The notes under the pieces were generated by a model that saw only the letters and a program-made list of their open reading frames with translations, did no database searches and was not told where the DNA came from. DNA of 64,000 nucleotides from an uncultured virus (IMG/VR IMGVR_UViG_3300037961_002446) (Duplodnaviria; Heunggongvirae; Uroviricota; Caudoviricetes): the IMG/VR virus record IMGVR_UViG_3300037961_002446, positions 1-64,000 of that record. One strand, given 5' to 3'. Positions within the stretch are counted from its first letter, which is position 1. Each line of letters opens with the position of its first letter. Positions 1 through 64,000 of this stretch are shown piece by piece. Both the position numbers and the translations under genes were made by a program.

Positions 1-2
1 AT

Positions 3-986
3 GGATTCCTTTTTGTTTCCATCACCGTCTAAATCTATGTAGTCGGGTTTAGCCCCTTCTGTTTTTTCAAATTGTTCTTTTTGACAAGAAGGACAATCAG
101 TGCAACCGCCTTTTTCTGTTGAGCCACAATGGGCTTTCAATACCTCTTTCCAATTTACTCCAATATCTCTTTTAGTCAAATCTGTTGGTAAATCATCTTT
201 CAAGTATTTCTCAGCAAACCTCTTAATGGCTTGACTTACCTTTCCTTTCTTTATTGAATCTCTCCAAGAAGCATTCTTACTATCATCAAACTTGTATTTA
301 CTTCTCATCATTTCAGCAATATCTCTTAGTTGTGCTTCATGGATTTGTGAAAAGAATGGCTTTCCTTTTAGTTTAGCCATAAGTTGTCCGAATGCAGTAA
401 TATCATCTTGTGTATATGACTCATCAGTTTCAATTACTTCCTTAAGTTCTTGAATGTCTTTATCCAAAATTAGTCTTCTTTCAGAATATCTTTTATCATC
501 GGAAAGTCTTTCACTAAAGGTAAGAACCATTCTATCCAATACTTGTTTCAAATTACTGTCTTTAGTTGTGGCGGCTACTTCTTCCGCTATCTCTTCTGCA
601 AAATTTTCATCAATATCAGAAAGATTTTCTTTAACTGTTTTTCTTTTCAAAGCCTTAGCCCTTGAAATTTCTCCCGCCTTATTTGCTTCAGCAACTCTTT
701 TTTCCGCTTCCGCTTCTGTAAGATAGCCTAGTTTAGGAGAAGGGTGAATCAAAGAATATTCTTTTCCTGTCTTTGGGCTGATTTCTCCTTTTATTCTAGT
801 ATTCCTAGCAATCCACCTTCTATCAATATGTTCTTCCAAAGCCATCTTTGTCATGTTTTTATATTTAGCAGGAACTTTCTGCAATATAATTCCAATCGTT
901 TTATCTCTATACAGATACACTTCATCTCTTGCGTCTTCGTCTAAATCAGCAACCGTTGATTTAACTGCCATTTTTGCTATATTCAT
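3..986 (-). CDS. Charged protein, truncated at the window edge; possible virion internal/head-associated protein
   Basis: Manual translation from ATG 986 (ATGA overlap with the upstream ORF) is open to the window end (>328 aa). Contains WRDSIKK, WKEVLKA, a Cys cluster (HC..GGCTDCPSC) and KPDYIDLDGDGNKKES (DxDxDG loop). Missing from the ORF track because it has no stop. Confidence 0.8.
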   Translation of the reverse strand, partial: MNIAKMAVKSTVADLDEDARDEVYLYRDKTIGIILQKVPAKYKNMTKMALEEHIDRRWIARNTRIKGEISPKTGKEYSLIHPSPKLGYLTEAEAEKRVAEANKAGEISRAKALKRKTVKENLSDIDENFAEEIAEEVAATTKDSNLKQVLDRMVLTFSERLSDDKRYSERRLILDKDIQELKEVIETDESYTQDDITAFGQLMAKLKGKPFFSQIHEAQLRDIAEMMRSKYKFDDSKNASWRDSIKKGKVSQAIKRFAEKYLKDDLPTDLTKRDIGVNWKEVLKAHCGSTEKGGCTDCPSCQKEQFEKTEGAKPDYIDLDGDGNKKES

Positions 987-1390
987 TTTCTTCCACTCCC
1001 CATTCTTGGGTGTTTTCTGTTCATTTCTTTTGCCCTATCAATAAGGCTAGTAGTTTTTCTAGGAGAATCTCCATACATTTTTTCTAAATCCATTAGGTAT
1101 TTTTCAACCATTTCTTTGTTTGACTTTATTGCTTCAGGAGTAGTGCTTCTAATTAAACGAGGAGGATTAGGGAAATCTCTTATCAAAGAAACAATAGCAT
1201 CTCTAAATTTACTAGCATCATCTCCTTGTGTCATTTCATACATCTCTAGAGTCTTTTCAATAGCGGGTTTTATCTTAGTAAAAAACGCCTTTAGTTTATC
1301 ACTTCTAGCCTGTTCCATATCTTCGGGAGCATATCTTTCTCCCAATCTACGGGCTTCTTCCATGTCTATCTTGAGTATATCTTTCCACAT
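983..1390 (-). CDS. Hypothetical protein with N-terminal MWKDILK motif
   Basis: 135 aa ORF, coupled to its neighbours; shares its N-terminal motif with adjacent genes. Confidence 0.8.
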   Translation of the reverse strand: MWKDILKIDMEEARRLGERYAPEDMEQARSDKLKAFFTKIKPAIEKTLEMYEMTQGDDASKFRDAIVSLIRDFPNPPRLIRSTTPEAIKSNKEMVEKYLMDLEKMYGDSPRKTTSLIDRAKEMNRKHPRMGSGRK

Positions 1391-1394
1391 AATA

Positions 1395-1556
1395 TCACAT
1401 ACTATCTAGTAAATCTTGAACTAAATCTTCAAACTTATTTGGGCCATTTGGCCAACCTAGTTGTCTTTCAAGAACAGAATATGCTCTAACAATTAATTTT
1501 CTTGCTTCTTTAATTGCAGCATCATCATCGTTTTTGACTATCTTTTCCCATGTCAT
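1395..1556 (-). CDS. Small hypothetical protein (53 aa, MTWEKIVK...)
   Basis: Manual translation; SD-like AGGTGA upstream; shared N-terminal motif. Confidence 0.75.
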   Translation of the reverse strand: MTWEKIVKNDDDAAIKEARKLIVRAYSVLERQLGWPNGPNKFEDLVQDLLDSM

Positions 1557-1600
1557 CTTATCACCTAAAATTTCTCAAAAAATTTTGTGGCGAATTTTTT

Positions 1601-1864
1601 TCAAGCATTTGTTCTAGCCCATCGGGTAAAATCATCAGAAGGCCCTGAAGACATTGTTATCTGAGTAAGGCGGTCAATTTTATTTCCCGTTGCTTGCTCA
1701 TATCTATCCAATACTTCTCCAAGTTGGCTTTTAGGAATAGTGACATTTTTGGACTTATCCATAAATCCTCCAAATTCAACACTATCTCCTAAATCCTTAG
1801 CATAATTAGTGCTTCCTACTTCCATATTCCTTTCTTGCTTTCTTACTATGTTCTTCCATGTCAT
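1601..1864 (-). CDS. Hypothetical protein (MTWKNIVRK...)
   Basis: 87 aa ORF, AGGAG upstream, shared N-terminal motif. Confidence 0.8.
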   Translation of the reverse strand: MTWKNIVRKQERNMEVGSTNYAKDLGDSVEFGGFMDKSKNVTIPKSQLGEVLDRYEQATGNKIDRLTQITMSSGPSDDFTRWARTNA

Positions 1865-2372
1865 CGTATCATCTCCTTTTTTCTCAAAAAATGTGGCGGA
1901 ATTTATTTGGGACTTGCGTTTTTATTTAGGTTATATGGTTTATATAAACAGAATAAAAAGTTGTTCCTTTAAATCTCCTCCTTTAAATGTTATAAGTTGC
2001 GCCCGTTTTAATTCCTGTTTGTTTAATATGCAAAGTAGTATATCTTTTAACGGTAGTATATTCTCTTTTATCCTTACTGTTGTGTAATAAGGCAAACTAG
2101 AATAAGTCTGCTGTTATCGTTTAAAGAGGCAAATTCAGAACGCATCAATACAACCTAGTTAATGCGATAATGGTCAAGGATATAATGGTATGGGCTTTGA
2201 AGGTTAAAATATTAATCAAAAAGCGCAAACTAAGAGATTTAAAGCCACTCATTTAAACGAATAGAAAAATAAAATTTTTGAAACAAAGCCATATGGTTGG
2301 GTAAAAAATTATACAAGCATATGGTATCGCTTTGCACTACCCTGCCTTTAATAGGACTTACGGGTTGTTCGG

Positions 2373-2522
2373 TTAAAAACCACAAGCCTCATTGAGCAAA
2401 CGCCAATATTCCTCCTGTTCATCATCTGTGAGCATTTCAATGATAGCCGTCCAATCTACGACCTTTAAGTATTCTTCAATTGCTGTATCTTCTAATTCTC
2501 TTATTCTCTTGTGGTTATTCAT
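2373..2522 (-). CDS. Small acidic hypothetical protein (49 aa)
   Basis: Manual translation MNNHKRIRELED...; AGGAGG SD upstream. Confidence 0.65.
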   Translation of the reverse strand: MNNHKRIRELEDTAIEEYLKVVDWTAIIEMLTDDEQEEYWRLLNEACGF

Positions 2523-2536
2523 GTTTATTCCTCCTT

Positions 2537-3247
2537 TCATGAGTGTGCTTTCTTAGCCTCTTTGACACGGTTAATAATGTCGGGAGCGCATTCGCTACGG
2601 CTTTCAGTCTTAGCATCAAAATGGCAATCAATAGATGCATTTTCAACATCATAGCCATACTTCTTAAGTTTCAAACGGCTCTCAACAGTGCCTTGAATCT
2701 TAGCCATGTCGTTCAATACTTGATTGACCATAACTTCCTCAATAGTATCTTTACGCTGAATACCGTTAGGCCTCCATGTAGTTGTGAATTTAAGAATAAC
2801 CCCACTGCTTGAATTACTTAGCCTAACAGTCATCTCCTGTTCGTTATCATAATTGATTTCATAGTCATACCATTTGTATTGCTTTCCTTCAATGTCAAAA
2901 TCAATTTCAACTACGCTACCTTCTACTTCAGTCCACTCTTTAGAGGTTTTTTCTACTTCAGCATCAACAGATTCTAGAGTCAAAAATGGGCTAAACGCAT
3001 CAAAGGCCTCATTTCTATCACTAACATATTTGGTTTCAAATACAACCTTACCGTCCATAACGATTTGATAGGTCTTCTTAGTTTCAGTTTTCTCATTGAA
3101 TCCATATGTAGGTTTGCTACCAAAATGGGTGCGTATGGTGATACCTTTCTTTTGTAGGTCATTGGCAAATTTAGCAAATTGCAGGTCGCCCATCTTCTTA
3201 CCGTAGTTAATCTTCATTGTTCTTACATAGGTTATATCGCTTGACAT
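2537..3247 (-). CDS. Hypothetical protein, cassette 1
   Basis: 236 aa ORF; TATA-like ACCCTATAG about 21-25 nt upstream of the ATG (leaderless arrangement). Confidence 0.8.
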   Translation of the reverse strand: MSSDITYVRTMKINYGKKMGDLQFAKFANDLQKKGITIRTHFGSKPTYGFNEKTETKKTYQIVMDGKVVFETKYVSDRNEAFDAFSPFLTLESVDAEVEKTSKEWTEVEGSVVEIDFDIEGKQYKWYDYEINYDNEQEMTVRLSNSSSGVILKFTTTWRPNGIQRKDTIEEVMVNQVLNDMAKIQGTVESRLKLKKYGYDVENASIDCHFDAKTESRSECAPDIINRVKEAKKAHS

Positions 3248-3364
3248 GGAAGGCTATTCAATTGACACTATAGGGTTGTAATATACAAAGTAATTACAAC
3301 CATATGGTATCGCTTTGTTAAACCCCACTAAGGGGCTACGGTAGGCATTCCGCAGTCTTTAGAT

Positions 3365-3892
3365 TCAAACTTCTTCAGATTCCTCCTCGTTTGCATCTCT
3401 CTCGGCCTTAGTAGGTCGAGGGGTGATTTGAGGCACACCAGCCTTATTCAGTTTACCGTCAAACCTACCGTCTTTGATAGATTGAACCATATATCCATGA
3501 GCCGCACTAACAAAGTGTGCAGTCATTTCTTCCATTGAATCGTAGACTCCGCCTGTGCGCCCGTGTGGAACAATAACGGCTAATAGAGTGTCATGGTATT
3601 CAGTAGGGATTGAAGCAAAAGCAGTTGCTACGGTTTCCTCCACAGTCGCCAATGCAATCTGTTGTTCCTCGTTTAGAGTTGATTCTCGGCCTTTGCGGGC
3701 TGATGGAAAACCTTCCATTGTAGAACCAATTGAACGAATTGCAGTCCAATATGTGCTTCTTAGTTCATCGCTAGCAGCGTTATCTCCCAATGTTAGGGAT
3801 AGCATAACTGCTTGCAGGTTATCGCTTGGGTCTTGCTTTTCAGCCCATGCTCTTACTTTTGCTGTATTTACATTCCAATTTGCTTGTTTCAT
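3365..3892 (-). CDS. Hypothetical early protein, paralog family A copy 1
   Basis: 175 aa; shares LRSTYWTAIRSIGST, ARKGRES and PHGRTGG with 4872-5369. Confidence 0.9.
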   Translation of the reverse strand: MKQANWNVNTAKVRAWAEKQDPSDNLQAVMLSLTLGDNAASDELRSTYWTAIRSIGSTMEGFPSARKGRESTLNEEQQIALATVEETVATAFASIPTEYHDTLLAVIVPHGRTGGVYDSMEEMTAHFVSAAHGYMVQSIKDGRFDGKLNKAGVPQITPRPTKAERDANEEESEEV

Positions 3893-4112
3893 ATTTAATT
3901 CCTCCTTATTTCTAAGATTGCTTCATGCCTACCGAAGCAATAAGGATATTATGAGGAGGTATTTGTAGGGTTGAAAACAAAGCCCAACCATATGGTATTA
4001 CTTTGGTCTAAACCCAATGCGGGGATTGTTTTTTATTTCGGCTATTTGCACATTTACCCTATGCGTGGCTCTCTTACCTGAGCGAAAACAATCAAAAACG
4101 CTCTCCACAGTA

Positions 4113-4412
4113 TCAATGAACTCGTATGAAGCCCCCGTTCCAAGCCTCACCGTTCAAATACCATTGGAAATTTCTTTGGACGATATTAACCCCACTCAAA
4201 CCGTTTAAGCGTTCTTTTGTGGTGTTAGATTGCCACCCGCCATCTTGAATGAATACACCGTTTGAAGTTCTTTCAGCGATTAAGTTCCCATGTAGTAAAA
4301 GACGAACTGAATACTCCTCACCGTCATGACCAACGATTACACGGGTATTACCTCGCTTGAAATTATATCCATTTTCAAAGGCTCTTATTGCATCATATGT
4401 TATTTGTCGCAT
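4113..4412 (-). CDS. Conserved phage-type hypothetical protein (LHGNLIA...GGWQSNTTKERLN)
   Basis: Start reassigned to ATG 4412, about 22 nt after CCCTATATA; motif familiar from early genes of aquatic phages. Confidence 0.8.
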   Translation of the reverse strand: MRQITYDAIRAFENGYNFKRGNTRVIVGHDGEEYSVRLLLHGNLIAERTSNGVFIQDGGWQSNTTKERLNGLSGVNIVQRNFQWYLNGEAWNGGFIRVH

Positions 4413-4502
4413 GGTAAGAGGTTTTTGAGTCAATATATAGGGTTGTAGCAACAAAGCCCTTACAACCATATGGTCATAACTTTGTGAAAGTGGCCATACG
4501 GC

Positions 4503-4760
4503 CTATTCTTCTCCCTCCTCATCTTTCTTATATTCTTCTTCGCAAGTGCATCTATAGCCTTCCCAATGAACCACATTTTCCATGACATAAATATCATATT
4601 CAGCAATATAGACTTCATCTTCAAACTCAATTTTATCCTTAACTTTTTCAGTTATATGATTACATCTAGGGTGGTGGTCTAGTCCATGTTCATCGGTATA
4701 TGCTTCTGCTCCTTCTGCGTAAAACGCATTAAGACAATCTTGACAACTACAAAACGCCAT
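4503..4760 (-). CDS. Acidic Cys/His-rich hypothetical protein
   Basis: 85 aa with CxCxxC, HPRC and CxC motifs; fills cassette 4. Confidence 0.75.
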   Translation of the reverse strand: MAFCSCQDCLNAFYAEGAEAYTDEHGLDHHPRCNHITEKVKDKIEFEDEVYIAEYDIYVMENVVHWEGYRCTCEEEYKKDEEGEE

Positions 4761-4871
4761 ATTAGTCCTTTTTGCTTAGGTTAGATATGGCCGCTAACCA
4801 AAGTATGCAACCATATGGTCATGCTTTGCACTGACCCCAAAAGGGGCTACGGGGGATTATCCGCATTAGAC

Positions 4872-5369
4872 TTACTTAGTAGCCTCCTTTTCTTTTACAG
4901 GCGGTGGAGTCATTTGAGGGATATTACCCTCCATGCTACCGTCCCAACGGTTTTCCTTGTAGCCCTGTGTTAGAGCGTTAAAGGCCTTTTGACCGAATGC
5001 TTCCGCCAAATCTTCAATAGATTCGTATGCGCCACCTGTGCGACCATGCGGAAGAATTACCTTAAGCATAATATCTGCATCAGTAATACCCACAAAGGCA
5101 TCGTAGACCGCATTCCTTACAGAAGTCGCAGACAGCAACACTTCTTCCGGTAATGCTGATTCTCTTCCTTTGCGAGCCATTGGGAAATCTTCAAATGTAG
5201 ACCCAATGCTTCGGATTGCAGTCCAATAAGTAGACCGCAAATCATCGTTATCACAATTGTTTCCTAGAGTAATAGACAATGTAATTGCTTGACCATTATC
5301 GCCTCTATCTTCTTTATCCAACCAAGTTTGGACTTTTGCTATGTTTATATTCCAATTTTCTGCTTTCAT
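4872..5369 (-). CDS. Hypothetical early protein, paralog family A copy 2
   Basis: 165 aa; clear paralog of 3365-3892; AGGAGG SD. Confidence 0.9.
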   Translation of the reverse strand: MKAENWNINIAKVQTWLDKEDRGDNGQAITLSITLGNNCDNDDLRSTYWTAIRSIGSTFEDFPMARKGRESALPEEVLLSATSVRNAVYDAFVGITDADIMLKVILPHGRTGGAYESIEDLAEAFGQKAFNALTQGYKENRWDGSMEGNIPQMTPPPVKEKEATK

Positions 5370-5494
5370 GTTTTTTACCTCCTAAACTATTTCAGTCAGT
5401 ATGCTTCAATCCCCCGAAGCAATAAGTCAAGTCTGAAATCGTATATGGTCGTTGTATGCAAAGCAACCCCAACCATATGGTTGTCCTTTGGCAT

Positions 5495-6066
5495 AACCCC
5501 AAATGGGGGCTACTTGGCAGGGAAAAATCTGCATTGTAATTACTATTGTTATTAATATACCAAGTGCCTTATTTGCTATGCCTCTATCATCGCTTTCTCT
5601 TCGCTTAAGGGCATGAGAATGTAAAAGAAACTCGGCCTACTCCATTCATCTCCGTCTAACTGCTATTTCTTGTTTCCCTGCAATTCGGTATACCTCCTTG
5701 CATTGTTTCCCCATTCCCGTCTTACTGCGTGGTGTTTCGGCTTTGTTTCTCTATGGTTTTATGGCCACTAATAGCCATAGGAATTTGAAAAGGTGGGATA
5801 GTGAATTGGGTATCACTAATGATGATGCGGATTCCGCCCGCATTCGGTTAGGTCGCTCCTTTTATCTAGAAGCCATCACGCCAAGTATATCCAAGTTGAT
5901 AGTTAGACAACTCCCCTTTTGAGGTTCAAGGACTTTCATAGAGCCAATTACCTCACGCTTTTACGCACTAGTAATTGGATATGTCGCACTACACGAATAC
6001 CTGCACATTACCCCCGACCAAGAGGGTATTCTGTCAATCCCTGTCGGCTCATGACTTCCGACATAT
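5495..6066 (-). ncRNA. Putative large structured non-coding RNA (about 570 nt) filling cassette 6
   Basis: No credible ORF. Promoter-like ACCATATACTG (minus strand, about 6081-6091) lies in the same position as in the coding cassettes. Several stems: 5979-5986/6059-6066, 5944-5951/5971-5978, 5825-5830/5838-5843, 5517-5525/5673-5681. Confidence 0.6.
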
Positions 6067-6171
6067 AGGAAGGTGAAAATCAGTATATGGTTCTCTCCTC
6101 CAAAGTTATTCCAACCATATGGTGTTGCTTTGTTTTACACCCTAATAATATATTCTCATTTACCGTTTACC

Positions 6172-6405
6172 ATGTCAAAGAATGCAGTAAGAAGAGTATC
6201 AAGTATTAGCCCATCAATGAAGAAAGAGGTTGAAGAAACCGTTGCTAGTGCAATTTTCACAGATTTGCACATTATGAAAGATGAACCTGATGCTATGATT
6301 GCCCTTATTACTATGGAAGCCATTTATGGTGGCGTTGATGCTGCTATCAAAGAGATTCTTATTGACCGAATGGTTGAAGATATGATGGAGGTCTTATTTA
6401 GTTAA
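6172..6405 (+). CDS. Hypothetical protein (77 aa) in the inverted cassette 7
   Basis: ATG 6172 follows ACCCTAATAATATA (6139-6152), a leaderless arrangement. Confidence 0.7.
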   Translation: MSKNAVRRVSSISPSMKKEVEETVASAIFTDLHIMKDEPDAMIALITMEAIYGGVDAAIKEILIDRMVEDMMEVLFS

Positions 6406-6407
6406 AT

Positions 6408-6590
6408 CACCTCGTCGGGTCTTATGGCCTCAATAACTGAAAGTTGTGAATGCATTAAACAATCTCAATGCCACAGTGCCGAGATGCGGTTGAGATACCG
6501 TATTTTCTATTATTGAAGTCATATATGTTTGAGGTGGGAGGACGCTCCCTTTACAAGGCAGAAAACCTTGACTACCGACACGGGGTTTTA
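6408..6590 (+). ncRNA. Putative structured RNA / 3' element (about 180 nt)
   Basis: Closing pairing CCTCGTCGG...CCGACACGGGG; internal stems CCTCAA/TTGAGG, ATCTCAA/TTGAGAT, GGGAG/CTCCC, CAAGG/CCTTG. Confidence 0.45.
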
Positions 6591-6637
6591 AACAAAGACG
6601 CAACCATATGGTATTGCTTTGTATTTACCACATAGGC

Positions 6638-6928
6638 TTAGGGGCTAAAGCCCTGAGAGATAACCAACAACTGCTCAAGTTTGTGATTTTCAAGTAATAT
6701 CTCTTTGATATATTCCTCTATTTCCTCCCATCTCCAAACTTGCATCTCATAGCCGTTTTGAGTTTGACAACACCATTCAATATAATTGAATATATTATCA
6801 AAGTCATTAATGTCTTTTGGGACGAATTGTTCGCCCTTTTCGTCCCAATAGTCAGGGTTATCACCACAATAACAGTTGAGAGTATTGCACTTAGGGCAAT
6901 CCGTCTTAATTCCAAAGTTGATACTCAT
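6638..6928 (-). CDS. Hypothetical Zn-binding protein (CPKC..CYC)
   Basis: 96 aa; ATGA-coupled to the upstream ORF. Confidence 0.7.
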   Translation of the reverse strand: MSINFGIKTDCPKCNTLNCYCGDNPDYWDEKGEQFVPKDINDFDNIFNYIEWCCQTQNGYEMQVWRWEEIEEYIKEILLENHKLEQLLVISQGFSP

Positions 6929-7110
6929 TCTTCATCTCCTCCAAATATAGCGGGCTTAACATCTGAAACAGGGTGAGCCTTTACCTTGAAACCACCCAAC
7001 GCTAAACTAACCAACTGCATATTGAGCATGGTCTTCATGTCTTCTTTATTGTCAGCCCAAAAATGAGCAACATTGTCCTTAATCATAAAATCAGTTCTTC
7101 CTTTCGGCAT
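6925..7110 (-). CDS. Small hypothetical protein
   Basis: Likely start ATG 7110 (MPKGRTDF) after AGGAGG. Confidence 0.65.
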   Translation of the reverse strand: MPKGRTDFMIKDNVAHFWADNKEDMKTMLNMQLVSLALGGFKVKAHPVSDVKPAIFGGDEE

Positions 7111-7260
7111 ATTTTTTCCTCCTTTTTTCCTTAATACTGCATCTTTCACCAAATTCGGATATTTTTCTCGCAATTACTGATTATTTTCAGAATGGGTCTA
7201 GTAAGGTCAAGACAAAGCACGACCATATGGTAGGATAGGTCAAAAGAAAGCGAGCATTCG

Positions 7261-7750
7261 TTAGACCATATATAAAACGGTGACAACTTTTAGTCTAAGA
7301 TATTACACCCCGTTTCTCATACTTCTCATTTGGGTATCATTCAATTGGGCTTATATGAATAAATATACCATGTTATATCTTATATTATTATATTAATATA
7401 TTATAATGTCCGATGTTTCTCATCAAAAATTCCAAGTGAGAAGAGAATAATCTCCCAAAAAATGACCTAGTTATAGGAATAAGTAATACATTTTTACTAT
7501 TATTCTCATATTTCTCATTTCTCTTCTTCTTCTTCTTCTTTTTACTCTCTCTCCCTATGCCTTAATTATAACTAGGTCAATTTTACCCTACTTATATGGG
7601 AGAGAGGATAATATATATTGATAAGAGTCATGAGAAATGAGAATAATGAGAAAGGTTTGGCTAACTAGGGCAAAATCGTATGAGTTGTCGGGATAACTAG
7701 GTCAAAATTACTTCTCATGCAAAAACGAGAACTATTATGAGAACTATTAG
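7261..7750. other. Putative replication origin (iterons plus AT-rich tract) at the divergent strand switch
   Basis: About 10 TTCTCAT/ATGAGAA copies in both orientations; 4 copies of TAACTAGG[TG]CA (7463 rc, 7569, 7662, 7694); near-pure AT tract 7373-7407; no ORF. Confidence 0.6.
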
Positions 7751-7844
7751 ACAACATTTTCATCACCAAACCCCATTAATTGCTAATAACTAAGGGTAGG
7801 CTTATTAATTCTTTGAGTGAAAATACGGCTTAGTGCCTCTTTTC

Positions 7845-7860
7845 TGAACCCATTTATATA
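7845..7860 (+). promoter_or_regulatory. Archaeal-type promoter TGAACCCATTTATATA
   Basis: TATA box heading the plus-strand arm; the same motif recurs at 15441 and 32386. Confidence 0.7.
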
Positions 7861-7892
7861 GTGTTAAAGATTGTCAAAGATGGTGGAAACAC

Positions 7893-8138
7893 ATGGATAA
7901 CGATGACCCTACAATTAAGGCACTCCAAGAAGGAGCATATTTGTTGTTTGATAAGGAACAGGAATGGTTCACTCATCATTACAATATGGTCGCATTGGCG
8001 AGAGCATTAGTTAATTCAGGACACCTACCCGATATGGACGCACTTCTATATTACATAGAAAAACCATACAAGTGGACTGCTGAATGGGAACATTATGCTG
8101 AATATGGTTACACCCACAACTATGATGAAGGAGAATGA
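7893..8138 (+). CDS. Hypothetical protein
   Basis: 81 aa ORF downstream of the promoter. Confidence 0.7.
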   Translation: MDNDDPTIKALQEGAYLLFDKEQEWFTHHYNMVALARALVNSGHLPDMDALLYYIEKPYKWTAEWEHYAEYGYTHNYDEGE

Positions 8139-8142
8139 TAAA

Positions 8143-8601
8143 ATGAATGATACAGAATGGAATAGCCTCAAGATTGAGGTAAACGAATACCTAGAAGCCG
8201 ATACAAGTTTAGATGCAGGTCTAAAACAGATTTGTGAATTGAATCTAACCATCGGTGATTCTAACCCAAGTGAAAGAGAAGCGGCAAAAGGAGCATTGAA
8301 GGCTCTATTGAAAGGAAGAGATGGAACACCTTTTAGAAAGGGGCAAAAGTCTTCTATCCCTGCTTCGGTAAGAGTTGTAATTGACCAAATAGTTGCAGTA
8401 GTTGAAGAAGCATCAACTGTTTACTTTAACCAAGACCCAATTATCGGTGCTATTACTAAGAAACAAAACAGAAGTGGCGGTGGCTTTTATGCTGATGCAG
8501 AAGAATATGCAAAGGCCGAAGGAAACCGAGCAAGAAACCGTCTAGCCAAGTGGTATAAAGACAAGGAATGGGACGGCAATAAAGATTCACTTCTTTCTTG
8601 A
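8143..8601 (+). CDS. Paralog family A copy 3 (divergent)
   Basis: Aligns with 3365/4872: W..., LTIGD, PFRKGQKSS, NRSGGGFY, WDG. Start moved to ATG 8143 after AGGAG. Confidence 0.8.
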   Translation: MNDTEWNSLKIEVNEYLEADTSLDAGLKQICELNLTIGDSNPSEREAAKGALKALLKGRDGTPFRKGQKSSIPASVRVVIDQIVAVVEEASTVYFNQDPIIGAITKKQNRSGGGFYADAEEYAKAEGNRARNRLAKWYKDKEWDGNKDSLLS

Positions 8602-8900
8602 TGCCTCAGTTCAAGAAAGATATGAAAGAGGTTTGCGAGTAATAAAGATAAAGACATCATGATTAACCTGCAAGGGGGTTTCTCTTTCATAGCCTCCTTT
8701 CTTTTCCTCTTTTATATGATGACCTTGTGAGATGATACCATGAAGATAATTAAGTGTGGCAAGTGTGGTTGTGATTTATACAATGAACACTTCAACACCA
8801 ATGAAGAAACTAACTTAGTGGTTGATGCTGACGATAATGGTAAAATAACCAATATTGAGTTTTGGTGTGCTTCCTGTTTTAGTGGGGAGGGATTAGGCCA

Positions 8901-9149
8901 ATGAGGTTAGTAGAAGAAGTCTATATCAAGGCTGACAAAGATGAAGTTTGTCAGAAATGTGGGGTGGATATACCCAAAGGAAGTAATCACTTACTTGAAA
9001 CCTATATCCATAAGGGAACATTGTTAGTCAATACTTACTGTTTGAGTAAGAAGTGCAACCCCATCAACAATGTCCGACTAAGATTATTTTGGGGTGCAAT
9101 TATTCTCTCGCTCGCTTCATGGGCGGCCTATGGCATATGGTTTAGATGA
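8901..9149 (+). CDS. Zn-finger protein with C-terminal transmembrane helix
   Basis: CQKC...C....C followed by a hydrophobic C-terminus. Confidence 0.7.
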   Translation: MRLVEEVYIKADKDEVCQKCGVDIPKGSNHLLETYIHKGTLLVNTYCLSKKCNPINNVRLRLFWGAIILSLASWAAYGIWFR

Positions 9150-9214
9150 GCAGGTTATCGGTCTATAGACTAGGGCAACCCTGTGGCGGCCACCTATATA
9201 GGGTCGGGCGACCT

Positions 9215-9545
9215 CCCTATTGCTTGAGTAAGTGATAGGTTCTCAATACCTCCATAAATAATAATTGAGAAAATCCTTCAAGTGTTCGGAAAGGGTTGAG
9301 TCAAGGGGCTACTATGAAGTAATGCAACGAAAGTTGCTGACTCCCCTTTCCATCTGTTCACAAAAGTTTTGCAGGAAATTCTGAAAGTTTTCTTAAATGT
9401 GAAGAAAATTTTCTCTCCTGCTGCTTTTTCACACGCATTACCGTTCAGGTAAATAGCGTTTTATTCTTACCGTTAATAGGTAAAACCCGTTTTGATGAGT
9501 CCGGGCTGTCTACAGTATTTAAACCGACAGAAATTTCATCGCAAG
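9215..9545 (+). ncRNA. Putative structured RNA / long 5' leader (about 330 nt)
   Basis: ORF-free, downstream of CCTATATAGGG; stems GGAAAGGG/CCCTTTCC, GAGTCA/TGACTC, GCAAC-GAAA-GTTGC, GCAGGA/TCCTGC. Confidence 0.5.
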
Positions 9546-9556
9546 GAGAGAGAAAA

Positions 9557-9802
9557 ATGGAAGAAATGCTGAACTACTGCGGATTCAATTCCGCATTTGA
9601 TATGATTAAGACCCACTTTACACAAGATGAACTAATGGATTTGTTGAGTGAATTACTACATGAGAACAAAGACATAGCGCAAGAAATCTGTGAAGAGATA
9701 GCATATGATAGTTATGAATGGGTAGATATGGATAAGGTAAGGGCTGATGCTGAAGATATGGCTTATCAGGCTTACAAAGATAGTTTGTTAGGAGATGATT
9801 GA
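9557..9802 (+). CDS. Acidic hypothetical protein
   Basis: 81 aa; AGGAG SD. Confidence 0.7.
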   Translation: MEEMLNYCGFNSAFDMIKTHFTQDELMDLLSELLHENKDIAQEICEEIAYDSYEWVDMDKVRADAEDMAYQAYKDSLLGDD

Positions 9803-9997
9803 ATGAGTTGTGAACATAAAGAATATGAAGCGTATGGTGAAGACTACTATGTTAATGATAACGAAGAAATGGTTGAAGTGACAAAAGTAGTTTGCTTAGA
9901 CTGTGGTTTAACAGGAGTAATAGAAATCGTAAGACCTAATGCTCCAACATGGTCTGACCCTTACCAAACTAAACTTCCTCTTATTGTAGAGGAGTAA
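9803..9997 (+). CDS. Small Zn-ribbon-like protein
   Basis: CEH...CLDCG. Confidence 0.65.
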   Translation: MSCEHKEYEAYGEDYYVNDNEEMVEVTKVVCLDCGLTGVIEIVRPNAPTWSDPYQTKLPLIVEE

Positions 9998-10150
9998 TAC
10001 TCAAGACCTAGAATTTCTAGGCATAAATGGGTTTGACAGTAATAACGGAAAAATACCTCTTGTGGGCTTCGGCTTTTGTCAAGGGAGTTTTGTCATGCAC
10101 TTCCTTCCGTTCCCCATTCTTTTTGGAAGATAGAAAGTTGGTGAAAGAAC

Positions 10151-10387
10151 ATGATAAATTGGATTAAAGAAATAATAGGTAATGTCCCGTTCAGGGCTAA
10201 ACCTGTTATTAGATGTAGATTATGTTATCTAAAGGGTAATTATGAGATTACTCTTACGGAAACAGAATTAGATTCTAATAACGAAAGAACACACACCATG
10301 ATAATGTGTCGTGGGTGTCTGGACGAAATAAAAATAAAAATGCAGTTGATTAAAAATGAAGATGAAAGATATAGTGAAAGAAACTAG
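10151..10387 (+). CDS. Small Zn-finger protein
   Basis: CRLC...CRGC; GGTGA SD. Confidence 0.65.
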   Translation: MINWIKEIIGNVPFRAKPVIRCRLCYLKGNYEITLTETELDSNNERTHTMIMCRGCLDEIKIKMQLIKNEDERYSERN

Positions 10388-10519
10388 AATTTGGAAGAGC
10401 GACTATCTAGACTTAGATGTAGAAGTTGCTGAGAAGAGAAAAGAATATTGTCTTGAGCAACATAGGCTAGGACGCACAGATGGTTATGCCATCTACCAAG
10501 AATCAAGGAGGAAATATAA

Positions 10520-10780
10520 ATGAAAATAGAATTAGAGAAAGGTAAGCCCAAGATTGTAGAAGCAAGTTATTCTACACACTTGGAATTTGATGTTAGCGAT
10601 TTAGATATTGATTGGTCAAAGGTCAAGGCCATGTGGTGTAAGTATGGGACATTAGAAATAGAAATGGAAGACGGTGATATTCACCAAGTTTCCTACTCTT
10701 TTGAAGGAGAAACAGACTACAAGTGGCCAATTGATTTGAAGTTGTTGAATGACAACTATGACATACTATGGGAGGAATAA
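10520..10780 (+). CDS. Hypothetical protein
   Basis: 86 aa; AGGAGG SD. Confidence 0.7.
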   Translation: MKIELEKGKPKIVEASYSTHLEFDVSDLDIDWSKVKAMWCKYGTLEIEMEDGDIHQVSYSFEGETDYKWPIDLKLLNDNYDILWEE

Positions 10781-11438
10781 AAATGGAAGTAAAAATAGAA
10801 TATGGAAATATAATCCATGATGATGGAACGATTACAATGAGGCAAAACCATGTGTTTGAAGATGCAAAAGAAATGATGCACTTTTTCAAAAACACTGTTC
10901 CTCATTTGAGAAACATTGGTGATAATTGGGAAGTAAATAGAATGACTTTGACAATTACACGCACCACTTGGGTAAAAGCCCTTGAGCATTATGATGCAAT
11001 AGTAGGTGAGGAAGAATGAAGGAACTATTCTTAGGAATTATGGGTATGGTAGTTTTGTATGTCTTGGGTAAATTCCTTTATCCTGACATTCAACAAAGAC
11101 CTATCCAACAAGAACTAATTAAATGGGAGGAAGAATGATGGACGACTTGAAAAAAGAAATAAACGATATGCTAAGAGGCATTCAAAATGATTTGATGCAA
11201 AGTCAAAAGTTGATGATTCAATCAATTATAGGACTTTGTTCAGTCATATTAGCACGACTGCATGAAGGTGATATAGAGGGAGCAAAGAATTCTGTAGTAT
11301 CACTAATTACTCAATTAGAAGCAAGGAGTGAAGACGCATGAGATGTGAAATATGTCAAGAACCTTATCATGATACTTGTCCTTTAGTAGAGGACTGTGTG
11401 TGTTGTGAGAATACTAAAACGCTTATGGAGGAAGAACT

Positions 11439-12086
11439 ATGAATATATTTGCATTATCAAAAGACCCAAGAGAAGCGGCACAAATGATGATAGACAAGCA
11501 CATAATCAAAATGCCAACAGAAAGTTGTCAGATGTTGCATACCAATGCTCTCTATTTCATGTATGTAGACCATTACAACCAAATCCCATCACTAAAAGAA
11601 CTGAAACAGTTTCACACAGATATTGCATCTAACTTGATGAAACCCGCTATGCTTAATCACCCTAGCACTATTTGGGCTAGAGAAACAAAAGGCAATTGGG
11701 ATTACTTGTATGAACACGCTCTTTCGCTTTGTGAGGAATATACTCTACGATATGGTAGAGAACATGGTAGTTATCAGCGTATCTTAGATACTCCTGATTA
11801 TCCATACAAGAACGATACAAGTGCCTTGACTCCTGTATCTATTGCTATGGCTGACCAATACAGAATTGAAAATACATTTGATGATGAGTGGGATTTTGTC
11901 ATAGCCTCTTATCGCCATTATTATCTTGAAGGTAAGTGGCGTTTTGCTGAATGGAGAAATGACCGTAGGCCTGAATGGTGGCCTGTAAACCATATCAATA
12001 TCAGATGGAATGAAGTGTTTACTCGTATGAATGAGCAAAACAACTTCTCTATTCCATTGAAGATGTTGCCTTTGGAGGAAGAATAA
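11439..12086 (+). CDS. Pyrimidine-dimer DNA glycosylase-like (DenV/Pyr_excise-related) protein
   Basis: MNIF..S.DP..AA....DKH..KM..E..QML and NHPSTIWAR motifs. Confidence 0.75.
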   Translation: MNIFALSKDPREAAQMMIDKHIIKMPTESCQMLHTNALYFMYVDHYNQIPSLKELKQFHTDIASNLMKPAMLNHPSTIWARETKGNWDYLYEHALSLCEEYTLRYGREHGSYQRILDTPDYPYKNDTSALTPVSIAMADQYRIENTFDDEWDFVIASYRHYYLEGKWRFAEWRNDRRPEWWPVNHINIRWNEVFTRMNEQNNFSIPLKMLPLEEE

Positions 12087-12414
12087 TGAACAACACAGAT
12101 GAAGCATGGGAAGAAGAACAAATGTCTAATTTAGGTTGTGAAAGTGTAAGCGATTTAATAACAGAAATCAAGCGGTTGCGTAAAAGACTCAAGCAAATAG
12201 AGAATATAGCAAAAGGGGCGATTGAATGATTGAAACAAGGCATGGAATAGCAATACCTCTCGTCTATGTAGAGAAAGACGGGCAAATAGAAATTATACTT
12301 GAGTTGATTGAATGAAGAAACAACACAGATGTATGGCTTGTAATAAAGTCATATCTAAGAATAGATATTATTGCTACAGTTGTTTTAATGTAGCGGAAGA
12401 AAAGGTGAATAAAA

Positions 12415-12711
12415 ATGAATTGTAAAGAATGTAATGGAGCAGGTTGGGTAGAAGTGCCTAACTATCATTTAGACTGCATGGAATGGCAACAATGTCATTC
12501 TTGTTTAGCAGAAGAACATTATCATAAAGAACTTGAAGAAGGGCTAACTAAGTTGTTAGTCAATGCGAGTCATGAAAGGTTAGCGCAAATAGTTGCTACC
12601 TTGTTAGTGAGGAATGTATCACGCAATCCTCAAGATAGTCTGGATAGGTTAGAAACTATCATACAGACAAAAAACACACTTGAAGCGATACAAATTGCTT
12701 CATTTATCTAG
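12415..12711 (+). CDS. Protein with DnaJ-type Zn-finger motif
   Basis: CKECNGAG...CHSC. Confidence 0.65.
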   Translation: MNCKECNGAGWVEVPNYHLDCMEWQQCHSCLAEEHYHKELEEGLTKLLVNASHERLAQIVATLLVRNVSRNPQDSLDRLETIIQTKNTLEAIQIASFI

Positions 12712-12782
12712 GGCGTATGGTGTAATGGATAGCATTTCGGCCTTCTAAGCCGAAGATGGGGGTTCAATTCCCTCTACGCCTG
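12711..12782 (+). tRNA. tRNA-Arg (anticodon TCT)
   Basis: Acceptor stem GGGCGTA/TACGCCT, anticodon arm TCGGC-CTTCTAA-GCCGA, T-loop GTTCAATTC; no intron and no encoded CCA. Confidence 0.93.
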
Positions 12783-12887
12783 TAGATTTTCAATTAAATC
12801 TATAGAGAAATGCCTTGACCCTATGGCGGTTGCCTATATAGGGTTGAGGATAGATTAACCAAAACAAGAGGAAAGGAGTATGAAAAT

Positions 12888-13223
12888 ATGTTAAGTGAAG
12901 AAGAATTAATAGAAACTATAGTGCTAAATCATTTGATTAAGTATAATACAATTGAGGAGGATATTCTCCTTAAACAATTAATTGATAATGGTTTAGCCAA
13001 GCCTTACGCTAACAGTGGGGCTTATATGCATTCCATCTACAATTTAGTCTTGAAGTTCAAACGAAAAGGTGTTCGTTTACTAGAAAAAGTGAACCCCTTT
13101 ATATTGTCTGAAGAAGCAATTACATTTAGTAAGAAATTGCTTACAAGCCTGTATGATGAGAATGGCAATAAAATCGGAGATATGTTTCTCCACCCAAGAT
13201 TACATAGGAGTGAATTAATATGA
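12888..13223 (+). CDS. Hypothetical protein
   Basis: 111 aa ORF after a promoter-like element. Confidence 0.65.
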   Translation: MLSEEELIETIVLNHLIKYNTIEEDILLKQLIDNGLAKPYANSGAYMHSIYNLVLKFKRKGVRLLEKVNPFILSEEAITFSKKLLTSLYDENGNKIGDMFLHPRLHRSELI

Positions 13224-13480
13224 ATACAGAAGTAGAATTTAGAGTAGTGCATGACAATACGATGCCACCGATTATTATATCGTATAATGAAGAAGATAAA
13301 CCAAAGGTAGTGCTAAACACTTACCACAAGATTTGGATTAGTCTTAATCGTAGGGTAATTGCAGGAATTATTGAGAACCTTCAAGAAAAGATGGATATGA
13401 TTCTAACGGGCTTTTTGTCAGAACAAAGAACCTTTGAAAAGCAAGACCAAGAAGATATGATGTATCTAGGTGATGAGTAA
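13220..13480 (+). CDS. Hypothetical protein
   Basis: 86 aa; ATGA-coupled. Confidence 0.7.
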   Translation: MNTEVEFRVVHDNTMPPIIISYNEEDKPKVVLNTYHKIWISLNRRVIAGIIENLQEKMDMILTGFLSEQRTFEKQDQEDMMYLGDE

Positions 13481-13911
13481 TGGTCGGTGTAGCAAAAGAA
13501 TGTAAGGTTTGTAAGGCACAGTTTCTAACTTGGTCTACTAAGACAAATAATGTTAGTATGTGCGACAAATGTTATCTAAATAAAAAGACCGCATCAGCAG
13601 TTGTTACCGCTAATGCTAGAAATCAGGCTGAATTAGTTAGTCTTGAAGATAGAATTGAGCGCATTGAAAAGATGGATATTGATTTCTTAATACAAATGCA
13701 AGTCAATGCTAGCCTTGCAGATTTCTCTTCTATAGATATAGTCAATAGAATTGAGAAAGAGGCTAACAAAAGAGTTGAAGAAACAATTGCTAAGTTGAAT
13801 AGGCAATTCAAAACAATGAGAGAGAAACTACAGAAACAAAATGTAGTGCTAAGTAATAGAATACTTGAATTAGAAAAGGAAGTGAAAGGGTTATGGTCAG
13901 AAGAGAACTAG
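13480..13911 (+). CDS. Zn-finger plus coiled-coil protein
   Basis: CKVC...CDKC followed by heptad-rich helices. Confidence 0.7.
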   Translation: MVGVAKECKVCKAQFLTWSTKTNNVSMCDKCYLNKKTASAVVTANARNQAELVSLEDRIERIEKMDIDFLIQMQVNASLADFSSIDIVNRIEKEANKRVEETIAKLNRQFKTMREKLQKQNVVLSNRILELEKEVKGLWSEEN

Positions 13912-15164
13912 GCGAAGGTCGTTGGGATAAAGTCCTAATGCGTAGAATGGTAAACTTGTCCGTTGCTGATAACTATGATGAGGCTAAAGAAGAATGGTTA
14001 GCAACAGGTAGTGTTTGGTGGCGTGGTAATGGTGAAATTCCTGAGTGGGTTTCTAATTCACAGCAAGGAGAAGGTAGTTGTCTTTGTGGTCATAGGATTA
14101 CTTATCATTTTGAGATTCTTAATACTGAAAATGGTATTAGGGAATGTGTTGGTTCAGACCACATTAACTCATATCTAATTATGCGACAGATTGCTCAAGA
14201 GAAGGGACAATCTATAGAAACTATTACTGAGGAACAAATCAAAGAATGGATTAATGTCCGTGTAGGTTCTATGAAAGCCGAAGCATGGTGGGCTGAAAAT
14301 GGAGAATCGTTTGAGATGATGTTTAACAAAATCAAAGAGATTGATGTTAGATATAATACAAGGGCGGGAAACAGAAACAACTACTACTATGATAGAGAAA
14401 TAAATGAGTATGTTTATCCTAGAAAACTAAGAAAGAAGTCAGAAGGAGAGTTTGGGACTCGTCATTACAAAATGGCATCTATTGTTTGGAGATGGAATCA
14501 CCCTGATAATCCTAAGAACCAACAAACCACTAGAGGCTATCCTAATGAAAGACTCATGCGTGATTTGGCTCTTTACTTTGTTCAGTCTGAACCTCTTATC
14601 AAGAAAATGAAAGAAGAGAAAGAAAGGCGAGAAATAAAGAAAGCCGAAGTTGCTGAAAAAAGGAGAATAGAAGAAGAAAGACGCAGACTCCGTAATCTAA
14701 GAAGCGGGCTGAATCAGCGTTTTAGACAGATGCAGAATATTCTAAATGTTCCTTTCCAAAAACTCAATAGTGTTGAGCAACAAAGAGAGCGAGCAATTAG
14801 AGATGCAGAAAGAAAGGTAATCGCACAAAGAAGGGCGGCTGAAAAAGAAATTGCTGATAATGAAATGCTAGCAGGGACTAGTGAATCATTTGAAGATATG
14901 TGCGGCTTTTACGGTATTCCTGTATTTGATGAAACATTCGCTAATAACGAATGGGAAAGAGAATTCTTGGTATCAATCAAATATCAATTGACTGACCAAA
15001 AAGAATTGACCTCTAGGCAATTGAATACTTGTAAACAAATATTTGACGAATCACCTGCAACTGAAAAGCAAATCAAATACTTGAAGGCTTTAGGTTATGA
15101 TGGTGAAGTTCCTAGCAAGCGTTGGGCTAGTAAAAAAATAAGCGAATTAAAAGGAGATGAATAA
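13893..15164 (+). CDS. Conserved viral protein with CxCGH...VGSDH Zn-binding motif and coiled coil
   Basis: 423 aa ORF; CLCGHRI..N..NG....VGSDHI; C-terminal PATEKQIKYL. Confidence 0.8.
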   Translation: MVRRELGEGRWDKVLMRRMVNLSVADNYDEAKEEWLATGSVWWRGNGEIPEWVSNSQQGEGSCLCGHRITYHFEILNTENGIRECVGSDHINSYLIMRQIAQEKGQSIETITEEQIKEWINVRVGSMKAEAWWAENGESFEMMFNKIKEIDVRYNTRAGNRNNYYYDREINEYVYPRKLRKKSEGEFGTRHYKMASIVWRWNHPDNPKNQQTTRGYPNERLMRDLALYFVQSEPLIKKMKEEKERREIKKAEVAEKRRIEEERRRLRNLRSGLNQRFRQMQNILNVPFQKLNSVEQQRERAIRDAERKVIAQRRAAEKEIADNEMLAGTSESFEDMCGFYGIPVFDETFANNEWEREFLVSIKYQLTDQKELTSRQLNTCKQIFDESPATEKQIKYLKALGYDGEVPSKRWASKKISELKGDE

Positions 15165-15440
15165 AATGAATTGGAAGAAAATAGGACTAGGTGCTAGTTT
15201 AGCATCTATTATTGGTAGCATAGCAATATACGCAACATATGACACCGACTTGGGTATCTTTGTCGGTCTTTGGGCTTCGGCTCTTTTGTTGCTAACAGAC
15301 CGTGTAGAAGAAGTAATGGGGAATGCTTGATGTTGGGAAAGATAATCAATGTTGTAGTTATGACACTACTTTATGCGACAATTATCCTGTCAGGGGTCGG
15401 GTTTTTGGCATGGTTAAGCGGGGAGGATTTTCCCCTAGAA

Positions 15441-15458
15441 TGAACCCCTTTATATATG
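15441..15458 (+). promoter_or_regulatory. Promoter TGAACCCCTTTATATATG upstream of the ubiquitin-like gene
   Basis: TATA box about 35-40 nt before ATG 15493; identical 18-mer at 32386. Confidence 0.7.
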
Positions 15459-15492
15459 AATGGAGTATAGGAAAAAATAGGAAGTGAGAATT

Positions 15493-15699
15493 ATGATTAA
15501 GTTGAGAATTTTGAATGAAACAGGACACACAGAACTAACTATGGAAAGTAGTGAAGTTATTGAGCAAATTATTACGCACCCAACCCATTGGTGTTTTATT
15601 GATGGGGAAATGGTAGCGAGAGAAGATATTACTAACATTAATTGGGACGAGGTTCAGTCAGTAGACTTGACCCCTGCAATTGTTGGGGGAAGCCTCTAA
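15493..15699 (+). CDS. Ubiquitin-like (beta-grasp, SAMP/MoaD/ThiS-like) protein precursor
   Basis: 68 aa ending VDLTPAIVGG-SL; internal FIDGE strand-turn typical of beta-grasp modifiers. Confidence 0.75.
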   Translation: MIKLRILNETGHTELTMESSEVIEQIITHPTHWCFIDGEMVAREDITNINWDEVQSVDLTPAIVGGSL

Positions 15700-15730
15700 G
15701 TTAGACAATAACTTTCCTAACTCCCTTTTT

Positions 15731-15804
15731 GGAGGGGTAGTTTCTGAACTCTTAAGCCTTTAGAGCAAGGCTTAGGACACTAGGAAATTGCCCCTCCTTT
15801 TTTT
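15731..15804 (+). terminator. Long hairpin plus T-tract after the Ubl gene
   Basis: GGAGGGGTAGTTTC/GAAATTGCCCCTCC outer stem, TAAGCCTT/AAGGCTTA inner stem, then TTTTTTT. Confidence 0.65.
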
Positions 15805-15881
15805 ATTTTAATTATGCGGGTTATCTTTATCCCCTAAACTTGTTTAGGATAAAATACGCCCAAAATACAGGAGGACAGAAC

Positions 15882-17735
15882 ATGAATAAGAAGATATTAT
15901 CAGACATTATTGTGCATATGAAGTATGCCAAATTTATACCGGAAAAAGAAAGAAGAGAAACTTGGGAAGAGTTGATTGAGAGAAATATGCAAATGCATAT
16001 TAAGAAATATCCTCAACTAGAAAAAGACATTAGAGATGTATATGCTCATTTTGTTTTGCCTAAGAAAGTATTACCCTCTATGCGCTCATTACAATTTGGT
16101 GGAAAGCCTATTGAGATGAGTCCTAACAGGGTTTACAATTGTGCTTATATGCCAATTGATTCATATTTTGCATTTAACGAGGCTATGTTCCTATTACTAG
16201 GTGGAACAGGTGTAGGTTATTCTGTTCAACGACACCATGTTGAACAATTACCTGAAATTCAAAAGCCAAACAAAGATAGAACCCGTAGATATTTAATCGC
16301 TGATTCTATTGAAGGTTGGGCTGATGCAGTTAAGATTCTAATGGAATGTTATATGGGAGTTAGGAAATCTACTCCTATCTTTGATTATTCCGATATACGA
16401 GAAAAGGGTGCATTATTGATTACATCAGGAGGAAAAGCACCCGGCCCACAACCATTAAGAGAATGTTTAGTTGTTATTGAGGGAATACTACAGAATATTC
16501 CTAACGGTAGCAAATTAAGACCTATTGATGCACATGATATTATGTGTCATATCGCTGATGCAGTTCTTAGTGGTGGGATTAGACGAGCCGCTATGATTAG
16601 TTTGTTTTCAGCAGATGATAATGAAATGATTTCTTGTAAATCTGGGAAATGGTGGGAACTAAATCCTCAAAGAGGTAGAGCAAACAATTCAGCAGTATTG
16701 CTTAGACATAGAATTACTAAAGAATATTTCATGGATTTGTGGGCTAGAATTAAAGCATCAGGAAGCGGAGAACCCGGAATTTATTTCAATAATGACAAAG
16801 ATTGGGGAACTAATCCTTGTTGTGAAATTGCTTTGCGTCCTTATCAGTTTTGTAATCTTACAGAAGTCAATGCTTCTGATGTAAAAGACCAAGCGGATTT
16901 AGAAGCAAGAGTTAGTGCGGCTTCGTTCTTAGGAACGCTACAAGCGGGCTATACTGATTTCCACTATCTAAGAGAAGTATGGCAAAGAACAACTGAAAAG
17001 GATTCTTTGTTGGGAGTATCTATGACAGGTATTGCTTCTAATATTGTAGAGAAACTAGATTTAGAAATGGCCGCTTTAGAAGTAAAGAAAGAGAATGAAA
17101 AGACTGCTAAGTTGATAGGAATTAATCCTGCGGCTAGAACTACTTGTGTTAAACCTGCGGGAACAACTTCACTTGTTTTAGGAACAAGTAGTGGTATTCA
17201 TGCTTGGCATAATGACTTCTATATCCGAAGAGTAAGAGTAGGAAAGAATGAAGCGATTTATGGCTACCTTTCAAGAGAACACCCTGAATTGGTAGAAGAT
17301 GAAATCTTTAGTCCACATGATACGGCAGTAATTTCTGTTCCTCAGAAAGCACCTGTTAATGCTATTACACGACATGAATCTGTATTTGATTTACTAGAGC
17401 GTGTAAAGAATTTCAGCATTAGATGGGTTAGAACAGGCCACAATGACGGTCTAAACACTCACAATGTTTCAGCAACTATTTCCATTAAGAATAATGAATG
17501 GGAAGAAGTAGCAGAATGGTTTTGGCTAAACCGTCATTATTATAATGGGTTGTCTGTATTGCCTTATGATGGAGGCACATACGACCAAGCACCCTTTGAA
17601 GACTGTAAAGAAGAAGTCTTTGAAGAACTTTCTAATTCCCTAACAAGCGTAGACCTAACTAAGGTAGTAGAAACTACAGATGAAACTAACCTTAGTGGTG
17701 AATTGGCTTGTGCGGGAGGACAATGTGAAATTTAA
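15882..17735 (+). CDS. nrdJ: Ribonucleotide reductase class II (adenosylcobalamin-dependent)
   Basis: NPCCEI thiyl-radical motif, TTCVKPAGTTS, C-terminal CAGGQC; no small (beta) subunit nearby; start ATG 15882 after AGGAGG. Confidence 0.93.
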   Translation: MNKKILSDIIVHMKYAKFIPEKERRETWEELIERNMQMHIKKYPQLEKDIRDVYAHFVLPKKVLPSMRSLQFGGKPIEMSPNRVYNCAYMPIDSYFAFNEAMFLLLGGTGVGYSVQRHHVEQLPEIQKPNKDRTRRYLIADSIEGWADAVKILMECYMGVRKSTPIFDYSDIREKGALLITSGGKAPGPQPLRECLVVIEGILQNIPNGSKLRPIDAHDIMCHIADAVLSGGIRRAAMISLFSADDNEMISCKSGKWWELNPQRGRANNSAVLLRHRITKEYFMDLWARIKASGSGEPGIYFNNDKDWGTNPCCEIALRPYQFCNLTEVNASDVKDQADLEARVSAASFLGTLQAGYTDFHYLREVWQRTTEKDSLLGVSMTGIASNIVEKLDLEMAALEVKKENEKTAKLIGINPAARTTCVKPAGTTSLVLGTSSGIHAWHNDFYIRRVRVGKNEAIYGYLSREHPELVEDEIFSPHDTAVISVPQKAPVNAITRHESVFDLLERVKNFSIRWVRTGHNDGLNTHNVSATISIKNNEWEEVAEWFWLNRHYYNGLSVLPYDGGTYDQAPFEDCKEEVFEELSNSLTSVDLTKVVETTDETNLSGELACAGGQCEI

Positions 17736-17744
17736 GGTGATACT

Positions 17745-18104
17745 ATGCCAAGACTCTTCAAAGATTATGAAGAGTGTTTAAGCGTAATAATAACAATAAT
17801 GAAAGACTTTAATGTAAGTCATCAGAATAGAATAGGATTAGCAATAAATGTCTGTGATTCTTTAGTAGATGATACAGATAAAATATTCAGATTATACACT
17901 CCGTTTAAAGAAATGTTATGGAAGATACCCGAAGCGGTAGAAATGGGATTTGACCAATATATGAGGCGAGAAATACCTAGAATAGTAGATATGTTAGAAT
18001 ACCATGATGCGAATTGTAATGGAAATTGTAAGATTTGTGATGACAGAATAAGAGTAATTGATAATATGCATGAGGCGATTTACGGTGAAAGAGAAAGACC
18101 CTGA
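17745..18104 (+). CDS. Hypothetical protein
   Basis: 119 aa; AGGTGA SD; H..C...C..C near the C-terminus. Confidence 0.7.
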   Translation: MPRLFKDYEECLSVIITIMKDFNVSHQNRIGLAINVCDSLVDDTDKIFRLYTPFKEMLWKIPEAVEMGFDQYMRREIPRIVDMLEYHDANCNGNCKICDDRIRVIDNMHEAIYGERERP

Positions 18105-18250
18105 ATATACTACCACAGGTAGAAGAAATACAAAGATAGCAACCCGTTGTAGGGTTTGTGGCGGGAAATTATATTCCGCACAAGAAATCAAAAAAGAAAT
18201 CCACGATGAATGCGATGTGGATAATACTAATATGTATATGATGTGATAAA

Positions 18251-19411
18251 ATGGAAATAAGAATAAGAAAAGCAAACGATGGTGGAGGACACTATACTAC
18301 AACTATTAGTTGTAAAGACGCAGTAAGGTCTAGAGATACTACTATACCTATGTTAAGACAAGCAAAAGACCCTATTCATGCAGGTATTGTTCAGTTTTGG
18401 CAGAAGTCGTTATCTACTCGTAGTAATTACTATGCTGATTTTAGTATGCCTAGCAGATATAATACTGTAATTATGATAGGAACTTGTCCTGTTGCTATTG
18501 AGAAAACTAAGAACCGCTACTACATTAATGGTAAGCCTGAAAACCTTGCTTCTATTTGTCATGTATTGGCTAGACTAACATACAAGTCTTGTTTTGAAAA
18601 AGACCCTGCTAAACTAATGAAGAGTGTTTATGCGAGTCTTGCTATACCTGAAAATGTAAAGTATGTTTTGGAAAACAGATTCCCATATTTCTTCTATGAT
18701 AATTATGTCAAGTATGAAGTAAGGCTTCCTGTTATGATGATTGGTGATGATGAAGTCGCAATAGAAGTAGCAGATGGAGTTTGGGGAACATTAACCATCA
18801 AACAACTAGTCAAGTTATGTTCTTTCTATGTAGAAGGTAAAAAGAGAGGTAAACTAAAGTATCTTTCACCTTCTAAGTTGTATGAATTAACTATGGGTAG
18901 AAAGCCCCTAGATTCTGATTTGAAGGTGATGCTTGAGTTCCTTAAACAAAACCGAATGAAGGATATTGTAGATAAAAGAGCCATTGAATTAGTTAATGAC
19001 TTGTTGCTACAACACGGAGGTAGACTCAAAGCAGAATATGATGATAATGGTCAGCCTGAAACTATCTATGTTAGAGGTAAAGACTATGATTGGAAACTTA
19101 CTTCTAACTCATATAAATCAGACATACAGATGGTTTCTACATTCGTTTGGCAACCTGATTATGTTGATGAAACTGTATTAGATGAAAACGGAGAAGAAAC
19201 AGACCAAACTATTAGAGTTCAAAACGGTGCTTCATGGAAAGGGCCGATATGTATAGATAATATGGCTTCAGGTTCTCCATTGGGCGACCAATTTGCGGCT
19301 AGAGCATTAGCATTATTGAACGATTCCTTTACAATAACAATAGTAAATACAATAAAACGGTATTTGACCGAGAATAAGAATGAATGTAGGTTTGATATGA
19401 ATGAAGTGTAG
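18251..19411 (+). CDS. Conserved protein; C-terminal domain is a candidate E2 (UBC-like)
   Basis: 386 aa; GPICIDNM...SPLG...LLND resembles the E2 active-site pattern G.ICLDIL...WSP...LL.D. The CDS is solid; the function is tentative. Confidence 0.45.
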   Translation: MEIRIRKANDGGGHYTTTISCKDAVRSRDTTIPMLRQAKDPIHAGIVQFWQKSLSTRSNYYADFSMPSRYNTVIMIGTCPVAIEKTKNRYYINGKPENLASICHVLARLTYKSCFEKDPAKLMKSVYASLAIPENVKYVLENRFPYFFYDNYVKYEVRLPVMMIGDDEVAIEVADGVWGTLTIKQLVKLCSFYVEGKKRGKLKYLSPSKLYELTMGRKPLDSDLKVMLEFLKQNRMKDIVDKRAIELVNDLLLQHGGRLKAEYDDNGQPETIYVRGKDYDWKLTSNSYKSDIQMVSTFVWQPDYVDETVLDENGEETDQTIRVQNGASWKGPICIDNMASGSPLGDQFAARALALLNDSFTITIVNTIKRYLTENKNECRFDMNEV

Positions 19412-20255
19412 TGAATGTGGTTCAATTAAAATTACCTTTGACGAAAGGTTAGGAGAAAAGTGTTGTGCTGAATGTGGTTTAGTCCTCATTACAGGAATGT
19501 TTGAAGAAACAGTTTCACCTGTAGAAAGAGGCGAAGGCTACAATGTAAAACATAGTGCTGATAAAGGAAAGTTAGGTTCTATTATTACAGGTAGAGGTTC
19601 TAGTAAATTTGCTAGGTCTAACCAAAATAGGTCAAGACACATTGTTGCAGGTATAGCACATTGTAATATGGTAATGTCTAGTCTAAAACTACCGATGAAT
19701 CTTTCTGAAAGAATAGAAAAGGTGTATATGGAGTTGTATAGGCTTCATATGCTACGCTCGTTTACTCTTGAAGAAAGAGCAACTGCTATTGTGTTTTATG
19801 TTCTGAAAGAAAACGGAACACCACAACCAATGAAAGAAGTTGCTTCTGAATTCCAAGTAAATGTAAACAGGTCTATGAAACTAGTTAGGAAGATAAATCA
19901 GTTCTTTAGAAACTCAATCCACTATGCTCATGAAGATGGGACTTTCTTAATGCAACAAACTGCGAGAAAGATTACAGATGAACCTCAGTTTATCCATCAA
20001 TGTCATAAAGTCATGGAGCATTTTGAAGCGAAAGTAATTACTTCTGACTTTAACAAAGGCCGATGCTATTATGCGGCTATGTCTGTTATTGCTACAGAAG
20101 TGTTTGTGAGAGGATATTCTTGTAAGTATATTGCTGAAAAGACAGGATTCCACAGGACTAAGATTGGTAAAGAATGTAAGAAGATACTTGCTTTGATTGG
20201 AGTAGATTCAGTCAAAGAATTGAAAGGTCAAGAACTTAGTAAAATAGGTGAATAA
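19401..20255 (+). CDS. tfb: Transcription factor B (TFB/TFIIB)-like protein
   Basis: N-terminal Zn ribbon CSECG...GEKCCAECGLV followed by two cyclin-fold-like repeats. Confidence 0.85.
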   Translation: MKCSECGSIKITFDERLGEKCCAECGLVLITGMFEETVSPVERGEGYNVKHSADKGKLGSIITGRGSSKFARSNQNRSRHIVAGIAHCNMVMSSLKLPMNLSERIEKVYMELYRLHMLRSFTLEERATAIVFYVLKENGTPQPMKEVASEFQVNVNRSMKLVRKINQFFRNSIHYAHEDGTFLMQQTARKITDEPQFIHQCHKVMEHFEAKVITSDFNKGRCYYAAMSVIATEVFVRGYSCKYIAEKTGFHRTKIGKECKKILALIGVDSVKELKGQELSKIGE

Positions 20256-20404
20256 GATGAAAGATAAAGAAAAGATATTGATGTGGCTTAGGAAGTTTAT
20301 TGATGATATTACTGATGTAGAGGTAGACGGTGAAATACTCCGTTTATCTGTGCATGGAAAAACTGTGGGGATAATTACCCATCAAAAAATATGGAAGTGA
20401 AAAT

Positions 20405-20668
20405 ATGTTAAAGAATAAAGATGGAAAATTGTATGTAGGAGATAAAGAAGTTATCAAAGGGTATGAATCGTTTAGCGGTTGGTATTGGTTTGTGACTGAA
20501 ATAGAAGAAGAAGATTATGGAGGACACCCTCTATACTTTGGTTATGTTCAAGGATTTGCAGATGAATGGGGAACATTTTGGCATGGAGAACTACAACCGC
20601 TAATTGAACAAGGTAGAGTTTGGGAGATTAATGAAGTAGATTTGCCTCATGCAGGAAGGAGAGATTAA
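20405..20668 (+). CDS. DUF2958-like protein
   Basis: WYWFVTE...YFGYVQG...EWGTF...EL pattern. Confidence 0.55.
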   Translation: MLKNKDGKLYVGDKEVIKGYESFSGWYWFVTEIEEEDYGGHPLYFGYVQGFADEWGTFWHGELQPLIEQGRVWEINEVDLPHAGRRD

Positions 20669-20848
20669 GTTGCTAAAGAAAGATTATGTAAATATGACTA
20701 ATTATTTAGTTGAATATATATTGAAATTTGAAGGTAGTTGCACAGGTTATGTGCCTACCCAAAAAGCGAAGGAAGAAGTAATTTACAGTATAAAACGAAT
20801 TATGGAAAATTGTGGAGTAGAATTTAAATCAAAAAGGAAGTGGTATGA

Positions 20849-21412
20849 ATGAGAAAAGTATTAGTTATTGGAGCAGGTGGAATTGGAAGTTTTCTGATTC
20901 CTGTATTAGATAGAGTAGGTTTGTATGATATTACAGTAGCCGACCCTGATAAGGTAGAAACAAAGAACCTACCATATCAGAATTTTAAAATTGTTAGTGT
21001 TGGTCAAAACAAAGCCACCAACATGGCAGATAATTATAGCGGTTCAGTAAATAAGGCAATTCAATTCCCTATTCTTAGTGAAAAACAAATGCAAGGATAT
21101 GACTTGGTTATTTGTTGTGTAGATAATATTGGACTAAGACGAACCATGTATAATTGTAAAGATTTGAAATGGTTAGATTTGAGAGCGCAAGGTCGTAATG
21201 CGGCTATGGTATCTTATACTGCTGACCCTAAAATGTATGATACATTGTTAGCAGGTGAAGAACGGTCATTTAGTTGTCAAGGAGATTCTTGGGACGGTTC
21301 AAACAAAGGAGTTCATTTCATGCAAGTTGCTATTGCAGGAATGGGCGCACAATGGGTTCAGCGTTGGTTTAACGGTGAAGAGGTTTGTGATTTTAAGGTG
21401 GTGAATGTATGA
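20849..21412 (+). CDS. ThiF/MoeB/E1-family adenylyltransferase
   Basis: VIGAGGIGS, DPDKVETKNLPYQ, GQNKA, DLVICCVDN..LR, and a C-terminal SCQ cysteine. Confidence 0.9.
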   Translation: MRKVLVIGAGGIGSFLIPVLDRVGLYDITVADPDKVETKNLPYQNFKIVSVGQNKATNMADNYSGSVNKAIQFPILSEKQMQGYDLVICCVDNIGLRRTMYNCKDLKWLDLRAQGRNAAMVSYTADPKMYDTLLAGEERSFSCQGDSWDGSNKGVHFMQVAIAGMGAQWVQRWFNGEEVCDFKVVNV

Positions 21413-21886
21413 AGCACATAGATGAGGAAGAACAAAAACAGATTAAGATTAACTCAATTAGAGAGAGTATTCCTACACTCGTTGCACAGATTACTATGGT
21501 ATCTACCACAGACTATTCAGATGTTATTACTGATGAGGAGAGGGCGGTTTTGAATCTACTTAACTTATCAATTGACGCATTAGGTAGTGATTATGATGAT
21601 GAAACTGCTCTTAATTGGTGGAACGGAACACTAAAGACACTAGAAACACTACCTAGATGGGGGTCATATTGGTGAAATACACCGAAGATGACATAGGAAG
21701 AACAATTGACATAGACGATAATAAAGGCTCAACATACGATGAAAGAATTGTTATGGTTTATTGTCAAATTTGTGGCTCAAAATATATTGGGCCAATTCAT
21801 GAAGCGGGAGGGTTTCTCGCTAGACATGATTTCTTTCACAAGTGGGAATTTACAATGGAAATGAGCGAACATTTGGAGGCATAAAT

Positions 21887-23158
21887 ATGAATGGAAAAAA
21901 ATACACAGAAGAAGAAATAGCATATATGATTACAAGGCGACAAAAAGGGTGGACTTTTGCTAAGATAGCAAGAAGAATGTCTACTAAGTTTGGAACACCT
22001 AGAACTCAAGCAACCGTATATCAAAAATACAAGAGAGTTGTAGGAGATAGGGTTAATAGAAAACCTAAGCAAGTCGTCAAAGAAAAGAAAGAATACATGG
22101 CTTGGCCTGTTGAACAAGTGAATTTTATTCACCAATGTTATCATAATGGTTTTTCTATAGATAAGAGCAAGCAAGCATTTACTGAACAATTTAAGAAGAG
22201 TATTTCTACAAGACAATATAATTATCTCTTGTATAATAAAACCCCTTCTATCGGTAAAAAGGTAAGAGATGCTTCTAAGCCTAAGAAAGGAACGCCATAC
22301 ACTCAGCAAGAAATTAATTTAATCTTGAAGTGTAAAAGTGGTAAAGAAGCAGAAAAGTATTCTGAAACCTTTGGGCGAACAAAAGGAGCATTAAACAGAC
22401 AATGGTATGCTCTTAAAGAAAAACAAACTAACCGTCAAGGTTGGAATACTAAGAAAGTAGTTATTGATGCTGATTTGTTAGCCGCAGGTCTTTCTGATAG
22501 AAATGGCTATTCTAAGGCACAAAGAAAACTATTGCCTTTGAAGGTTGTTTGGCCACCTAAGAAAGGTGATGTTCAACGCCTAATAGGTAAGAAGATTTCA
22601 AAGAAGAACGCTGACAAGTTTGTTGAGTTGAAAAATAAGCATCTTAAGAGTGTAAAAACAAAAGTAAACGGTGATAAGCATAATACTGTAGAATATCATT
22701 TACCTGAGAAAAAGAATTGGATTAAGGATAGAGCGATTCATGCTACATATCCTCCTGAACCTCTTGAATCTCAACTAAGGAACAGTTCAGTTATTGATAT
22801 GCTTCAAAACATGATGAATGACAATAAAGGATTTTGGACGAATGAAAAGGATTTGGATTTACTAATCAATTTCTATGATTTGACTATTGATGAGGCTACA
22901 GAAAGATATGCCACAACTTACGGTAATATCGCTTCAAGACTAGAAACCTTGATTAACTCCAATAACCCCGACAAAATTGCCCTAGTTATGAAGGCCTCTA
23001 AAGCCGTCAAAAAGAATAGGGCAAAACAGGTCAAGGAATCAAAACCAAGCCGTAGAGAGCGAAGGAAACAAGCAAAAGAGGCAAGGAAAGCCAAGCGGGA
23101 GCAAAAGAGAATTGACAAACTTAAGAATAAAATTAAGAAATTGGAAGGTGATGAATAA
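21887..23158 (+). CDS. Basic protein with repeated HTH/Myb-like units; probable DNA-binding regulator
   Basis: Units YTEEEIAYM, WPVEQVNFI, YTQQEINLI, WTNEKDLDL; start ATG 21887 after GGAGG. Confidence 0.65.
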   Translation: MNGKKYTEEEIAYMITRRQKGWTFAKIARRMSTKFGTPRTQATVYQKYKRVVGDRVNRKPKQVVKEKKEYMAWPVEQVNFIHQCYHNGFSIDKSKQAFTEQFKKSISTRQYNYLLYNKTPSIGKKVRDASKPKKGTPYTQQEINLILKCKSGKEAEKYSETFGRTKGALNRQWYALKEKQTNRQGWNTKKVVIDADLLAAGLSDRNGYSKAQRKLLPLKVVWPPKKGDVQRLIGKKISKKNADKFVELKNKHLKSVKTKVNGDKHNTVEYHLPEKKNWIKDRAIHATYPPEPLESQLRNSSVIDMLQNMMNDNKGFWTNEKDLDLLINFYDLTIDEATERYATTYGNIASRLETLINSNNPDKIALVMKASKAVKKNRAKQVKESKPSRRERRKQAKEARKAKREQKRIDKLKNKIKKLEGDE

Positions 23159-23814
23159 TGAGTAAGAGTAGTGATTGGGCTTTGAGAGAACAAGAGAAGA
23201 ATGGTGATGATGACGGGTATGATGCTTACCTTAATGAAATAGAAATTGCTAAAGCGGAAGCAGAATTTGAGGCTCTAGAAAAGGCTAGAGAAAAGGCTGA
23301 ACAACACATTTTAGAAAAATGGTTTCATAATGCGAATCTAGAATTAGAATCAGTCAATCATCATAATGATTGGGAATTGACTTGGGAAGACCGAGATAAA
23401 TTAGATTTTACATACTTTAGAAGTGAAGATTTCTTTAGTGCTATTTGGCATTCTTCTACAGAAATACTACCTAATCTTGAAGTGCAAGTAGTTATTGATG
23501 GTAAGAATAATTGTTATGTTTCTACAGGTTCATCAGGATATGTGGAGTTTGGAATGAAACCTCCTATTGGTATGACTTTACCGATTAAGTGTTGGATTCA
23601 TACCCACCCGTTTGGTAGTGCTTACTTTAGTGGTGTAGATATTAGAACAGTATCTAATTGGCAACCTCTAATGAAAGAAGCCTTTGTTTTAGGTGGTTGG
23701 GAATATGACCACTACGGTTATTGGCAACAATCTAATCCTAAGCAACTAGAGATTTATCGTAATGCGGAAGTAGAAAGAATACAGACATGGGGGAATGTAA
23801 ATGAGGAAGAATAG
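23158..23814 (+). CDS. JAB/MPN+ (JAMM) metalloprotease
   Basis: E(VQVVID)...WIHTHPFGSAYFSGVD = intact E-x(n)-HxH-x7-S-x2-D. Confidence 0.88.
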   Translation: MSKSSDWALREQEKNGDDDGYDAYLNEIEIAKAEAEFEALEKAREKAEQHILEKWFHNANLELESVNHHNDWELTWEDRDKLDFTYFRSEDFFSAIWHSSTEILPNLEVQVVIDGKNNCYVSTGSSGYVEFGMKPPIGMTLPIKCWIHTHPFGSAYFSGVDIRTVSNWQPLMKEAFVLGGWEYDHYGYWQQSNPKQLEIYRNAEVERIQTWGNVNEEE

Positions 23815-24395
23815 GAAGAAAGTAAAGTATGCTGAATTTAAGGAAGAGTTTGTTTCTTCAACATTAGTTGAAAAACAAAAGGCTCATCAGGAAAGACACC
23901 CTAATGATAAAAACATTAGAAAGGTCAAAGGCATTACTTGGTCTAAGAAAACTGAAAAGGATAAAGAATTGAAACAGTTTTACAAGACTCATGTATGGAC
24001 TTCTTTTGGAACTAATGGTTGGATAGCATTACCTGTGGAGGGAGAAGAGGAATGATTCAATGGACGCTTAAGAAACTAATTTACTTGATGGGAGTTATCT
24101 ATGTAGTGCTTGATAGTTTTGTTAAGCATGAAGATACAGATGTTATCTTAGGTGTTCCTATTGACGATGAATTCCAAAAAATGTCTAGAAAAGAACTTTG
24201 CCGATATGTAGAGTTTAAGTTTGGTTGGAATGACGATGAATTTTGGAATCTACAATCAACACAGAAAATTAGGGTCTGTTGTCAAATAGCAAGAAATAAC
24301 AAATTTAAGGTGAAATAAATGTGTGGAGCAATACCAATTCAATGTGAGATATGTGGGACATTCTATAGAATAGAAAAAGTATGTAGGTGTGAAAA

Positions 24396-24611
24396 ATGAA
24401 AGCAGTAGGAGATTATGTAATAGTAGAACAAGAAGTTGCGTCTTCGGGCGGAATTATGATGAAAGAGAATAATATTGGGAAAGTTGTAGACTGTAAGGTT
24501 GATGCTTCTTTAATTGGTAAAACAGTTATATTCAGTGAAGCAAGAACTATTCAGGAATATGATGGATATAAATTCGTCCCAATTGCTCAAATTATGGCGG
24601 TGATGGAATGA
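24396..24611 (+). CDS. groES: Co-chaperonin GroES-like
   Basis: MKAVGDYVIV...SSGGI...GKVV; directly upstream of the chaperonin. Confidence 0.8.
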   Translation: MKAVGDYVIVEQEVASSGGIMMKENNIGKVVDCKVDASLIGKTVIFSEARTIQEYDGYKFVPIAQIMAVME

Positions 24612-26107
24612 TTATACACGGAAAAGAAGTAAAGGAAAAGTTGTTAGAAGGAATTAATTTGGTTGCTAATACAGTAAAACCTACACTTGGCCCACAAGCC
24701 AAAACCGTTATACTGCAAGGTAATCCTCCTGTTATTATTAATGACGGAGTAACCATTACAAGACATATTAGTAGCGAAGACCCTTATGTTCAGATGGGTA
24801 TTCAGATGGTTCAAAACCTAGCGCATAAAGCACAAGAAGGAAGCGGTGATGGAACTACTACTGCTTGTATCTTGGCTCAAGCACTTTGTAATAAGTTAGC
24901 CTTGTTAGATGATAGCCATACTACTCACCATGTAATGAGTGTTCTTGCTAGGTTCAAACATGATGTAATAGAGTTTCTAGAAGAAAGAGCCGAGCAAATA
25001 CAAGATGATGATATTATTGAAGTAGCAACTATCGCTGCTAATAACGATAGAAAACTTGGAAGACTCATTAGCAACGCTTTGAAGAAAGTAGGTAGAGATG
25101 GAATTGTCACTGTAGAAGAATCTAAAACACATAAGACGGACTTAGTGTATAGAGAAGGTATGGAAATTCCTGAAGGATTCATTAGTCATTTAATGGCTAA
25201 CAATTCAAGCGGTAAAACTGAATATACTAACCCTCTAATTTTTAGTTCTAATCTAGCGTTTAAGAATTTTAAGGATTTGATTCCTATGCTAGAGTTAGCG
25301 TCTTCTAACAGTAGGCCACTCGTTATCTTTTGTGCGGGTATGTCAGGTTCAGCACTTAACAATCTAATTATGAATCTAATGAATCAAACAGTAGAATGTT
25401 GTGTAGTGCTTGCTCCTAATTATGGAGATAAGCAACTAGATGAATTAGCAGACATACAGGCTATGGTAGGAGGAACAATCTATACTGCTGAGAGTAAAGA
25501 CGACCCTTCTACAGTTGTTCTAGGTGATTTTGGAACTTGTGCTACAATTACTATTACTAAAGAAACTACAACTATTGTTGGCGGAGAAGGAGATACCAAA
25601 CCACAAATTGAACAACTAAAAAGCCAATTAGAGGATATGAAAGGTCATGATAAGGCTAGAGTAAAGACTCGTATTTCAAGACTAATGGGCGGTGTAGCCA
25701 CAATTAAGATTGGTGCTTCTTCTTCTCTTGAACTAAGAGAAAAGAAAGAAAGACTAGATGATGCTCTTAATGCTACAAAAGCCGCATTATCAGAAGGTAT
25801 TATTCTAGGCGGTGGAGTGTCATTAGCCCATGCAGGTGATGAAGTAGAAACAGAATTTAATTGGCTAGCGACTGCTTTACACGCTCCTTACAATACATTA
25901 CTTATGAATAGCAATCGTAATAGCGATTGGCATGAAGATGATTTAGCAGACTCGTTAGGATTCAATGCCTTAACAGGAACATATTGTGATTTGAAAGAAG
26001 CAGGTGTGTTTGACCCTGTTAAGGTAACAAAAAATAGTTTCTTGGCGGCTATGTCTATCGCTCAACTGTTCTATACTACAGATGTAGCAGTTCTGTTGGA
26101 GGAATAA
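24608..26107 (+). CDS. groEL: Group I chaperonin GroEL-like
   Basis: TLGP, INDGVTI, GDGTTT, EKKERLDDALNATKAA, GGG, GVFDPVKV. Confidence 0.93.
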   Translation: MIIHGKEVKEKLLEGINLVANTVKPTLGPQAKTVILQGNPPVIINDGVTITRHISSEDPYVQMGIQMVQNLAHKAQEGSGDGTTTACILAQALCNKLALLDDSHTTHHVMSVLARFKHDVIEFLEERAEQIQDDDIIEVATIAANNDRKLGRLISNALKKVGRDGIVTVEESKTHKTDLVYREGMEIPEGFISHLMANNSSGKTEYTNPLIFSSNLAFKNFKDLIPMLELASSNSRPLVIFCAGMSGSALNNLIMNLMNQTVECCVVLAPNYGDKQLDELADIQAMVGGTIYTAESKDDPSTVVLGDFGTCATITITKETTTIVGGEGDTKPQIEQLKSQLEDMKGHDKARVKTRISRLMGGVATIKIGASSSLELREKKERLDDALNATKAALSEGIILGGGVSLAHAGDEVETEFNWLATALHAPYNTLLMNSNRNSDWHEDDLADSLGFNALTGTYCDLKEAGVFDPVKVTKNSFLAAMSIAQLFYTTDVAVLLEE

Positions 26108-26529
26108 AAATGGGATATAAACAAATGAAGAATTTAGCCTGTTATGTTGCTACCAATCTTTGTGATTGGGGTAAGCAAGACATAGAAGATATGGTAGAAC
26201 AGGTAGGTTGTGTTGAAACCGTAGTTGATTTTCTTATAGAATATGAACACAGATTTGGTCTTGAAATGCAAGATAAAATTGAATGGGCTGAAAATGCAGA
26301 AGAGGAATGAATATGTTTGACGACAAAGAAATAGTAAGAATGACAATTGTTTACAAGGACGGTTCTATGACTATTCTAACTAAAAACAAAGATGGAACTC
26401 TTAATGTAGATAGGAGGGAAAAATGATGACAGAAGATTGTCCTAGATGCAAAAGGCGTATTAGAACGACAGATACTTATTATCTAAGACGCTACGGTGTA
26501 TGTGAGAAGTGCGTAAAGGTGATGAGAAA

Positions 26530-26928
26530 ATGAAAAAGAAAGCAGTTACAATAACATTACCCGCACCACATAAGGCTCAAATCAAATGTCCTATTTGTGA
26601 AGGAAACAAATGCCATGTCTGTAAAATGACAGGAGTATTGAAGATTGATGTTGCTCCTAAAATACCAATTCAACGCTCTCATATTGTAAAGTATGTAGTT
26701 GATAATATTCATGATATTGCAAGTGAGATAACTAGACAGTATGGCTTAGTTCCTGAAGTTAATACTCTAGAAGTTCTAGAAGCCAATGGAGGACAATACG
26801 AGGTTGTTCAAGTTTCTTCTCTTGGCGGTGCGTGTTGGGTTGTTAATCGTTTAGATGAATTAGATACTCCTAGATATTTCAAGTCAAGAGCCGAGTTAGA
26901 CAAATTCAAACAGGGGTGGTTTGCATGA
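26530..26928 (+). CDS. Zn-finger hypothetical protein
   Basis: CPICEGNKCHVCKMTG. Confidence 0.7.
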   Translation: MKKKAVTITLPAPHKAQIKCPICEGNKCHVCKMTGVLKIDVAPKIPIQRSHIVKYVVDNIHDIASEITRQYGLVPEVNTLEVLEANGGQYEVVQVSSLGGACWVVNRLDELDTPRYFKSRAELDKFKQGWFA

Positions 26929-27122
26929 GTGAAATGCCTATTGTAGGGCGTGTTGTCCGTGATTCTACAACTGAATGCCTAATAAAGAAAGGAAAGTATT
27001 GGAATATTGAAGTAGTTGATATTAGGTGGTTTAAGAATGATAAGCCTACCAATAAAGGAATTAGATTGAATATAGAAGAAGCAAATTACTTGCTAGAAAT
27101 ATTAAGGAGAGAATTAGAATGA
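26925..27122 (+). CDS. PC4/YdbC-like ssDNA-binding protein
   Basis: VDIRWF...PTNKGIRL...E...L signature. Confidence 0.75.
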   Translation: MSEMPIVGRVVRDSTTECLIKKGKYWNIEVVDIRWFKNDKPTNKGIRLNIEEANYLLEILRRELE

Positions 27123-27394
27123 AACATAGTATTAGTATTAGAGAAGCAAATAGACTTCTTAGGAGTCCTAATCCAAAGCGTTCTTTTGGAGATGGAACAA
27201 CAGAAAAGTTTGCTAGATGTTCTTCTAGATTACTAGAGGAGTTTGCTAGCCTAATTGAAGTATATATGGATAAGCCGCCTAATAGCGGTGAAGGTTGTAG
27301 AGTTCAGCCTTTACATATTGAAAGAGCCTATGCCTTAGTGCATGGGTGTATTGAGAATTTGATTACACTAAAGGAGAGTATGGAAGATGAATAG
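27119..27394 (+). CDS. Probable histone-fold protein (divergent)
   Basis: ISIREANRLLR...KRSFGD - long helix - RVQPLHIERA matches the a1-L1-a2-L2-a3 spacing. Confidence 0.5.
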   Translation: MKHSISIREANRLLRSPNPKRSFGDGTTEKFARCSSRLLEEFASLIEVYMDKPPNSGEGCRVQPLHIERAYALVHGCIENLITLKESMEDE

Positions 27395-27752
27395 TAAATT
27401 GTATATGGTAACTGTAAATGATAAGAAGTTTGATGAATGGTGTAAAGCCATGAAAAAGAAACTAAAGAAAATGAACCCAATAGCACTTGACCATTTTAAT
27501 CAAGGTTATAATGATGTAGCAAGAGGTAATTACTTAGCAAGAGCATCATTTATTTGTTATTGGGAGATATTCAGCAACGGTTCATTATCAAAACTTGCAC
27601 CTGCTATTACTCAAGCAACTATGATTCATTTGTTTCACAGATTTATTGAGCAAGAACAGACCCAAGAAGCGGAACTTGTGCAACACATGATGACTAACTT
27701 CTTACGCCTATTACAGGTTTTAGAGCAAGGTGCTAAGAATGAAGAAGAGTGA
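27387..27752 (+). CDS. Hypothetical protein
   Basis: 121 aa ORF in the coupled operon. Confidence 0.7.
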   Translation: MNSKLYMVTVNDKKFDEWCKAMKKKLKKMNPIALDHFNQGYNDVARGNYLARASFICYWEIFSNGSLSKLAPAITQATMIHLFHRFIEQEQTQEAELVQHMMTNFLRLLQVLEQGAKNEEE

Positions 27753-27868
27753 ATGGATTTACTTAGCGAATGCTATGTGGTCTTACGCTGAAAGAAACGA
27801 AGGTGAAATATCCCGCCTTCTAAAAGAATTGGTTATTAAACTGAATAAGAATATGGAGATGATTATAG

Positions 27869-29404
27869 ATGACGAATTGGATAAACATGAGCCGAATGTT
27901 AGAATCAACAGACGGGATAACACCGACTCAGCAAATAAAACGAATATCAGACGACTTGACGAATTTTGATGATGTGCCTTTGGTGCTTTCTATTCTGTCA
28001 AAAGATGAATTAGAAGCAAATAATCTTGGTCTTGCTAAGGCTAAGAAATGGCTTGCTAAGGCTTTTGATATTTTTGAAGATGAACTAGAAGGGAGTTATG
28101 TAGCGCATAATGATTTAGGAGATGCAATATACTATCTAGATTCTTCTGCTGAAACACAAGGAAACCATTTCAGTATTGCTAATGTTAAGCGATTATTGGA
28201 AATGGATTATGGTAGTATTACTTCTACTAACTATGATACCTTTTATTTTGCTATTAGGGATATGTCAGCACTAGAGCGTAGATGGTTTATTCGCTACTTG
28301 CTAAGAACCCCTAGAAACGGAATTAACAAAGGAACAGTTGTTAAGATTATGGCTAAATACTACGATAAGAAAGTAAGTGAAGTAAAGAAGCATTTGAATG
28401 TAAACGATATTGAAAGAACTGCAACATACTATGAGATGGGTGAAAACCCTCCTACAGTTCTATCACACGGAACATTTGTTGCTCCTATGTTGGCTAAAGA
28501 TGTGCCTATGAATAAATGGCCTACTAACAAGATTGTAGACTACAAGTATGACGGAAACCGTTATCAGATTCATAAGCAAGGAGATAGCGTAATTATCTTT
28601 AATCGTAAAGGTAAGATTGCTACTCCACAGTTTCAAGATGTAGTTGAATTGGTTAGAGCATACGAAGTAGATTGTATTCTTGATGGAGAGATTTATCCTA
28701 TTAATGCTGATGGAACTCCTGCTGAACATAAACTAATGGGAACAAGAGTTCATTCTAAGAATCATGAAGAAGCAAGACAAAGAGTGCCTGTTGAATGGGT
28801 TGTCTTTGATTGTCTTAAGATTGGTAATGAAACAGTTATGGATTTACAATATACTGAAAGACTTGAGAAGATGAAAGATATTCCTAATCAAGCACATAGA
28901 ATGCCTGAAAATGGTGATGTATTGGGCTTCTATAATCAAGCAATCAATGATGGATTTGAAGGTATTATTGTCAAAGATGCTTCTTTGCCTTATGAAGCAG
29001 GTAAGAGAAGTATTGGTTGGGCTAAGTATAAACCTCCAAGAATTGAATTAGATGTTGCTATTCTTAATGCTAAATATGGTGAAGGTGCTAAGTCAAATGT
29101 ATTTGCTACATTTGGTATTGGTGTAAGAAATGAAGGAGAGTGGATTCCTGTAGGTTCTGTAGGAACAGGATTTAGTGATGAGGATTTACTTAGACTAACA
29201 AGAGAACTAAGACCTCTTGTTGAGAGATTTGAAACACCAACATATCATTTCCTTCCTAGAGTTGTTTTGGAAGTTAGTGCTGATTTAGTTACTAGAGATG
29301 CTTCTAACAATATTGGATTAAGATTCCCAAGATGTAAAAGAATTAGAGATGATAAGTTTGTTTCTGATTGTAATACTTTAGAAGATGTAGAGGCATTAGA
29401 ATGA
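27869..29404 (+). CDS. lig: ATP-dependent DNA ligase
   Basis: PMLA, KYDGNR, LDGE, FD, EGIIVK, WAKYK, VGTG, LRFPR..RIRDDK. Confidence 0.95.
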   Translation: MTNWINMSRMLESTDGITPTQQIKRISDDLTNFDDVPLVLSILSKDELEANNLGLAKAKKWLAKAFDIFEDELEGSYVAHNDLGDAIYYLDSSAETQGNHFSIANVKRLLEMDYGSITSTNYDTFYFAIRDMSALERRWFIRYLLRTPRNGINKGTVVKIMAKYYDKKVSEVKKHLNVNDIERTATYYEMGENPPTVLSHGTFVAPMLAKDVPMNKWPTNKIVDYKYDGNRYQIHKQGDSVIIFNRKGKIATPQFQDVVELVRAYEVDCILDGEIYPINADGTPAEHKLMGTRVHSKNHEEARQRVPVEWVVFDCLKIGNETVMDLQYTERLEKMKDIPNQAHRMPENGDVLGFYNQAINDGFEGIIVKDASLPYEAGKRSIGWAKYKPPRIELDVAILNAKYGEGAKSNVFATFGIGVRNEGEWIPVGSVGTGFSDEDLLRLTRELRPLVERFETPTYHFLPRVVLEVSADLVTRDASNNIGLRFPRCKRIRDDKFVSDCNTLEDVEALE

Positions 29405-29859
29405 TAGAACAAGGCGGAATGACTATCATAAAAGATAAACAAGGACAACCTCAAACCTATCGTTGCGTTAGGTTAGAAAATGGTAATGCGGTTCTTAGAA
29501 ATGTATTGAATGATGGAGCAGGTGGTAAACCTCTTATTATTCCAATAGAAGAATGTCCGTATGTAGAAGATAATGTTTTGATTACACCAAAGAAAGAAGA
29601 ATATGTTAGAGAAAAACCAAAAACAACATTAAATCTTTCTAAACTAATTAAACAAAATACAGACTTAAGAGTTTCAAGGTCAGCAAGGTATTTCCTCGCT
29701 GAATGGCTAGAAACCGCATTATTGAATATCCTTGCTAATGCGGAGGAAAATGCTTTAAACAAAGGGTCTAAGACCATAAGTGCGGCTCATGTTTTTTGGT
29801 TAGAAACAAATACTGCACCTAATGGCTTTTGGCCTGAGCATGAAGAATACATGAAGTGA
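29401..29859 (+). CDS. Protein with C-terminal archaeal histone fold
   Basis: LSKLIK....LRVSRSARYFLAEWLE...A...A...GSKTISAAHV parallels HMf-type RIIK..GAERVS..A...LA..LE...A...A..AGRKTIKAEDI. Confidence 0.75.
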   Translation: MIEQGGMTIIKDKQGQPQTYRCVRLENGNAVLRNVLNDGAGGKPLIIPIEECPYVEDNVLITPKKEEYVREKPKTTLNLSKLIKQNTDLRVSRSARYFLAEWLETALLNILANAEENALNKGSKTISAAHVFWLETNTAPNGFWPEHEEYMK

Positions 29860-30215
29860 ATGCTATGTTTAATGATGTTGAAATTCAGAAATGGATTGAG
29901 CGTCATGGCGTAGCCACAAGTTTCACTTTCATTGTCTATGCTGATATATCAGATGAAGAAGTTGAATTACTAATCAAAGGACTAGTAGTTCAAATAACTG
30001 AACACGCTAAATCAATGGCAGTTTTCTTTGACAAGATAAATGAAGAACAAGCAGTTGCTTGGAATGTATATAGAGGAACAAGTCTTACTTTTGTGTTTGC
30101 AGGTGATAAGGAAGAAATAGAACCTATCATTAAGCATATCATAGAAGATGGTTTAGAGTATCTAAAATACAAAGCCGAATATCTTTCAATGAATAGGAGC
30201 GTATCTCATGTATAG
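29856..30215 (+). CDS. Hypothetical protein
   Basis: 119 aa ORF in the operon. Confidence 0.65.
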   Translation: MNAMFNDVEIQKWIERHGVATSFTFIVYADISDEEVELLIKGLVVQITEHAKSMAVFFDKINEEQAVAWNVYRGTSLTFVFAGDKEEIEPIIKHIIEDGLEYLKYKAEYLSMNRSVSHV

Positions 30216-30603
30216 TAAGGATATGCTTATCGGTATTATTCTAGGAGTTGCTAAAATGGAACTCCATATAGAAAGAAATAATACTTCTAGTATAGGGTAT
30301 AACGCAAGACTGCGTTTGAATATTAGGGGAGAAGAAGCCTTCTTGAAAGGTATTCAAAGAAGCCTTGAACAACACCAAATCAAATCTACTTTCAAAGAAA
30401 AAGAACATAATTCAAGACCAAAACCAATACTGCGTATAGGTGGAATAAAGGAACTTTACAAGATAAGCAAGTTAGTTCCTAACCTACCTGATGCTAAAGG
30501 TGAATGGTCTGATTTTAGACAAGCGGTTCACATAATATCAAATGGCCATCATAGACAGGCAAAAGGAATAGAAATACTAATGAAAATAAAAGGGGTAATT
30601 TAA
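30208..30603 (+). CDS. LAGLIDADG-fold protein, probably catalytically degenerate
   Basis: LIGIILGVAK helix, then GYNARLRLNI...FLKGIQ..L; the acidic catalytic residue is missing. Confidence 0.55.
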   Translation: MYSKDMLIGIILGVAKMELHIERNNTSSIGYNARLRLNIRGEEAFLKGIQRSLEQHQIKSTFKEKEHNSRPKPILRIGGIKELYKISKLVPNLPDAKGEWSDFRQAVHIISNGHHRQAKGIEILMKIKGVI

Positions 30604-31451
30604 TGGGATTAACCACAATGAATAAGAATAGAGCAATTTTGATTACAGGAAAAACAGGAACAGGAAAGTCCACTAAGGCTAAGACTTTTGTTAATAATCC
30701 TAAGATAGTCTATGCAGATGATGTAGACTTTGATGTATTTTCTCACCCCATAGAAGATGGGATTATCATTGAAGATGTGCATTACAATGCTGATAAGCAA
30801 GGCATATTGACAATCTTAAGACTATACAAAGGACAAGTTGTATTGACTTCAATTAATGAGAAATCAGTTCCTAAAGAAATCAAAACTATGTGTCAGATTA
30901 AAAGAGCAGGTTCAGTAAATCACTTGAGAAATGAAATTGCTACTATGGCGATACATAGTGAAGAACCATCTTCCTATGAAAGAGATACATATTCCTTAGT
31001 GAATGAGTATCTAAGAGAGTCAGATAGAGATTTAATGGCTAAACTATTATTGTTCAATAAGCCATCAGATACACAGATTATTTCTTGGCTTGCTGAAAAT
31101 ATACACCCTAACAAGTTGATTTTTGTTGATGGTGTAGTAAAGAGAAGATGGAGTCAAAGATACTTCTATGAGATGTTAGCCTATGCTCATAGTGGTAAAT
31201 CATTTGGGAGGCTTTCAATGCCTCAAAGAAAAAAGTATTCGCAAATACCTAAGTTAGCAAGAAGACTTGGAGTAAAAAATCCAAAAGTCTTACGGCAACT
31301 TTGTATGGATAAGACCTTAGTTTCATCTTTTCAAAAGAAACTAAATAACGCTGAATGCCGAATACTAGGATTAGGCGAAAAGAAAAAGATGCGTAGAAAG
31401 GTGAGTAAAAGTCCAGAAGCGCAACAGAAAAAGTTGGAGGATTATATATGA
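30603..31451 (+). CDS. Clamp-loader large-subunit-like P-loop ATPase
   Basis: GKTGTGKS Walker A, IIIEDV Walker B; near the RFC small subunit gene. Confidence 0.65.
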   Translation: MGLTTMNKNRAILITGKTGTGKSTKAKTFVNNPKIVYADDVDFDVFSHPIEDGIIIEDVHYNADKQGILTILRLYKGQVVLTSINEKSVPKEIKTMCQIKRAGSVNHLRNEIATMAIHSEEPSSYERDTYSLVNEYLRESDRDLMAKLLLFNKPSDTQIISWLAENIHPNKLIFVDGVVKRRWSQRYFYEMLAYAHSGKSFGRLSMPQRKKYSQIPKLARRLGVKNPKVLRQLCMDKTLVSSFQKKLNNAECRILGLGEKKKMRRKVSKSPEAQQKKLEDYI

Positions 31452-31653
31452 CAAAAGCATTTAAATTAAGACTGATAAAGGTAATGGGAGATAAAGAATT
31501 AACAACAAGAGAAATTGTCTATTTACTAAAAGAAACAGACACTTTCACTAATTCTTTTACCTCTTATCAAATAGGACAAGTTTTACGAGGCAAAGAATTT
31601 GAGAAAGTTCGCTACAGTAGAAAAGCAAAAGGCCACATTTGGAGGGTTAAACA

Positions 31654-31836
31654 ATGAGTAGAATTGAAGAAGAAGTTTGTAAGAAAATAATGATGAGAGC
31701 CGATATTGGAGAAATCAAATACGGTGTAACAATGGAGAAAGAACAACTGACAAGAAAAGAATGGTTAATCCATGCTCAAGAAGAGGCTATGGATTTGGCT
31801 ATTTACTTGCAGAAACTAATAGAAATGGAGGAATAA
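31654..31836 (+). CDS. Small MazG-like/dNTP pyrophosphatase-type helical protein
   Basis: G..KYG.......EWL.HAQEEAMD.AIY. Confidence 0.5.
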   Translation: MSRIEEEVCKKIMMRADIGEIKYGVTMEKEQLTRKEWLIHAQEEAMDLAIYLQKLIEMEE

Positions 31837-31838
31837 TT

Positions 31839-32750
31839 ATGTTATGGACGGAGAAATACAGACCGAGTAAACTAGGAGATATTATCGGACAAGAACACTT
31901 TGTAATGGACGCTCATTCTTGGAAAGAAGAAGGCAATATGCCTAATATTCTTATCTACGGAAATCCGGGTAATGGGAAGACAAGTGCTTGTATTGTTTTA
32001 GGAAAGACAATGTTAGGAGATGCATTTACAGATAATTTCATTGAAATAAATGCATCAGATGATAGACGCTTAGAAACAGTAAGAACCAAAATTAAGAACT
32101 TTGCTCAAAGTGCTACTTATGGTGATGTTCCATTTAGAATGTGTTTACTAGATGAAATGGACGGTATGACTAATGATGCTCAAAATGCTTTGAAGCGTAT
32201 TATGGAAAGATATGCTAGCAACATTAGATTCATTATTACTTGTAATGATAGAAACAAGATTATCTTTGCATTACAAAGTAGATGTGCTAATTACCACTTC
32301 AAACCAATTACAGAAGAAAGTATGTTGAATGTTGTTGAGAATATCCTTGACAAAGAGAATATAACTCGCTTTTCTAGGGACGATTTGAACCCCTTTATAT
32401 ATGCCATGAACGGTGATATTCGTAGGGCAATAACCGAACTTCAAGCGGCCAAGTCAAGTGATTCAACACTACAGAAGCAGATAGAAGTCAGCCTAGAAGA
32501 CTACAAGAAAATAATAATGAAGATAATCAATAAAAATACCAATGTGCTAAACGATATTCATAACTTACTGTATGAAGGACAGACCGTAAGAGAGGTCTGT
32601 ATCGGATTACATGAAGCGATTATCAATGCAGAAGGGCTTGATAATAATGTTAAATTCAAATTTTTAAGAACAATAGGAGAAGCAGAATGGCGTTCCAATA
32701 CAATGACACCGAAACTATTGCTATCATGGCTAGTGGGGCAGTTATTGTGA
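31839..32750 (+). CDS. rfcS: Replication factor C small subunit (clamp loader)
   Basis: LWTEKYRP, GNPGNGKT, EINASD, LDEMD, QNAL, QSRC, GDIRRA. Confidence 0.93.
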   Translation: MLWTEKYRPSKLGDIIGQEHFVMDAHSWKEEGNMPNILIYGNPGNGKTSACIVLGKTMLGDAFTDNFIEINASDDRRLETVRTKIKNFAQSATYGDVPFRMCLLDEMDGMTNDAQNALKRIMERYASNIRFIITCNDRNKIIFALQSRCANYHFKPITEESMLNVVENILDKENITRFSRDDLNPFIYAMNGDIRRAITELQAAKSSDSTLQKQIEVSLEDYKKIIMKIINKNTNVLNDIHNLLYEGQTVREVCIGLHEAIINAEGLDNNVKFKFLRTIGEAEWRSNTMTPKLLLSWLVGQLL

Positions 32751-32793
32751 GGATAACAAAAACGGAGAAAAACAGAAAAGGTAAGGTGAAAAT

Positions 32794-34017
32794 ATGATAC
32801 CAGAAGAAACGAGAAAAGAGATAGAAAAGAGCGCACAATACATCAATATGAGTGTAGAAGAGGCGTTAGCAAAGTTTGAGGAGATTTGTTCCGAGAACGG
32901 ACTAAGCGTAGATGACCCAATCGCAAAGGGTCTATGGCGTAATTTTGTTGCTAACGCACGAAGAAATGCAAATGCAAATAACGATAGTAATAACAGTAAT
33001 GATTCTTACTACAAAAATGCATTCGGTTTCTTCGTTTCCCTTGATGCACCTAGAGATATGATGAGTTGGAATAGAGCAAGAGCAAAAGAAGAATTCCTAA
33101 GAGATTCTGATAATGCTTTGGAGAACGGAATTGTAGCGGTGGCTAATGAAAACGCTTTGGGTAAGTGGACTGTTTCTAGATACCATAATAATGAGTATAG
33201 AGAAAAGGTCTTAGCAAGTTTGCCCGATGGTGCTGAAACACTTGAAGATGGAAGAGTGTTTATTCCACTAGATAATACTGTTACTTACATGAATGGTGGA
33301 AAGAACAATAACTACGGTAAACCACTACCAAAGGAACAAATGCGTAGAACAGGTGTGTTCTATGGTTCACTAGGTCAAGGTGAAATGAAGCCGTATTTCT
33401 TTTCATACAAGAATCAAGGCGGAGTAGATTTTGCACCTAACACATTTGAGTGGGTGCATTTCCTTTGTGTTGCTAGTGATGACGGGCTTAATTTGTATGG
33501 GGCTAAAGACTTGACTTCAAGCAGTCTTACTCTAAATGCAGATATGAACCCTGAAAACGAACTATACAGGGATATGTCAGACTTTGAGTTTGAGAAGGCT
33601 CTACAAGGCAACTTTGATAGTCATTTGACTCCACTAGTTGAGTTAGATAGAGCGCACCTTGAAAGACAAGGACTTCCTTCTAAAGAAAGATATATTATTA
33701 CAGACGGAACAGTGACAAACATGAATATGACTCCCGCTTCTAATGGAAACAGAATCATAAACATAAGTGATTTGAATACTGAAATGGACTTTGATAACGA
33801 TGGTTTGGGAATAACAACTTGTTGGATTCCTGAACATCTAACTCTAGACTTTGGTATTGGTTCTTCTGTAATTATTGTAGGAAGAACAAGTCAAAGAACC
33901 ACCGATGAAGGAGTAGAACCTGTGACAATAAATGTTTCAGGTCTTCTTTGTGTAGAAAGGAAAGGTTCAGCAGTAGAAGTTTCACAACCAATGGAGGAAG
34001 ACTTTGATTGGTTTTGA
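32794..34017 (+). CDS. Probable single-stranded DNA-binding (RPA-like OB-fold) protein
   Basis: C-terminal OB-like region (GTVT...IINISD...CW...FGIGSSVIIVGR), acidic-aromatic tail EEDFDWF, replication context. Confidence 0.6.
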   Translation: MIPEETRKEIEKSAQYINMSVEEALAKFEEICSENGLSVDDPIAKGLWRNFVANARRNANANNDSNNSNDSYYKNAFGFFVSLDAPRDMMSWNRARAKEEFLRDSDNALENGIVAVANENALGKWTVSRYHNNEYREKVLASLPDGAETLEDGRVFIPLDNTVTYMNGGKNNNYGKPLPKEQMRRTGVFYGSLGQGEMKPYFFSYKNQGGVDFAPNTFEWVHFLCVASDDGLNLYGAKDLTSSSLTLNADMNPENELYRDMSDFEFEKALQGNFDSHLTPLVELDRAHLERQGLPSKERYIITDGTVTNMNMTPASNGNRIINISDLNTEMDFDNDGLGITTCWIPEHLTLDFGIGSSVIIVGRTSQRTTDEGVEPVTINVSGLLCVERKGSAVEVSQPMEEDFDWF

Positions 34018-34210
34018 GATTAAACTCTAATTAGTTTCCCCGTAGAAATGTCGTTAGGTGTGATGAGCCTAGATGATGATGCGGTATGATGAGTTGGCGA
34101 CATTACAGAATTCATGTCGGAAACTAATGCGGATTAAGTGTAAATGTGAACTTAAAGGGGAAATTGACATTCAAATGGGTGCGAAGCCCTATGCTTTTGG
34201 AGAAATTAAG

Positions 34211-34420
34211 ATGAAGATATATAGGAATGCAGTAATGACGGATAGAGCCTTTATCCACTATAAGAACATTCAACATATTTCATGGAATTATCATGGGGAT
34301 AGTGTTGAAGTTAAGATATATTCAGGTGTAGGCAACCCTATCATAAACCATATTAGTTCTAGTGAATTAGATAAACTAGTAAACCGATATGCTGAATTTA
34401 AAGGAGTTGAATTACAGTGA
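34211..34420 (+). CDS. Small LytTR-like beta protein 1
   Basis: Start ATG 34211 after GGAG; DRAFIHYKNIQHISW. Confidence 0.55.
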   Translation: MKIYRNAVMTDRAFIHYKNIQHISWNYHGDSVEVKIYSGVGNPIINHISSSELDKLVNRYAEFKGVELQ

Positions 34421-34671
34421 ATGAGTTAAAGGAAAACAGATACTTAATCAAATCAAACAGTTATATGGTTGATTTGTTCAATGTGGATTTTATCACATGG
34501 AAAGAAAATGAGAGAGTTGAGGGAACTTATTGGGCTAAACTACACATTGGTAGTAAAGAAGCACGATTTGTTTGTCAAGACTTAGACGCTCTCAGGCATT
34601 TGCTAGAAGAATGGTCTAAAGTTAGAGGAAAAGAGATAACAATTGAAAACGAAGATATAATGGAATGGTGA
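34417..34671 (+). CDS. Small LytTR-like beta protein 2
   Basis: SNSYMVDLFNVDFITW, similar to the preceding ORF. Confidence 0.55.
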   Translation: MNELKENRYLIKSNSYMVDLFNVDFITWKENERVEGTYWAKLHIGSKEARFVCQDLDALRHLLEEWSKVRGKEITIENEDIMEW

Positions 34672-35498
34672 AAAATATGGGATTGACAAGCGGAAAGAAA
34701 GAAGTAGTGGTAGATAGCGAAATGTATAACAACGCTAGAGTTATTGCTTTTAAGGATAAATTGACGAGGCAAACAGAAGGAAGACTAGGACGAACAAACC
34801 GTCTAATTTGTGGTGTTTGGGGAGAACCAAAGACCGTAAAAAGCGGTATTGCTCTTGATTTTCCCGATAAACAAATTTATGTTTTGGATTGGGACGATGG
34901 TTGCGAGCCTACATGGAGGCAAAACCATGATTGCACAGATAGAATTACATTATGGAATCCCGAAGTAAGGAATCATAATGGTGAACTAGATATTCAAAGG
35001 TCAGAAGCAAATTCAGAAGATTTTGTTTTGTTTGTAAAGTCTAAGATTGAAGAAGGAGAGAATGTTCTCTTTGTATTTGATGGAGTAGATAAGTGGCTAG
35101 ATTGTTGCACACTTCATGTCACAGGTTCTTCTAAGATTGGAAAACCACAGAAGATGAAGTTTGAATGGGGTAAGAGAAATGCTCCGTTCTATTCTCTTTT
35201 GATGATGTGTAAGAATCTAAATTGCGACCAAATTTACATTACTCACGCTAAGGCTGATTATGGCGCAACAGGAGAAGTAGTAGGAACTAAACCTAATTGG
35301 CACAATTGGGGCGACTACCTACATCAAATTATTAACACAAAAAGAACCCTCAAGAAAGGAGATGTTGTTTACAAATCTACCTTACTTAGCAGTAAAACAA
35401 ATACTGCACTAGTCGGCAAAACATGGGAAACCCTTGAAGTCGGTGATGGTAAGGTAAATTGGAACGGTATTCCTGATATGAGGGAGGGAAATATTTGA
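34665..35498 (+). CDS. RecA-superfamily ATPase (RadA/Sak4/AAA_24-like)
   Basis: GEPKTVKS Walker A variant, VFDGVD Walker B, YITH motif. Confidence 0.75.
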   Translation: MVKNMGLTSGKKEVVVDSEMYNNARVIAFKDKLTRQTEGRLGRTNRLICGVWGEPKTVKSGIALDFPDKQIYVLDWDDGCEPTWRQNHDCTDRITLWNPEVRNHNGELDIQRSEANSEDFVLFVKSKIEEGENVLFVFDGVDKWLDCCTLHVTGSSKIGKPQKMKFEWGKRNAPFYSLLMMCKNLNCDQIYITHAKADYGATGEVVGTKPNWHNWGDYLHQIINTKRTLKKGDVVYKSTLLSSKTNTALVGKTWETLEVGDGKVNWNGIPDMREGNI

Positions 35499-35833
35499 AG
35501 ACATTTTGCGGTATAGCAGATGCACATGGTTTAGAGTCTTTTATGGAATGCGAGGGCATGGGATATGCACCAATGACCATTACCATGAGAGCGCAACTAA
35601 ATAGACAAAGACACGCTATGGTCTATTGGGTTGAATTAAACGATGAACAAGTAGAACAAATGAATGAAGCAATAGAACAGGCTAAACAAGATAGCGATTG
35701 GCATAAGCCATTGTTGTTATTGAAAAACCCTGATTTTATTGATTCAGTAGCATTTGAGGATTCAATGAAAAACAGTTGGGATATGATACCTAATGATAGG
35801 CTAGACCCTTATTGGGGTGGTGATGAAGAATGA
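35495..35833 (+). CDS. Hypothetical protein
   Basis: 112 aa ORF, coupled. Confidence 0.65.
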   Translation: MKTFCGIADAHGLESFMECEGMGYAPMTITMRAQLNRQRHAMVYWVELNDEQVEQMNEAIEQAKQDSDWHKPLLLLKNPDFIDSVAFEDSMKNSWDMIPNDRLDPYWGGDEE

Positions 35834-36597
35834 TGTTTACAGTAGATAGTAAGGAAATGCAAAACGCATTAGATAAGATACAGGTAAAAGGAAAGCACTT
35901 GACTACAGGTGGCTTTTCTAACTCTAGTATCGGTTCTTTGTTTTGGGCTGAATTGAAGGATAATAACTTGAGTATGTGGAATGGAGATACAACATTTATT
36001 GTTTGTATCAATATGGAAGTTGAAGGAACTAAAGATGGTAATTTTATTGCCGATGCAAAAGAAATGATACCGTTCTTGAAAACCTTTGATGGGAATGTTC
36101 AGTTTGACATAGGAGATATGATTAAACTAAGTCAGGAATCTAAAAATGCGAATTTGCAGAAAGTGGCTATTCATAGTGGTTTTGAAGCCATTACTAGAAT
36201 TAGGACTATGTTAGGCAACCATGTTGTTTACGAGCCTGTCCCACAGAAGTTGTTTGGTTTTAACAAAACTGCCTTTGAAGGGGCATTTACTCTTAATCAA
36301 GAACAGTTCAAGAATACGCTAAAAGCGTGTGAGTTGGCCAAATCGGGTATTTACAAGTTAGACTACAAAGAACAGAATGTTGAGTTCTCTAGTGGAAATA
36401 ACACTTCTAGTAAATATTCAGCCACTATTACACCTGCATATAACTTAGGAGAAGAAGCCACACTAGAGTTTAGTGGGCCGCTTTATTCATTCTTTGATAA
36501 AGACCAATTACTAAACTTCTATGTAAAAGATGAATTCCCTTTGCTTATTGTAGCAAATGATAGATTAATGGTCAAAGCCCCAACAGTAAACGGGTGA
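35830..36597 (+). CDS. DNA sliding clamp (PCNA/beta-clamp-like)
   Basis: 255 aa two-domain alpha/beta pattern, C-terminal FPLLI...MVKAP, located between RFC and PolB. Confidence 0.75.
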   Translation: MMFTVDSKEMQNALDKIQVKGKHLTTGGFSNSSIGSLFWAELKDNNLSMWNGDTTFIVCINMEVEGTKDGNFIADAKEMIPFLKTFDGNVQFDIGDMIKLSQESKNANLQKVAIHSGFEAITRIRTMLGNHVVYEPVPQKLFGFNKTAFEGAFTLNQEQFKNTLKACELAKSGIYKLDYKEQNVEFSSGNNTSSKYSATITPAYNLGEEATLEFSGPLYSFFDKDQLLNFYVKDEFPLLIVANDRLMVKAPTVNG

Positions 36598-36617
36598 AAT
36601 AATAATGAGGAATACCA

Positions 36618-38270
36618 ATGATAATTAGTAAAATGGAAGATGGAAAAACAATTTACAAAGCATGGAGAGAAAACGGAGAGAGGAGATTTGAGCAAGTCAA
36701 ATTCAGACCGTATTTCTTTGTTGAGCAGACTGAAACCGAGAAGCCTCAATACAGACCTAGTAAATATATTACTAGAGAGTTTGAGTATCTTCATGGTGAT
36801 TGGGTTAATATTGACGGCACACCACTAAAGAAAGTGTTTGTAGATAACTCCTACGATATTAGAAAGGCTAAAGATAAGTTTTCTAAAACATATGAGGCTG
36901 ATGTGCCTTATCACTTTAGATACTGTGTAGATGAACTACATGATATGCCTGAATATGATATGCGTAAGTGGTATTGGGATATGGAATGGCAACAAGGCGG
37001 AGAACATGATGGTAAGATTACTACTATTGTAGCGTATGATAATTATGATAAGCAGTATCATCATTGGGTTTGGTTTCCTAATAAATACAAACATGAAATT
37101 GACAAGACAAAACCAAAATATGTTTTTGGTTCTGAAAAAGAAATGATTGCACATTTCATGACAACTATGGTTGTAAAAGACCCTGATATGTTGATTGCTT
37201 GGTTTGGTAATTTTGCTGATGTTCCTAAACTTCTTGAAAGAGCGTGTGCAGTAGGACTTAATCCATTGATTATGTCGCCTATTGGTTCTATCAAAGGTAT
37301 TAGAAAAACTAAGAATGAAGGGTTCAAGTTTCTTTACTATGATAATGGGTTTTCACCAATTGAACAACCTATTGGAGGAAGAATTACTTTGAATCTTGAT
37401 ATGGCGTTTGAGCGTCAATGGAATGATTCACAAAGAGGAACGCTACCTTCGCTATCTTTGGATTATGTATCGGAAGAAGTATTGGGTAAGAACAAATTAG
37501 TATCTGAAAAGTTTCCTGACCCTAACGAGTTTTATCGTAGAGCGTGGCTAGAAGATACAGAAACTTATCTTGAATATGCTTTGTTAGATGTAGAACTAAT
37601 GGTAGAAATTGATGAATCAAACTATTGTAGTGAGGCTATTCTAGCACTTCAAAGGCTACTAAAAGCACCATTTGATGCTTGCTTTTTTGCTTCCCACATG
37701 GGTAGTATTTACTTCATGAGAAATGCTTGGTGGAAAGCACCAACAGGAAACAAGAAAGAAAAGAAACAAGCGTATCAAGGGGCTATGATATATGACCCAC
37801 TTAGCGAAGGAACAAACGGATTACATCTTAATGTAGCCGCTTTTGATTTCGCAGGTCTATATCCTAGTATGATGATTGCTAGAAATATTAGTTGGGAAAC
37901 TATTTCTGATGAGCCTACGGAGTTTGGTGTTAATATTCTAACTCCTAGAGATTTCAGCGAACCTGTAGGTGAGGATATGATTTACTTCAAAACAGACAAG
38001 TTGGGACTATTGCCTAGAGCAGTATTAGAACTTAAAGAACTAAGAAATGAATACAAAGCCAAAATGAAAGAGGCTAGAGGAAAACCAAACGGTGAGTATA
38101 TGAAATGGTATAATAATCAAATGGCAGTTAAGAGGCTATCTGCATCTTTCTACGGCATCATTGGATTTACAGGGTTTAGTTGGGCTAATCCAAAACTAGC
38201 CGCTAGTATTACTGCTAGTGCTAGAGAAGCAATTAGATTAGCCGCATTTAAAGCGAAGGAGATGGAATAA
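36618..38270 (+). CDS. polB: Family B DNA polymerase, N-terminal part (3'-5' exonuclease plus motifs A and B)
   Basis: WDME (ExoI), NFAD (ExoII), YALLD (ExoIII), FDFAGLYPS (A), K...ASFYG (B); ends before motif C. Confidence 0.93.
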   Translation: MIISKMEDGKTIYKAWRENGERRFEQVKFRPYFFVEQTETEKPQYRPSKYITREFEYLHGDWVNIDGTPLKKVFVDNSYDIRKAKDKFSKTYEADVPYHFRYCVDELHDMPEYDMRKWYWDMEWQQGGEHDGKITTIVAYDNYDKQYHHWVWFPNKYKHEIDKTKPKYVFGSEKEMIAHFMTTMVVKDPDMLIAWFGNFADVPKLLERACAVGLNPLIMSPIGSIKGIRKTKNEGFKFLYYDNGFSPIEQPIGGRITLNLDMAFERQWNDSQRGTLPSLSLDYVSEEVLGKNKLVSEKFPDPNEFYRRAWLEDTETYLEYALLDVELMVEIDESNYCSEAILALQRLLKAPFDACFFASHMGSIYFMRNAWWKAPTGNKKEKKQAYQGAMIYDPLSEGTNGLHLNVAAFDFAGLYPSMMIARNISWETISDEPTEFGVNILTPRDFSEPVGEDMIYFKTDKLGLLPRAVLELKELRNEYKAKMKEARGKPNGEYMKWYNNQMAVKRLSASFYGIIGFTGFSWANPKLAASITASAREAIRLAAFKAKEME

Positions 38271-38858
38271 ATGGGGTGTGTTTATTTTGTTAAACATAAG
38301 GGATTAGACCCTATTAAAATAGGAATGTCTACCTACAACAATCCTTTTCATAGGGTAGTAGATATGGAAGTTGCTAGTCCTTTTGGCATAGAATTATTAG
38401 GGTTTATTAAAACTGACAATCCCCTAAAATTAGAAAAAAAATATCATTCTAAATTTAGTTCTTCATGTATCAAAGGTGAATGGTTTTCTATACCAATAGA
38501 ACAAGTATATTCTATACTAGAATACCATAATGGTAAAAATGTAATGTCACAAATTGCTGCTTTAATTGAAGAACTAGAAATTTCTCCTAGAGAAGCACTT
38601 GAATTAATTGCGAAACAAAGAAAAGGTTTTCATGTTGATGTTGATGTTCACAATGCTTTTAGGAACATTTATTCTGATTTAGTAAAAACTACTAATTCAA
38701 GGTGGGTTTCCAAAAAAGAACTAATAGACCAATATTGTAAAAAGGTTAGGCGAAGTAAGGCGCAAGCATACAGACATTTTAAAAAAATAGAAAATACTTT
38801 TTTAACTCATAGTAAAAACAGAAAAACACTTATCAAAGCAAAGGAGATGAAAATATGA
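38271..38858 (+). CDS. T5orf172/MUG113 (GIY-YIG-like) nuclease domain fused to a winged helix
   Basis: GCVYFV...IKIG.S...R...LE...H..F......GEWF; inserted between the polB halves. Confidence 0.8.
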   Translation: MGCVYFVKHKGLDPIKIGMSTYNNPFHRVVDMEVASPFGIELLGFIKTDNPLKLEKKYHSKFSSSCIKGEWFSIPIEQVYSILEYHNGKNVMSQIAALIEELEISPREALELIAKQRKGFHVDVDVHNAFRNIYSDLVKTTNSRWVSKKELIDQYCKKVRRSKAQAYRHFKKIENTFLTHSKNRKTLIKAKEMKI

Positions 38859-39399
38859 AGTGCTTAAATTGTGGTCATGGAGAAATGACTTTAAAATTCT
38901 ACCAACCCCGTAAAACGGGATATACACATCAAAAGGAGAAAGCAGTTTTTCTTTGTCCTGTATGTGGTCATAAGGAGTTGTTTGGATTATGAGAACTAAA
39001 ATAGTAACAGTAAAGGTATCATATGATACCGAAGAAACATGGGATATAACATTACAAGAAGTAAAAGAGATATTTCAGATGATGAATAATCTAAAGCGTA
39101 ATGCTATTATCTTAGACATTGAACAAGGTGTAAATCATGATGATGGACAAAACGAATGAATTACTTGAGGAGTTGTTGAATATGATAGCAAAATCAAATA
39201 GAATACTAATGATGGTTAATATTGTAAATATAGTGACCATAATAACAATAGTGACGGTGGTAGTATGATATGTGCTATGGAAGGTTGTAATTGTAATGCA
39301 GTTAAAACACCTTTGTTTGAGAAATACTATTGTTTTGATTGCCGTTATACTTTTGAATTAATAATGGACGATATGAGAAATATGGAGTTGAGCGAATGA
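38855..39399 (+). CDS. Four tiny coupled ORFs between the polB halves (Zn ribbon 38855-38992; 38989-39159; TM peptide 39137-39268; Cys-rich 39265-39399)
   Basis: Manual translation; overlapping start/stop codons. Confidence 0.55.
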
Positions 39400-40310
39400 A
39401 AGTAGTTTACGGACATACAGATTCAATCTATGTGCAAATAGATTCAGTAGAGAAGGCTCAAGAGGCTATCAAAGAGATAGAAGCAAGCGTTAGAGAACAC
39501 TTCCCTAATGTTCTAGGACTCAATGAACACCCTGTAGTATTGGAGTTTGAGAAGTATTACAATGCTCTAGGAGTCGGGACAGTAAAGAACCGAAACGCAG
39601 GTATGATTACTTGGGAAGATGGTAATTGGCTTGATGAACCTAAGTTCACAATGACAGGATTCATAGCAAAAAGAGTATCAGAAACAAAGATGGCCAAAGA
39701 AGTTCAAACAAAAACGCTTCAAATGTGGGCTAATCAACAACCGATGGAGAAAATAAACGCCTATTTGCATAGGACTTATGTTAGTGTCTTGAATGGAAAC
39801 TACGATTTCACGAAGTTAATCAAGAGAACACGCCTAAAAGAGGCTCGTTTCTCGGTTAAATGTCCTGATTGCGGTAGAAAATATGCCTTAAAAGACCTTC
39901 TAAATGTTAGAGTATGCGGTCAAAACGAAGGAAAAAATGGAATTCATAAGTGTGGTGAGAGAGTTTCTGTCTTTACTACTCTTGAAGATAAGAAGCCAAC
40001 CATAGGTTCAGGAGTTGCAGGGGTTATCAACGCATGGCAAAATACAGATATTGAGTTTGATGATAGTTATTTGTTCTTGAAGGTAAAGAATTCAGGTATG
40101 ACTTATGTTAATCCCTTGACTAAGGAAAAGAAACCTGCTGAATTTATCTCAGGAAGAGTCTTTGCTGATTTCAAAGATTACACTCCTGATTGGGAACACT
40201 ATGCTCAACAAGTCGTAGATAAAGCAAAGCCTGTGTATGAGGCTATGGGTTGGGATTTATCATCTATTAGAACAGGAAGAATACAGAAGAGTTTGGAGGA
40301 ATGGTTTTGA
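39396..40310 (+). CDS. polB: Family B DNA polymerase, C-terminal part (motif C, thumb)
   Basis: Starts MKVVYGHTDSIYV; LEFEK, KNRNAG; Cys4 insertion CPDC...C...C. Confidence 0.92.
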   Translation: MKVVYGHTDSIYVQIDSVEKAQEAIKEIEASVREHFPNVLGLNEHPVVLEFEKYYNALGVGTVKNRNAGMITWEDGNWLDEPKFTMTGFIAKRVSETKMAKEVQTKTLQMWANQQPMEKINAYLHRTYVSVLNGNYDFTKLIKRTRLKEARFSVKCPDCGRKYALKDLLNVRVCGQNEGKNGIHKCGERVSVFTTLEDKKPTIGSGVAGVINAWQNTDIEFDDSYLFLKVKNSGMTYVNPLTKEKKPAEFISGRVFADFKDYTPDWEHYAQQVVDKAKPVYEAMGWDLSSIRTGRIQKSLEEWF

Positions 40311-40553
40311 CATTAGAAGAAATAAGAGCAAAATGGCATCAAGAATATCTTGATGGTAATAATGATGGATATACATTTGAAGAGTTTTTGTTGTTTTGGC
40401 TTGACCTTTTAGATTACGAATGCAAAGCACAAGCAAACAAAGAAAAATACGAAAATTGGGTTTTGGCAGGTGGCGAAAGACATAGAAGGCTCAATAGAAA
40501 CGGTAAACTAGTCAAGAGAACAAAGAAAGAAAATGACAAATTAAGAAGAAAAT

Positions 40554-41474
40554 ATGGAGGAATTTAATATGAATACAGATGAAAAATACAAAGCAAGAAT
40601 TGACTCAATGAAGGAGTTTACATACGATTGGTTGCCTGAAAATTATGATGACCCATCAAAACCTATCTTGAAGATTACTAAATCTTCTCTAGGTTCATAC
40701 GATTGGTGTCCTAAGAAATACGATTTCAGTTATATCCAACGACTGCCTCAAGACCAAACAGAAGCCATGCGAAAGGGAACTGTTCTACACAATCATAGAG
40801 AAAATTTCTTCAATGATTTTGACTTGAAGAAAGCAGAATCTATGAACAGTAGTGAAGTCTTAGAATACTGCACTAGTCTAATGCCTGTTGATGAATACTA
40901 TGATGAATCATTGACTATGGCGGCATTTGAAGCACAACGGTATCTTGAAGCAAGAGCCGAAGATAAGGTAGAGGAATTCTTACCTATTGTAAACGAAGGA
41001 AAGTTTGATGCAGAAATTACTATTCCTGCTGACTTCTCTAAGAAATATCCTCTTAGTAGAGATTATGTGATTCATATTCAAGGAATCATTGATAGAATCT
41101 TTATTGAGAATAACAAACTAATTCCATTTGAGTTTAAGACAGGACAATGGAAAGACTACAAGACTTCCTCAATGAGAAAAGAAATGGCTTTCTATCAACT
41201 ACTTATTGAGAATGCTCCTGATGAAGTTCTTGAAAACTGTGGGCTGAATAGAGATATGACTGTTTCACATTGGGGTTGGTATTATCCTGTTTCTAACTAT
41301 GTCTTTGTTGAGAAAGCCAAGACTCGTTCTATGACTTCTGTTAAGGATAGTATTGCTAAACTTATTCTTGCTTATGAGAATAAGGAATTCCCTACTAAAT
41401 TCTTTTACAAGACCTGTTCTCATTGTAGTTATTTTGGTCTTTGTGATGCGGCAAATATGGAAACATGGGTGTGA
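40554..41474 (+). CDS. Cas4/RecB-like PD-(D/E)XK exonuclease
   Basis: S.SS...Y.WCP, GT..H, GIIDR, EFKTG, C-terminal CSHCSYFGLC. Confidence 0.85.
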   Translation: MEEFNMNTDEKYKARIDSMKEFTYDWLPENYDDPSKPILKITKSSLGSYDWCPKKYDFSYIQRLPQDQTEAMRKGTVLHNHRENFFNDFDLKKAESMNSSEVLEYCTSLMPVDEYYDESLTMAAFEAQRYLEARAEDKVEEFLPIVNEGKFDAEITIPADFSKKYPLSRDYVIHIQGIIDRIFIENNKLIPFEFKTGQWKDYKTSSMRKEMAFYQLLIENAPDEVLENCGLNRDMTVSHWGWYYPVSNYVFVEKAKTRSMTSVKDSIAKLILAYENKEFPTKFFYKTCSHCSYFGLCDAANMETWV

Positions 41475-41853
41475 TATTATGAAGAGAGTAAAATGTAAAA
41501 CCCCATTAAGATGTAATCCTCAATTTGAAGGTAAATATCATTGTAAGACTTGTGCAAGGGAGGAATTAGAATGAAAGAATTAATCAAGAAAAAGGTATTA
41601 GATAGGAATTGGAGTTTTAATGAAATATCAAATCTTAAGATAACAATAGATAGTTTGTCAAAAGAGATATATTCTGAAATGACTCTTCAAGAAAGATTTG
41701 ATTCCTTAAGAGAAATAAGAATTAACGAGCATTTTGTAGGTCATACATTTGAAGACTGTATTAGAGAAGCAGTTCAAATAACTCTACAAGGTGAAATAGC
41801 AGGGATAATTAAAGAGATGCTAAATACGGCAACAGTGAATTTTGGTGGTAATA

Positions 41854-42885
41854 ATGAAATATCCGAGAGAAGTATGGGCGGGAAGTCAAATAAAAAACGC
41901 TCCACAGATGGCAAGAAAAATAGTTCTGACGAGGAATGAATATGCTAAGTTTGTTCATGCTCAGAATAATAAAACGAATGTCTATACTACAGTCTATGAC
42001 TTTAGGGAGTTTAGTGAAAAAGCAAAAGTAGATTCTTCCGTTATACGGGATAGAATATTCTTAGACTTTGATGCTCATGAAGATAATTTAGAAATGGCTT
42101 GGAGGGATTTGAAAGTGGTAATGGAATTAGTCCATAAAAGAGATTATGAACATACTTTCTTTTTTTCAGGTAGAGGATTTCATTTATTTTTATTCGGTGA
42201 AGAAACTCAAGATATGAGAAACATTCAGACTCTATTCAAAGAGATAAAAGATTATTTGATTTCTAAGGTCGGTAAAGATAATTCTCTTGATGATAGAGTT
42301 GGCCAACATACAAGATTAAGAAGAGTTCCTAATACTGTTAATATGGCTTCTTCTGATGAAGACGGAAATCCTTATTTTTGCATACCGTTGGTTAAAGAAG
42401 ACTTAAGCAACAACCTTACGGATATACTAACATTAGCGAAACGACAACGAATGATACCGTTCAAGAAGTGCGGAAATACGAAGGTAATTTTTCCAAAAGC
42501 ACCCCCTATTGAGGCCATGAAAGGCGAGGTTTCTGTGCCTTCTAGTGTTGGTAAGTTGCCTATGCTTCCATGTCTGTATAATGCGGTCATGGTTGAGAAT
42601 CCTTCGCATATTGCGAGAGCATACCTAGTATCTTGGTATCGGGATTTGATTTCAGGCTATCAGGATTTGGAAACTCTTGATGATAAGGAAAAGACTCTAA
42701 ACCTTGTAGTTGAGGAGTTGGAGAGAGTATTCGCTGAATCGGATTCTGTATGGCTAGATTGGGACAAACACACTACAAAGAAACACGCCAAGTTTACAGT
42801 CTTCAATAATTACAATGCTCCCCATTGTGATAAACTAATTAGCGAAGGATTCTGTGTCGGTAAATGTTGGAGGTTTCCTGAATGA
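41854..42885 (+). CDS. Archaeo-eukaryotic primase (PriS catalytic domain with PriL-like C-terminus)
   Basis: FLDFD, FSGRGFH, RLRRVPNT; C-terminal LPC...H..R...C.......C.GKC. Confidence 0.88.
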   Translation: MKYPREVWAGSQIKNAPQMARKIVLTRNEYAKFVHAQNNKTNVYTTVYDFREFSEKAKVDSSVIRDRIFLDFDAHEDNLEMAWRDLKVVMELVHKRDYEHTFFFSGRGFHLFLFGEETQDMRNIQTLFKEIKDYLISKVGKDNSLDDRVGQHTRLRRVPNTVNMASSDEDGNPYFCIPLVKEDLSNNLTDILTLAKRQRMIPFKKCGNTKVIFPKAPPIEAMKGEVSVPSSVGKLPMLPCLYNAVMVENPSHIARAYLVSWYRDLISGYQDLETLDDKEKTLNLVVEELERVFAESDSVWLDWDKHTTKKHAKFTVFNNYNAPHCDKLISEGFCVGKCWRFPE

Positions 42886-43220
42886 GAAAGAAAGTAAATT
42901 TCCAACGACTGAGAAAAATAACTGTAAATAAGTTAAATTCTCTAGTAAAAAATGAAGTTTGGCTATCTGATTTGGTTGAAGAGATTGCTACCGAATATTC
43001 CTCTTCAGAAGTGTATAATTTAATAGCAATCGCTCACAGAAAAATAAAACAATCTGATACTATGGTTTGTAATATAGCCATAAACAATGGTTGGCGTAAA
43101 AAACGATGTGTTAGGCGATTAAGGCATTATGACTGTATTGTTGATGGCAAACCATTAACGCAAAAATTATCTGCGATTAAATTGTTTAAACTAAAGGAGG
43201 GAAATAATGTTAATAGTTGA
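42882..43220 (+). CDS. Basic hypothetical protein
   Basis: 112 aa coupled ORF. Confidence 0.55.
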   Translation: MRKKVNFQRLRKITVNKLNSLVKNEVWLSDLVEEIATEYSSSEVYNLIAIAHRKIKQSDTMVCNIAINNGWRKKRCVRRLRHYDCIVDGKPLTQKLSAIKLFKLKEGNNVNS

Positions 43221-43896
43221 TTCAAGAGAAAACTCCCGCCTATCTAAGTTGGTTATGCAAAAAGCAAAAGCCCTTAGAATACCATGTGAGAAAAAATGGA
43301 TTGAGATAGGCGACTATGTTTATGATGATGTTTGCTTTGAAGCAAAGTCCACTACTGATTTTTTGGGTTCAGTAATGACAAAGAGATTGTGGACTCAATT
43401 AGATAACATGGATAGACATTATCAAACCAACATTGTAATTATTTATGGTGAAATGGAAGAAGCCATACATAATGTAATTTCAAATTCTCCTAGTAAAATG
43501 CCAATAGGAACTAGAACTATTATGCTAAATAATAAGTTTCTTGGAGCAATAGGGAGAATAGTATTAGATACAGACATAAAGCCCTTTTGGGTTCAAACAG
43601 AAGAAGAAGCAGCATTAATTATAACAGCAGTAAGTAAGATGAAACCGATAACAAGAGATACCATAGCACCACAAGTATTCAAAAGATTAACAACAGATGA
43701 TTTAAGATTAGATTTACTAAGCAGTATTAAAGGCGTATCAATTAAAAAAGCAAAAGAACTAATAAAACAATTCGGCTCTATTATGGAAATAGGTGAATGT
43801 TCAGAATATGAATTACAAGCCATTGAGGGAATAGGAGAAACCTTAGCCAAAAGAATAATCTCCACATTAAACTCGGAAGAGAAGGTGAAAATATGA
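43207..43896 (+). CDS. ERCC4/XPF-family nuclease with HhH motifs
   Basis: IVDSRE, GDY, EAKS..DF..S....RL..Q; IKGVS and IEGIG HhH motifs. Confidence 0.9.
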   Translation: MLIVDSRENSRLSKLVMQKAKALRIPCEKKWIEIGDYVYDDVCFEAKSTTDFLGSVMTKRLWTQLDNMDRHYQTNIVIIYGEMEEAIHNVISNSPSKMPIGTRTIMLNNKFLGAIGRIVLDTDIKPFWVQTEEEAALIITAVSKMKPITRDTIAPQVFKRLTTDDLRLDLLSSIKGVSIKKAKELIKQFGSIMEIGECSEYELQAIEGIGETLAKRIISTLNSEEKVKI

Positions 43897-45350
43897 ATAA
43901 GGAAGAAGAAGAATATTTGGAAACACTTGAAACTAACGCAGGTGTTTTCAAGGAGGCATTACCGAAAGTCGTTAGAGATTTTCAAAAGTCGGCAGTTGAA
44001 GTATCACACTACAATGACATACCCGCAGGAATTAGTTTCTTTACAATTCTAGGACAGATTGTAAAAGATTTCATTGTGATTCCAAATGGTAGAAATCATG
44101 AAGATACTAGAGTTCATTTCTGTTGGGTTCAAACAAGCGGAACGGGTAAATCAACACTATGGAATTTTGTTGGCCCTGTTGCTAATAGAACCTTTGAGAA
44201 GATTAACGCATTAAATCAACACCCTGCTTTTATGAACAAAGATGGAGTTCCTATGGCTAGGACTTTCAATACATTTGGAGTAACTGATTATACTGATTCA
44301 GTTCTAATTGGTAGATACGACAAAGATGAAGATGAAGATGGAGATGTTTGTTGGGAAAGAAAACCCGGCCTTTTGGAAGGTAGCGGATTAGCCCATTGGG
44401 ACGAATTTGAATATTCAGGTATTTTCAAGCAATCTCAACACAAAGAGAATTCAATTGTATATCTGAATACTTTGATGAACAGTCTATCAGGAGAGTCTTG
44501 GATTATTTCTAAAGCACTTACCTCTTATGATAATCAAGTTATGGAATGTTTTTGTGAGCGTTCAGTATTGGCTATGACTTATCCCCCAAACAATCTTAAT
44601 TCTGTTATGGCAGAAAAAGGCGTTCTACAAAGAATGCTTCTGTTTGTTTGGGAAGTTCCTGAGTTCTTACAACATAAGATGAGAACAGAACAGAATCAAA
44701 AAGCGGGAACAATTGAAGAAGTAAATCAGCCTATTGAGAAGTATGTCAAAGCATTTATGGAATTGTATAAAGTGACAAAGGAAAGATTTGATGAGGTTGG
44801 TGGCGACCCTATCAAGACAATGGTTTTCACAAGAGATTTCAATGATGTTCTCCAATTAGAATATGAGAACATGAGAGCATATCTACAGAATACAAGGCCT
44901 GATGTAGCGGCTATTGCTTCTAACTTTACAACTCGTTTGATGAAGATTCTGATTAAAATGTCCGTTCTTTGTAGCGTGGCTTCCGCCCCGTCTATTACCA
45001 ATAAAGAAGACCGCTTTAGGGTCGGAGGACATAATGTTAGACAGGCGGCTACTATCGTGCGACAATGTTATATGACATTGGTAGATTGGCTAGAACGAAG
45101 CCTAAGAGTGCGTAGGCAAAGCATCACAGAAAATTCTTTGGAAACTGTTTTTACAAATGTATATGATAAAATGGATAAAGACGATGAAGGTTTTGTGAAT
45201 AAGAGTCTTTTCTTGAAGCAAGTCAGAAACAAAGCAAAAAAATCTCAAGCACAAATATACCGACATTATGAGGTTATCAGACATAAATATGATGAAATGA
45301 GAGTCGGAAGAAGTGTGTATGTGAAGTATAATAGGAGTGATGAAGAATGA
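43893..45350 (+). CDS. MCM-like AAA+ ATPase, probable replicative helicase, with C-terminal winged helix
   Basis: SGTGKS, KPGLL, HWDEF, LQR arginine finger, TTRL sensor. Confidence 0.7.
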   Translation: MNKEEEEYLETLETNAGVFKEALPKVVRDFQKSAVEVSHYNDIPAGISFFTILGQIVKDFIVIPNGRNHEDTRVHFCWVQTSGTGKSTLWNFVGPVANRTFEKINALNQHPAFMNKDGVPMARTFNTFGVTDYTDSVLIGRYDKDEDEDGDVCWERKPGLLEGSGLAHWDEFEYSGIFKQSQHKENSIVYLNTLMNSLSGESWIISKALTSYDNQVMECFCERSVLAMTYPPNNLNSVMAEKGVLQRMLLFVWEVPEFLQHKMRTEQNQKAGTIEEVNQPIEKYVKAFMELYKVTKERFDEVGGDPIKTMVFTRDFNDVLQLEYENMRAYLQNTRPDVAAIASNFTTRLMKILIKMSVLCSVASAPSITNKEDRFRVGGHNVRQAATIVRQCYMTLVDWLERSLRVRRQSITENSLETVFTNVYDKMDKDDEGFVNKSLFLKQVRNKAKKSQAQIYRHYEVIRHKYDEMRVGRSVYVKYNRSDEE

Positions 45351-45577
45351 AGTGGGAAAATACATATCTAGTATTTGAAGTAGCAAAAGGGCCGAAAGTA
45401 ATTATTGATACCTTAAACACCTATGGTAATGATGGTTGGGAATGTTGTTCTCAACTAATTGTTGCAGGTTCTCAAATCGTTTGTTTCCTAAAAAGGAGAA
45501 CAGATGTTGAAGAACCAAAGGTGGATAAAGAAGAGGCTAAGGTAGCAAAACTTTGGGCTAGTCCATCTAAGGAATGA
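45347..45577 (+). CDS. DUF4177-like small protein
   Basis: KWE...LNTYGNDGWE...FLKR. Confidence 0.6.
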   Translation: MKWENTYLVFEVAKGPKVIIDTLNTYGNDGWECCSQLIVAGSQIVCFLKRRTDVEEPKVDKEEAKVAKLWASPSKE

Positions 45578-45583
45578 TGCTAA

Positions 45584-46177
45584 ATGTCAATTTTAGCAAT
45601 TGACTTAGAAACCAAAAATATGTCTTATGACATAGGCGGTTTCAGTAATACGCATATGTTTCAAGTATCTACTGTTGCTACTTGGGACGGTAATACGGGA
45701 ACTGTCTATGTTGATGAGCCTGTAGATGGTTTTGCTAAATCAGGCCATGTCATTAAATCTCTTAGCGATTTAAAGTATGATTTAGACGAGCATTTTGAAA
45801 AAGGCGGATTGCTTTTAGGACATAATATAGCGGCTTTTGATTTACCTATTCTTAGGGACTCTATGGATATTTATTGCATTAATAAATATGTTAATGAGAA
45901 ACAATACATAGACACATCTAAGATTCTATTGAAGGAACATAAAGAGCGATTTCAACTAAAGAACCTAGTTAAATGCACTATGGACGACTTCAAACTAATG
46001 GATAGTGCTGATGCTCCTAAGTTATGGAAAATGGGTCAATATGATGAAGTTGTAGAATACTGTATGAAAGACACACAGTTAGTATATGACCTTTGGAAGT
46101 ATGGTCAGGATAATGGTTTTGTAAAGGCCTTTTCAATTGAAGAAGGCGAATTTAAGGAATTGGAGGTGAGTTGGTAA
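45584..46177 (+). CDS. DEDD/RNase H-like 3'-5' exonuclease
   Basis: IDLET, GHNIAAFD, YCMKD. Confidence 0.85.
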   Translation: MSILAIDLETKNMSYDIGGFSNTHMFQVSTVATWDGNTGTVYVDEPVDGFAKSGHVIKSLSDLKYDLDEHFEKGGLLLGHNIAAFDLPILRDSMDIYCINKYVNEKQYIDTSKILLKEHKERFQLKNLVKCTMDDFKLMDSADAPKLWKMGQYDEVVEYCMKDTQLVYDLWKYGQDNGFVKAFSIEEGEFKELEVSW

Positions 46178-46466
46178 TGACAGGTTGGGAATGGTTTGGT
46201 CTATTTGTTTTTGTCGTTATACTGATGCTTCTTTTCTTTGCCGCTTTTGGTGGAACTAATATCACCGATGAAAGCGTTGAAGAATATATGAAGCGTCTTA
46301 TGCGAGATGAAAAAGGCGGAAACTGATGAAATTAAAACAGGTTTGTCCTTATTGTAAGGAACTAACAGTTGCTAAGAGGTTGTTAGGATTTTATGTCGGT
46401 TCTCCCGAACAAGTAAAATTGTGGGAGTGTCGTGCTTGTAAGGGAATATGGTCTGAAAAAACAATT

Positions 46467-46499
46467 TGAGGGGGGCTTCGGCCTCCCTCATTTTTTTTT
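46467..46499. terminator. Hairpin terminator between the convergent arms
   Basis: TGAGGGGGGC-TTCG-GCCTCCCTCA followed by T9. Confidence 0.8.
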
Positions 46500-46546
46500 G
46501 GCTTTTTAACTAGGAGCAATTTTTTGTTTGGCTAAATGAGAGGATT

Positions 46547-47458
46547 TTATGTTAGTGTGATAACAACTGTATGAAAAGCAGTTTCAGTTTGTCCCGCAGT
46601 ATTTACAATTTCTACTTTATATCGTATGGTGAATGTTTCTCCTGCGAGAGGATTACCAAAAATAAATCTTACATCTCTAAATAAAAGCATAGATATTGGT
46701 TGAGAATTAGAATTATTTGATGTGCCTGTGTTTAGAACACCTGTTCCACAAATACCCCAATCGCTATTTGCCCCTGTTCCTGAAAACCCAACATCAGGAT
46801 AGGTGGAGGATATTGCTAATGAATCCTGTAATGGATAATTAGCACCAACACATACTGTTGATGGTGGGAAACTTAAACCTACTACAGGCAAAGCCTGAAA
46901 TCCCGTCCAAGACATAATTACATTATCTACTTCATAACGATTTAATGTTTGAAGTCCATTTGGGCATTCTAAATAAGTAGCGGAATTGAAGAAAATTTGT
47001 TCAGGAACAAGGCTGAAACCACCACCGCCACCACCAATACCGCCACCAATAGGGTCTTCGGGTTCAATAATAATCCCTCCTTCGGGGTCTTCGGGGTCGC
47101 CTCCTCCTCCTGAAAAAGGATTTAATTGTCCTAATGCTGCCGAATCAGCAAACTGAATTAAATCATTAGCGGGAAGGCTTAAATCTGTTTTATATTCATT
47201 ACTTGAAATTTGAGAATGAACAGGTGCAGAATTAAATACCAAAAAAGTCCCATTACCACTTATTTGATTTCCTAAAATAGGATTATTCAGTAAAGCGTTT
47301 CTCCAAATATATGGTAAAACTGCTTGAGTTCCTCCTTGTCTTTCAGCGAAGAAAACACCTTGACCGCCTCCACCACCTTGACCGCCACCTTGTTGGCCAC
47401 CGCTTACTGACCCTTTGAGCAAAAGGCCATTATTAACAAGAAATAATGGGTTATCCAT
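46547..47458 (-). CDS. Gly-rich putative virion/tail-associated protein
   Basis: 303 aa with Gly tracts; last gene of the tail operon. Confidence 0.6.
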   Translation of the reverse strand: MDNPLFLVNNGLLLKGSVSGGQQGGGQGGGGGQGVFFAERQGGTQAVLPYIWRNALLNNPILGNQISGNGTFLVFNSAPVHSQISSNEYKTDLSLPANDLIQFADSAALGQLNPFSGGGGDPEDPEGGIIIEPEDPIGGGIGGGGGGFSLVPEQIFFNSATYLECPNGLQTLNRYEVDNVIMSWTGFQALPVVGLSFPPSTVCVGANYPLQDSLAISSTYPDVGFSGTGANSDWGICGTGVLNTGTSNNSNSQPISMLLFRDVRFIFGNPLAGETFTIRYKVEIVNTAGQTETAFHTVVITLT

Positions 47459-47462
47459 TTAA

Positions 47463-49541
47463 TCACCCGATTATTTGCCATTCTCTATTTTCAGTATAAA
47501 TGAAAGTCTTTCCACTTCCTGCGCTTATTGCTATAGGGAAAGTAGAAATTGGGTTTTGAGATATTTCAAAGAAACTATCTTCTACGCTATTTCCTAAACC
47601 TTTAGCAGAAAACATATGTTTCTCTTGCACTGTAAACTCAGGTCTATCTATGTTAGTTGTTCCCTGTGTAACTAAAAAAGAATATTGAGTTCCGATAGGA
47701 GGCCTATTTGGTAGCATTATTTCATTAGCCCCTGAACAAATAAAAGTAGTTCCTGTTAAATGAACAGGAATATGTCTGTAAGCATCAGCAAGCCTAACAA
47801 TATTAGCATTACCATTATTGCCCGTTGAACTTGTAATAAACCATTGNNNNNNNNNNCATTGGCTCGGTGATAATACAGGTGCATTTTGTTGTTGTTGCTG
47901 TGCAGAAGCAAATAGCCCTTGTGTAGCAAATACATCATTTGTATGGTCGCTTCCTATTTCATCTGCCGTTCCTGTAATTGCTTGTAAAGTAACTGATTCT
48001 CTTGGTTTTAGTAAAATAGCGTCCCTGTCAATCTCATTATTAGCGGGATATAATAGACTAGTCAATAATATTTCGCTTAAGTCTACGCATTTTTCATTTC
48101 CTTCTTGGCTAAAAAAGAATTCTGTTGGCCTATATCCTCCATTTACTTTATTTCTAATAAATGCGGTTGAAGGGTCAGTAGCCGACTTATCCACTATTAT
48201 AACATATACCGCAAATGAAGTTATATTGTGCAAAGTTACCGTTCTTTTCGCATTATTTTCTGGTGTGTCTAAAGGAAAAAATAAAGCACCATTAGCAAAA
48301 ACCTCTTCAGGCGCATAAGTATATGCCGTTAAATCAGCCGCATTTACTACAGTCGCATTGGCCTGAGTCAAGAATTCATAATTAGTCCCACTTCCTACAA
48401 CTCCTCCTTGTCCTGTTGAAAGGGGATTTGTTATGCTTCCAAGATAATGAGAGTTAGCGTTATTAGAAGAATCATAACCAATGTAATAATGTTCTCTAAC
48501 AGGAGAAACAGCAGGATTACTAAATGGGCCGATTAGATTCATAATTTCATCAATACTAGGATATGCATGAACAGAAACATATCCGCCTTGTGCCGCATCA
48601 GCCGCTAAAAAACTACTTTTGGTTCTTTTTCCTACTGAATCTATACCTCCGAGTATGTTTGTTTGTGAAAGACTCCCACCTGCAACATCACCTTGCAGGG
48701 CTTGGATATTGCCTGTTGTAGCAACTACATTTGTATTAGCAAGTATTTGACCAGCATTTGCCGCAATATCGCCTGTGGTAGAAAGAATGCCTGTTCCCGA
48801 TACAATATTTTGTGTTGTTGTTAAAACACCTGTTAAATCAAGGGTTGGTTCTCCTTCAACGGCAGTAATAGCATCGCTTCCTGTAAATTGATTTCCTACA
48901 TTTTGAGGCGCAACAAGTTTTAGCCTATTGTTTGTAGCATCTCTAATAAGAAGCCTATCAGCAGAAACATCTATTCCTGCTATATCAGATAATGAACTAC
49001 CTGTTAATTCTATATTTCCTGAAGCATCAGATTTTAGAGTTAATGCTTCACTAAAACTATTTCCGCTTTCAAAACCTACAGTTATACCATTACTTGTTTT
49101 GCTAGTAGTTAAAAATTGAAATTCCATAGTTGTTGAGTTAGCAGTATATAGAATTAAAGCGATAGGAATATCGCCATCATCATATTCAGGAACGGCATTA
49201 GTTGTAGATGTAGTTCTAACTGCTAAAGTATTGCTAGCATTAGCAACCAATAGACTGTAAGTTGTGTTTATTCCACCTGCCGTTCCTATATTTAGATTAG
49301 AACTAGTAGCAGGAATATCTGTAAGAACACCATCTCTAAGCACTTTACCTGCGGTAACACTTATTGAAGAACTGCCTTGAGCAGTTATGTTAAATCCTGT
49401 AGAAGACTTTACCGCATAATTACCACCAAGACCCACGCTTAATGCCTTAATTATTCCTGAATGAGGAAAGTCTGCTCCATCTGTTATCTGTGCGGTTGGG
49501 GCAATACTCATTCTGCTATATTGATTTGAATTATTTACCAT
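47463..49541 (-). CDS. Putative tail fibre/receptor-binding protein
   Basis: 692 aa, S/T/G/N-rich, with short beta-repeats (TTGDIAANAG, TTGNIQALQG); contains a 10-N gap. Confidence 0.65.
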   Translation of the reverse strand: MVNNSNQYSRMSIAPTAQITDGADFPHSGIIKALSVGLGGNYAVKSSTGFNITAQGSSSISVTAGKVLRDGVLTDIPATSSNLNIGTAGGINTTYSLLVANASNTLAVRTTSTTNAVPEYDDGDIPIALILYTANSTTMEFQFLTTSKTSNGITVGFESGNSFSEALTLKSDASGNIELTGSSLSDIAGIDVSADRLLIRDATNNRLKLVAPQNVGNQFTGSDAITAVEGEPTLDLTGVLTTTQNIVSGTGILSTTGDIAANAGQILANTNVVATTGNIQALQGDVAGGSLSQTNILGGIDSVGKRTKSSFLAADAAQGGYVSVHAYPSIDEIMNLIGPFSNPAVSPVREHYYIGYDSSNNANSHYLGSITNPLSTGQGGVVGSGTNYEFLTQANATVVNAADLTAYTYAPEEVFANGALFFPLDTPENNAKRTVTLHNITSFAVYVIIVDKSATDPSTAFIRNKVNGGYRPTEFFFSQEGNEKCVDLSEILLTSLLYPANNEIDRDAILLKPRESVTLQAITGTADEIGSDHTNDVFATQGLFASAQQQQQNAPVLSPSQXXXXQWFITSSTGNNGNANIVRLADAYRHIPVHLTGTTFICSGANEIMLPNRPPIGTQYSFLVTQGTTNIDRPEFTVQEKHMFSAKGLGNSVEDSFFEISQNPISTFPIAISAGSGKTFIYTENREWQIIG

Positions 49542-49542
49542 A

Positions 49543-49902
49543 CTACTCTACCTCCATTGTTATGAATAACTGTAATCTATCTGTTGCGTTAAATGGCCCA
49601 ACCCCTTCAAAATTTATTCTTTGTAAAAGTTTAGCCGTAGAGTCATTAGCATCAGCATGATTAAACAACCCCACTTCTCTTATGACTTGCCCTAAAATAT
49701 CAGAACCTAATATTTCTAGTTTGGCCTGAACTACATTACCGCTAGACTTTTCTACTGTTTTTGCTACACTAACGGAGGTTAAAGGCACATCTAAAGACAT
49801 TGAGAGAGGGCTACTTGAGTTTCCTCCCAAGCCTATCTGACCCGACAATATCATGTCTTTTACATGGGTTGCTAATAGTGATTTCATCTCATCGGTTATC
49901 AT
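49543..49902 (-). CDS. Small tail/baseplate protein
   Basis: IREVGLF motif typical of fibre-attachment domains. Confidence 0.6.
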   Translation of the reverse strand: MITDEMKSLLATHVKDMILSGQIGLGGNSSSPLSMSLDVPLTSVSVAKTVEKSSGNVVQAKLEILGSDILGQVIREVGLFNHADANDSTAKLLQRINFEGVGPFNATDRLQLFITMEVE

Positions 49903-52900
49903 AAGTCATCGTCCTGTAATAGTGTGTGGGTGATTGTTCCGCCAAATCCAATCACCTTAAAATTTGTATTAAATGTATTGGCGAATCCGATTGTTGCGCC
50001 CGACTGTTCCCTTTTTCTAAGAGTTAAATTGATTTCTTTTATGTTAATGTTTTCAAAGAAATCATAAAAGTTTTCATTAGTAGGCAGGTCTTTCTTTCTA
50101 AGATGTGAGTTTGTTTGAGCCGAAGTATCTCTAATATCTGCTAAAGTATCTTCTAAGTTTCTAAAGTATTTACCTAAAACTAAATTAGTTAGACCACTAA
50201 TATTATATTCTGCTTCTAAAACAATATATGTGCCTCTATCTATATTTTCTTGTTTTATTTCTACTGTAACCACATTACCCGCAGATAAAGTTCTAGCATC
50301 GTTAATGTTTACTTGTATTTGTAATCCTTGTATTTCATTATTATATATTTGTAGTAAATTAAATGCTTTCTTATCTACTTCGGCTTGAGTAGTTAAATGC
50401 TTATCAAATGATTCAAAGGTTTTTCTTCCTATTTTTCTAATACTTTGAATATTCTTTTTTACTGACTTATGGTTTGAACCGTAAACTACAACTTCGTTAA
50501 AGAAATCAAATTCATTTTTTAGCAACTCATAAGATATAATATTGTTTTCATTAAAATAATACCTGCTACCAAAAGAACTATCATTTTGGTCTTTTAGAGT
50601 AAATGTTCCTTTTGTATTTACTAGTCTTATTTCTTTTAGATTTAGTAAGTATCTTGCTAGAGAATATAATGTAGTCCCTTGAAAGTTAGGAGAAGCAAAA
50701 ACAGGATAGTTTTGATGAGTTAAATTAAAACTAATATCATTCTCTACTAATAGTTCTTCTACCAAGTCTTCTATTTCTTTTGATATATCTACTGTAGAAC
50801 CAATTAACGCTCTTTTTGCAGAAGAATCTAAATTGCTATTTATGCCTACATTAATTTCAAAGGTTTCTGAACAAGAAACTACTCCCAATAATTTCTTTTT
50901 AATTTCAGAAAATTTTAATGTAGTATTGGTAGAATTGTGGCTAGAAGACATTTGCCCCAAAACTCTATTTTCCCCATCACTAAGAACCATCTCTTTGTTT
51001 AGGTTTGATAGGAAGGTTCTTTCTGCTGATGTTTTTAATACAGTATTATTGCTTCCTCCTAGATTATCTAAATCTGCAATCACATACATAGACTGAACTC
51101 CCTCTAAACTATCTCTACGATTTTTTCCTGAAGCCCCTTTAACAACATCATAATCAGGAAAATCTAACGCATACATATCATCAGAATACATTTTTTTGGT
51201 ATATCTACAACTTAGTTGGTTAATATTAAACTGTGATGGGCTTTTTTCCCAAAAACAAACTTGATTAGGCTGCATTATTTTATACCAATGATTTCCTAAT
51301 TCCCTATCTAGCATAAGAATTGAAGCCTCTTCTGTGACACTACTCCCATCTATTGTTCTTTCAGTATCTAACTCATGAGAAATAACATAAATTAGATTAT
51401 CTACATTTAATTCAGAACTACTCATACCAAAATGAGAACTAGTTGAACCAGAAAAGACAGTATCATCAGGATATTTTCCTGAAATAGGAACTAAATAACA
51501 ACCTGTTAAATCTACAAATTGTAAAAATTTATTTCTTCCTGAATGTTCTACTCTATACACATTAGTATCGTTTGCTCCTTTAGCAGCAAATTTATAGTTT
51601 GCATCAGGAGAACTAGATGATGCTATTTCTTCTATTCCTCCTGTTATATTACATAAGTGCGGTTTAAGTCCTATTACTGCTCCTTCTTGTGTATCTGAAA
51701 AATTGCTTACTGCACTATTTCTTTGTGTTCCTTTAAAATTAGCATATCTACTTCTAGAATTTATTATAGGAATACTCATAGTTTCGCTATTTCCTCTATT
51801 ACCTAAATGCTGACCAAAATTATCTATGAGTTCTAAAGACATTGATGTAAGACTAGCAGTTGTTCCTTCCTTTCCGTCATTTAAAGAAACTTCTATATCA
51901 TGGTGGCCTAATATGGTTGCTTTAATATTGGTTAAATCATTTTTAAGAGTAGAATCATGGCTTACAGAATTAGGCATAAATGATTCATCTATCCACTTAA
52001 ATATAGAACTGATGTGGTTTTTTCTTGCAGGTCTTTTGTTCACAAAACCAATATCGTCACCGCTAATATCTGCAATAAGAGAAGTATTTAGGTTAATTCT
52101 TCCTGTTGCGGCATCAACAGACTCAACAACTGTAACTGTTTCATTAAGGTTAGTATCAACAGGGTAAATTCCTGAAATAAATTTACCACCTGCGGGGTCA
52201 GTCACATTAGGATTATGCCCTCCACCGCCTATACCCACATAAGCACCAACTGTTAATTGACTAACATCTGAAGCGGTTTGAGCAGTAACAAAGTAATCTC
52301 CAGCAGTTCCATCACAGACTATTCTTGTATATTGTATTCCAAAATGCTTGTTATCATATTGACTGTAAGGAGCAGATGCAGTGTAAAAAGCGACAGGAAA
52401 AGCCAATGTAGCCTTGTATACTGCTCCTCCTCCTACTTTTTCCATTGGTTGAGCAAATTCGTCCCACCATGCTCCTGATTTATCAGCAGTAAATCCGCTT
52501 TGTAGACTATCAGAAAGAATCCATTTATTCATATTTATTCTTGGAGTGGTAGCGTTATTAACATCAAAAATACTAGTAGTATCTTCCCCATGTCCTATTA
52601 CCATAAACTGTCTATTTATATCAGCATCAGACCTTTTAATAGCATAGATATTAGTATCTTCGGGCAATAATGCACCGTTTATTTTCTGCAATTCTCCTAC
52701 TATTTGTATAACTGACCCTACAGCATTTACTTGACCCCATACCTTTCCATTGGGTTCTTCCTCACTTACATAAACCAATATATCTCCTGCTGTTAAATTG
52801 GCTACAGAAGTGACACTTGCTGCATTTGCGGTTTTAAGGCTAACATTAAATGTAGTTCCGAGATTACCGACATCAGTAATACCATCTGCTCCTATTTTTA

Positions 52901-55900
52901 TTTGGTCGCCATTACCGTCTACTACTGAAAAAATATCTCCTACTTTGAAAAAAACTGCTTCTTGGAGGGGAGTGTGTTTAATAGGTTCTTCAGGATTAAT
53001 AGGATTCCAAGCCCAATCATAAACACATTCTGTTAAACGCATAATCCCAAACCTAGTTAGGGAAGAAAGAGCCTTGTTAGATTCAACAATAGAGTCTTGT
53101 GTATAGTTCTTGTCTAAGTATTGTATAGATTTTGTTCCTCCTATTGCATTAGCATGAGATACACTATTTGTTGATAAATTAGGTTCTGTTAAAGTAAAAA
53201 GTCCTAAAGTAGATATATCTAAGTTAGCATCTAAGTGTGAATTTAATAGACTATCTCTTCTATCAGATGAATATACATTTAAATCAGAATTAGCAAACAA
53301 AAACAACCTATAAGCCCTAGTATCTTCTTGCCTTAATATTTTTTCTACACTAAAAGCATCGTTCCAAAGAGAACTATACCGAGCAGTAGGTCTGCAAAAT
53401 GGTAGTATTTTATCTTCTGCTGAAAAGGTAGAATGTATTTTTCTATTTGCATAATTAGAGCCTGTAATAGGCACTATTCCTTTTTGTTCTTTTGGTAAGT
53501 GTTGAGTATGTCCTTGAGAAATACCTGTTTTATCCACAGGAATATTTTTTCCTTTGTATGTATTAGCCGAATATCTAAAATTAAAATTATCTGCGTATAT
53601 TCTTTGTTTTTTAGCACTACTAATAGCAGGATTAGAATTCACATCTTTTTCAAATACTCCAAAATTACCTTTTTCTAGGTTATTTATTTTAAATGTGGCT
53701 CTACCAAAGGCACTTGAATAAGATTTACTTGTTGCTTGATTAAATAATGAATAATCTAGAAGAGTTTGAGATGGGCCTAATAGACCTAAAATCTTACCAC
53801 CGTGTAAATGACTTCCATTTATTAAAGATAAATCATGTTCTTTTTTAGATAGACCCTGTAATGTTTGTATAACTGAACCCTGCATATTCACATATCTATC
53901 TGTGTCTATTCGTTTTCCTGCGGCAAGTGAAGGAAGAACTATATCATGTGTATCTATTACATACCCAACAAATACACCATCAAGATAAAGAGGGTCATGA
54001 GGTTTTAGGGCATCAAAATTAGAAGTGCTAGTTGATAGATAAAGAGTATTTCCGTTAAGATTTCCAGATAGAGTTCCTATCTCGGTAAAAGAAGCATCTT
54101 TAGTATTATTATAATTAATATCTACTCTTCCTAAAGTTAAGGGAACATACGGTGCTAGTTTAACTATTTTATTTGTTTTATTATCGCTAACAGAAATAAC
54201 CTCAAAATCAATCAAGGTATTTATGGTATCGGTATTTAAACCATCAATAACTGCTTCAAAGGGACTATCTGTATCAATATTATTTACATTACTAAGCGAA
54301 TATCCTACTGCTAATGGGTTATTTGAAGAACTAGACCCTGCTAATTGTATTCCTCCTACAGGTGTTAAAGCATTGTAATCTCCTATCAAAGTATGTCCTT
54401 CTCTAAATGAAATTCCTTTATCACTAGCCCCATCTAAACTAGTTAGTGAGGTTATTAATGCGTTATGACTTAACGCTTTATTGAAAATGTTTCTTTTGTT
54501 AGATTCATAATATAATTCTGCTTGGTAAATACCGTTAGAATTAGTTGTCGTTAATGCCTTATTATACAAATCTATATTTGTATTTGTTGAATTTGCCGAT
54601 GCGACTCCTATAAACGCATAAGTGTTGTTAAGTGTTTTAGCCCAAAGTTTTGTGTTTTTAGCAATAGTGCAACTATCAGCAATTGTAATACTTGTATCAA
54701 AATTACAATCAGTTATTTTAACCGCATTATTACTAGAATCCAAAACAGGACTTAATTTATTATATGGGCTTAAACTACTATAAATAATATCACTTGAAAA
54801 TAAAGTTTCTTTATTCACAATAGGGTCTATTAATTTTGAAAACGCATTTCTTCCACTAAAAATCACTTTAGGTATTCCATTCTCTATTTTTCTTTCTGTT
54901 GTTTCTACTTTTCCTGTAAAGGTTTCATATATCAAAATATATTTACCATCTACATATTCTATTCCTGAGTTATTTGGCCATCTATGATTTTCCTTAAAAT
55001 TCAAATACAAAAGACCGTCTTTATCTTCAGGGGGATTACCCATAGTCCCCGCAGTAGAAGGAAAAGGAAGAACATCTATTTCTATATTTTTAAAATCAAA
55101 TGTCATTAGTCTAACGCTTAATTTTCCCATATTAGTTTCTTCAAACGGTATCTTAGTTAGCAAGGTATTGTCTTGAATATTTAATGCTCTCCTGTAAACC
55201 TTTTCGCCTACTTCTAGAAGATTTAAAGAAGCATTACTATGAAACTTTCCTTCTGTTTCTAATCTAGATAAATCCATTATGGTTAATTCAGTTTCAGAAG
55301 GCGTAGAATCAACAATGCATATTCTGTTACCTATTTTTACTTCATCGTTTGCATTCAGATATTTAGTAATGTCTTGTGAAAATGATGAATCAAACTCTAG
55401 AAGATAATTATGAGTAGAACCTGTAGAAATTATAGTTCCTAATTGTGCTATTTCTATCCATTCGGTAAAAGAGGCTGAACCTATTGATTGTTTTACTTCT
55501 AGTTCTTTTCCTGTTTCTATTTTAGTTCCTAATATTTGCATATTATCTATACAGGTATTTTTACAATATGCTGCCTTTCCTGAAAAAGACTCTTGAACAG
55601 AAGAATCTGAAACATTAGATACTTTATTACTAGAAATAGGAGAAGTGTTATAATGTAAATAACGAGTTGGGCCTGTAAAAGAATAAGCATTGTTAGTATT
55701 ATCAGAATCTCTTTTGGCATTGTAGAAAGAACCATCAAAAGTAGTATAGTCAGAAGTCCAAGAAACTCCTTCATTAGCAGTATCTACATCAGGGTCATCT
55801 TTTATTCTTAAATTATCTTTGGTCTTTACGATGTAAGTATATTTACTTCTATCCATTATTCTGTTTCTATAATCATCTACTGTAATAAAAGCGGTCTTAT

Positions 55901-56570
55901 GGTTAGTAGAATTAAAATTACCTACATTTTCTCTAAGCCATGCAAAATGCTTGGTAGAATGGTCTAATTCATTTTTCTTTTTTAGGTTCTCGTTATGAAA
56001 ATACCATAAAGGCCTAGAAACAATAACATCTTCATGAGTAGTAGAAAATGCGGGGTCTGCTAATAGACCTGCTGTTAAAGCAACAGGCCGATACTCTATT
56101 TGATTGCCTTCCATTACTAAAAATTTAGTTCCTTTTTTAATTGCATTACCTAATTTCGGTTCAAATTGAAATTTATCACCAAAAACATCTGAGGTTTCAA
56201 TACTAGTAATTCTAGCAAAATGATGTAAATTAGGATTATCCGAATTAACTAATACATAATGGTCGTGTGTTTCTAGATTAACAGAAGCCAAACTGATTCC
56301 TGTTTCTGTAAAAGAATTATAACACTTTATACTAAAACCATCTGTGTTTTCTAAATTAGTAAATTCTTGATTGATAGAAGACTGTGAACCGCCTGTTATT
56401 GTGGAGAAACCACTTCCTGCGGTGCTTCCGTCTGTTCTAATGAGGCCATAGATTCTAGTATTTGTTGCAGGTGTAATTGTAGAATCTAATTTAGGGTGAG
56501 TAGGAACATCAAAGTTATTGTTAGCAGGATTGTTATACAGGCTCGGCAACCCACCGATAGTTAGCGTCAT
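49899..56570 (-). CDS. Giant tail tip/hub protein (2223 aa)
   Basis: Beta-rich. Hub-like motifs FTGKVE...FSGRN near residue 550 and C-terminal NEVVVYG...L.AG.VV.V are separated by a long insert. Confidence 0.7.
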   Translation of the reverse strand: MTLTIGGLPSLYNNPANNNFDVPTHPKLDSTITPATNTRIYGLIRTDGSTAGSGFSTITGGSQSSINQEFTNLENTDGFSIKCYNSFTETGISLASVNLETHDHYVLVNSDNPNLHHFARITSIETSDVFGDKFQFEPKLGNAIKKGTKFLVMEGNQIEYRPVALTAGLLADPAFSTTHEDVIVSRPLWYFHNENLKKKNELDHSTKHFAWLRENVGNFNSTNHKTAFITVDDYRNRIMDRSKYTYIVKTKDNLRIKDDPDVDTANEGVSWTSDYTTFDGSFYNAKRDSDNTNNAYSFTGPTRYLHYNTSPISSNKVSNVSDSSVQESFSGKAAYCKNTCIDNMQILGTKIETGKELEVKQSIGSASFTEWIEIAQLGTIISTGSTHNYLLEFDSSFSQDITKYLNANDEVKIGNRICIVDSTPSETELTIMDLSRLETEGKFHSNASLNLLEVGEKVYRRALNIQDNTLLTKIPFEETNMGKLSVRLMTFDFKNIEIDVLPFPSTAGTMGNPPEDKDGLLYLNFKENHRWPNNSGIEYVDGKYILIYETFTGKVETTERKIENGIPKVIFSGRNAFSKLIDPIVNKETLFSSDIIYSSLSPYNKLSPVLDSSNNAVKITDCNFDTSITIADSCTIAKNTKLWAKTLNNTYAFIGVASANSTNTNIDLYNKALTTTNSNGIYQAELYYESNKRNIFNKALSHNALITSLTSLDGASDKGISFREGHTLIGDYNALTPVGGIQLAGSSSSNNPLAVGYSLSNVNNIDTDSPFEAVIDGLNTDTINTLIDFEVISVSDNKTNKIVKLAPYVPLTLGRVDINYNNTKDASFTEIGTLSGNLNGNTLYLSTSTSNFDALKPHDPLYLDGVFVGYVIDTHDIVLPSLAAGKRIDTDRYVNMQGSVIQTLQGLSKKEHDLSLINGSHLHGGKILGLLGPSQTLLDYSLFNQATSKSYSSAFGRATFKINNLEKGNFGVFEKDVNSNPAISSAKKQRIYADNFNFRYSANTYKGKNIPVDKTGISQGHTQHLPKEQKGIVPITGSNYANRKIHSTFSAEDKILPFCRPTARYSSLWNDAFSVEKILRQEDTRAYRLFLFANSDLNVYSSDRRDSLLNSHLDANLDISTLGLFTLTEPNLSTNSVSHANAIGGTKSIQYLDKNYTQDSIVESNKALSSLTRFGIMRLTECVYDWAWNPINPEEPIKHTPLQEAVFFKVGDIFSVVDGNGDQIKIGADGITDVGNLGTTFNVSLKTANAASVTSVANLTAGDILVYVSEEEPNGKVWGQVNAVGSVIQIVGELQKINGALLPEDTNIYAIKRSDADINRQFMVIGHGEDTTSIFDVNNATTPRINMNKWILSDSLQSGFTADKSGAWWDEFAQPMEKVGGGAVYKATLAFPVAFYTASAPYSQYDNKHFGIQYTRIVCDGTAGDYFVTAQTASDVSQLTVGAYVGIGGGGHNPNVTDPAGGKFISGIYPVDTNLNETVTVVESVDAATGRINLNTSLIADISGDDIGFVNKRPARKNHISSIFKWIDESFMPNSVSHDSTLKNDLTNIKATILGHHDIEVSLNDGKEGTTASLTSMSLELIDNFGQHLGNRGNSETMSIPIINSRSRYANFKGTQRNSAVSNFSDTQEGAVIGLKPHLCNITGGIEEIASSSSPDANYKFAAKGANDTNVYRVEHSGRNKFLQFVDLTGCYLVPISGKYPDDTVFSGSTSSHFGMSSSELNVDNLIYVISHELDTERTIDGSSVTEEASILMLDRELGNHWYKIMQPNQVCFWEKSPSQFNINQLSCRYTKKMYSDDMYALDFPDYDVVKGASGKNRRDSLEGVQSMYVIADLDNLGGSNNTVLKTSAERTFLSNLNKEMVLSDGENRVLGQMSSSHNSTNTTLKFSEIKKKLLGVVSCSETFEINVGINSNLDSSAKRALIGSTVDISKEIEDLVEELLVENDISFNLTHQNYPVFASPNFQGTTLYSLARYLLNLKEIRLVNTKGTFTLKDQNDSSFGSRYYFNENNIISYELLKNEFDFFNEVVVYGSNHKSVKKNIQSIRKIGRKTFESFDKHLTTQAEVDKKAFNLLQIYNNEIQGLQIQVNINDARTLSAGNVVTVEIKQENIDRGTYIVLEAEYNISGLTNLVLGKYFRNLEDTLADIRDTSAQTNSHLRKKDLPTNENFYDFFENINIKEINLTLRKREQSGATIGFANTFNTNFKVIGFGGTITHTLLQDDDL

Positions 56571-57796
56571 AAGTCAGCCTCCTCAAATTGTAGGTATAAT
56601 AGCGTATTATCAAATTTAGGCATTAAAGCGTGTAATTGATTAAAATTTTTCTTGTAAGTATTTTCTACACATAACTCATGGATTTCTCCCATAAATTGCT
56701 TATCTGTAGAGGCATCGTTATCAGCAATAGTGTTCTTGCCTATTATAAAATCACTACGAGAAAATGAAAATTTTCCACTATCCATGCTTTGCGCCCTTGA
56801 GCCTGTTTTTACTAATGCTCCATTGTAATAGATAGAAATTCTCCTAGAAGTTTCGCTATATGCTACTGCTATATGATGTGTATTATCAATATACTTTGGC
56901 TCTTTGAAAGTTTTTACATAAAGACTAGTGCCTTGATTGAATGATACGGCATTTACTCCATTATCAAGATTATCTAGTTCTATTCCGTAAGACCAAACAC
57001 TTGGAAAATAATTTAATGTTTTGATTTTTCCTAACGAATAATAATCAAACTGTCCTTGATTTATAGTATCTAAAATATTTAATGGGCCTACTATATCTTC
57101 TGCACGAATAAATATTTCTTGCCCTATATAGAAATTAGTCGCTCCTCCCGCATGACTAAGAACATCTATTCCTTGATTGAACTGTCCTCCTGCATAATTC
57201 TGAGTATTAGCAATCCCTATATCATCGTAGATAATTTGACCATCTTCATTAATTCCTGAAAGCCTGTTTGCTACCGAAACAAGTCCTGTATTTCTTTTAT
57301 ACATTCTATTAGTGGCGGCTTGTATTACAGTAGGGCTTGTGATAACACTAGTATTATTACCATTTGATTGATAATTTACTACTTTAATGGCGTATTCTGC
57401 GGGCTGATTTTTATTTGTGGTAGTGGTATTAAGCAAACTAATAGAAAAATAATCATTGTAAAACAACATCATTTCATGGCCGAATCTACTTGCAGTAGGT
57501 AAATAAGTTTCTGAAATATTACCTGTATTAGCGGGCATAATTCCTTTTGTAGTATTTGCTTCCGGTCTTCCTAATAGACCATCAGAAGGTTGCCCGTTTA
57601 TATCGTAAGGAGTAATAATTGCTTGAAAAGTAAAAGAACCTACATTTGACCAAATGCCATAAGGAATATCATCAGTAGTATCATTAGGAGTGCCTTCTAT
57701 ATCAACTATGTTTTCAGCATATGGAATAACTACATGAGCATTACACATAATGGGGAAAGTTAAACTCTTATTTTTCCCTACAAAAACATCATACAT
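56567..57796 (-). CDS. LamG/concanavalin-like tail protein
   Basis: SFTFQAII, HHIAVAY...IYYNG, IIG, FMGEIHEL. Confidence 0.75.
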   Translation of the reverse strand: MYDVFVGKNKSLTFPIMCNAHVVIPYAENIVDIEGTPNDTTDDIPYGIWSNVGSFTFQAIITPYDINGQPSDGLLGRPEANTTKGIMPANTGNISETYLPTASRFGHEMMLFYNDYFSISLLNTTTTNKNQPAEYAIKVVNYQSNGNNTSVITSPTVIQAATNRMYKRNTGLVSVANRLSGINEDGQIIYDDIGIANTQNYAGGQFNQGIDVLSHAGGATNFYIGQEIFIRAEDIVGPLNILDTINQGQFDYYSLGKIKTLNYFPSVWSYGIELDNLDNGVNAVSFNQGTSLYVKTFKEPKYIDNTHHIAVAYSETSRRISIYYNGALVKTGSRAQSMDSGKFSFSRSDFIIGKNTIADNDASTDKQFMGEIHELCVENTYKKNFNQLHALMPKFDNTLLYLQFEEADL

Positions 57797-57805
57797 AATA
57801 TCAAC

Positions 57806-58429
57806 TCAAGGGAAAACTGTGGCTTGTTTAAAACTCATATTAAAGGAAACTTCTGTAGGACTTTCTGCATCTAAGGTAAAATCAAAAGATTCTATGAATC
57901 CCGTTATTCCTTTAGAATGCATATTTTCAGGAAAAGCCGAAGGAAAAGGAACTCTCTCATTGTCTTTGCGATTAGCACTACCTCTTGCCGCAAAAGTAAG
58001 AGGGATTTGTGTAGGGTTAGTTCTCATCTGATAATTCTCATCAACATTAGAGTCTATCAAAACTATCAATTCGTTTATGTTTTGGTATTCAGCAATACCC
58101 GAAGAATCTACACTTGAAGCAATCAATTGAGCCAACTCAACCGCAGTAAAAGTAGGATAGTCTTCACCTGCGGCAGGAGTTGTGTGGCTTCTTTTAACTA
58201 CTGCATCAACTAAAAATCCTGTAATTGTTAGGGACTTTGAGGCCATTCCCAAGTCTGCACCTATTGTTATTGATTCTCCTGTGGCCAAACTTGAGAGAGG
58301 AATAGCAAAAGAAGGGACAGTTCTTTGAATATTTACATTTACATTAGTCACTCGTAATGGGATTGTATCAAGCGTTAAATCTGTAGAATCGTCAGCAAAC
58401 GCATTTAGTTTCAAGTAAACATATGTCAT
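57806..58429 (-). CDS. Distal-tail-like protein
   Basis: Follows the tape measure gene; DLG....LTITG, GFIESFDF...FNMSF. Confidence 0.55.
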   Translation of the reverse strand: MTYVYLKLNAFADDSTDLTLDTIPLRVTNVNVNIQRTVPSFAIPLSSLATGESITIGADLGMASKSLTITGFLVDAVVKRSHTTPAAGEDYPTFTAVELAQLIASSVDSSGIAEYQNINELIVLIDSNVDENYQMRTNPTQIPLTFAARGSANRKDNERVPFPSAFPENMHSKGITGFIESFDFTLDAESPTEVSFNMSFKQATVFP

Positions 58430-58448
58430 TGTATCACTCCTACATACT

Positions 58449-60236
58449 TCATAGTATAGACATACCTAGTTGTCTGTTAATTTTCTTATTTACCATTTCA
58501 CCGACTTTATCCGCTATCCTTCTTAGTTCTGCATCAGAAGTATCTTTAGCGTTAATTGTGATTTTGAAATTATTAGTAATAGAAGTTCCTCCGCTATTAG
58601 CAACTATCTTTTTACTGTCAGCATTACTATGGACTCTTGTTCCTTTCTTCATAGAAACTAATTCAGGCCCTTTTTCTCCAACAACTGCTAATCCTCCTTT
58701 TGAAACACCACCCTCGCTAAAGCCGGGAATTTGCTTAATAATCCATTTACCTACTTTGTATAGAAGAATCCCAATACCAATAATCATAAGAATAGGTGCG
58801 CCCATAATTGCTGCTATAACCATTCCCAAAACAACTACAACTAACAATACTGTTTTAGCCACTTTATTACCGCTACTGTAAAACTTCTTAATCCATACCC
58901 AAAATTTATCCCATAATCCTACAACTAATTTAATTGCTAATACTCCAATAAATTGGACTGCCGCCCAAATAAAAGCACCTGCTAATTGTAAAAGGCCTAG
59001 ACCTAATGTTATCATAGAATCAATAGCACTATCTAAACTTCCATCACCAAAAAAGGCATTAAATATGCCACTAATGCCTTCCCAAATCATACCGAAGGCT
59101 TCTTGAATAAGCCCTAAAGGAACTTGAATTGCTTGCCAAGCAGTTGTAAGAGCATCTTTAATTACAGGCCCAACTGTTTTAACGATTAACAAAAGACCTA
59201 GAAGCGTTAGCATGGTGACCATAAAGAATTTACTTGCTCCCATTAAGACATTTTTTAGAACAGTTCCAATGCCGTTAAAGAGTTTGAGTGCTTTCTTTCT
59301 TAATTTACCCATTGGACTTTGCGCTTTGGCTTTTTCTAATTGCTTTGATAATCGCTTGCGTTCTTTTTTCGCTAATTCTAACTTTTTTTGGCGACCTCTA
59401 AATGTTTTAGACTGTTGGTTTCTATTCGCTACTGCTGTTTCAAACCTTTCTGTTTCAGCCCTAGTATAGTTTTTCTTTCCTTTACCTTCTTCGCTAAGTT
59501 TTCTAGCACTTTTAAGGCTGTGAGCCTCTTGGAGTCTTTCTAATTCCTTTTGAGCCTTTATTTGTTGTTCAATTTGTTTCTTTAGATTTTTTCTTGATTC
59601 CTTGTTTATTTTTTTATTTCTTTTCTTTTCGGCTTTAGCCATCGCTTTCTCATCGCCTTCAGGCCCAAAATCAAATTCAAGAGGCTTAAATCCTAATGTC
59701 TTTTTCCATATCTTACCCATAGTGGTAAGCGCATTATTCGCTCCTTCGCTTTGACCCTTGAATGCTCTCATTGTGCTTCCAAAGCCATTAAATGCAGTAG
59801 CGATTTTATTTACCATTCTAAACATACCGGGCGGTAAAAACCCATACATGAATCTACGAGCAGAAACCGCTTCAATTCCAAATAGTCTTATTTTTTCACT
59901 TGTTCCTGTTAAGAAGTGAGCAAGGTATTCTAATCTTGTTCCGCCTTCATCAACATAATCTCTCATAGATTTAAGACCTAATTTTAGAACATCACCATTC
60001 TTTGCTAAAGTATTATTTAGAATCTGAGTTCTTCTAAGTCCTTTTTCTTGGACTTTCTCTAAGTCTTTTTCAGCCGCAATTTGTTTTTCTTTTAATTTTA
60101 ATGCTCTTTTTTCAAGCCTCTCATTGTTATCTCTAATTCTATTATATTCCATTAATCTATTAGTTTGTGCTTCTATGGCCTCAGTCATCAATATCATTTG
60201 TTTTTTCAAAGGATTTAGATTGACTGTTCTTGCCAT
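58449..60236 (-). CDS. Tail tape measure protein
   Basis: Coiled coil, hydrophobic helices, C-terminal GG...GLAVVGEKGPELV; follows the frameshifted chaperone; ATG 60236 after AGGTGA. Confidence 0.85.
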   Translation of the reverse strand: MARTVNLNPLKKQMILMTEAIEAQTNRLMEYNRIRDNNERLEKRALKLKEKQIAAEKDLEKVQEKGLRRTQILNNTLAKNGDVLKLGLKSMRDYVDEGGTRLEYLAHFLTGTSEKIRLFGIEAVSARRFMYGFLPPGMFRMVNKIATAFNGFGSTMRAFKGQSEGANNALTTMGKIWKKTLGFKPLEFDFGPEGDEKAMAKAEKKRNKKINKESRKNLKKQIEQQIKAQKELERLQEAHSLKSARKLSEEGKGKKNYTRAETERFETAVANRNQQSKTFRGRQKKLELAKKERKRLSKQLEKAKAQSPMGKLRKKALKLFNGIGTVLKNVLMGASKFFMVTMLTLLGLLLIVKTVGPVIKDALTTAWQAIQVPLGLIQEAFGMIWEGISGIFNAFFGDGSLDSAIDSMITLGLGLLQLAGAFIWAAVQFIGVLAIKLVVGLWDKFWVWIKKFYSSGNKVAKTVLLVVVVLGMVIAAIMGAPILMIIGIGILLYKVGKWIIKQIPGFSEGGVSKGGLAVVGEKGPELVSMKKGTRVHSNADSKKIVANSGGTSITNNFKITINAKDTSDAELRRIADKVGEMVNKKINRQLGMSIL

Positions 60237-60241
60237 GTCGC

Positions 60242-60831
60242 TCACCTTAACTTAGAAGCATTTTGCTTTTCAATTTTTTCCATTTCTTCTGCTTCCATTC
60301 TTTTTACCTCTCCGTGTATTCTTAGCATATCCTTTACCATTGATGCGGGCATAGCATACACTTCAAGAGGGCTAATAGAAAAAGCCGTTGCTAATGTATA
60401 AACAACTAACTGAGAGGACAAGGAAACGGAACAATCACCGCCTCTTATTGCCCTCCGAACTAATCGTTTTTTTCCTCGTCCTCCTGATTATCTTCTAGAG
60501 GATTAGGGAGAATTTCCTTTAATTGGTTTCCAACATAAGGAGTTAATTTTAGAATATCAATTGCTGAAAGTTGTGGTTCAGTTTTAACCACAAAGTTTTC
60601 TACCATATACCTAAACATAGCATTCAAATCAAGTTCAACATCTTGATTCTTAGCATCTATTTTCATTAAAGTATTCATGGCTTTATCTACTTCAAGCCAT
60701 GTAGGTTCTTTAATCCATACCTTTAGGTATTCATCTTGGTCGGGTGCTACTTTAATATAATGTAGCGTGGGTTCTGTTAATGCAAAAAGCACTTTCTTAT
60801 CACTTACTATTTTCTTTTCCATGTTATCCAC
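60242..60831 (-). CDS. Tail assembly chaperone (60460-60831) with -1 frameshift extension to 60242
   Basis: A AAA AAC slippery heptamer (60466-60472) just before the stop; the -1 frame stays open for about 75 codons to TGA 60242-60244. Confidence 0.85.
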
Positions 60832-60874
60832 CTTCTATACCAACAAACAAACAAACGGTGTTGGTGGAATATAA

Positions 60875-61000
60875 TCAAGATTCAGACTCTTTTTTAGGAC
60901 TCTCTTTAGGAGTTTCCTTTTTAGCCTCCTTCTTGGGTTTTTTCTTAGGTTTATTGCTTTGAGAAACAATGCTTAGGTTCTTTTCATATGCAGATGGCAA
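60875..61000 (-). CDS. Lys/Glu/Pro-rich 41 aa peptide
   Basis: TTG start after GGTGA; KPKKKPKKEAKKETPKESPKKESES. Confidence 0.45.
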   Translation of the reverse strand: MPSAYEKNLSIVSQSNKPKKKPKKEAKKETPKESPKKESES

Positions 61001-61005
61001 AGTAA

Positions 61006-62808
61006 TCACCCCTGTAGAACCCAATGGGTTTTGACTGTGCAAGTGCCTAGATTTCTTGGAGTGACTGTAGCCTCAACTGCAATCGGCCCTTTATCTTCGG
61101 CAATTGGGAAATTATTAGCAGTAATGAAGTAGTCTGTAAAGGTTAGATTAATTTCTTCACCGTTAGCCTTAGCAAATTTCAACTCTATTGTTTGATGGTT
61201 GTCTTCGCTATCATTTAGTAATGCTTCGTATAGTGCATTATCTGTTACATGGCCTGTAAACTGAATCTCATATGTTCTTTGAGCAGGTATGGCCTCTTGG
61301 ATATTTTTGTTTCCTACTCCCAAGAATCTTTTATCTGCTAAGTTATTATTCATGGTTAGAGTCAAAGAAGCAATCTTAAGGAAATCTTGTCCTAGAACCT
61401 TAAATGTCCCATCTGAGAAAAAGAAAGGTTCACGCATCTCATCTGAATTTGTAGAAGACTCATAATTAAAGAAAGTAGTTTCGTTAGATACACCTGCCCT
61501 TGCATCATAACTTTCATCTCTTTCTAATGAATGAACATTACGAGTATTTACTTCTAGAGTCATTTTAACTTCTTCATTTTCATTAGCAGTTATTGATAGA
61601 GTGTTCACTCTATTACCTCTTGCGATTTGAATGAAGTTTTTATCGGCTGACTGTGTAAATACTAGAGTAGTAGAAGCATTAGTCTTAGCCGCATTTCTAT
61701 TCAAAGTGATTTGTGTTGCACTATCAATAGTAAGTATTCTAGTGTCTGATAGAAGTTCAGCAGAAGAAACAAACATTCCTACTTCTAAATTATCAGTAGA
61801 AGAAACAGTTGCAGTAGGAGAACCCGCAGTTGTCGCACTAGAACTTAAAGAAATAGCAGCATTACCTGTTCTAAAGGTATTTGTAGAAGTATGTAGTTTG
61901 CTAAAACTTTGTTCAAGAGCAAAAGATGGTAGCAAATCTCCATTTTGTTCTGCAAAGGTATAGGTGATTGCGTCTGTAATTGATGTTGTTCCACTTGGGC
62001 GTGTTAATGTTATCATATCCGCTAATGTGTTTAGATGAGGAGAAACAGGAGGATTAAATTTTTCAGCATTTGTTCTGTGGAAAAGTGGGCCTGTTTCACT
62101 AACTCCTGCAATATCAACTGTTGCAGGTAGTCCTGAAACTCCTGTTCCTTCAATAAAGATTTTATTGTTATCTGCACTACCACCTACTGCATAGATACTA
62201 GGAGTTCCACCACCAACTGCCGAAGCAGTAGCGTTTACATTTGTGCATTTTCCTAAGAAGTAATATAGCCATGCTCCATGATTAGCAACGATTCCTATAC
62301 TACCTCCTGAAAAACTAGTAATTCCCTTATATTGGTAGGTCATGTTTCTTGTTCCGCCCAATGAAAGATTAACAGGCTTATTTTCTATTTCTGTTGTTGG
62401 GAAACTAACTGTTTCAGTAATTCCTAGCCATTCATCAGCAAGTAGTCTTTTTACAGTTGTATCTGCTAAAGGAGCAGGAACAGGTGCGCCATATGATTTA
62501 ATGACGAAGTAATCCCCTGAAATAGGGGCTACGGAAGGAGTAAAAGTAATGGCATTAGAAGTATTGCTTTGTATTCTATGGGTGCTTTGTTTTGCATTAT
62601 TACCATTATATCTTTCAATTAAACAACCTGTGTATAGGTTATTTACTAAAAGAAAATTAGTAGTAAAGGCGGAATCTACATCAATAGAACTCAAACTAGT
62701 TCCATCAAATGCTCCTCCTCCTGTTTGTGTTCCACCAACATAAATATCATTTTCTGGTATAAATGTTATACTTGTTCCGCTTCCTAAAAATATATCTGTA
62801 TTTGCCAT
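61006..62808 (-). CDS. Major tail tube protein with inserted domains
   Basis: 600 aa upstream of the chaperone and TMP; LPSFALEQ, G.RVNTLSI, LTLTMNNNL, QRTYEIQFT. Confidence 0.8.
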   Translation of the reverse strand: MANTDIFLGSGTSITFIPENDIYVGGTQTGGGAFDGTSLSSIDVDSAFTTNFLLVNNLYTGCLIERYNGNNAKQSTHRIQSNTSNAITFTPSVAPISGDYFVIKSYGAPVPAPLADTTVKRLLADEWLGITETVSFPTTEIENKPVNLSLGGTRNMTYQYKGITSFSGGSIGIVANHGAWLYYFLGKCTNVNATASAVGGGTPSIYAVGGSADNNKIFIEGTGVSGLPATVDIAGVSETGPLFHRTNAEKFNPPVSPHLNTLADMITLTRPSGTTSITDAITYTFAEQNGDLLPSFALEQSFSKLHTSTNTFRTGNAAISLSSSATTAGSPTATVSSTDNLEVGMFVSSAELLSDTRILTIDSATQITLNRNAAKTNASTTLVFTQSADKNFIQIARGNRVNTLSITANENEEVKMTLEVNTRNVHSLERDESYDARAGVSNETTFFNYESSTNSDEMREPFFFSDGTFKVLGQDFLKIASLTLTMNNNLADKRFLGVGNKNIQEAIPAQRTYEIQFTGHVTDNALYEALLNDSEDNHQTIELKFAKANGEEINLTFTDYFITANNFPIAEDKGPIAVEATVTPRNLGTCTVKTHWVLQG

Positions 62809-62836
62809 ATTAATCTCCCCCTTCCTAACTTACTTA

Positions 62837-63370
62837 CTAGGGAATACTTACTGCGTGTCTTTTTGCTTCTAAATTTATTTTATATCCAAAGAGTCTTTTT
62901 GCTCGGTCATTACTTTCATTTCTAGAACCTAAGAAGAATTGTGTAAATCTTGTTCCATCTGATGCAGTATAACCTCGCCTATTACTCTCAACCACTCTAG
63001 TTAGTATCAAGTATATAGCCCTTAGCCTGTCTTTGCCGTATGAAGCATCTAATCCTGAACGCTCATCATGAAGCACTCTAATATGAATAGTAAATGAATA
63101 AACCTCATTTTTAATATCGTAATGAATAGTCGGATAAGTTATATTCTGTGAATCCTCAAATATAACTATTGTAGCAGGTGAACGGCTTAAATCAACTCTA
63201 ACACCTTTATTAGCAGTAGTAGTTCTAATATCAATAATATCAGGAGTAATAGCGTGTGTAGCGTTTATCTTTCCTTCATTAACTAATTCTTGAGTCGCTT
63301 GACTCCAAGTTTTACCTAGAGAAGAATCCGTATTGGTCAGCATATCTATTACTAGGCTAACTTCGTCCAT
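62837..63370 (-). CDS. Putative tail terminator/completion protein
   Basis: 177 aa, immediately upstream of the tail tube gene. Confidence 0.55.
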   Translation of the reverse strand: MDEVSLVIDMLTNTDSSLGKTWSQATQELVNEGKINATHAITPDIIDIRTTTANKGVRVDLSRSPATIVIFEDSQNITYPTIHYDIKNEVYSFTIHIRVLHDERSGLDASYGKDRLRAIYLILTRVVESNRRGYTASDGTRFTQFFLGSRNESNDRAKRLFGYKINLEAKRHAVSIP

Positions 63371-63546
63371 TTTACAATGCCCTCCAATACCTTATCTTCA
63401 ATATATTTCTCTACTGCTTCTTGTATAAATTTAGCCTGTTCTTCTTCGCTAAACGAAATATCTATTCCTAGATTTTCAGATAATTGTTTCATAGCCAAGT
63501 TTCTTTCTTCTTGGATTCTGATTATTTCTTCAATCGCTTCAATCAT
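63352..63546 (-). CDS. Small hypothetical protein
   Basis: 64 aa in the structural operon. Confidence 0.55.
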   Translation of the reverse strand: MIEAIEEIIRIQEERNLAMKQLSENLGIDISFSEEEQAKFIQEAVEKYIEDKVLEGIVKWTKLA

Positions 63547-63555
63547 GACAATGCC

Positions 63556-63999
63556 TCAGATAAGATAAACAATATCGCTCTTTCCTTTTAGAATATCCAT
63601 TCCCTCTTTACGAAGAATATCATATTTTTCTTTGGTAGATATATTTCCGCCTGTTTCTGTAATGAGAACGCTTTGGTCGTCATGTCTTAGAATTTCAGCA
63701 CACACTAACTTAGTTGTGGCCTCATGTATAGCAGAAGGAACTCTTGAAGAACCTGCTAAGAAAGAAACGATAACCGAGTTATTGGTATGATATGGGTATT
63801 CTTGAAGGAAAAAGATTCTACCTTCTTCTCCAAGTAGCCAATAATCATTAAGCCTTCCATGTGTTTCTTTGTCAGTAAATGGAGTGACTTGACACGCACC
63901 ATTAATTCCTGATGAAGAAGTAAATGTTAGAGTATTAGTTCCTGCTGATGCAGTTGCGCTTAACTCAATAGTAGTGGAGTTGGTTATAGAAGAAATAGT
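63556..63999 (-). CDS. Head-tail adaptor-like protein, 5'-truncated
   Basis: Manual translation: ...NSVIVSFLAGSSRVPSAIHEATTKLV... (V.v.Y.aG...vP..i..A pattern). Confidence 0.65.
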   Translation of the reverse strand, partial: TISSITNSTTIELSATASAGTNTLTFTSSSGINGACQVTPFTDKETHGRLNDYWLLGEEGRIFFLQEYPYHTNNSVIVSFLAGSSRVPSAIHEATTKLVCAEILRHDDQSVLITETGGNISTKEKYDILRKEGMDILKGKSDIVYLI

Positions 64000-64000
64000 T

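Follow-up and report, generated by a model that had tools for sequence, protein, structure and literature searches.

An array of accessory-gene units joined by a shared palindrome in a group-B-like magrovirus

Organization of the array

The window analyzed here, a stretch of 64,000 nt, belongs to a genome that measures 94,178 bp in full and represents a group-B-like magrovirus, an archaeal virus of the ocean. The genome has a magrovirus-like gene set (split PolB, RFC, an archaeal-type ligase, and a TFB homolog); its structural module includes a 2223-aa ORF with neither a family match nor a polymerase signature. Next to the point where the two gene arms diverge lies an array of small units separated by palindromic junctions (Table 1), which borders on an AT-rich iteron region located at the GC-skew minimum. 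The genes of the array are on the minus strand, with the exception of 6172-6405 (plus strand).

Table 1. Junctions and units of the array (positions in the window; the seven full sites, 3286 to 6621, extend from the first letter of CAAAG to the last letter of CTTTG)
Feature	Coordinates	Strand	Description
Left-end double junction	2284..2334	none	CAAAG + CCATATGG (core 2289-2296); degenerate core GCATATGG 2317-2324, CTTTG 2330-2334
Cassette 1	2373..3247	-	236-aa ORF 2537-3247 (family 2), then 49-55-aa ORF 2373-2540 (family 29)
Junction	3286..3317	none	core 3300-3307; on the minus side a 9-bp hairpin with CTTTG in the loop, then CTATAG TATA
Cassette 2	3365..3892	-	175-aa ORF, paralogous family 0; 5' UTR hairpin + AGGAGG
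Junction	3978..4005	none	core 3988-3995; 5-nt spacers on either side (11-6-11)
Cassette 3	4113..4412	-	99-aa ORF, Pfam Kyano_Gp96 / phrog_554; leaderless ATG 53 nt from core 4466
Junction	4452..4484	none	core 4466-4473; 7-bp hairpin, then CTATATAT
Cassette 4	4503..4760	-	85-aa Cys-rich ORF, family 24
Junction	4799..4828	none	core 4811-4818
Cassette 5	4872..5369	-	165-aa ORF, second family 0 paralog
Junction	5459..5490	none	core 5473-5480; 14-bp perfect palindrome CAACCATATGGTTG
Cassette 6	5500..6063	-	non-coding unit; manA-like RNA 5790-6063
Junction	6101..6132	none	core 6115-6122; predicted promoters on both sides, divergent
Cassette 7a	6172..6405	+	77-aa ORF, family 10; leaderless ATG 49 nt from core 6115
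Cassette 7b	6420..6592	-	ORF-free stretch of ~170 nt on the downstream side of junction 6604
Junction	6593..6621	none	core 6604-6611
Cassette 8	6638..7110	-	two ORFs: 96 aa, Zn-ribbon-like (family 90), and 61 aa (family 89)
Right-end junction	7213..7231	none	core 7223-7230; CAAAG + core, without CTTTG

In cassette 1, the leaderless ATG of the family 2 ORF and core 3300 are 52 nt apart; fold comparison of its protein model (pLDDT 86) gave no clear match. RNA contigs were found on cassettes 1 (2510-3015), 2 (3425-3851), 5 (5176-5352), and 6 (5791-6062); these comparisons, like those with metagenomes described below, used assembled contigs rather than raw reads. A preliminary description of the locus, made from the sequence, had proposed that the units carry small ORFs or an RNA. 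Two intervals lack an ORF: one holds a manA-like RNA, and the other is cassette 7b. The RNA matches RF01745 over the full model (positions 1-192, E 4e-9) with an 87-nt insert, and it begins 51 nt from core 6115, at the position occupied by leaderless ATGs in other units. Its score of 41.9 bits is below the Rfam gathering threshold for manA RNA (55.2 bits), and six of eight such loci in relatives score 43.7-53.9 bits; by this comparison we classify it as manA-like and not as a manA member.

The junction motif and its confinement to one array

The junctions conform to the quasi-palindrome CAAAG-N-ACCATATGGT-N-CTTTG, the only sequence common to all units of the array. The core CCATATGG occurs nine times in the entire genome, and all nine copies lie within 2289-7223. 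With up to one mismatch allowed on both strands, AACCATATGGT has 19 matches vs 1.29 expected, a count attained in none of 100 shuffles. Core and CTTTG are separated by 5 nt in six of the seven full sites and by 6 nt in one, and the left spacer ranges from 5 to 9 nt. The seven full sites lie exactly where the preliminary description had placed them, as does the right-end site lacking CTTTG. The degenerate left-end site reported at 2314-2334 was also found, and the left end turns out to be double, as a further perfect core is directly joined to CAAAG at 2284-2288. A common polarity had been claimed for all copies; it holds for the seven full sites but not for site 7223, which is reversed, has its fixed spacer on the left and is oriented toward the rightward gene arm. 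To the right of this right-end junction, ACCATATATAAAA follows at a distance of about 35 nt.

We found such palindrome arrays in 70 IMG/VR contigs, and each of the five complete relatives of the virus has a single array. These relatives possess 9-11 cores of the CCATATGG type, all but 0-1 of them inside one array of 3.3-4.5 kb, and a reversed motif pattern used as a control gave no match in the five genomes. Of 403 cores across the array family, 6 fall within conserved ORFs. The motif is thus not an ordinary operator spread over the genome, an outcome that would have spoken against exchangeable cassettes. Confinement to one gene block beside the divergence point of the gene arms is also what would be expected of a purely regulatory element that serves the genes of one temporal class as operator, insulator or upstream activating site.

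Geometry of the predicted promoters and covarying hairpins

Along the direction of transcription, the junctions have a common order: a G/C hairpin predicted to end the prior unit, the palindrome, a covarying hairpin, an archaeal TATA box, and the start. Direct reading of the sequence revealed the G/C hairpin before the motif in six of seven tandem junctions. Both the TATA-like box inside one CTTTG arm and the CCCC/GGGG hairpin inside the other had been noted before, but their assignment has to be revised: with genes on the minus strand, the predicted promoter serves the left-hand unit, and the hairpin (e.g. on the plus side of junction 3286..3317, where it would terminate the next unit) marks the 3' end of the right-hand unit.

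Across the family, an ATG that opens an ORF of 40 aa or more is located 44-56 nt from a core at 119 unique sites. At least five contiguous Watson-Crick pairs are formed in 65 of them, vs 12% with permuted partners, and these 65 sites comprise 32 distinct hairpin arms; in 54 of the 65, the ATG follows the hairpin end at 26-31 nt. For all 852 core sides the frequency of pairing is 34.5% vs 8.4%. Alignment of the sites on the end of the hairpin gives a position matrix of W-A-C-C|Y-T-A-W-N-W-A-A, which suggests archaeal promoters, and a scan for sigma-70 promoters revealed no enrichment (11 matches vs 17.4 expected). The tight spacing to TATA boxes and starts would suit a purely regulatory element, as would the presence of the viral TFB homolog in all five relatives. 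The covarying arms, in turn, imply that a folded strand or a cruciform is under selection, for which a plain double-stranded operator would have no need.

Hairpin promoters are used by the virion-borne polymerase of phage N4. Signals that act as single strands or hairpins and have no relation to host-type promoters, serving such a polymerase or acting in priming or replication beside the origin, would be in keeping with the conserved-loop hairpins, the adjacent iteron region at the GC-skew minimum, and the large structural-module ORF without a family match. We regard this explanation as very improbable, since the TATA boxes lie at the archaeal distance from starts, that ORF shows no polymerase signature, and the sites, one for each unit, have genes between them instead of being bunched at the putative origin.

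Among 130 junctions, 28 are divergent and 16 convergent, i.e. 44 in total, which indicates that units insert or flip in either orientation. At the 16 junctions between converging gene ends a promoter would be needless, and the presence of cores there argues against a solely regulatory role and also weighs on the promoter-linked model proposed below.

Rearrangements and their breakpoints

Comparison of 52 arrays revealed 49 distinct cassette orders, and homology breaks fall at the palindrome; relatives thus do not show the fixed gene order with breakpoints unrelated to the motif that would have spoken against exchangeable cassettes. The units are self-contained, each with its own predicted promoter, and vary among relatives in order, number and orientation. 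Against the two closest relatives, seven consecutive HSPs begin or end at junctions, with one block transposition and additional indels. Within 150 nt of a core lie 112 ends of high-identity HSPs: 51 fall at -4..+20, none at -40..-4, and 15 stop 40-80 nt before the core, at the start codon or terminator. Homology stops 0-3 nt beyond the core in 19 of 27 junction pairs, and a 438-bp cassette indel resolves to a common 11-nt core with one flank 100% identical. At junction 3978-4005, a metagenome contig with 95-97% identity has about 400 nt of extra sequence, flanked on each side by the motif; in contig 3300025889_000118 the family 24 unit (cassette 4) is inverted relative to its neighbor, and in another contig gene 24 lies behind an unrelated predicted promoter. 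Judging from these alignments, related viruses have gained, lost, moved, and inverted units at the palindrome, as had been proposed for the CATATG-centered core, and some exchanges lie away from it (the 15 HSP ends that stop before a core, gene 24 behind the unrelated predicted promoter, and the indel 2367-2549). Apparent back-going joints in assembled contigs, of the kind that PeSL-type cassette mini-circles would give, have sides of at most 31 letters, which match the repeated motif itself.

The identity available for crossover, about 11 bp and two 5-nt arms, is short for ordinary homologous recombination. Selection for intact units alone could restrict the surviving breakpoints to the ~30 nt between terminator and promoter. 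A purely regulatory element without any propensity to recombine would owe its coincidence with breakpoints to such selection and to its being the sole conserved intergenic sequence; BLAST alignments, moreover, continue across conserved motifs of any kind, so that the +4..+20 peak of HSP ends is inflated. We find this explanation unlikely in view of the precise indel resolved to the 11-nt core between near-identical flanks and of the diversity of cassette orders.

Search for a recombinase

The preliminary description had seen no recombinase in the window and had advised a search of the rest of the genome and of the host for a tyrosine recombinase or HUH nuclease. No tyrosine or serine recombinase and no Y1 HUH nuclease was detected among the called ORFs of the whole genome with Pfam and NCBIfam, and six-frame searches with PF00589, PF00239, and PF01797 found none in the five complete genomes (the control for the PF00589 search was detected in 14/14). 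The virus thus gives no sign of a dedicated integrase. It encodes a PDDEXK_1/Cas4-like nuclease (2.3e-16), an ERCC4 nuclease (4.3e-15), and a protein with a weak match to Sak4-like annealases (2.4e-5).

These results bear on the possibility that the junction is a dedicated site-specific recombination site, in which the palindrome with its arms, or the flanking hairpins, would be the substrate of host XerA, as on dif/pdif modules, or of an unrecognised viral enzyme. Crossovers map within the 8-11-bp core, and with 5-nt spacers the site becomes an 11-6-11, 28-bp inverted repeat as outlined for dif in PMC2958812. The symmetric center predicts orientation-blind exchange, which is matched by the divergent and convergent junctions; cores occur at converging gene ends, and the covarying hairpins are reminiscent of sites recognized by structure. 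On the other hand, besides the missing enzymes, both arms at the 11-6-11 spacing are present in only 21 of 426 cores (one arm in 208), the strict motif has no match titled as a Poseidoniales genome among the GTDB representative genomes, and recombination alone leaves the constant distance to TATA boxes and start codons unexplained. We consider this reading doubtful, albeit with some probability; if true, the array would be a genuine gene-capture platform and the link to promoters secondary.

Proposed function of the junction

The junction is probably the punctuation of a hyperplastic accessory-gene region, in which the palindrome that marks the units is also the site of their exchange. Accessory genes and one RNA would thus be kept as separate predicted promoter-to-terminator units joined by one invariant palindrome. 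According to the model, a short G/C hairpin followed by Ts would terminate the previous unit; the quasi-palindrome follows this hairpin. Next comes a short hairpin closed by the GG of the core and a downstream ACC, with CTTTG in the loop and arms that covary among sites. An archaeal TATA box (YTAWAWAA) stands directly after ACC and would direct the transcript start 26-31 nt further on; depending on the unit, this start would coincide with a leaderless ATG, open a 5' UTR, or form the 5' end of the RNA. A putative dimeric factor on the palindrome would mark or insulate the units and assist the promoter, so that the protein-binding or insulator role held in reserve by the preliminary description becomes part of the model, and the virus-encoded TFB homolog is a candidate reader of the ACC and TATA boxes. 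As the palindrome is the sole shared sequence, symmetric and flanked by hairpins, it would be the locus of gain, loss, transposition and inversion. Exchange would most likely proceed by breakage or short-homology annealing at the fragile palindrome, with general recombination proteins such as the Cas4-like and ERCC4 nucleases and possibly the Sak4-like protein.

Comparison with known systems

Literature searches retrieved no relevant paper on such junctions in archaeal viruses, in agreement with the earlier impression that they are undescribed. Three magrovirus reports (PMC5434244, PMC11706807, and PMC10160649) mention no promoter, palindrome or intergenic elements; the first mentions no motif or repeat, the second no cassette (its "motif", 2x, and "repeat", 8x, refer to HTH motifs and terminal repeats), and the third no hypervariable region.

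The array shares with integrons and attC sites the organization into small exchangeable units, the structured and partly palindromic sites, and breakpoints at these sites. The integron-like label nevertheless has to be abandoned: the units have their own predicted promoters at a fixed distance to starts rather than a common Pc, the Pfam, NCBIfam, and six-frame searches detected no IntI-type tyrosine recombinase, and the junctions have an invariant sequence core that differs from attC, whose sites carry R/L boxes with extrahelical bases and have a mainly structural identity.

Modules of the dif type that belong to the Xer system are known as pdif modules. The best junction copies form a 28-bp inverted repeat of 11-6-11, the geometry that PMC2958812 gives for both bacterial and archaeal dif; exchange in the center is another similarity, and use of a host Xer enzyme would account for the missing viral recombinase. 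In contrast to dif, few cores have both arms at this spacing, and the site is welded to predicted promoters.

Operators and upstream activating sites of archaea and their viruses are similar in that a palindrome just upstream of BRE/TATA is common to a set of viral promoters; Sta1, for instance, reportedly acts on SIRV1 promoters. The junction palindrome differs from them in being present also at terminator-terminator junctions, in having covarying hairpins, and in coinciding with rearrangement breakpoints.

The closest known analog is the PeSL (promoter-early stem-loops) cassette of T4-type phages, and of the three analogies proposed initially this one fits best; under the proposed model the junction would operate as such a cassette built from archaeal components. 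As described in PMC2839356 (Arbiol et al. 2010) and PMC4122927 (Comeau et al. 2014), PeSLs are small elements that combine a terminator with a promoter and separate dispensable genes, most of them ORFans, within a hyperplastic region; they delimit the insertions, deletions, and replacements seen among relatives, and no dedicated recombinase is involved. The magrovirus junction occurs in another virus lineage with hosts of another domain, its predicted promoter is of the archaeal TATA type instead of sigma-70-like, and it adds an invariant 10-bp palindrome, CAAAG/CTTTG arms, and covarying hairpins. Its crossovers resolve to about 11 bp, and its units are also inverted; insertion or flipping in either orientation is not predicted by direct-repeat recombination of the PeSL type.

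Genomic setting

The virus record is linear, 94,178 bp long and complete according to CheckV; the window covers bases 1-64000. Pfam searches of the whole genome identified a Cpn60/TCP-1 chaperonin, an ATP-dependent DNA ligase, an RFC-like clamp loader, Cas4-like and ERCC4 nucleases, a class II ribonucleotide reductase, and tail tube, portal, protease, capsid and terminase genes. The family-B DNA polymerase is split into two genes with a GIY-YIG-type gene (T5orf172/MUG113) in between, and the single tRNA gene, tRNA-Arg, was also the only Rfam family found at the gathering threshold. A split polymerase, a ribonucleotide reductase and tRNA-Arg are listed for group B magroviruses by Philosof et al. 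(PMC5434244), and since all three are present here, the initial guess that the virus is a magrovirus is reasonable.

The genes form two diverging arms, one leading left from ~7.2 kb and the other right from ~7.9 kb, with the minimum of the cumulative GC skew at the same place. Between the two arms lies an AT-rich non-coding stretch with opposed clusters of TTCTCAT iterons and with ATAACTAGGTCA repeats, a candidate replication origin. Another palindromic intergenic element, ACCCTATATAGG...CCNCCAYAGGGT, has two copies in the rightward arm, one of them directly after tRNA-Arg. No nucleotide match for 2200-7400 was found among GenBank phage records.

Positions of the junctions and other features of the genome
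Feature	Position	Strand	Remarks
Left-end double site	2284-2334		
Full junctions	3286-3317, 3978-4005, 4452-4484, 4799-4828, 5459-5490, 6101-6132, 6593-6621		
Right-end site	7213-7231		without CTTTG
Family 2 gene	2537-3247		
Family 0 paralogue	3365-3892	-	
Kyano_Gp96/phrog_554 gene	4113-4412	-	99 aa
Family 0 paralogue	4872-5369	-	
manA-like RNA (RF01745)	5790-6063	-	full-length model match, 41.9 bits, E 4e-9, 87-nt insert
AT-rich non-coding stretch	7232-7890		candidate origin
TTCTCAT iterons, opposed clusters	7313-7331, 7503-7523 vs 7621-7653, 7737-7751		
Family 0 paralogue	8095-8601	+	
ACCCTATATAGG...CCNCCAYAGGGT element	~9204 and ~12844 (-)		
TFB/TFIIB homologue	19401-20255	+	zinc ribbon and first cyclin repeat
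Polymerase halves	36618-38270, 39396-40310		
T5orf172/MUG113 gene	38271-38858	+	

Anatomy of the junction

The preliminary description had located the seven full sites and both end sites exactly. The full sites conform to CAAAG-N(5-9)-CCATATGG-N(5-6)-CTTTG, a quasi-palindrome around a CATATG-centred core that separates the units (cassettes), each consisting of one or more genes or an RNA. With at most one mismatch the 11-mer has 19 matches against 1.29 expected, and the whole-genome scan proposed earlier places all nine copies of the 8-mer core within 2289-7223 and none outside.

Nearly all genes of the array region are on the minus strand, and in this reading each junction lies downstream of the stop codon of the previous unit. 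Direct reading reveals a 4-5-bp G/C hairpin and Ts before the motif at 6 of the 7 tandem junctions, followed by CAAAG, four bases and ACCATATGGTTG, then a variable spacer, CTTTG, and a box such as CAACCCTATA or ACCATATAC. The start codons of the family 2 and Kyano_Gp96-type genes, 52 and 53 nt from the core, lack a Shine-Dalgarno sequence, which suggests leaderless transcripts; AGGAGG is present in the 5' UTR of other units. A plus-strand gene is also served by junction 6115, with its ATG at 49 nt, and the distance is kept in the RNA unit, where the 5' end of the manA-like RNA (6063) is 51 nt from the core. Scans with bacterial consensus sequences were uninformative, with no enrichment of sigma-70 promoters (11 vs 17.4 expected) and 5 terminator-like sites vs 4.1 expected.

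Hairpin and predicted promoter

On the promoter side, the core's GG opens a hairpin whose downstream arm closes with ACC and whose loop contains CTTTG. Among 119 distinct sites collected family-wide, with an ATG 44-56 nt from the core on either side that opens an ORF of at least 40 codons, 65 have at least 5 contiguous Watson-Crick pairs, vs 12% when arms are combined with partners from other sites. These 65 hairpins use 32 different arm sequences, and over all 852 core sides 34.5% form a hairpin vs 8.4% with permuted partners. Because arbitrary arm sequences covary, self-complementarity is under selection. The strand-asymmetry test for DNA vs RNA yielded very few mismatches (5 G.T vs 2 A.C). 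The offset of CTTTG changes with stem length on promoter-facing sides, whereas on terminator-facing sides it is fixed (113 of 202 sides).

The hairpin is followed by a box of the form ACC|YTAWNWAA, and the distance from its end to the ATG is 26-31 nt in 54 of the 65 sites. In archaeal promoters the TATA box lies ~26 nt upstream of the start, and the spacing between the ACC box and the ATG fits a predicted promoter of this kind. The strict ACC+TATA pattern is not enriched genome-wide (9 vs 13.4 in shuffles). The core itself, ACC-ATAT-GGT, resembles a back-to-back duplication of the ACC+AT-rich box found before each start, and as the ATG peaks on both sides of it, the core is a bidirectional landmark.

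The genome encodes a homologue of TFB/TFIIB, with a TFIIB zinc ribbon (Pfam, 5.3e-6), a match to the archaeal TFB model (NCBIfam, 3.6e-8, far below the cutoff of that model) and matches to human and Pyrococcus TFIIB/TFB chains (1.4e-4 and 4e-3, respectively). Homologues with 40-70% identity are present in all five complete relatives; PMC5434244 and PMC10160649 mention neither TFIIB nor TFB. That this protein reads the ACC boxes is a speculation. The idea of an N4-type virion polymerase was without support, as neither Pfam nor PHROG gave a hit for the 2223-aa ORF.

Arrays in related viruses

A search of IMG/VR with the pattern CAAAG-N4-ACCATATGGTTG returned 108 stretches on 70 contigs, many of them 87-97 kb long, with 4-15 cores per fetched locus. 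Five complete relatives have 9-11 cores each, all but 0-1 copies inside one array of 3.3-4.5 kb, and the reversed control pattern has no match in these genomes. Cores are found inside conserved ORFs in 6 of 403 cases only. A polarity rule derived from CAAAG-N4 and TTG was rejected as a poor predictor of the downstream gene (115 in the same vs 60 in the opposite direction). To test for a host operator, GTDB representatives were searched with the strict 21-nt pattern, which matched 34 stretches, 31 of them with a single core and mostly in unrelated bacteria; none of the 34 hit titles names Poseidoniales, although a host regulon with the 10-bp core only would escape this pattern. A marine Altibacter MAG includes a 14.7-kb contig with an array, with 5-7 cores in each of 3 overlapping loci, and a 71.6-kb contig of a Rhodobacterales MAG has 3 cores; both are probably misbinned (magro)virus DNA.

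Exchange of units at the junctions

Mapping of ORF families across arrays reveals the same families in differing orders and orientations: 52 arrays have 49 distinct orders, and the 19 arrays with the Kyano_Gp96-type gene show it among 13 different sets of neighbours. In comparison with the two closest relatives (70-87% identity), seven consecutive alignments start or stop at junctions. Their order of families is 2, 0b, 9, RNA, (78), 0a, 1, 10, and that of the present genome is 2, 0a, 1, 24, 0b, RNA, 10, (90, 89), where 0a and 0b are paralogues of family 0, 24 is an 85-aa Cys-rich ORF, 10 is a 77-aa plus-strand ORF and 90/89 form the rightmost cassette. The difference corresponds to one block transposition plus indels, all bounded by junctions. 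The view of the units as exchangeable modules, put forward in the preliminary description, is thus borne out by variable order and content with breakpoints at the junctions.

The same tendency is seen family-wide, where 31% of 2,322 alignment ends are no more than 20 nt away from a core vs 8% of random positions, with the caveat that BLAST extends through any conserved motif. High-identity alignments (85-99.5%) have 112 ends no farther than 150 nt from a core: 51 are located at -4..+20, 15 at -80..-40 and none at -40..-4. A set of 27 junction pairs combines a flank of >=85% identity with one of <=45%; in 19 of them the first mismatch comes 0-3 nt past the core, and in 24 it comes within 7 nt. 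Contig 3300037427_001697 has, from core 6358 to core 6796, a 438-bp cassette that is absent from 3300030376_003859. In the latter, the sequence left of the empty site corresponds to that left of the first core and the sequence right of it is 100% identical to that right of the second, with the switch point inside the common 11-nt TACCATATGGT. Junction 3978-4005 is enlarged by ~400 bases in a 4,033-nt contig from public metagenomes whose identity to the window is 95-97%; the motif stands on either side of the extra bases. Of the 12 loose DNA ends listed, 5 are at motif edges (2265, 3330, 3979, 4006 and 4807) and 7 elsewhere. Most joints (2299>3299, 2304>3295, 3229>6601, 4599>7756 and 3325>2550) were not counted as deletions or circles because their shorter side, of 21-31 letters, matches the repeated motif itself; joint 3310>2353 is the 2317 site of a relative.

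The same 4,033-nt contig lacks 2367-2549, including the small ORF 2373-2540, and has 19 other letters instead, an indel away from the core; in other contigs members of this small ORF family stand behind a different gene. Small ORFs thus also move within units, away from the palindrome. Gene 24 is 90.7% identical to an inverted copy elsewhere, while upstream of the start codon the promoter is unrelated.

Selection for intact units would be sufficient by itself to restrict the breakpoints that survive to the short terminator-promoter interval. Junctions with conserved genes on both sides are tandem in 86, divergent in 28 and convergent in 16 cases, and therefore units are placed in either orientation; the core persists at convergent junctions, where no promoter is needed. 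Placement in either orientation together with the 11-bp crossover fits a symmetric break-and-join point better than recombination between long direct repeats. A dedicated site-specific recombination system is the main alternative to exchange by general recombination, and sites with 5-nt spacers do read as an 11-6-11 inverted repeat resembling dif (PMC2958812); both arms have this spacing in only 21 of 426 cores, and we regard such a system as unlikely. The recombinase search suggested earlier returned none: Pfam and NCBIfam models detected no tyrosine or serine recombinase, HUH enzyme or transposase among the ORFs of the whole genome, and six-frame searches with PF00589, PF00239 and PF01797 detected nothing in all five complete genomes, while the controls matched. 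The recombination-type genes that are encoded comprise a Cas4-like PD-(D/E)XK nuclease, an ERCC4-HhH nuclease and a weak hit to a Sak4-like annealing protein. In a further and quite unlikely version, the symmetric core and loop-conserved hairpins would be the substrate of an orientation-blind site-specific exchange by host XerA or an unrecognised enzyme, the array a gene-capture platform and the junction a portable archaeal promoter, which could let foreign genes work in an archaeal host; proteins of family 0, with a fold without known match, would be the only array-linked candidates for the enzyme.

Cargo of the array

Family 0 comprises 105 members of 147-232 aa on 47 contigs. The copy that begins the rightward arm is syntenic, and the others travel with cassettes; the proteins have acidic C-terminal tails. 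The model has a confident all-alpha fold (pLDDT 91) with no Foldseek match in the PDB at E<=1e-3, and neither a profile search of the PDB nor the Atlas yielded a match; the best VIA Z of 7.7 is uninformative, as it covers a generic N-terminal 3-helix bundle only. For family 2 (pLDDT 86, best Z 6.5) a TBP-like fold was considered, and no claim is made since its Z of ~5 is tied with many unrelated alpha+beta folds.

The protein of the Kyano_Gp96/phrog_554 gene matches 418 phage records, all at no more than 50% identity, 380 of them from Synechococcus, Prochlorococcus or 'Cyanophage' and 31 from Pseudomonas phages; among the listed 40-kb records of Pseudomonas phages, those beginning at the conventional end have it at 1.2-1.7 kb. 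It is an accessory gene family of both bacterial and archaeal viruses.

The interval 5500-6100 has no ORF and contains the manA-like RNA, which we call "manA-like" and not a member because its score is below the gathering score of 55.2. It forms its own transcription unit, followed by ~300 nt of non-coding sequence, and 6 of 8 loci of relatives carry such an RNA (43.7-53.9 bits). According to PMC2864571, manA is known almost only from marine metagenomes and T4-like cyanophages, and also from two gamma-proteobacteria. In one sample, RNA-library contigs lie on genes 2, 0a, 0b and the manA-like RNA, the last with the highest depth figures, although contigs cannot rank expression. The bins of most cores are uncovered and one contig ends at 6062, which, coming from one study, permits no inference on termination or start. 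In one metatranscriptome run, a 194-nt contig, with a depth figure above those of all other RNA contigs, covers 5855-5954 followed by 5791-5884 ('goes back 164'), as would result from a 164-nt circular path; candidate explanations are a circular RNA from the manA-like unit, a tandem variant and an artefact of assembly.

The only recognised relatives of the Kyano_Gp96-type gene and the manA-like RNA are in phage (cyanophage)-associated families; therefore the array may be a place where genes of bacterial viruses become expressible in an archaeal host.

Comparison with known systems

Magroviruses rank with the most abundant viruses of archaea in the surface ocean (PMC5434244), and in the literature searched nothing is in print on the control or diversification of their accessory genes. 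The words promoter, palindrome and intergenic are not mentioned in PMC5434244, PMC11706807 or PMC10160649; motif and repeat are absent from the first, cassette from the second and hypervariable from the third, and in PMC11706807 motif (twice) and repeat (8 times) concern HTH motifs and terminal repeats. Among the papers listed by searches for the motif string and for shuffling in archaeal viruses none was relevant, in agreement with the earlier statement that no such arrangement had been described in archaeal viruses. For a virus and host that are both uncultured, the junction supplies a specific signal of promoters and unit boundaries that can be tested, and a mapped hot spot of accessory-gene shuffling, resolved to ~11 bp.

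The likening of the array to an integron did not hold, as the array failed the integron tests, no recombinase was found and each unit has its own promoter box. The design of the array works like that of the PeSL (promoter-early stem-loop) cassettes of T4-type phages, but it differs in the archaeal-type promoter, invariant palindrome, covarying hairpins, inversions and virus lineage. Because of these differences we do not consider it a member of the PeSL family; the junction would represent PeSL-like modular evolution that has arisen with archaeal transcription parts.

Follow-up and report, generated by a model that had tools for sequence, protein, structure and literature searches.

The locus considered here lies in a window of 64,000 bases, i.e. 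the first part of a virus record of 94,178 bases (IMG/VR IMGVR_UViG_3300037961_002446) whose ends overlap, and fills the space between two palindromic junctions (Table 1). The 8-base core of this junction occurs in nine copies, all within 2289-7230 and none elsewhere in the genome, and its full matches all fall between 3286 and 6621. The nine cores bound cassettes, each with a promoter-like motif (recognised by eye after six of the nine junctions) and often with an end hairpin. The same junction pattern is found in at least about 100 related viral records among the matches listed and could be either an operator or a recombination site.

The cassette and its carrier virus

In this cassette, 59 nt separate the junction core from the first helix, and in two neighbouring cassettes the start codons stand at 58 and 60 nt. 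A preliminary description, made from the letters alone, had proposed that the whole cassette is devoted to a structured non-coding RNA of about 570 nt; every feature it listed was found where it had been placed, and its interpretation is supported in part. The promoter-like motif and the end hairpin are indeed present, the predicted transcript start holds to within a few bases, and no credible ORF is seen, ATG-started frames reaching at most 30 aa (minus strand) and 53 aa (plus strand). The pentamer GAAAC, rightly described as repeated, occurs in four copies against about one expected per 572 nt at the rate of the window, two of them belonging to module II (closing helix and internal loop); a reading of these repeats as a self-cleaving, hammerhead-like ribozyme was dropped, as no Rfam model of this kind matched. 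The folding energy gives z = -1.70 for the minus strand and +0.15 for the plus strand (by module, -1.84, -1.05 and -0.60), so that the thermodynamic case for an RNA is weak and it is the covariation that carries the case.

Table 1. Features of the RNA cassette, in the 5' to 3' direction of the minus strand (positions in the window)
Feature	Position	Strand	Basis or remark
Upstream palindromic junction, operator-like	6101-6132		One of seven full matches in the genome
Promoter-like motif	6081-6091	-	Transcript start predicted near 6066-6063
Module I, enlarged manA-type core, 16 nested helices	5792-6063	-	RF01745 match, covariation, RNA contigs
Loop of hairpin 3, non-nested contact with 5854-5851	6016-6019	-	Covariation, permutation test
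Loop 5, kissing loop with loop 7	5988-5991	-	Covariation, permutation test
Loop 7, partner of loop 5	5900-5903	-	Covariation, permutation test
Self-complementary hexamer, added hairpin of module I	5865-5870	-	Palindrome kept among variants
Partner strand of the loop 3 contact	5851-5854	-	Covariation, permutation test
Module II, small hairpin with invariant palindrome (5767-5762), then irregular rod closed by covarying helices	5627-5784	-	
Apical 8-nt palindrome of module II	5687-5694	-	Palindrome scan of module II cores
Module III, short hairpin with conserved purine-rich loop	5578-5614	-	11 of 28 cassettes
Module IV, helix round an A-rich stretch ending in an invariant pyrimidine run	5508-5568	-	14 of 28 cassettes
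End hairpin of the cassette	5497-5508	-	Similar hairpins before other junctions
Downstream palindromic junction	5459-5490		Junction scan

Regarding the carrier, Pfam identifies in the window a PolB, a Cpn60 chaperonin, an ATP-dependent ligase and a clamp-loader AAA ATPase, as well as a TFIIB ribbon below cut-off; a ribonucleotide reductase and the second half of PolB were read by eye, and a tRNA-Arg (12711-12782) is the only tRNA called in the window by ARAGORN. The traits of group B magroviruses (PMC5434244) and Aoguangviridae (PMC10768690) used for comparison are a genome of 90-100 kb, a split PolB, a GroEL-type chaperonin, a ribonucleotide reductase, a clamp loader, a ligase, a TFB and a tRNA-Arg. 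This trait set is found in the carrier (94,178 bases, split PolB, tRNA-Arg, etc.). The window looks like a group B magrovirus, a virus of marine Poseidoniales archaea, and an archaeal host would follow from these magrovirus-like traits. The one match in a search of genome contigs, 4 kb long, belongs to a bacterial MAG and is probably a misbinned contig, and blastn of the whole stretch against named phages returned nothing beyond two 31-base chance matches.

Several other elements were noted in and around the array. An inverted repeat (3335-3359/3914-3938) pairs the leader with the trailer of a 175-aa gene, of which the 165-aa gene next to the RNA (5369-4872) is a paralogue with a similar leader, RNA contigs being present on both; a search for related loci with the 165-aa protein yielded none. 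The gene of the 4113-4469 cassette matches Pfam PF23790 (Kyanoviridae Gp96, E 2e-20), a second array element shared with cyanophages. The non-coding, A+T-rich stretch 7440-7750, with inverted repeats and a change of sign in GC skew, is a candidate origin, and the two PolB halves have a 195-aa ORF (38271-38858) between them.

A small share of the stretch is present in 20 RNA runs from 15 studies. Contig coverage was looked at in four RNA runs from three studies over 2201-9700 (7.5 kb, 30 bins): module I contigs occur in all four, two of which cover nothing else in these 7.5 kb, and two to seven bins are covered, the covered remainder corresponding to three ORF cassettes. Two module I contigs have the exact sequence of the window along 175 and 137 nt, and one contig from a relative continues 67 nt into module II. 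Contigs from two studies end at 5792 and 5791, just past the closing helix and with no loose ends, a weak hint of a 3' end. Between 5451 and 5700 the four runs have no RNA contig, contigs showing presence only and being no evidence of absence. These contigs, which come from runs chosen for containing the stretch, give neither strand nor level nor true ends.

Module I and its kinship with manA

At gathering level, Rfam reports the tRNA alone in the window. Under relaxed filters, a full-length match to manA (RF01745, model 1-192) appears at 6063-5790 with 41.9 bits (E 3.2e-9) and inserts of 87 and 40 nt, a score below the gathering cut-off of 55.2 bits that does not confer membership; a filtered RF01745 search of the virus's own genome gives no match. 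The manA core structure and its conserved linkers are present over the whole model. Among 18 cassette loci scanned with the manA model, four exceed the cut-off (L304, 86.1 bits; L303, 84.7; L305, 64.4; L301, 62.5) and five more score below it. The passing homologues occupy the same cassette position as the window RNA, and three of the four records have primase-like and PolB genes in common with the window (41-73% identity), the fourth, 60% complete, having neither gene. Reciprocally, a model built from the alignment of 15 cores, R1, matches cyanophage manA at E 9.6e-11 and 1.6e-6, the two RNAs scoring 141.7 and 122 bits as manA; the copy of L276 is identical to that of phage P-TIM40. Passing, sub-cut-off and reciprocal matches together indicate that the window copy is a long form of a continuous family rather than a member by score. 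Module I is, with high probability, a manA relative, and the preliminary description erred in finding no known family, as the 5' half ties to manA.

The manA motif was reported as a probable riboswitch in marine metagenomes, cyanophages and gamma-proteobacteria (PMC2864571; PMC9964418), where it lies in potential 5' UTRs (PMC2864571). The likeness of the window RNA to manA extends to the order of helices, the linker after the closing helix, the sequences and complementarity of loops 5 and 7, and the 3' end. By contrast, manA measures 192 nt whereas the window core reaches about 272 nt, its inserts turning two arms into three-way junctions; the window RNA also has added palindromic loops and up to three following modules without Rfam match. 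Besides, manA is known from cyanophages and Photobacterium while the window RNA would come from an archaeal virus, and manA precedes a gene while the window RNA fills its own cassette. It does not lie in a potential 5' UTR of a metabolic gene, the next gene standing behind a junction. Of note, a manA-like RNA of about 390 nt in L025 (593-982) has its core apparently doubled in tandem under one closing helix, as do RNAs in L028, L002, L013, L019, L041 and L049, with no junction motif; in L025 and L028 a tRNA then follows.

For module I, RNAalifold proposes 82 pairs, 58 with two-sided change. In the structure drawn here, which has 81 pairs including two non-nested helices, 95.9% of cells are paired and 57 pairs change on both sides in 15 homologues, counts that are inflated by the relatedness of the sequences. 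None of 500 shuffles reaches any of these measures and slid controls attain 37-44%, a comparison in which the drawing of the structure from the window sequence favours it over the slid controls. Up to four pair types per column are hard to get from kinship or drawing bias. The locus almost certainly encodes a structured RNA, and the proposal of a conserved, protein-free RNA cassette, for which covariation had been named as a check, is upheld. A tree of 31 cores, in which long branches meet and the deep branches stay open, supports no claim on donor or direction.

The individual pairings put forward beforehand fare unequally. The hairpins at 5944-5978 and 5825-5843 correspond to helices 10 and 17, which both covary, helix 10 being only 82.6% paired, and for the hairpin at 5751-5780, the first of module II, the outer register is supported (three of six pairs two-sided) but the inner one has no two-sided change. 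The 5' end does have its 8-base complement at 5986-5979, but the pairing of the two finds no support (79% paired, one of seven pairs two-sided, 342 of 500 shuffles as high) and competes with better supported helices. Likewise, the 9-bp pair 5517-5525/5673-5681 is present in the window but has its partner in only four of the 14 homologues having the 3' half, and the duplicated module (5711-5728 and 5642-5663) does consist of two similar segments, only partly kept in homologues.

The loci recovered by motif scans numbered 60, at least 203, 8 and 11, long matches making up three of the first 60. The R1 model was searched in 95 of 105 records, drawn from among the junction and motif matches listed, and found one match in 24 of them (14 of 32 near-complete records) and two in none. 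The distance from a junction core to the start of the match is 52-65 nt in all but one of the 24 cases, an ORF of 50 aa is absent from the cassette tail in 22, and the first downstream ORFs fall into 21 clusters among 28 loci. This distribution, together with the varied ORFs downstream, makes the RNA a cassette that is common but dispensable and followed by no particular gene, and such a position at the cassette start, with no conserved gene following, counts against the cis-regulatory label of manA here.

Loop contacts, palindromes and additional modules

Two contacts of module I are not nested. For the loop of hairpin 3, all four pairs with the eighth-arm strand change on both sides, and in alignment A5, fitted without pseudoknots, 5-7 bp form in 18 of 22 distinct loop pairs (one dropped), with a mean energy of -5.75 kcal/mol for own partners against -1.54 for permuted ones and none of 10,000 permutations as stable; four divergent homologues form only 2-3 bp. 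The loop 5-loop 7 contact is 94.9% paired with one of four pairs two-sided, and the loops change together (UAGU/ACUA, UGGU/ACCA, UUGU/ACAA); its energy, -2.83 against -2.10 permuted with 97 of 10,000 as stable over 13 of 18 pairs (five dropped for gaps), is a modest test, the sequences being related. In L302, and by eye in L294 and L295, the same loop stands at both the loop 5 and loop 7 places.

According to a 2026 cryo-EM preprint, pentamers of manA are held together either by the contacts L5-L7' and L8-L9' or by L5-L7', L3-L8' and a GNRA contact, and they build 8-, 10- and 60-mers, the oligomers being made in vitro at about 3 mg/mL; the words 'archaea' and 'in vivo' do not occur in its text, and the sections drawn on here give no in vivo role for manA (bioRxiv 10.64898/2026.07.01.735769). 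Both features, i.e. complementary loops 5 and 7 and a loop 3 contact with the eighth arm, are found in the window RNA, and the two covarying contacts appear to match the kissing loops of the manA pentamers, the loop numbers and the matching being read from the preprint text. By analogy with these structures the contacts may join separate molecules, the covariation fitting intra- and intermolecular contacts alike, and the inserts of module I could alter the geometry of a manA-type oligomer. That the RNA oligomerises by these loops is considered somewhat probable.

Palindromic loops are a further trait of these cassettes. The added hairpin of module I has a palindrome of 6-10 nt, of several sequences, in 17 of 26 distinct variants. 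In module II, the closing helices (eight of 14 pairs two-sided in 12 sequences) surround a GAAA/AGUA internal loop, which we take to be a loop E motif. Every distinct core caught by the pattern, 14 in all, has a palindrome of 6-14 nt, located at offset 48-58 in 13 cases, and five central hexamers are represented among them. Such palindromes number 0.0073 per base in the genome background, or about 0.08 per 11-base window, and whole cassettes are at only 1.5 times the genome rate. A palindrome that changes its sequence yet remains self-complementary fits pairing between twin RNAs better than recognition of DNA by a protein. Retroviral dimerisation-initiation loops similarly expose an apical self-complementary hexamer, which may differ between lineages yet stays palindromic; the analogy is one of mechanism, with no homology claimed.

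The 28 cassettes (246-786 nt) contain module II in 16 cases, module III in 11 and module IV in 14, combined as I+II+III+IV (eight), I+III+IV (three), I+II+IV (three), I+II (five) or module I with another or no tail (nine). Wherever modules co-occur their order is constant, and pyrimidine runs separate them. Modules II to IV have no Rfam match in the window or the homologues scanned. The closing helix of module IV forms, with different sequences, in all 14 carriers; RNAalifold finds no covarying pair in modules III-IV because MAFFT leaves the variable helix unaligned, and module III, where RNAalifold sees no two-sided change, has a weakly supported fold. The conserved structured RNA of the preliminary description is retained, though a single fixed molecule of 570 nt does not follow, the locus being modular. 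As additional observations, module II also occurs alone behind protein genes of other cassettes (L072, 4167-4353; L113, 4209-4025), and behind a short-form manA, L303 and L304 have structured tails of another kind (584 and 343 nt), with palindromic loops and no Rfam match.

Possible functions of the RNA

A DNA-level element or a decayed protein gene is largely refuted by the covariation of module I and is extremely improbable: an array full of palindromic DNA junctions and the weak fold z-score would suit it, but the pairs include many G-U in the sense of one strand, the helices are branched and contacts non-nested, RNA contigs are present, and the homologues have no shared ORF, which had been named beforehand as the sign of a decayed gene. 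A cis-acting leader or riboswitch controlling read-through into the next cassette, that of the 165-aa gene, would agree with manA having been described as a probable riboswitch in potential 5' UTRs, at least in the sections consulted (PMC2864571), with a pyrimidine run of module IV that, by eye and without covariation, could pair with the 5' strand of the module I closing helix, and with the seven of 28 loci in which, at a 45-aa limit, an ORF starts before the next junction. It is nevertheless quite unlikely, given that an end hairpin, a junction and a second promoter-like motif stand before the next gene, that the downstream ORFs are mostly unrelated, and that in L295 and L301 the next junction follows after as little as 19 and 39 nt.

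The same covariation data would also fit a stand-alone monomer in which the loop contacts are internal pseudoknots and which binds a protein or mimics a protein's substrate; the three-base tail conserved after the closing helix across alignment A5 and the contig stops at 5792 and 5791 go in this direction. The last hairpin, the closing helix and this tail loosely recall, in our view, the top half of a tRNA, but the stacked helices measure 10 bp instead of 12, ARAGORN reports neither a tRNA nor a tmRNA at the locus, and palindromes that vary yet stay self-complementary are left unexplained, so that a monomer is rather unlikely. With close to an even chance, the cassette could instead yield a precursor of several small RNAs with separate jobs, of which only module I is manA-like and for which 570 nt is not the functional unit. 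Modules that come and go as blocks in the 28 cassettes, module II standing behind protein genes without module I and the pyrimidine runs between modules argue for such a precursor, the constant module order and the lack of an identified processing site or enzyme against it; for module I it is compatible with the preferred reading.

The best reading, held with moderate confidence, is that of a stand-alone, early RNA that oligomerises. Comparison across the homologues establishes the first 272 nt as an enlarged manA-type core with compensatory loop contacts, followed by optional modules and with no tied gene, and the RNA likely acts in trans. Its gene, a non-coding RNA unit standing on its own among the swappable cassettes of a magrovirus, would be transcribed early from the cassette promoter, and the core would be released as a stable RNA of about 272 nt, either out of a longer transcript or because transcription partly terminates at the U-run that follows. 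As suggested by the manA structures, the two loop contacts might then form between molecules, giving rings or closed oligomers, and the palindromic loops might pair with their twins on other copies to add links. In the least certain step, the assembly could present a host protein with a multivalent scaffold or decoy, resistant to nucleases, during take-over. The decoy role is put forward tentatively; the place among swappable small genes may fit a role in host take-over or counter-defence.

The comparison with ornate phage RNAs made at the outset is a fair analogy. Like the window RNA, ROOL and GOLLD, taken as comparison RNAs from the pertinent part of PMC12286853, are large and virus-borne, of unknown function and with a protein-free oligomer as working idea, have a modular variable region and are absent from many relatives. 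Their fold is different, however, and the window RNA is not beside tRNA genes, the only tRNA lying at 12711; models of ROOL, GOLLD and OLE give no match at E up to 10 in 5300-6300, nor in the homologues, and ROOL and GOLLD may be seen as analogues only. A literature search on magrovirus non-coding RNA and archaeal-virus structured non-coding RNA found no paper on such RNAs in magroviruses, non-coding RNA terms do not occur in PMC11706807, and five motifs were not found in six supplementary files of the viral structured-RNA survey PMC10690425 (files 1, 2 and 4 lying outside the search). These three files, or the sequence tables of the manA preprint, could contain these RNAs, and the full manA list of Rfam may already include unrecognised magrovirus copies.

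In a broader and rather doubtful view, the RNA would be a multivalent building block whose core forms rings or cages, whose palindromes cross-link copies into a lattice or condensate in the archaeal cell and whose modules tune valence, manA in general then being a trans-acting assembly RNA of bacterial and archaeal viruses rather than a riboswitch. Up to now manA is classed as a cis-regulatory riboswitch candidate, its cages having recently been shown in vitro, as stated in the sections of the preprint drawn on (bioRxiv 10.64898/2026.07.01.735769). Here, manA relatives occur as stand-alone genes in viruses that would belong to another domain of life. The retention of cage-like loop contacts by compensatory change suggests selection on these contacts and, in stand-alone manA relatives, argues against an obligatory cis role. 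Besides, the roughly 30 natural variants, with and without modules, offer a panel for testing what sets the size of the oligomer.
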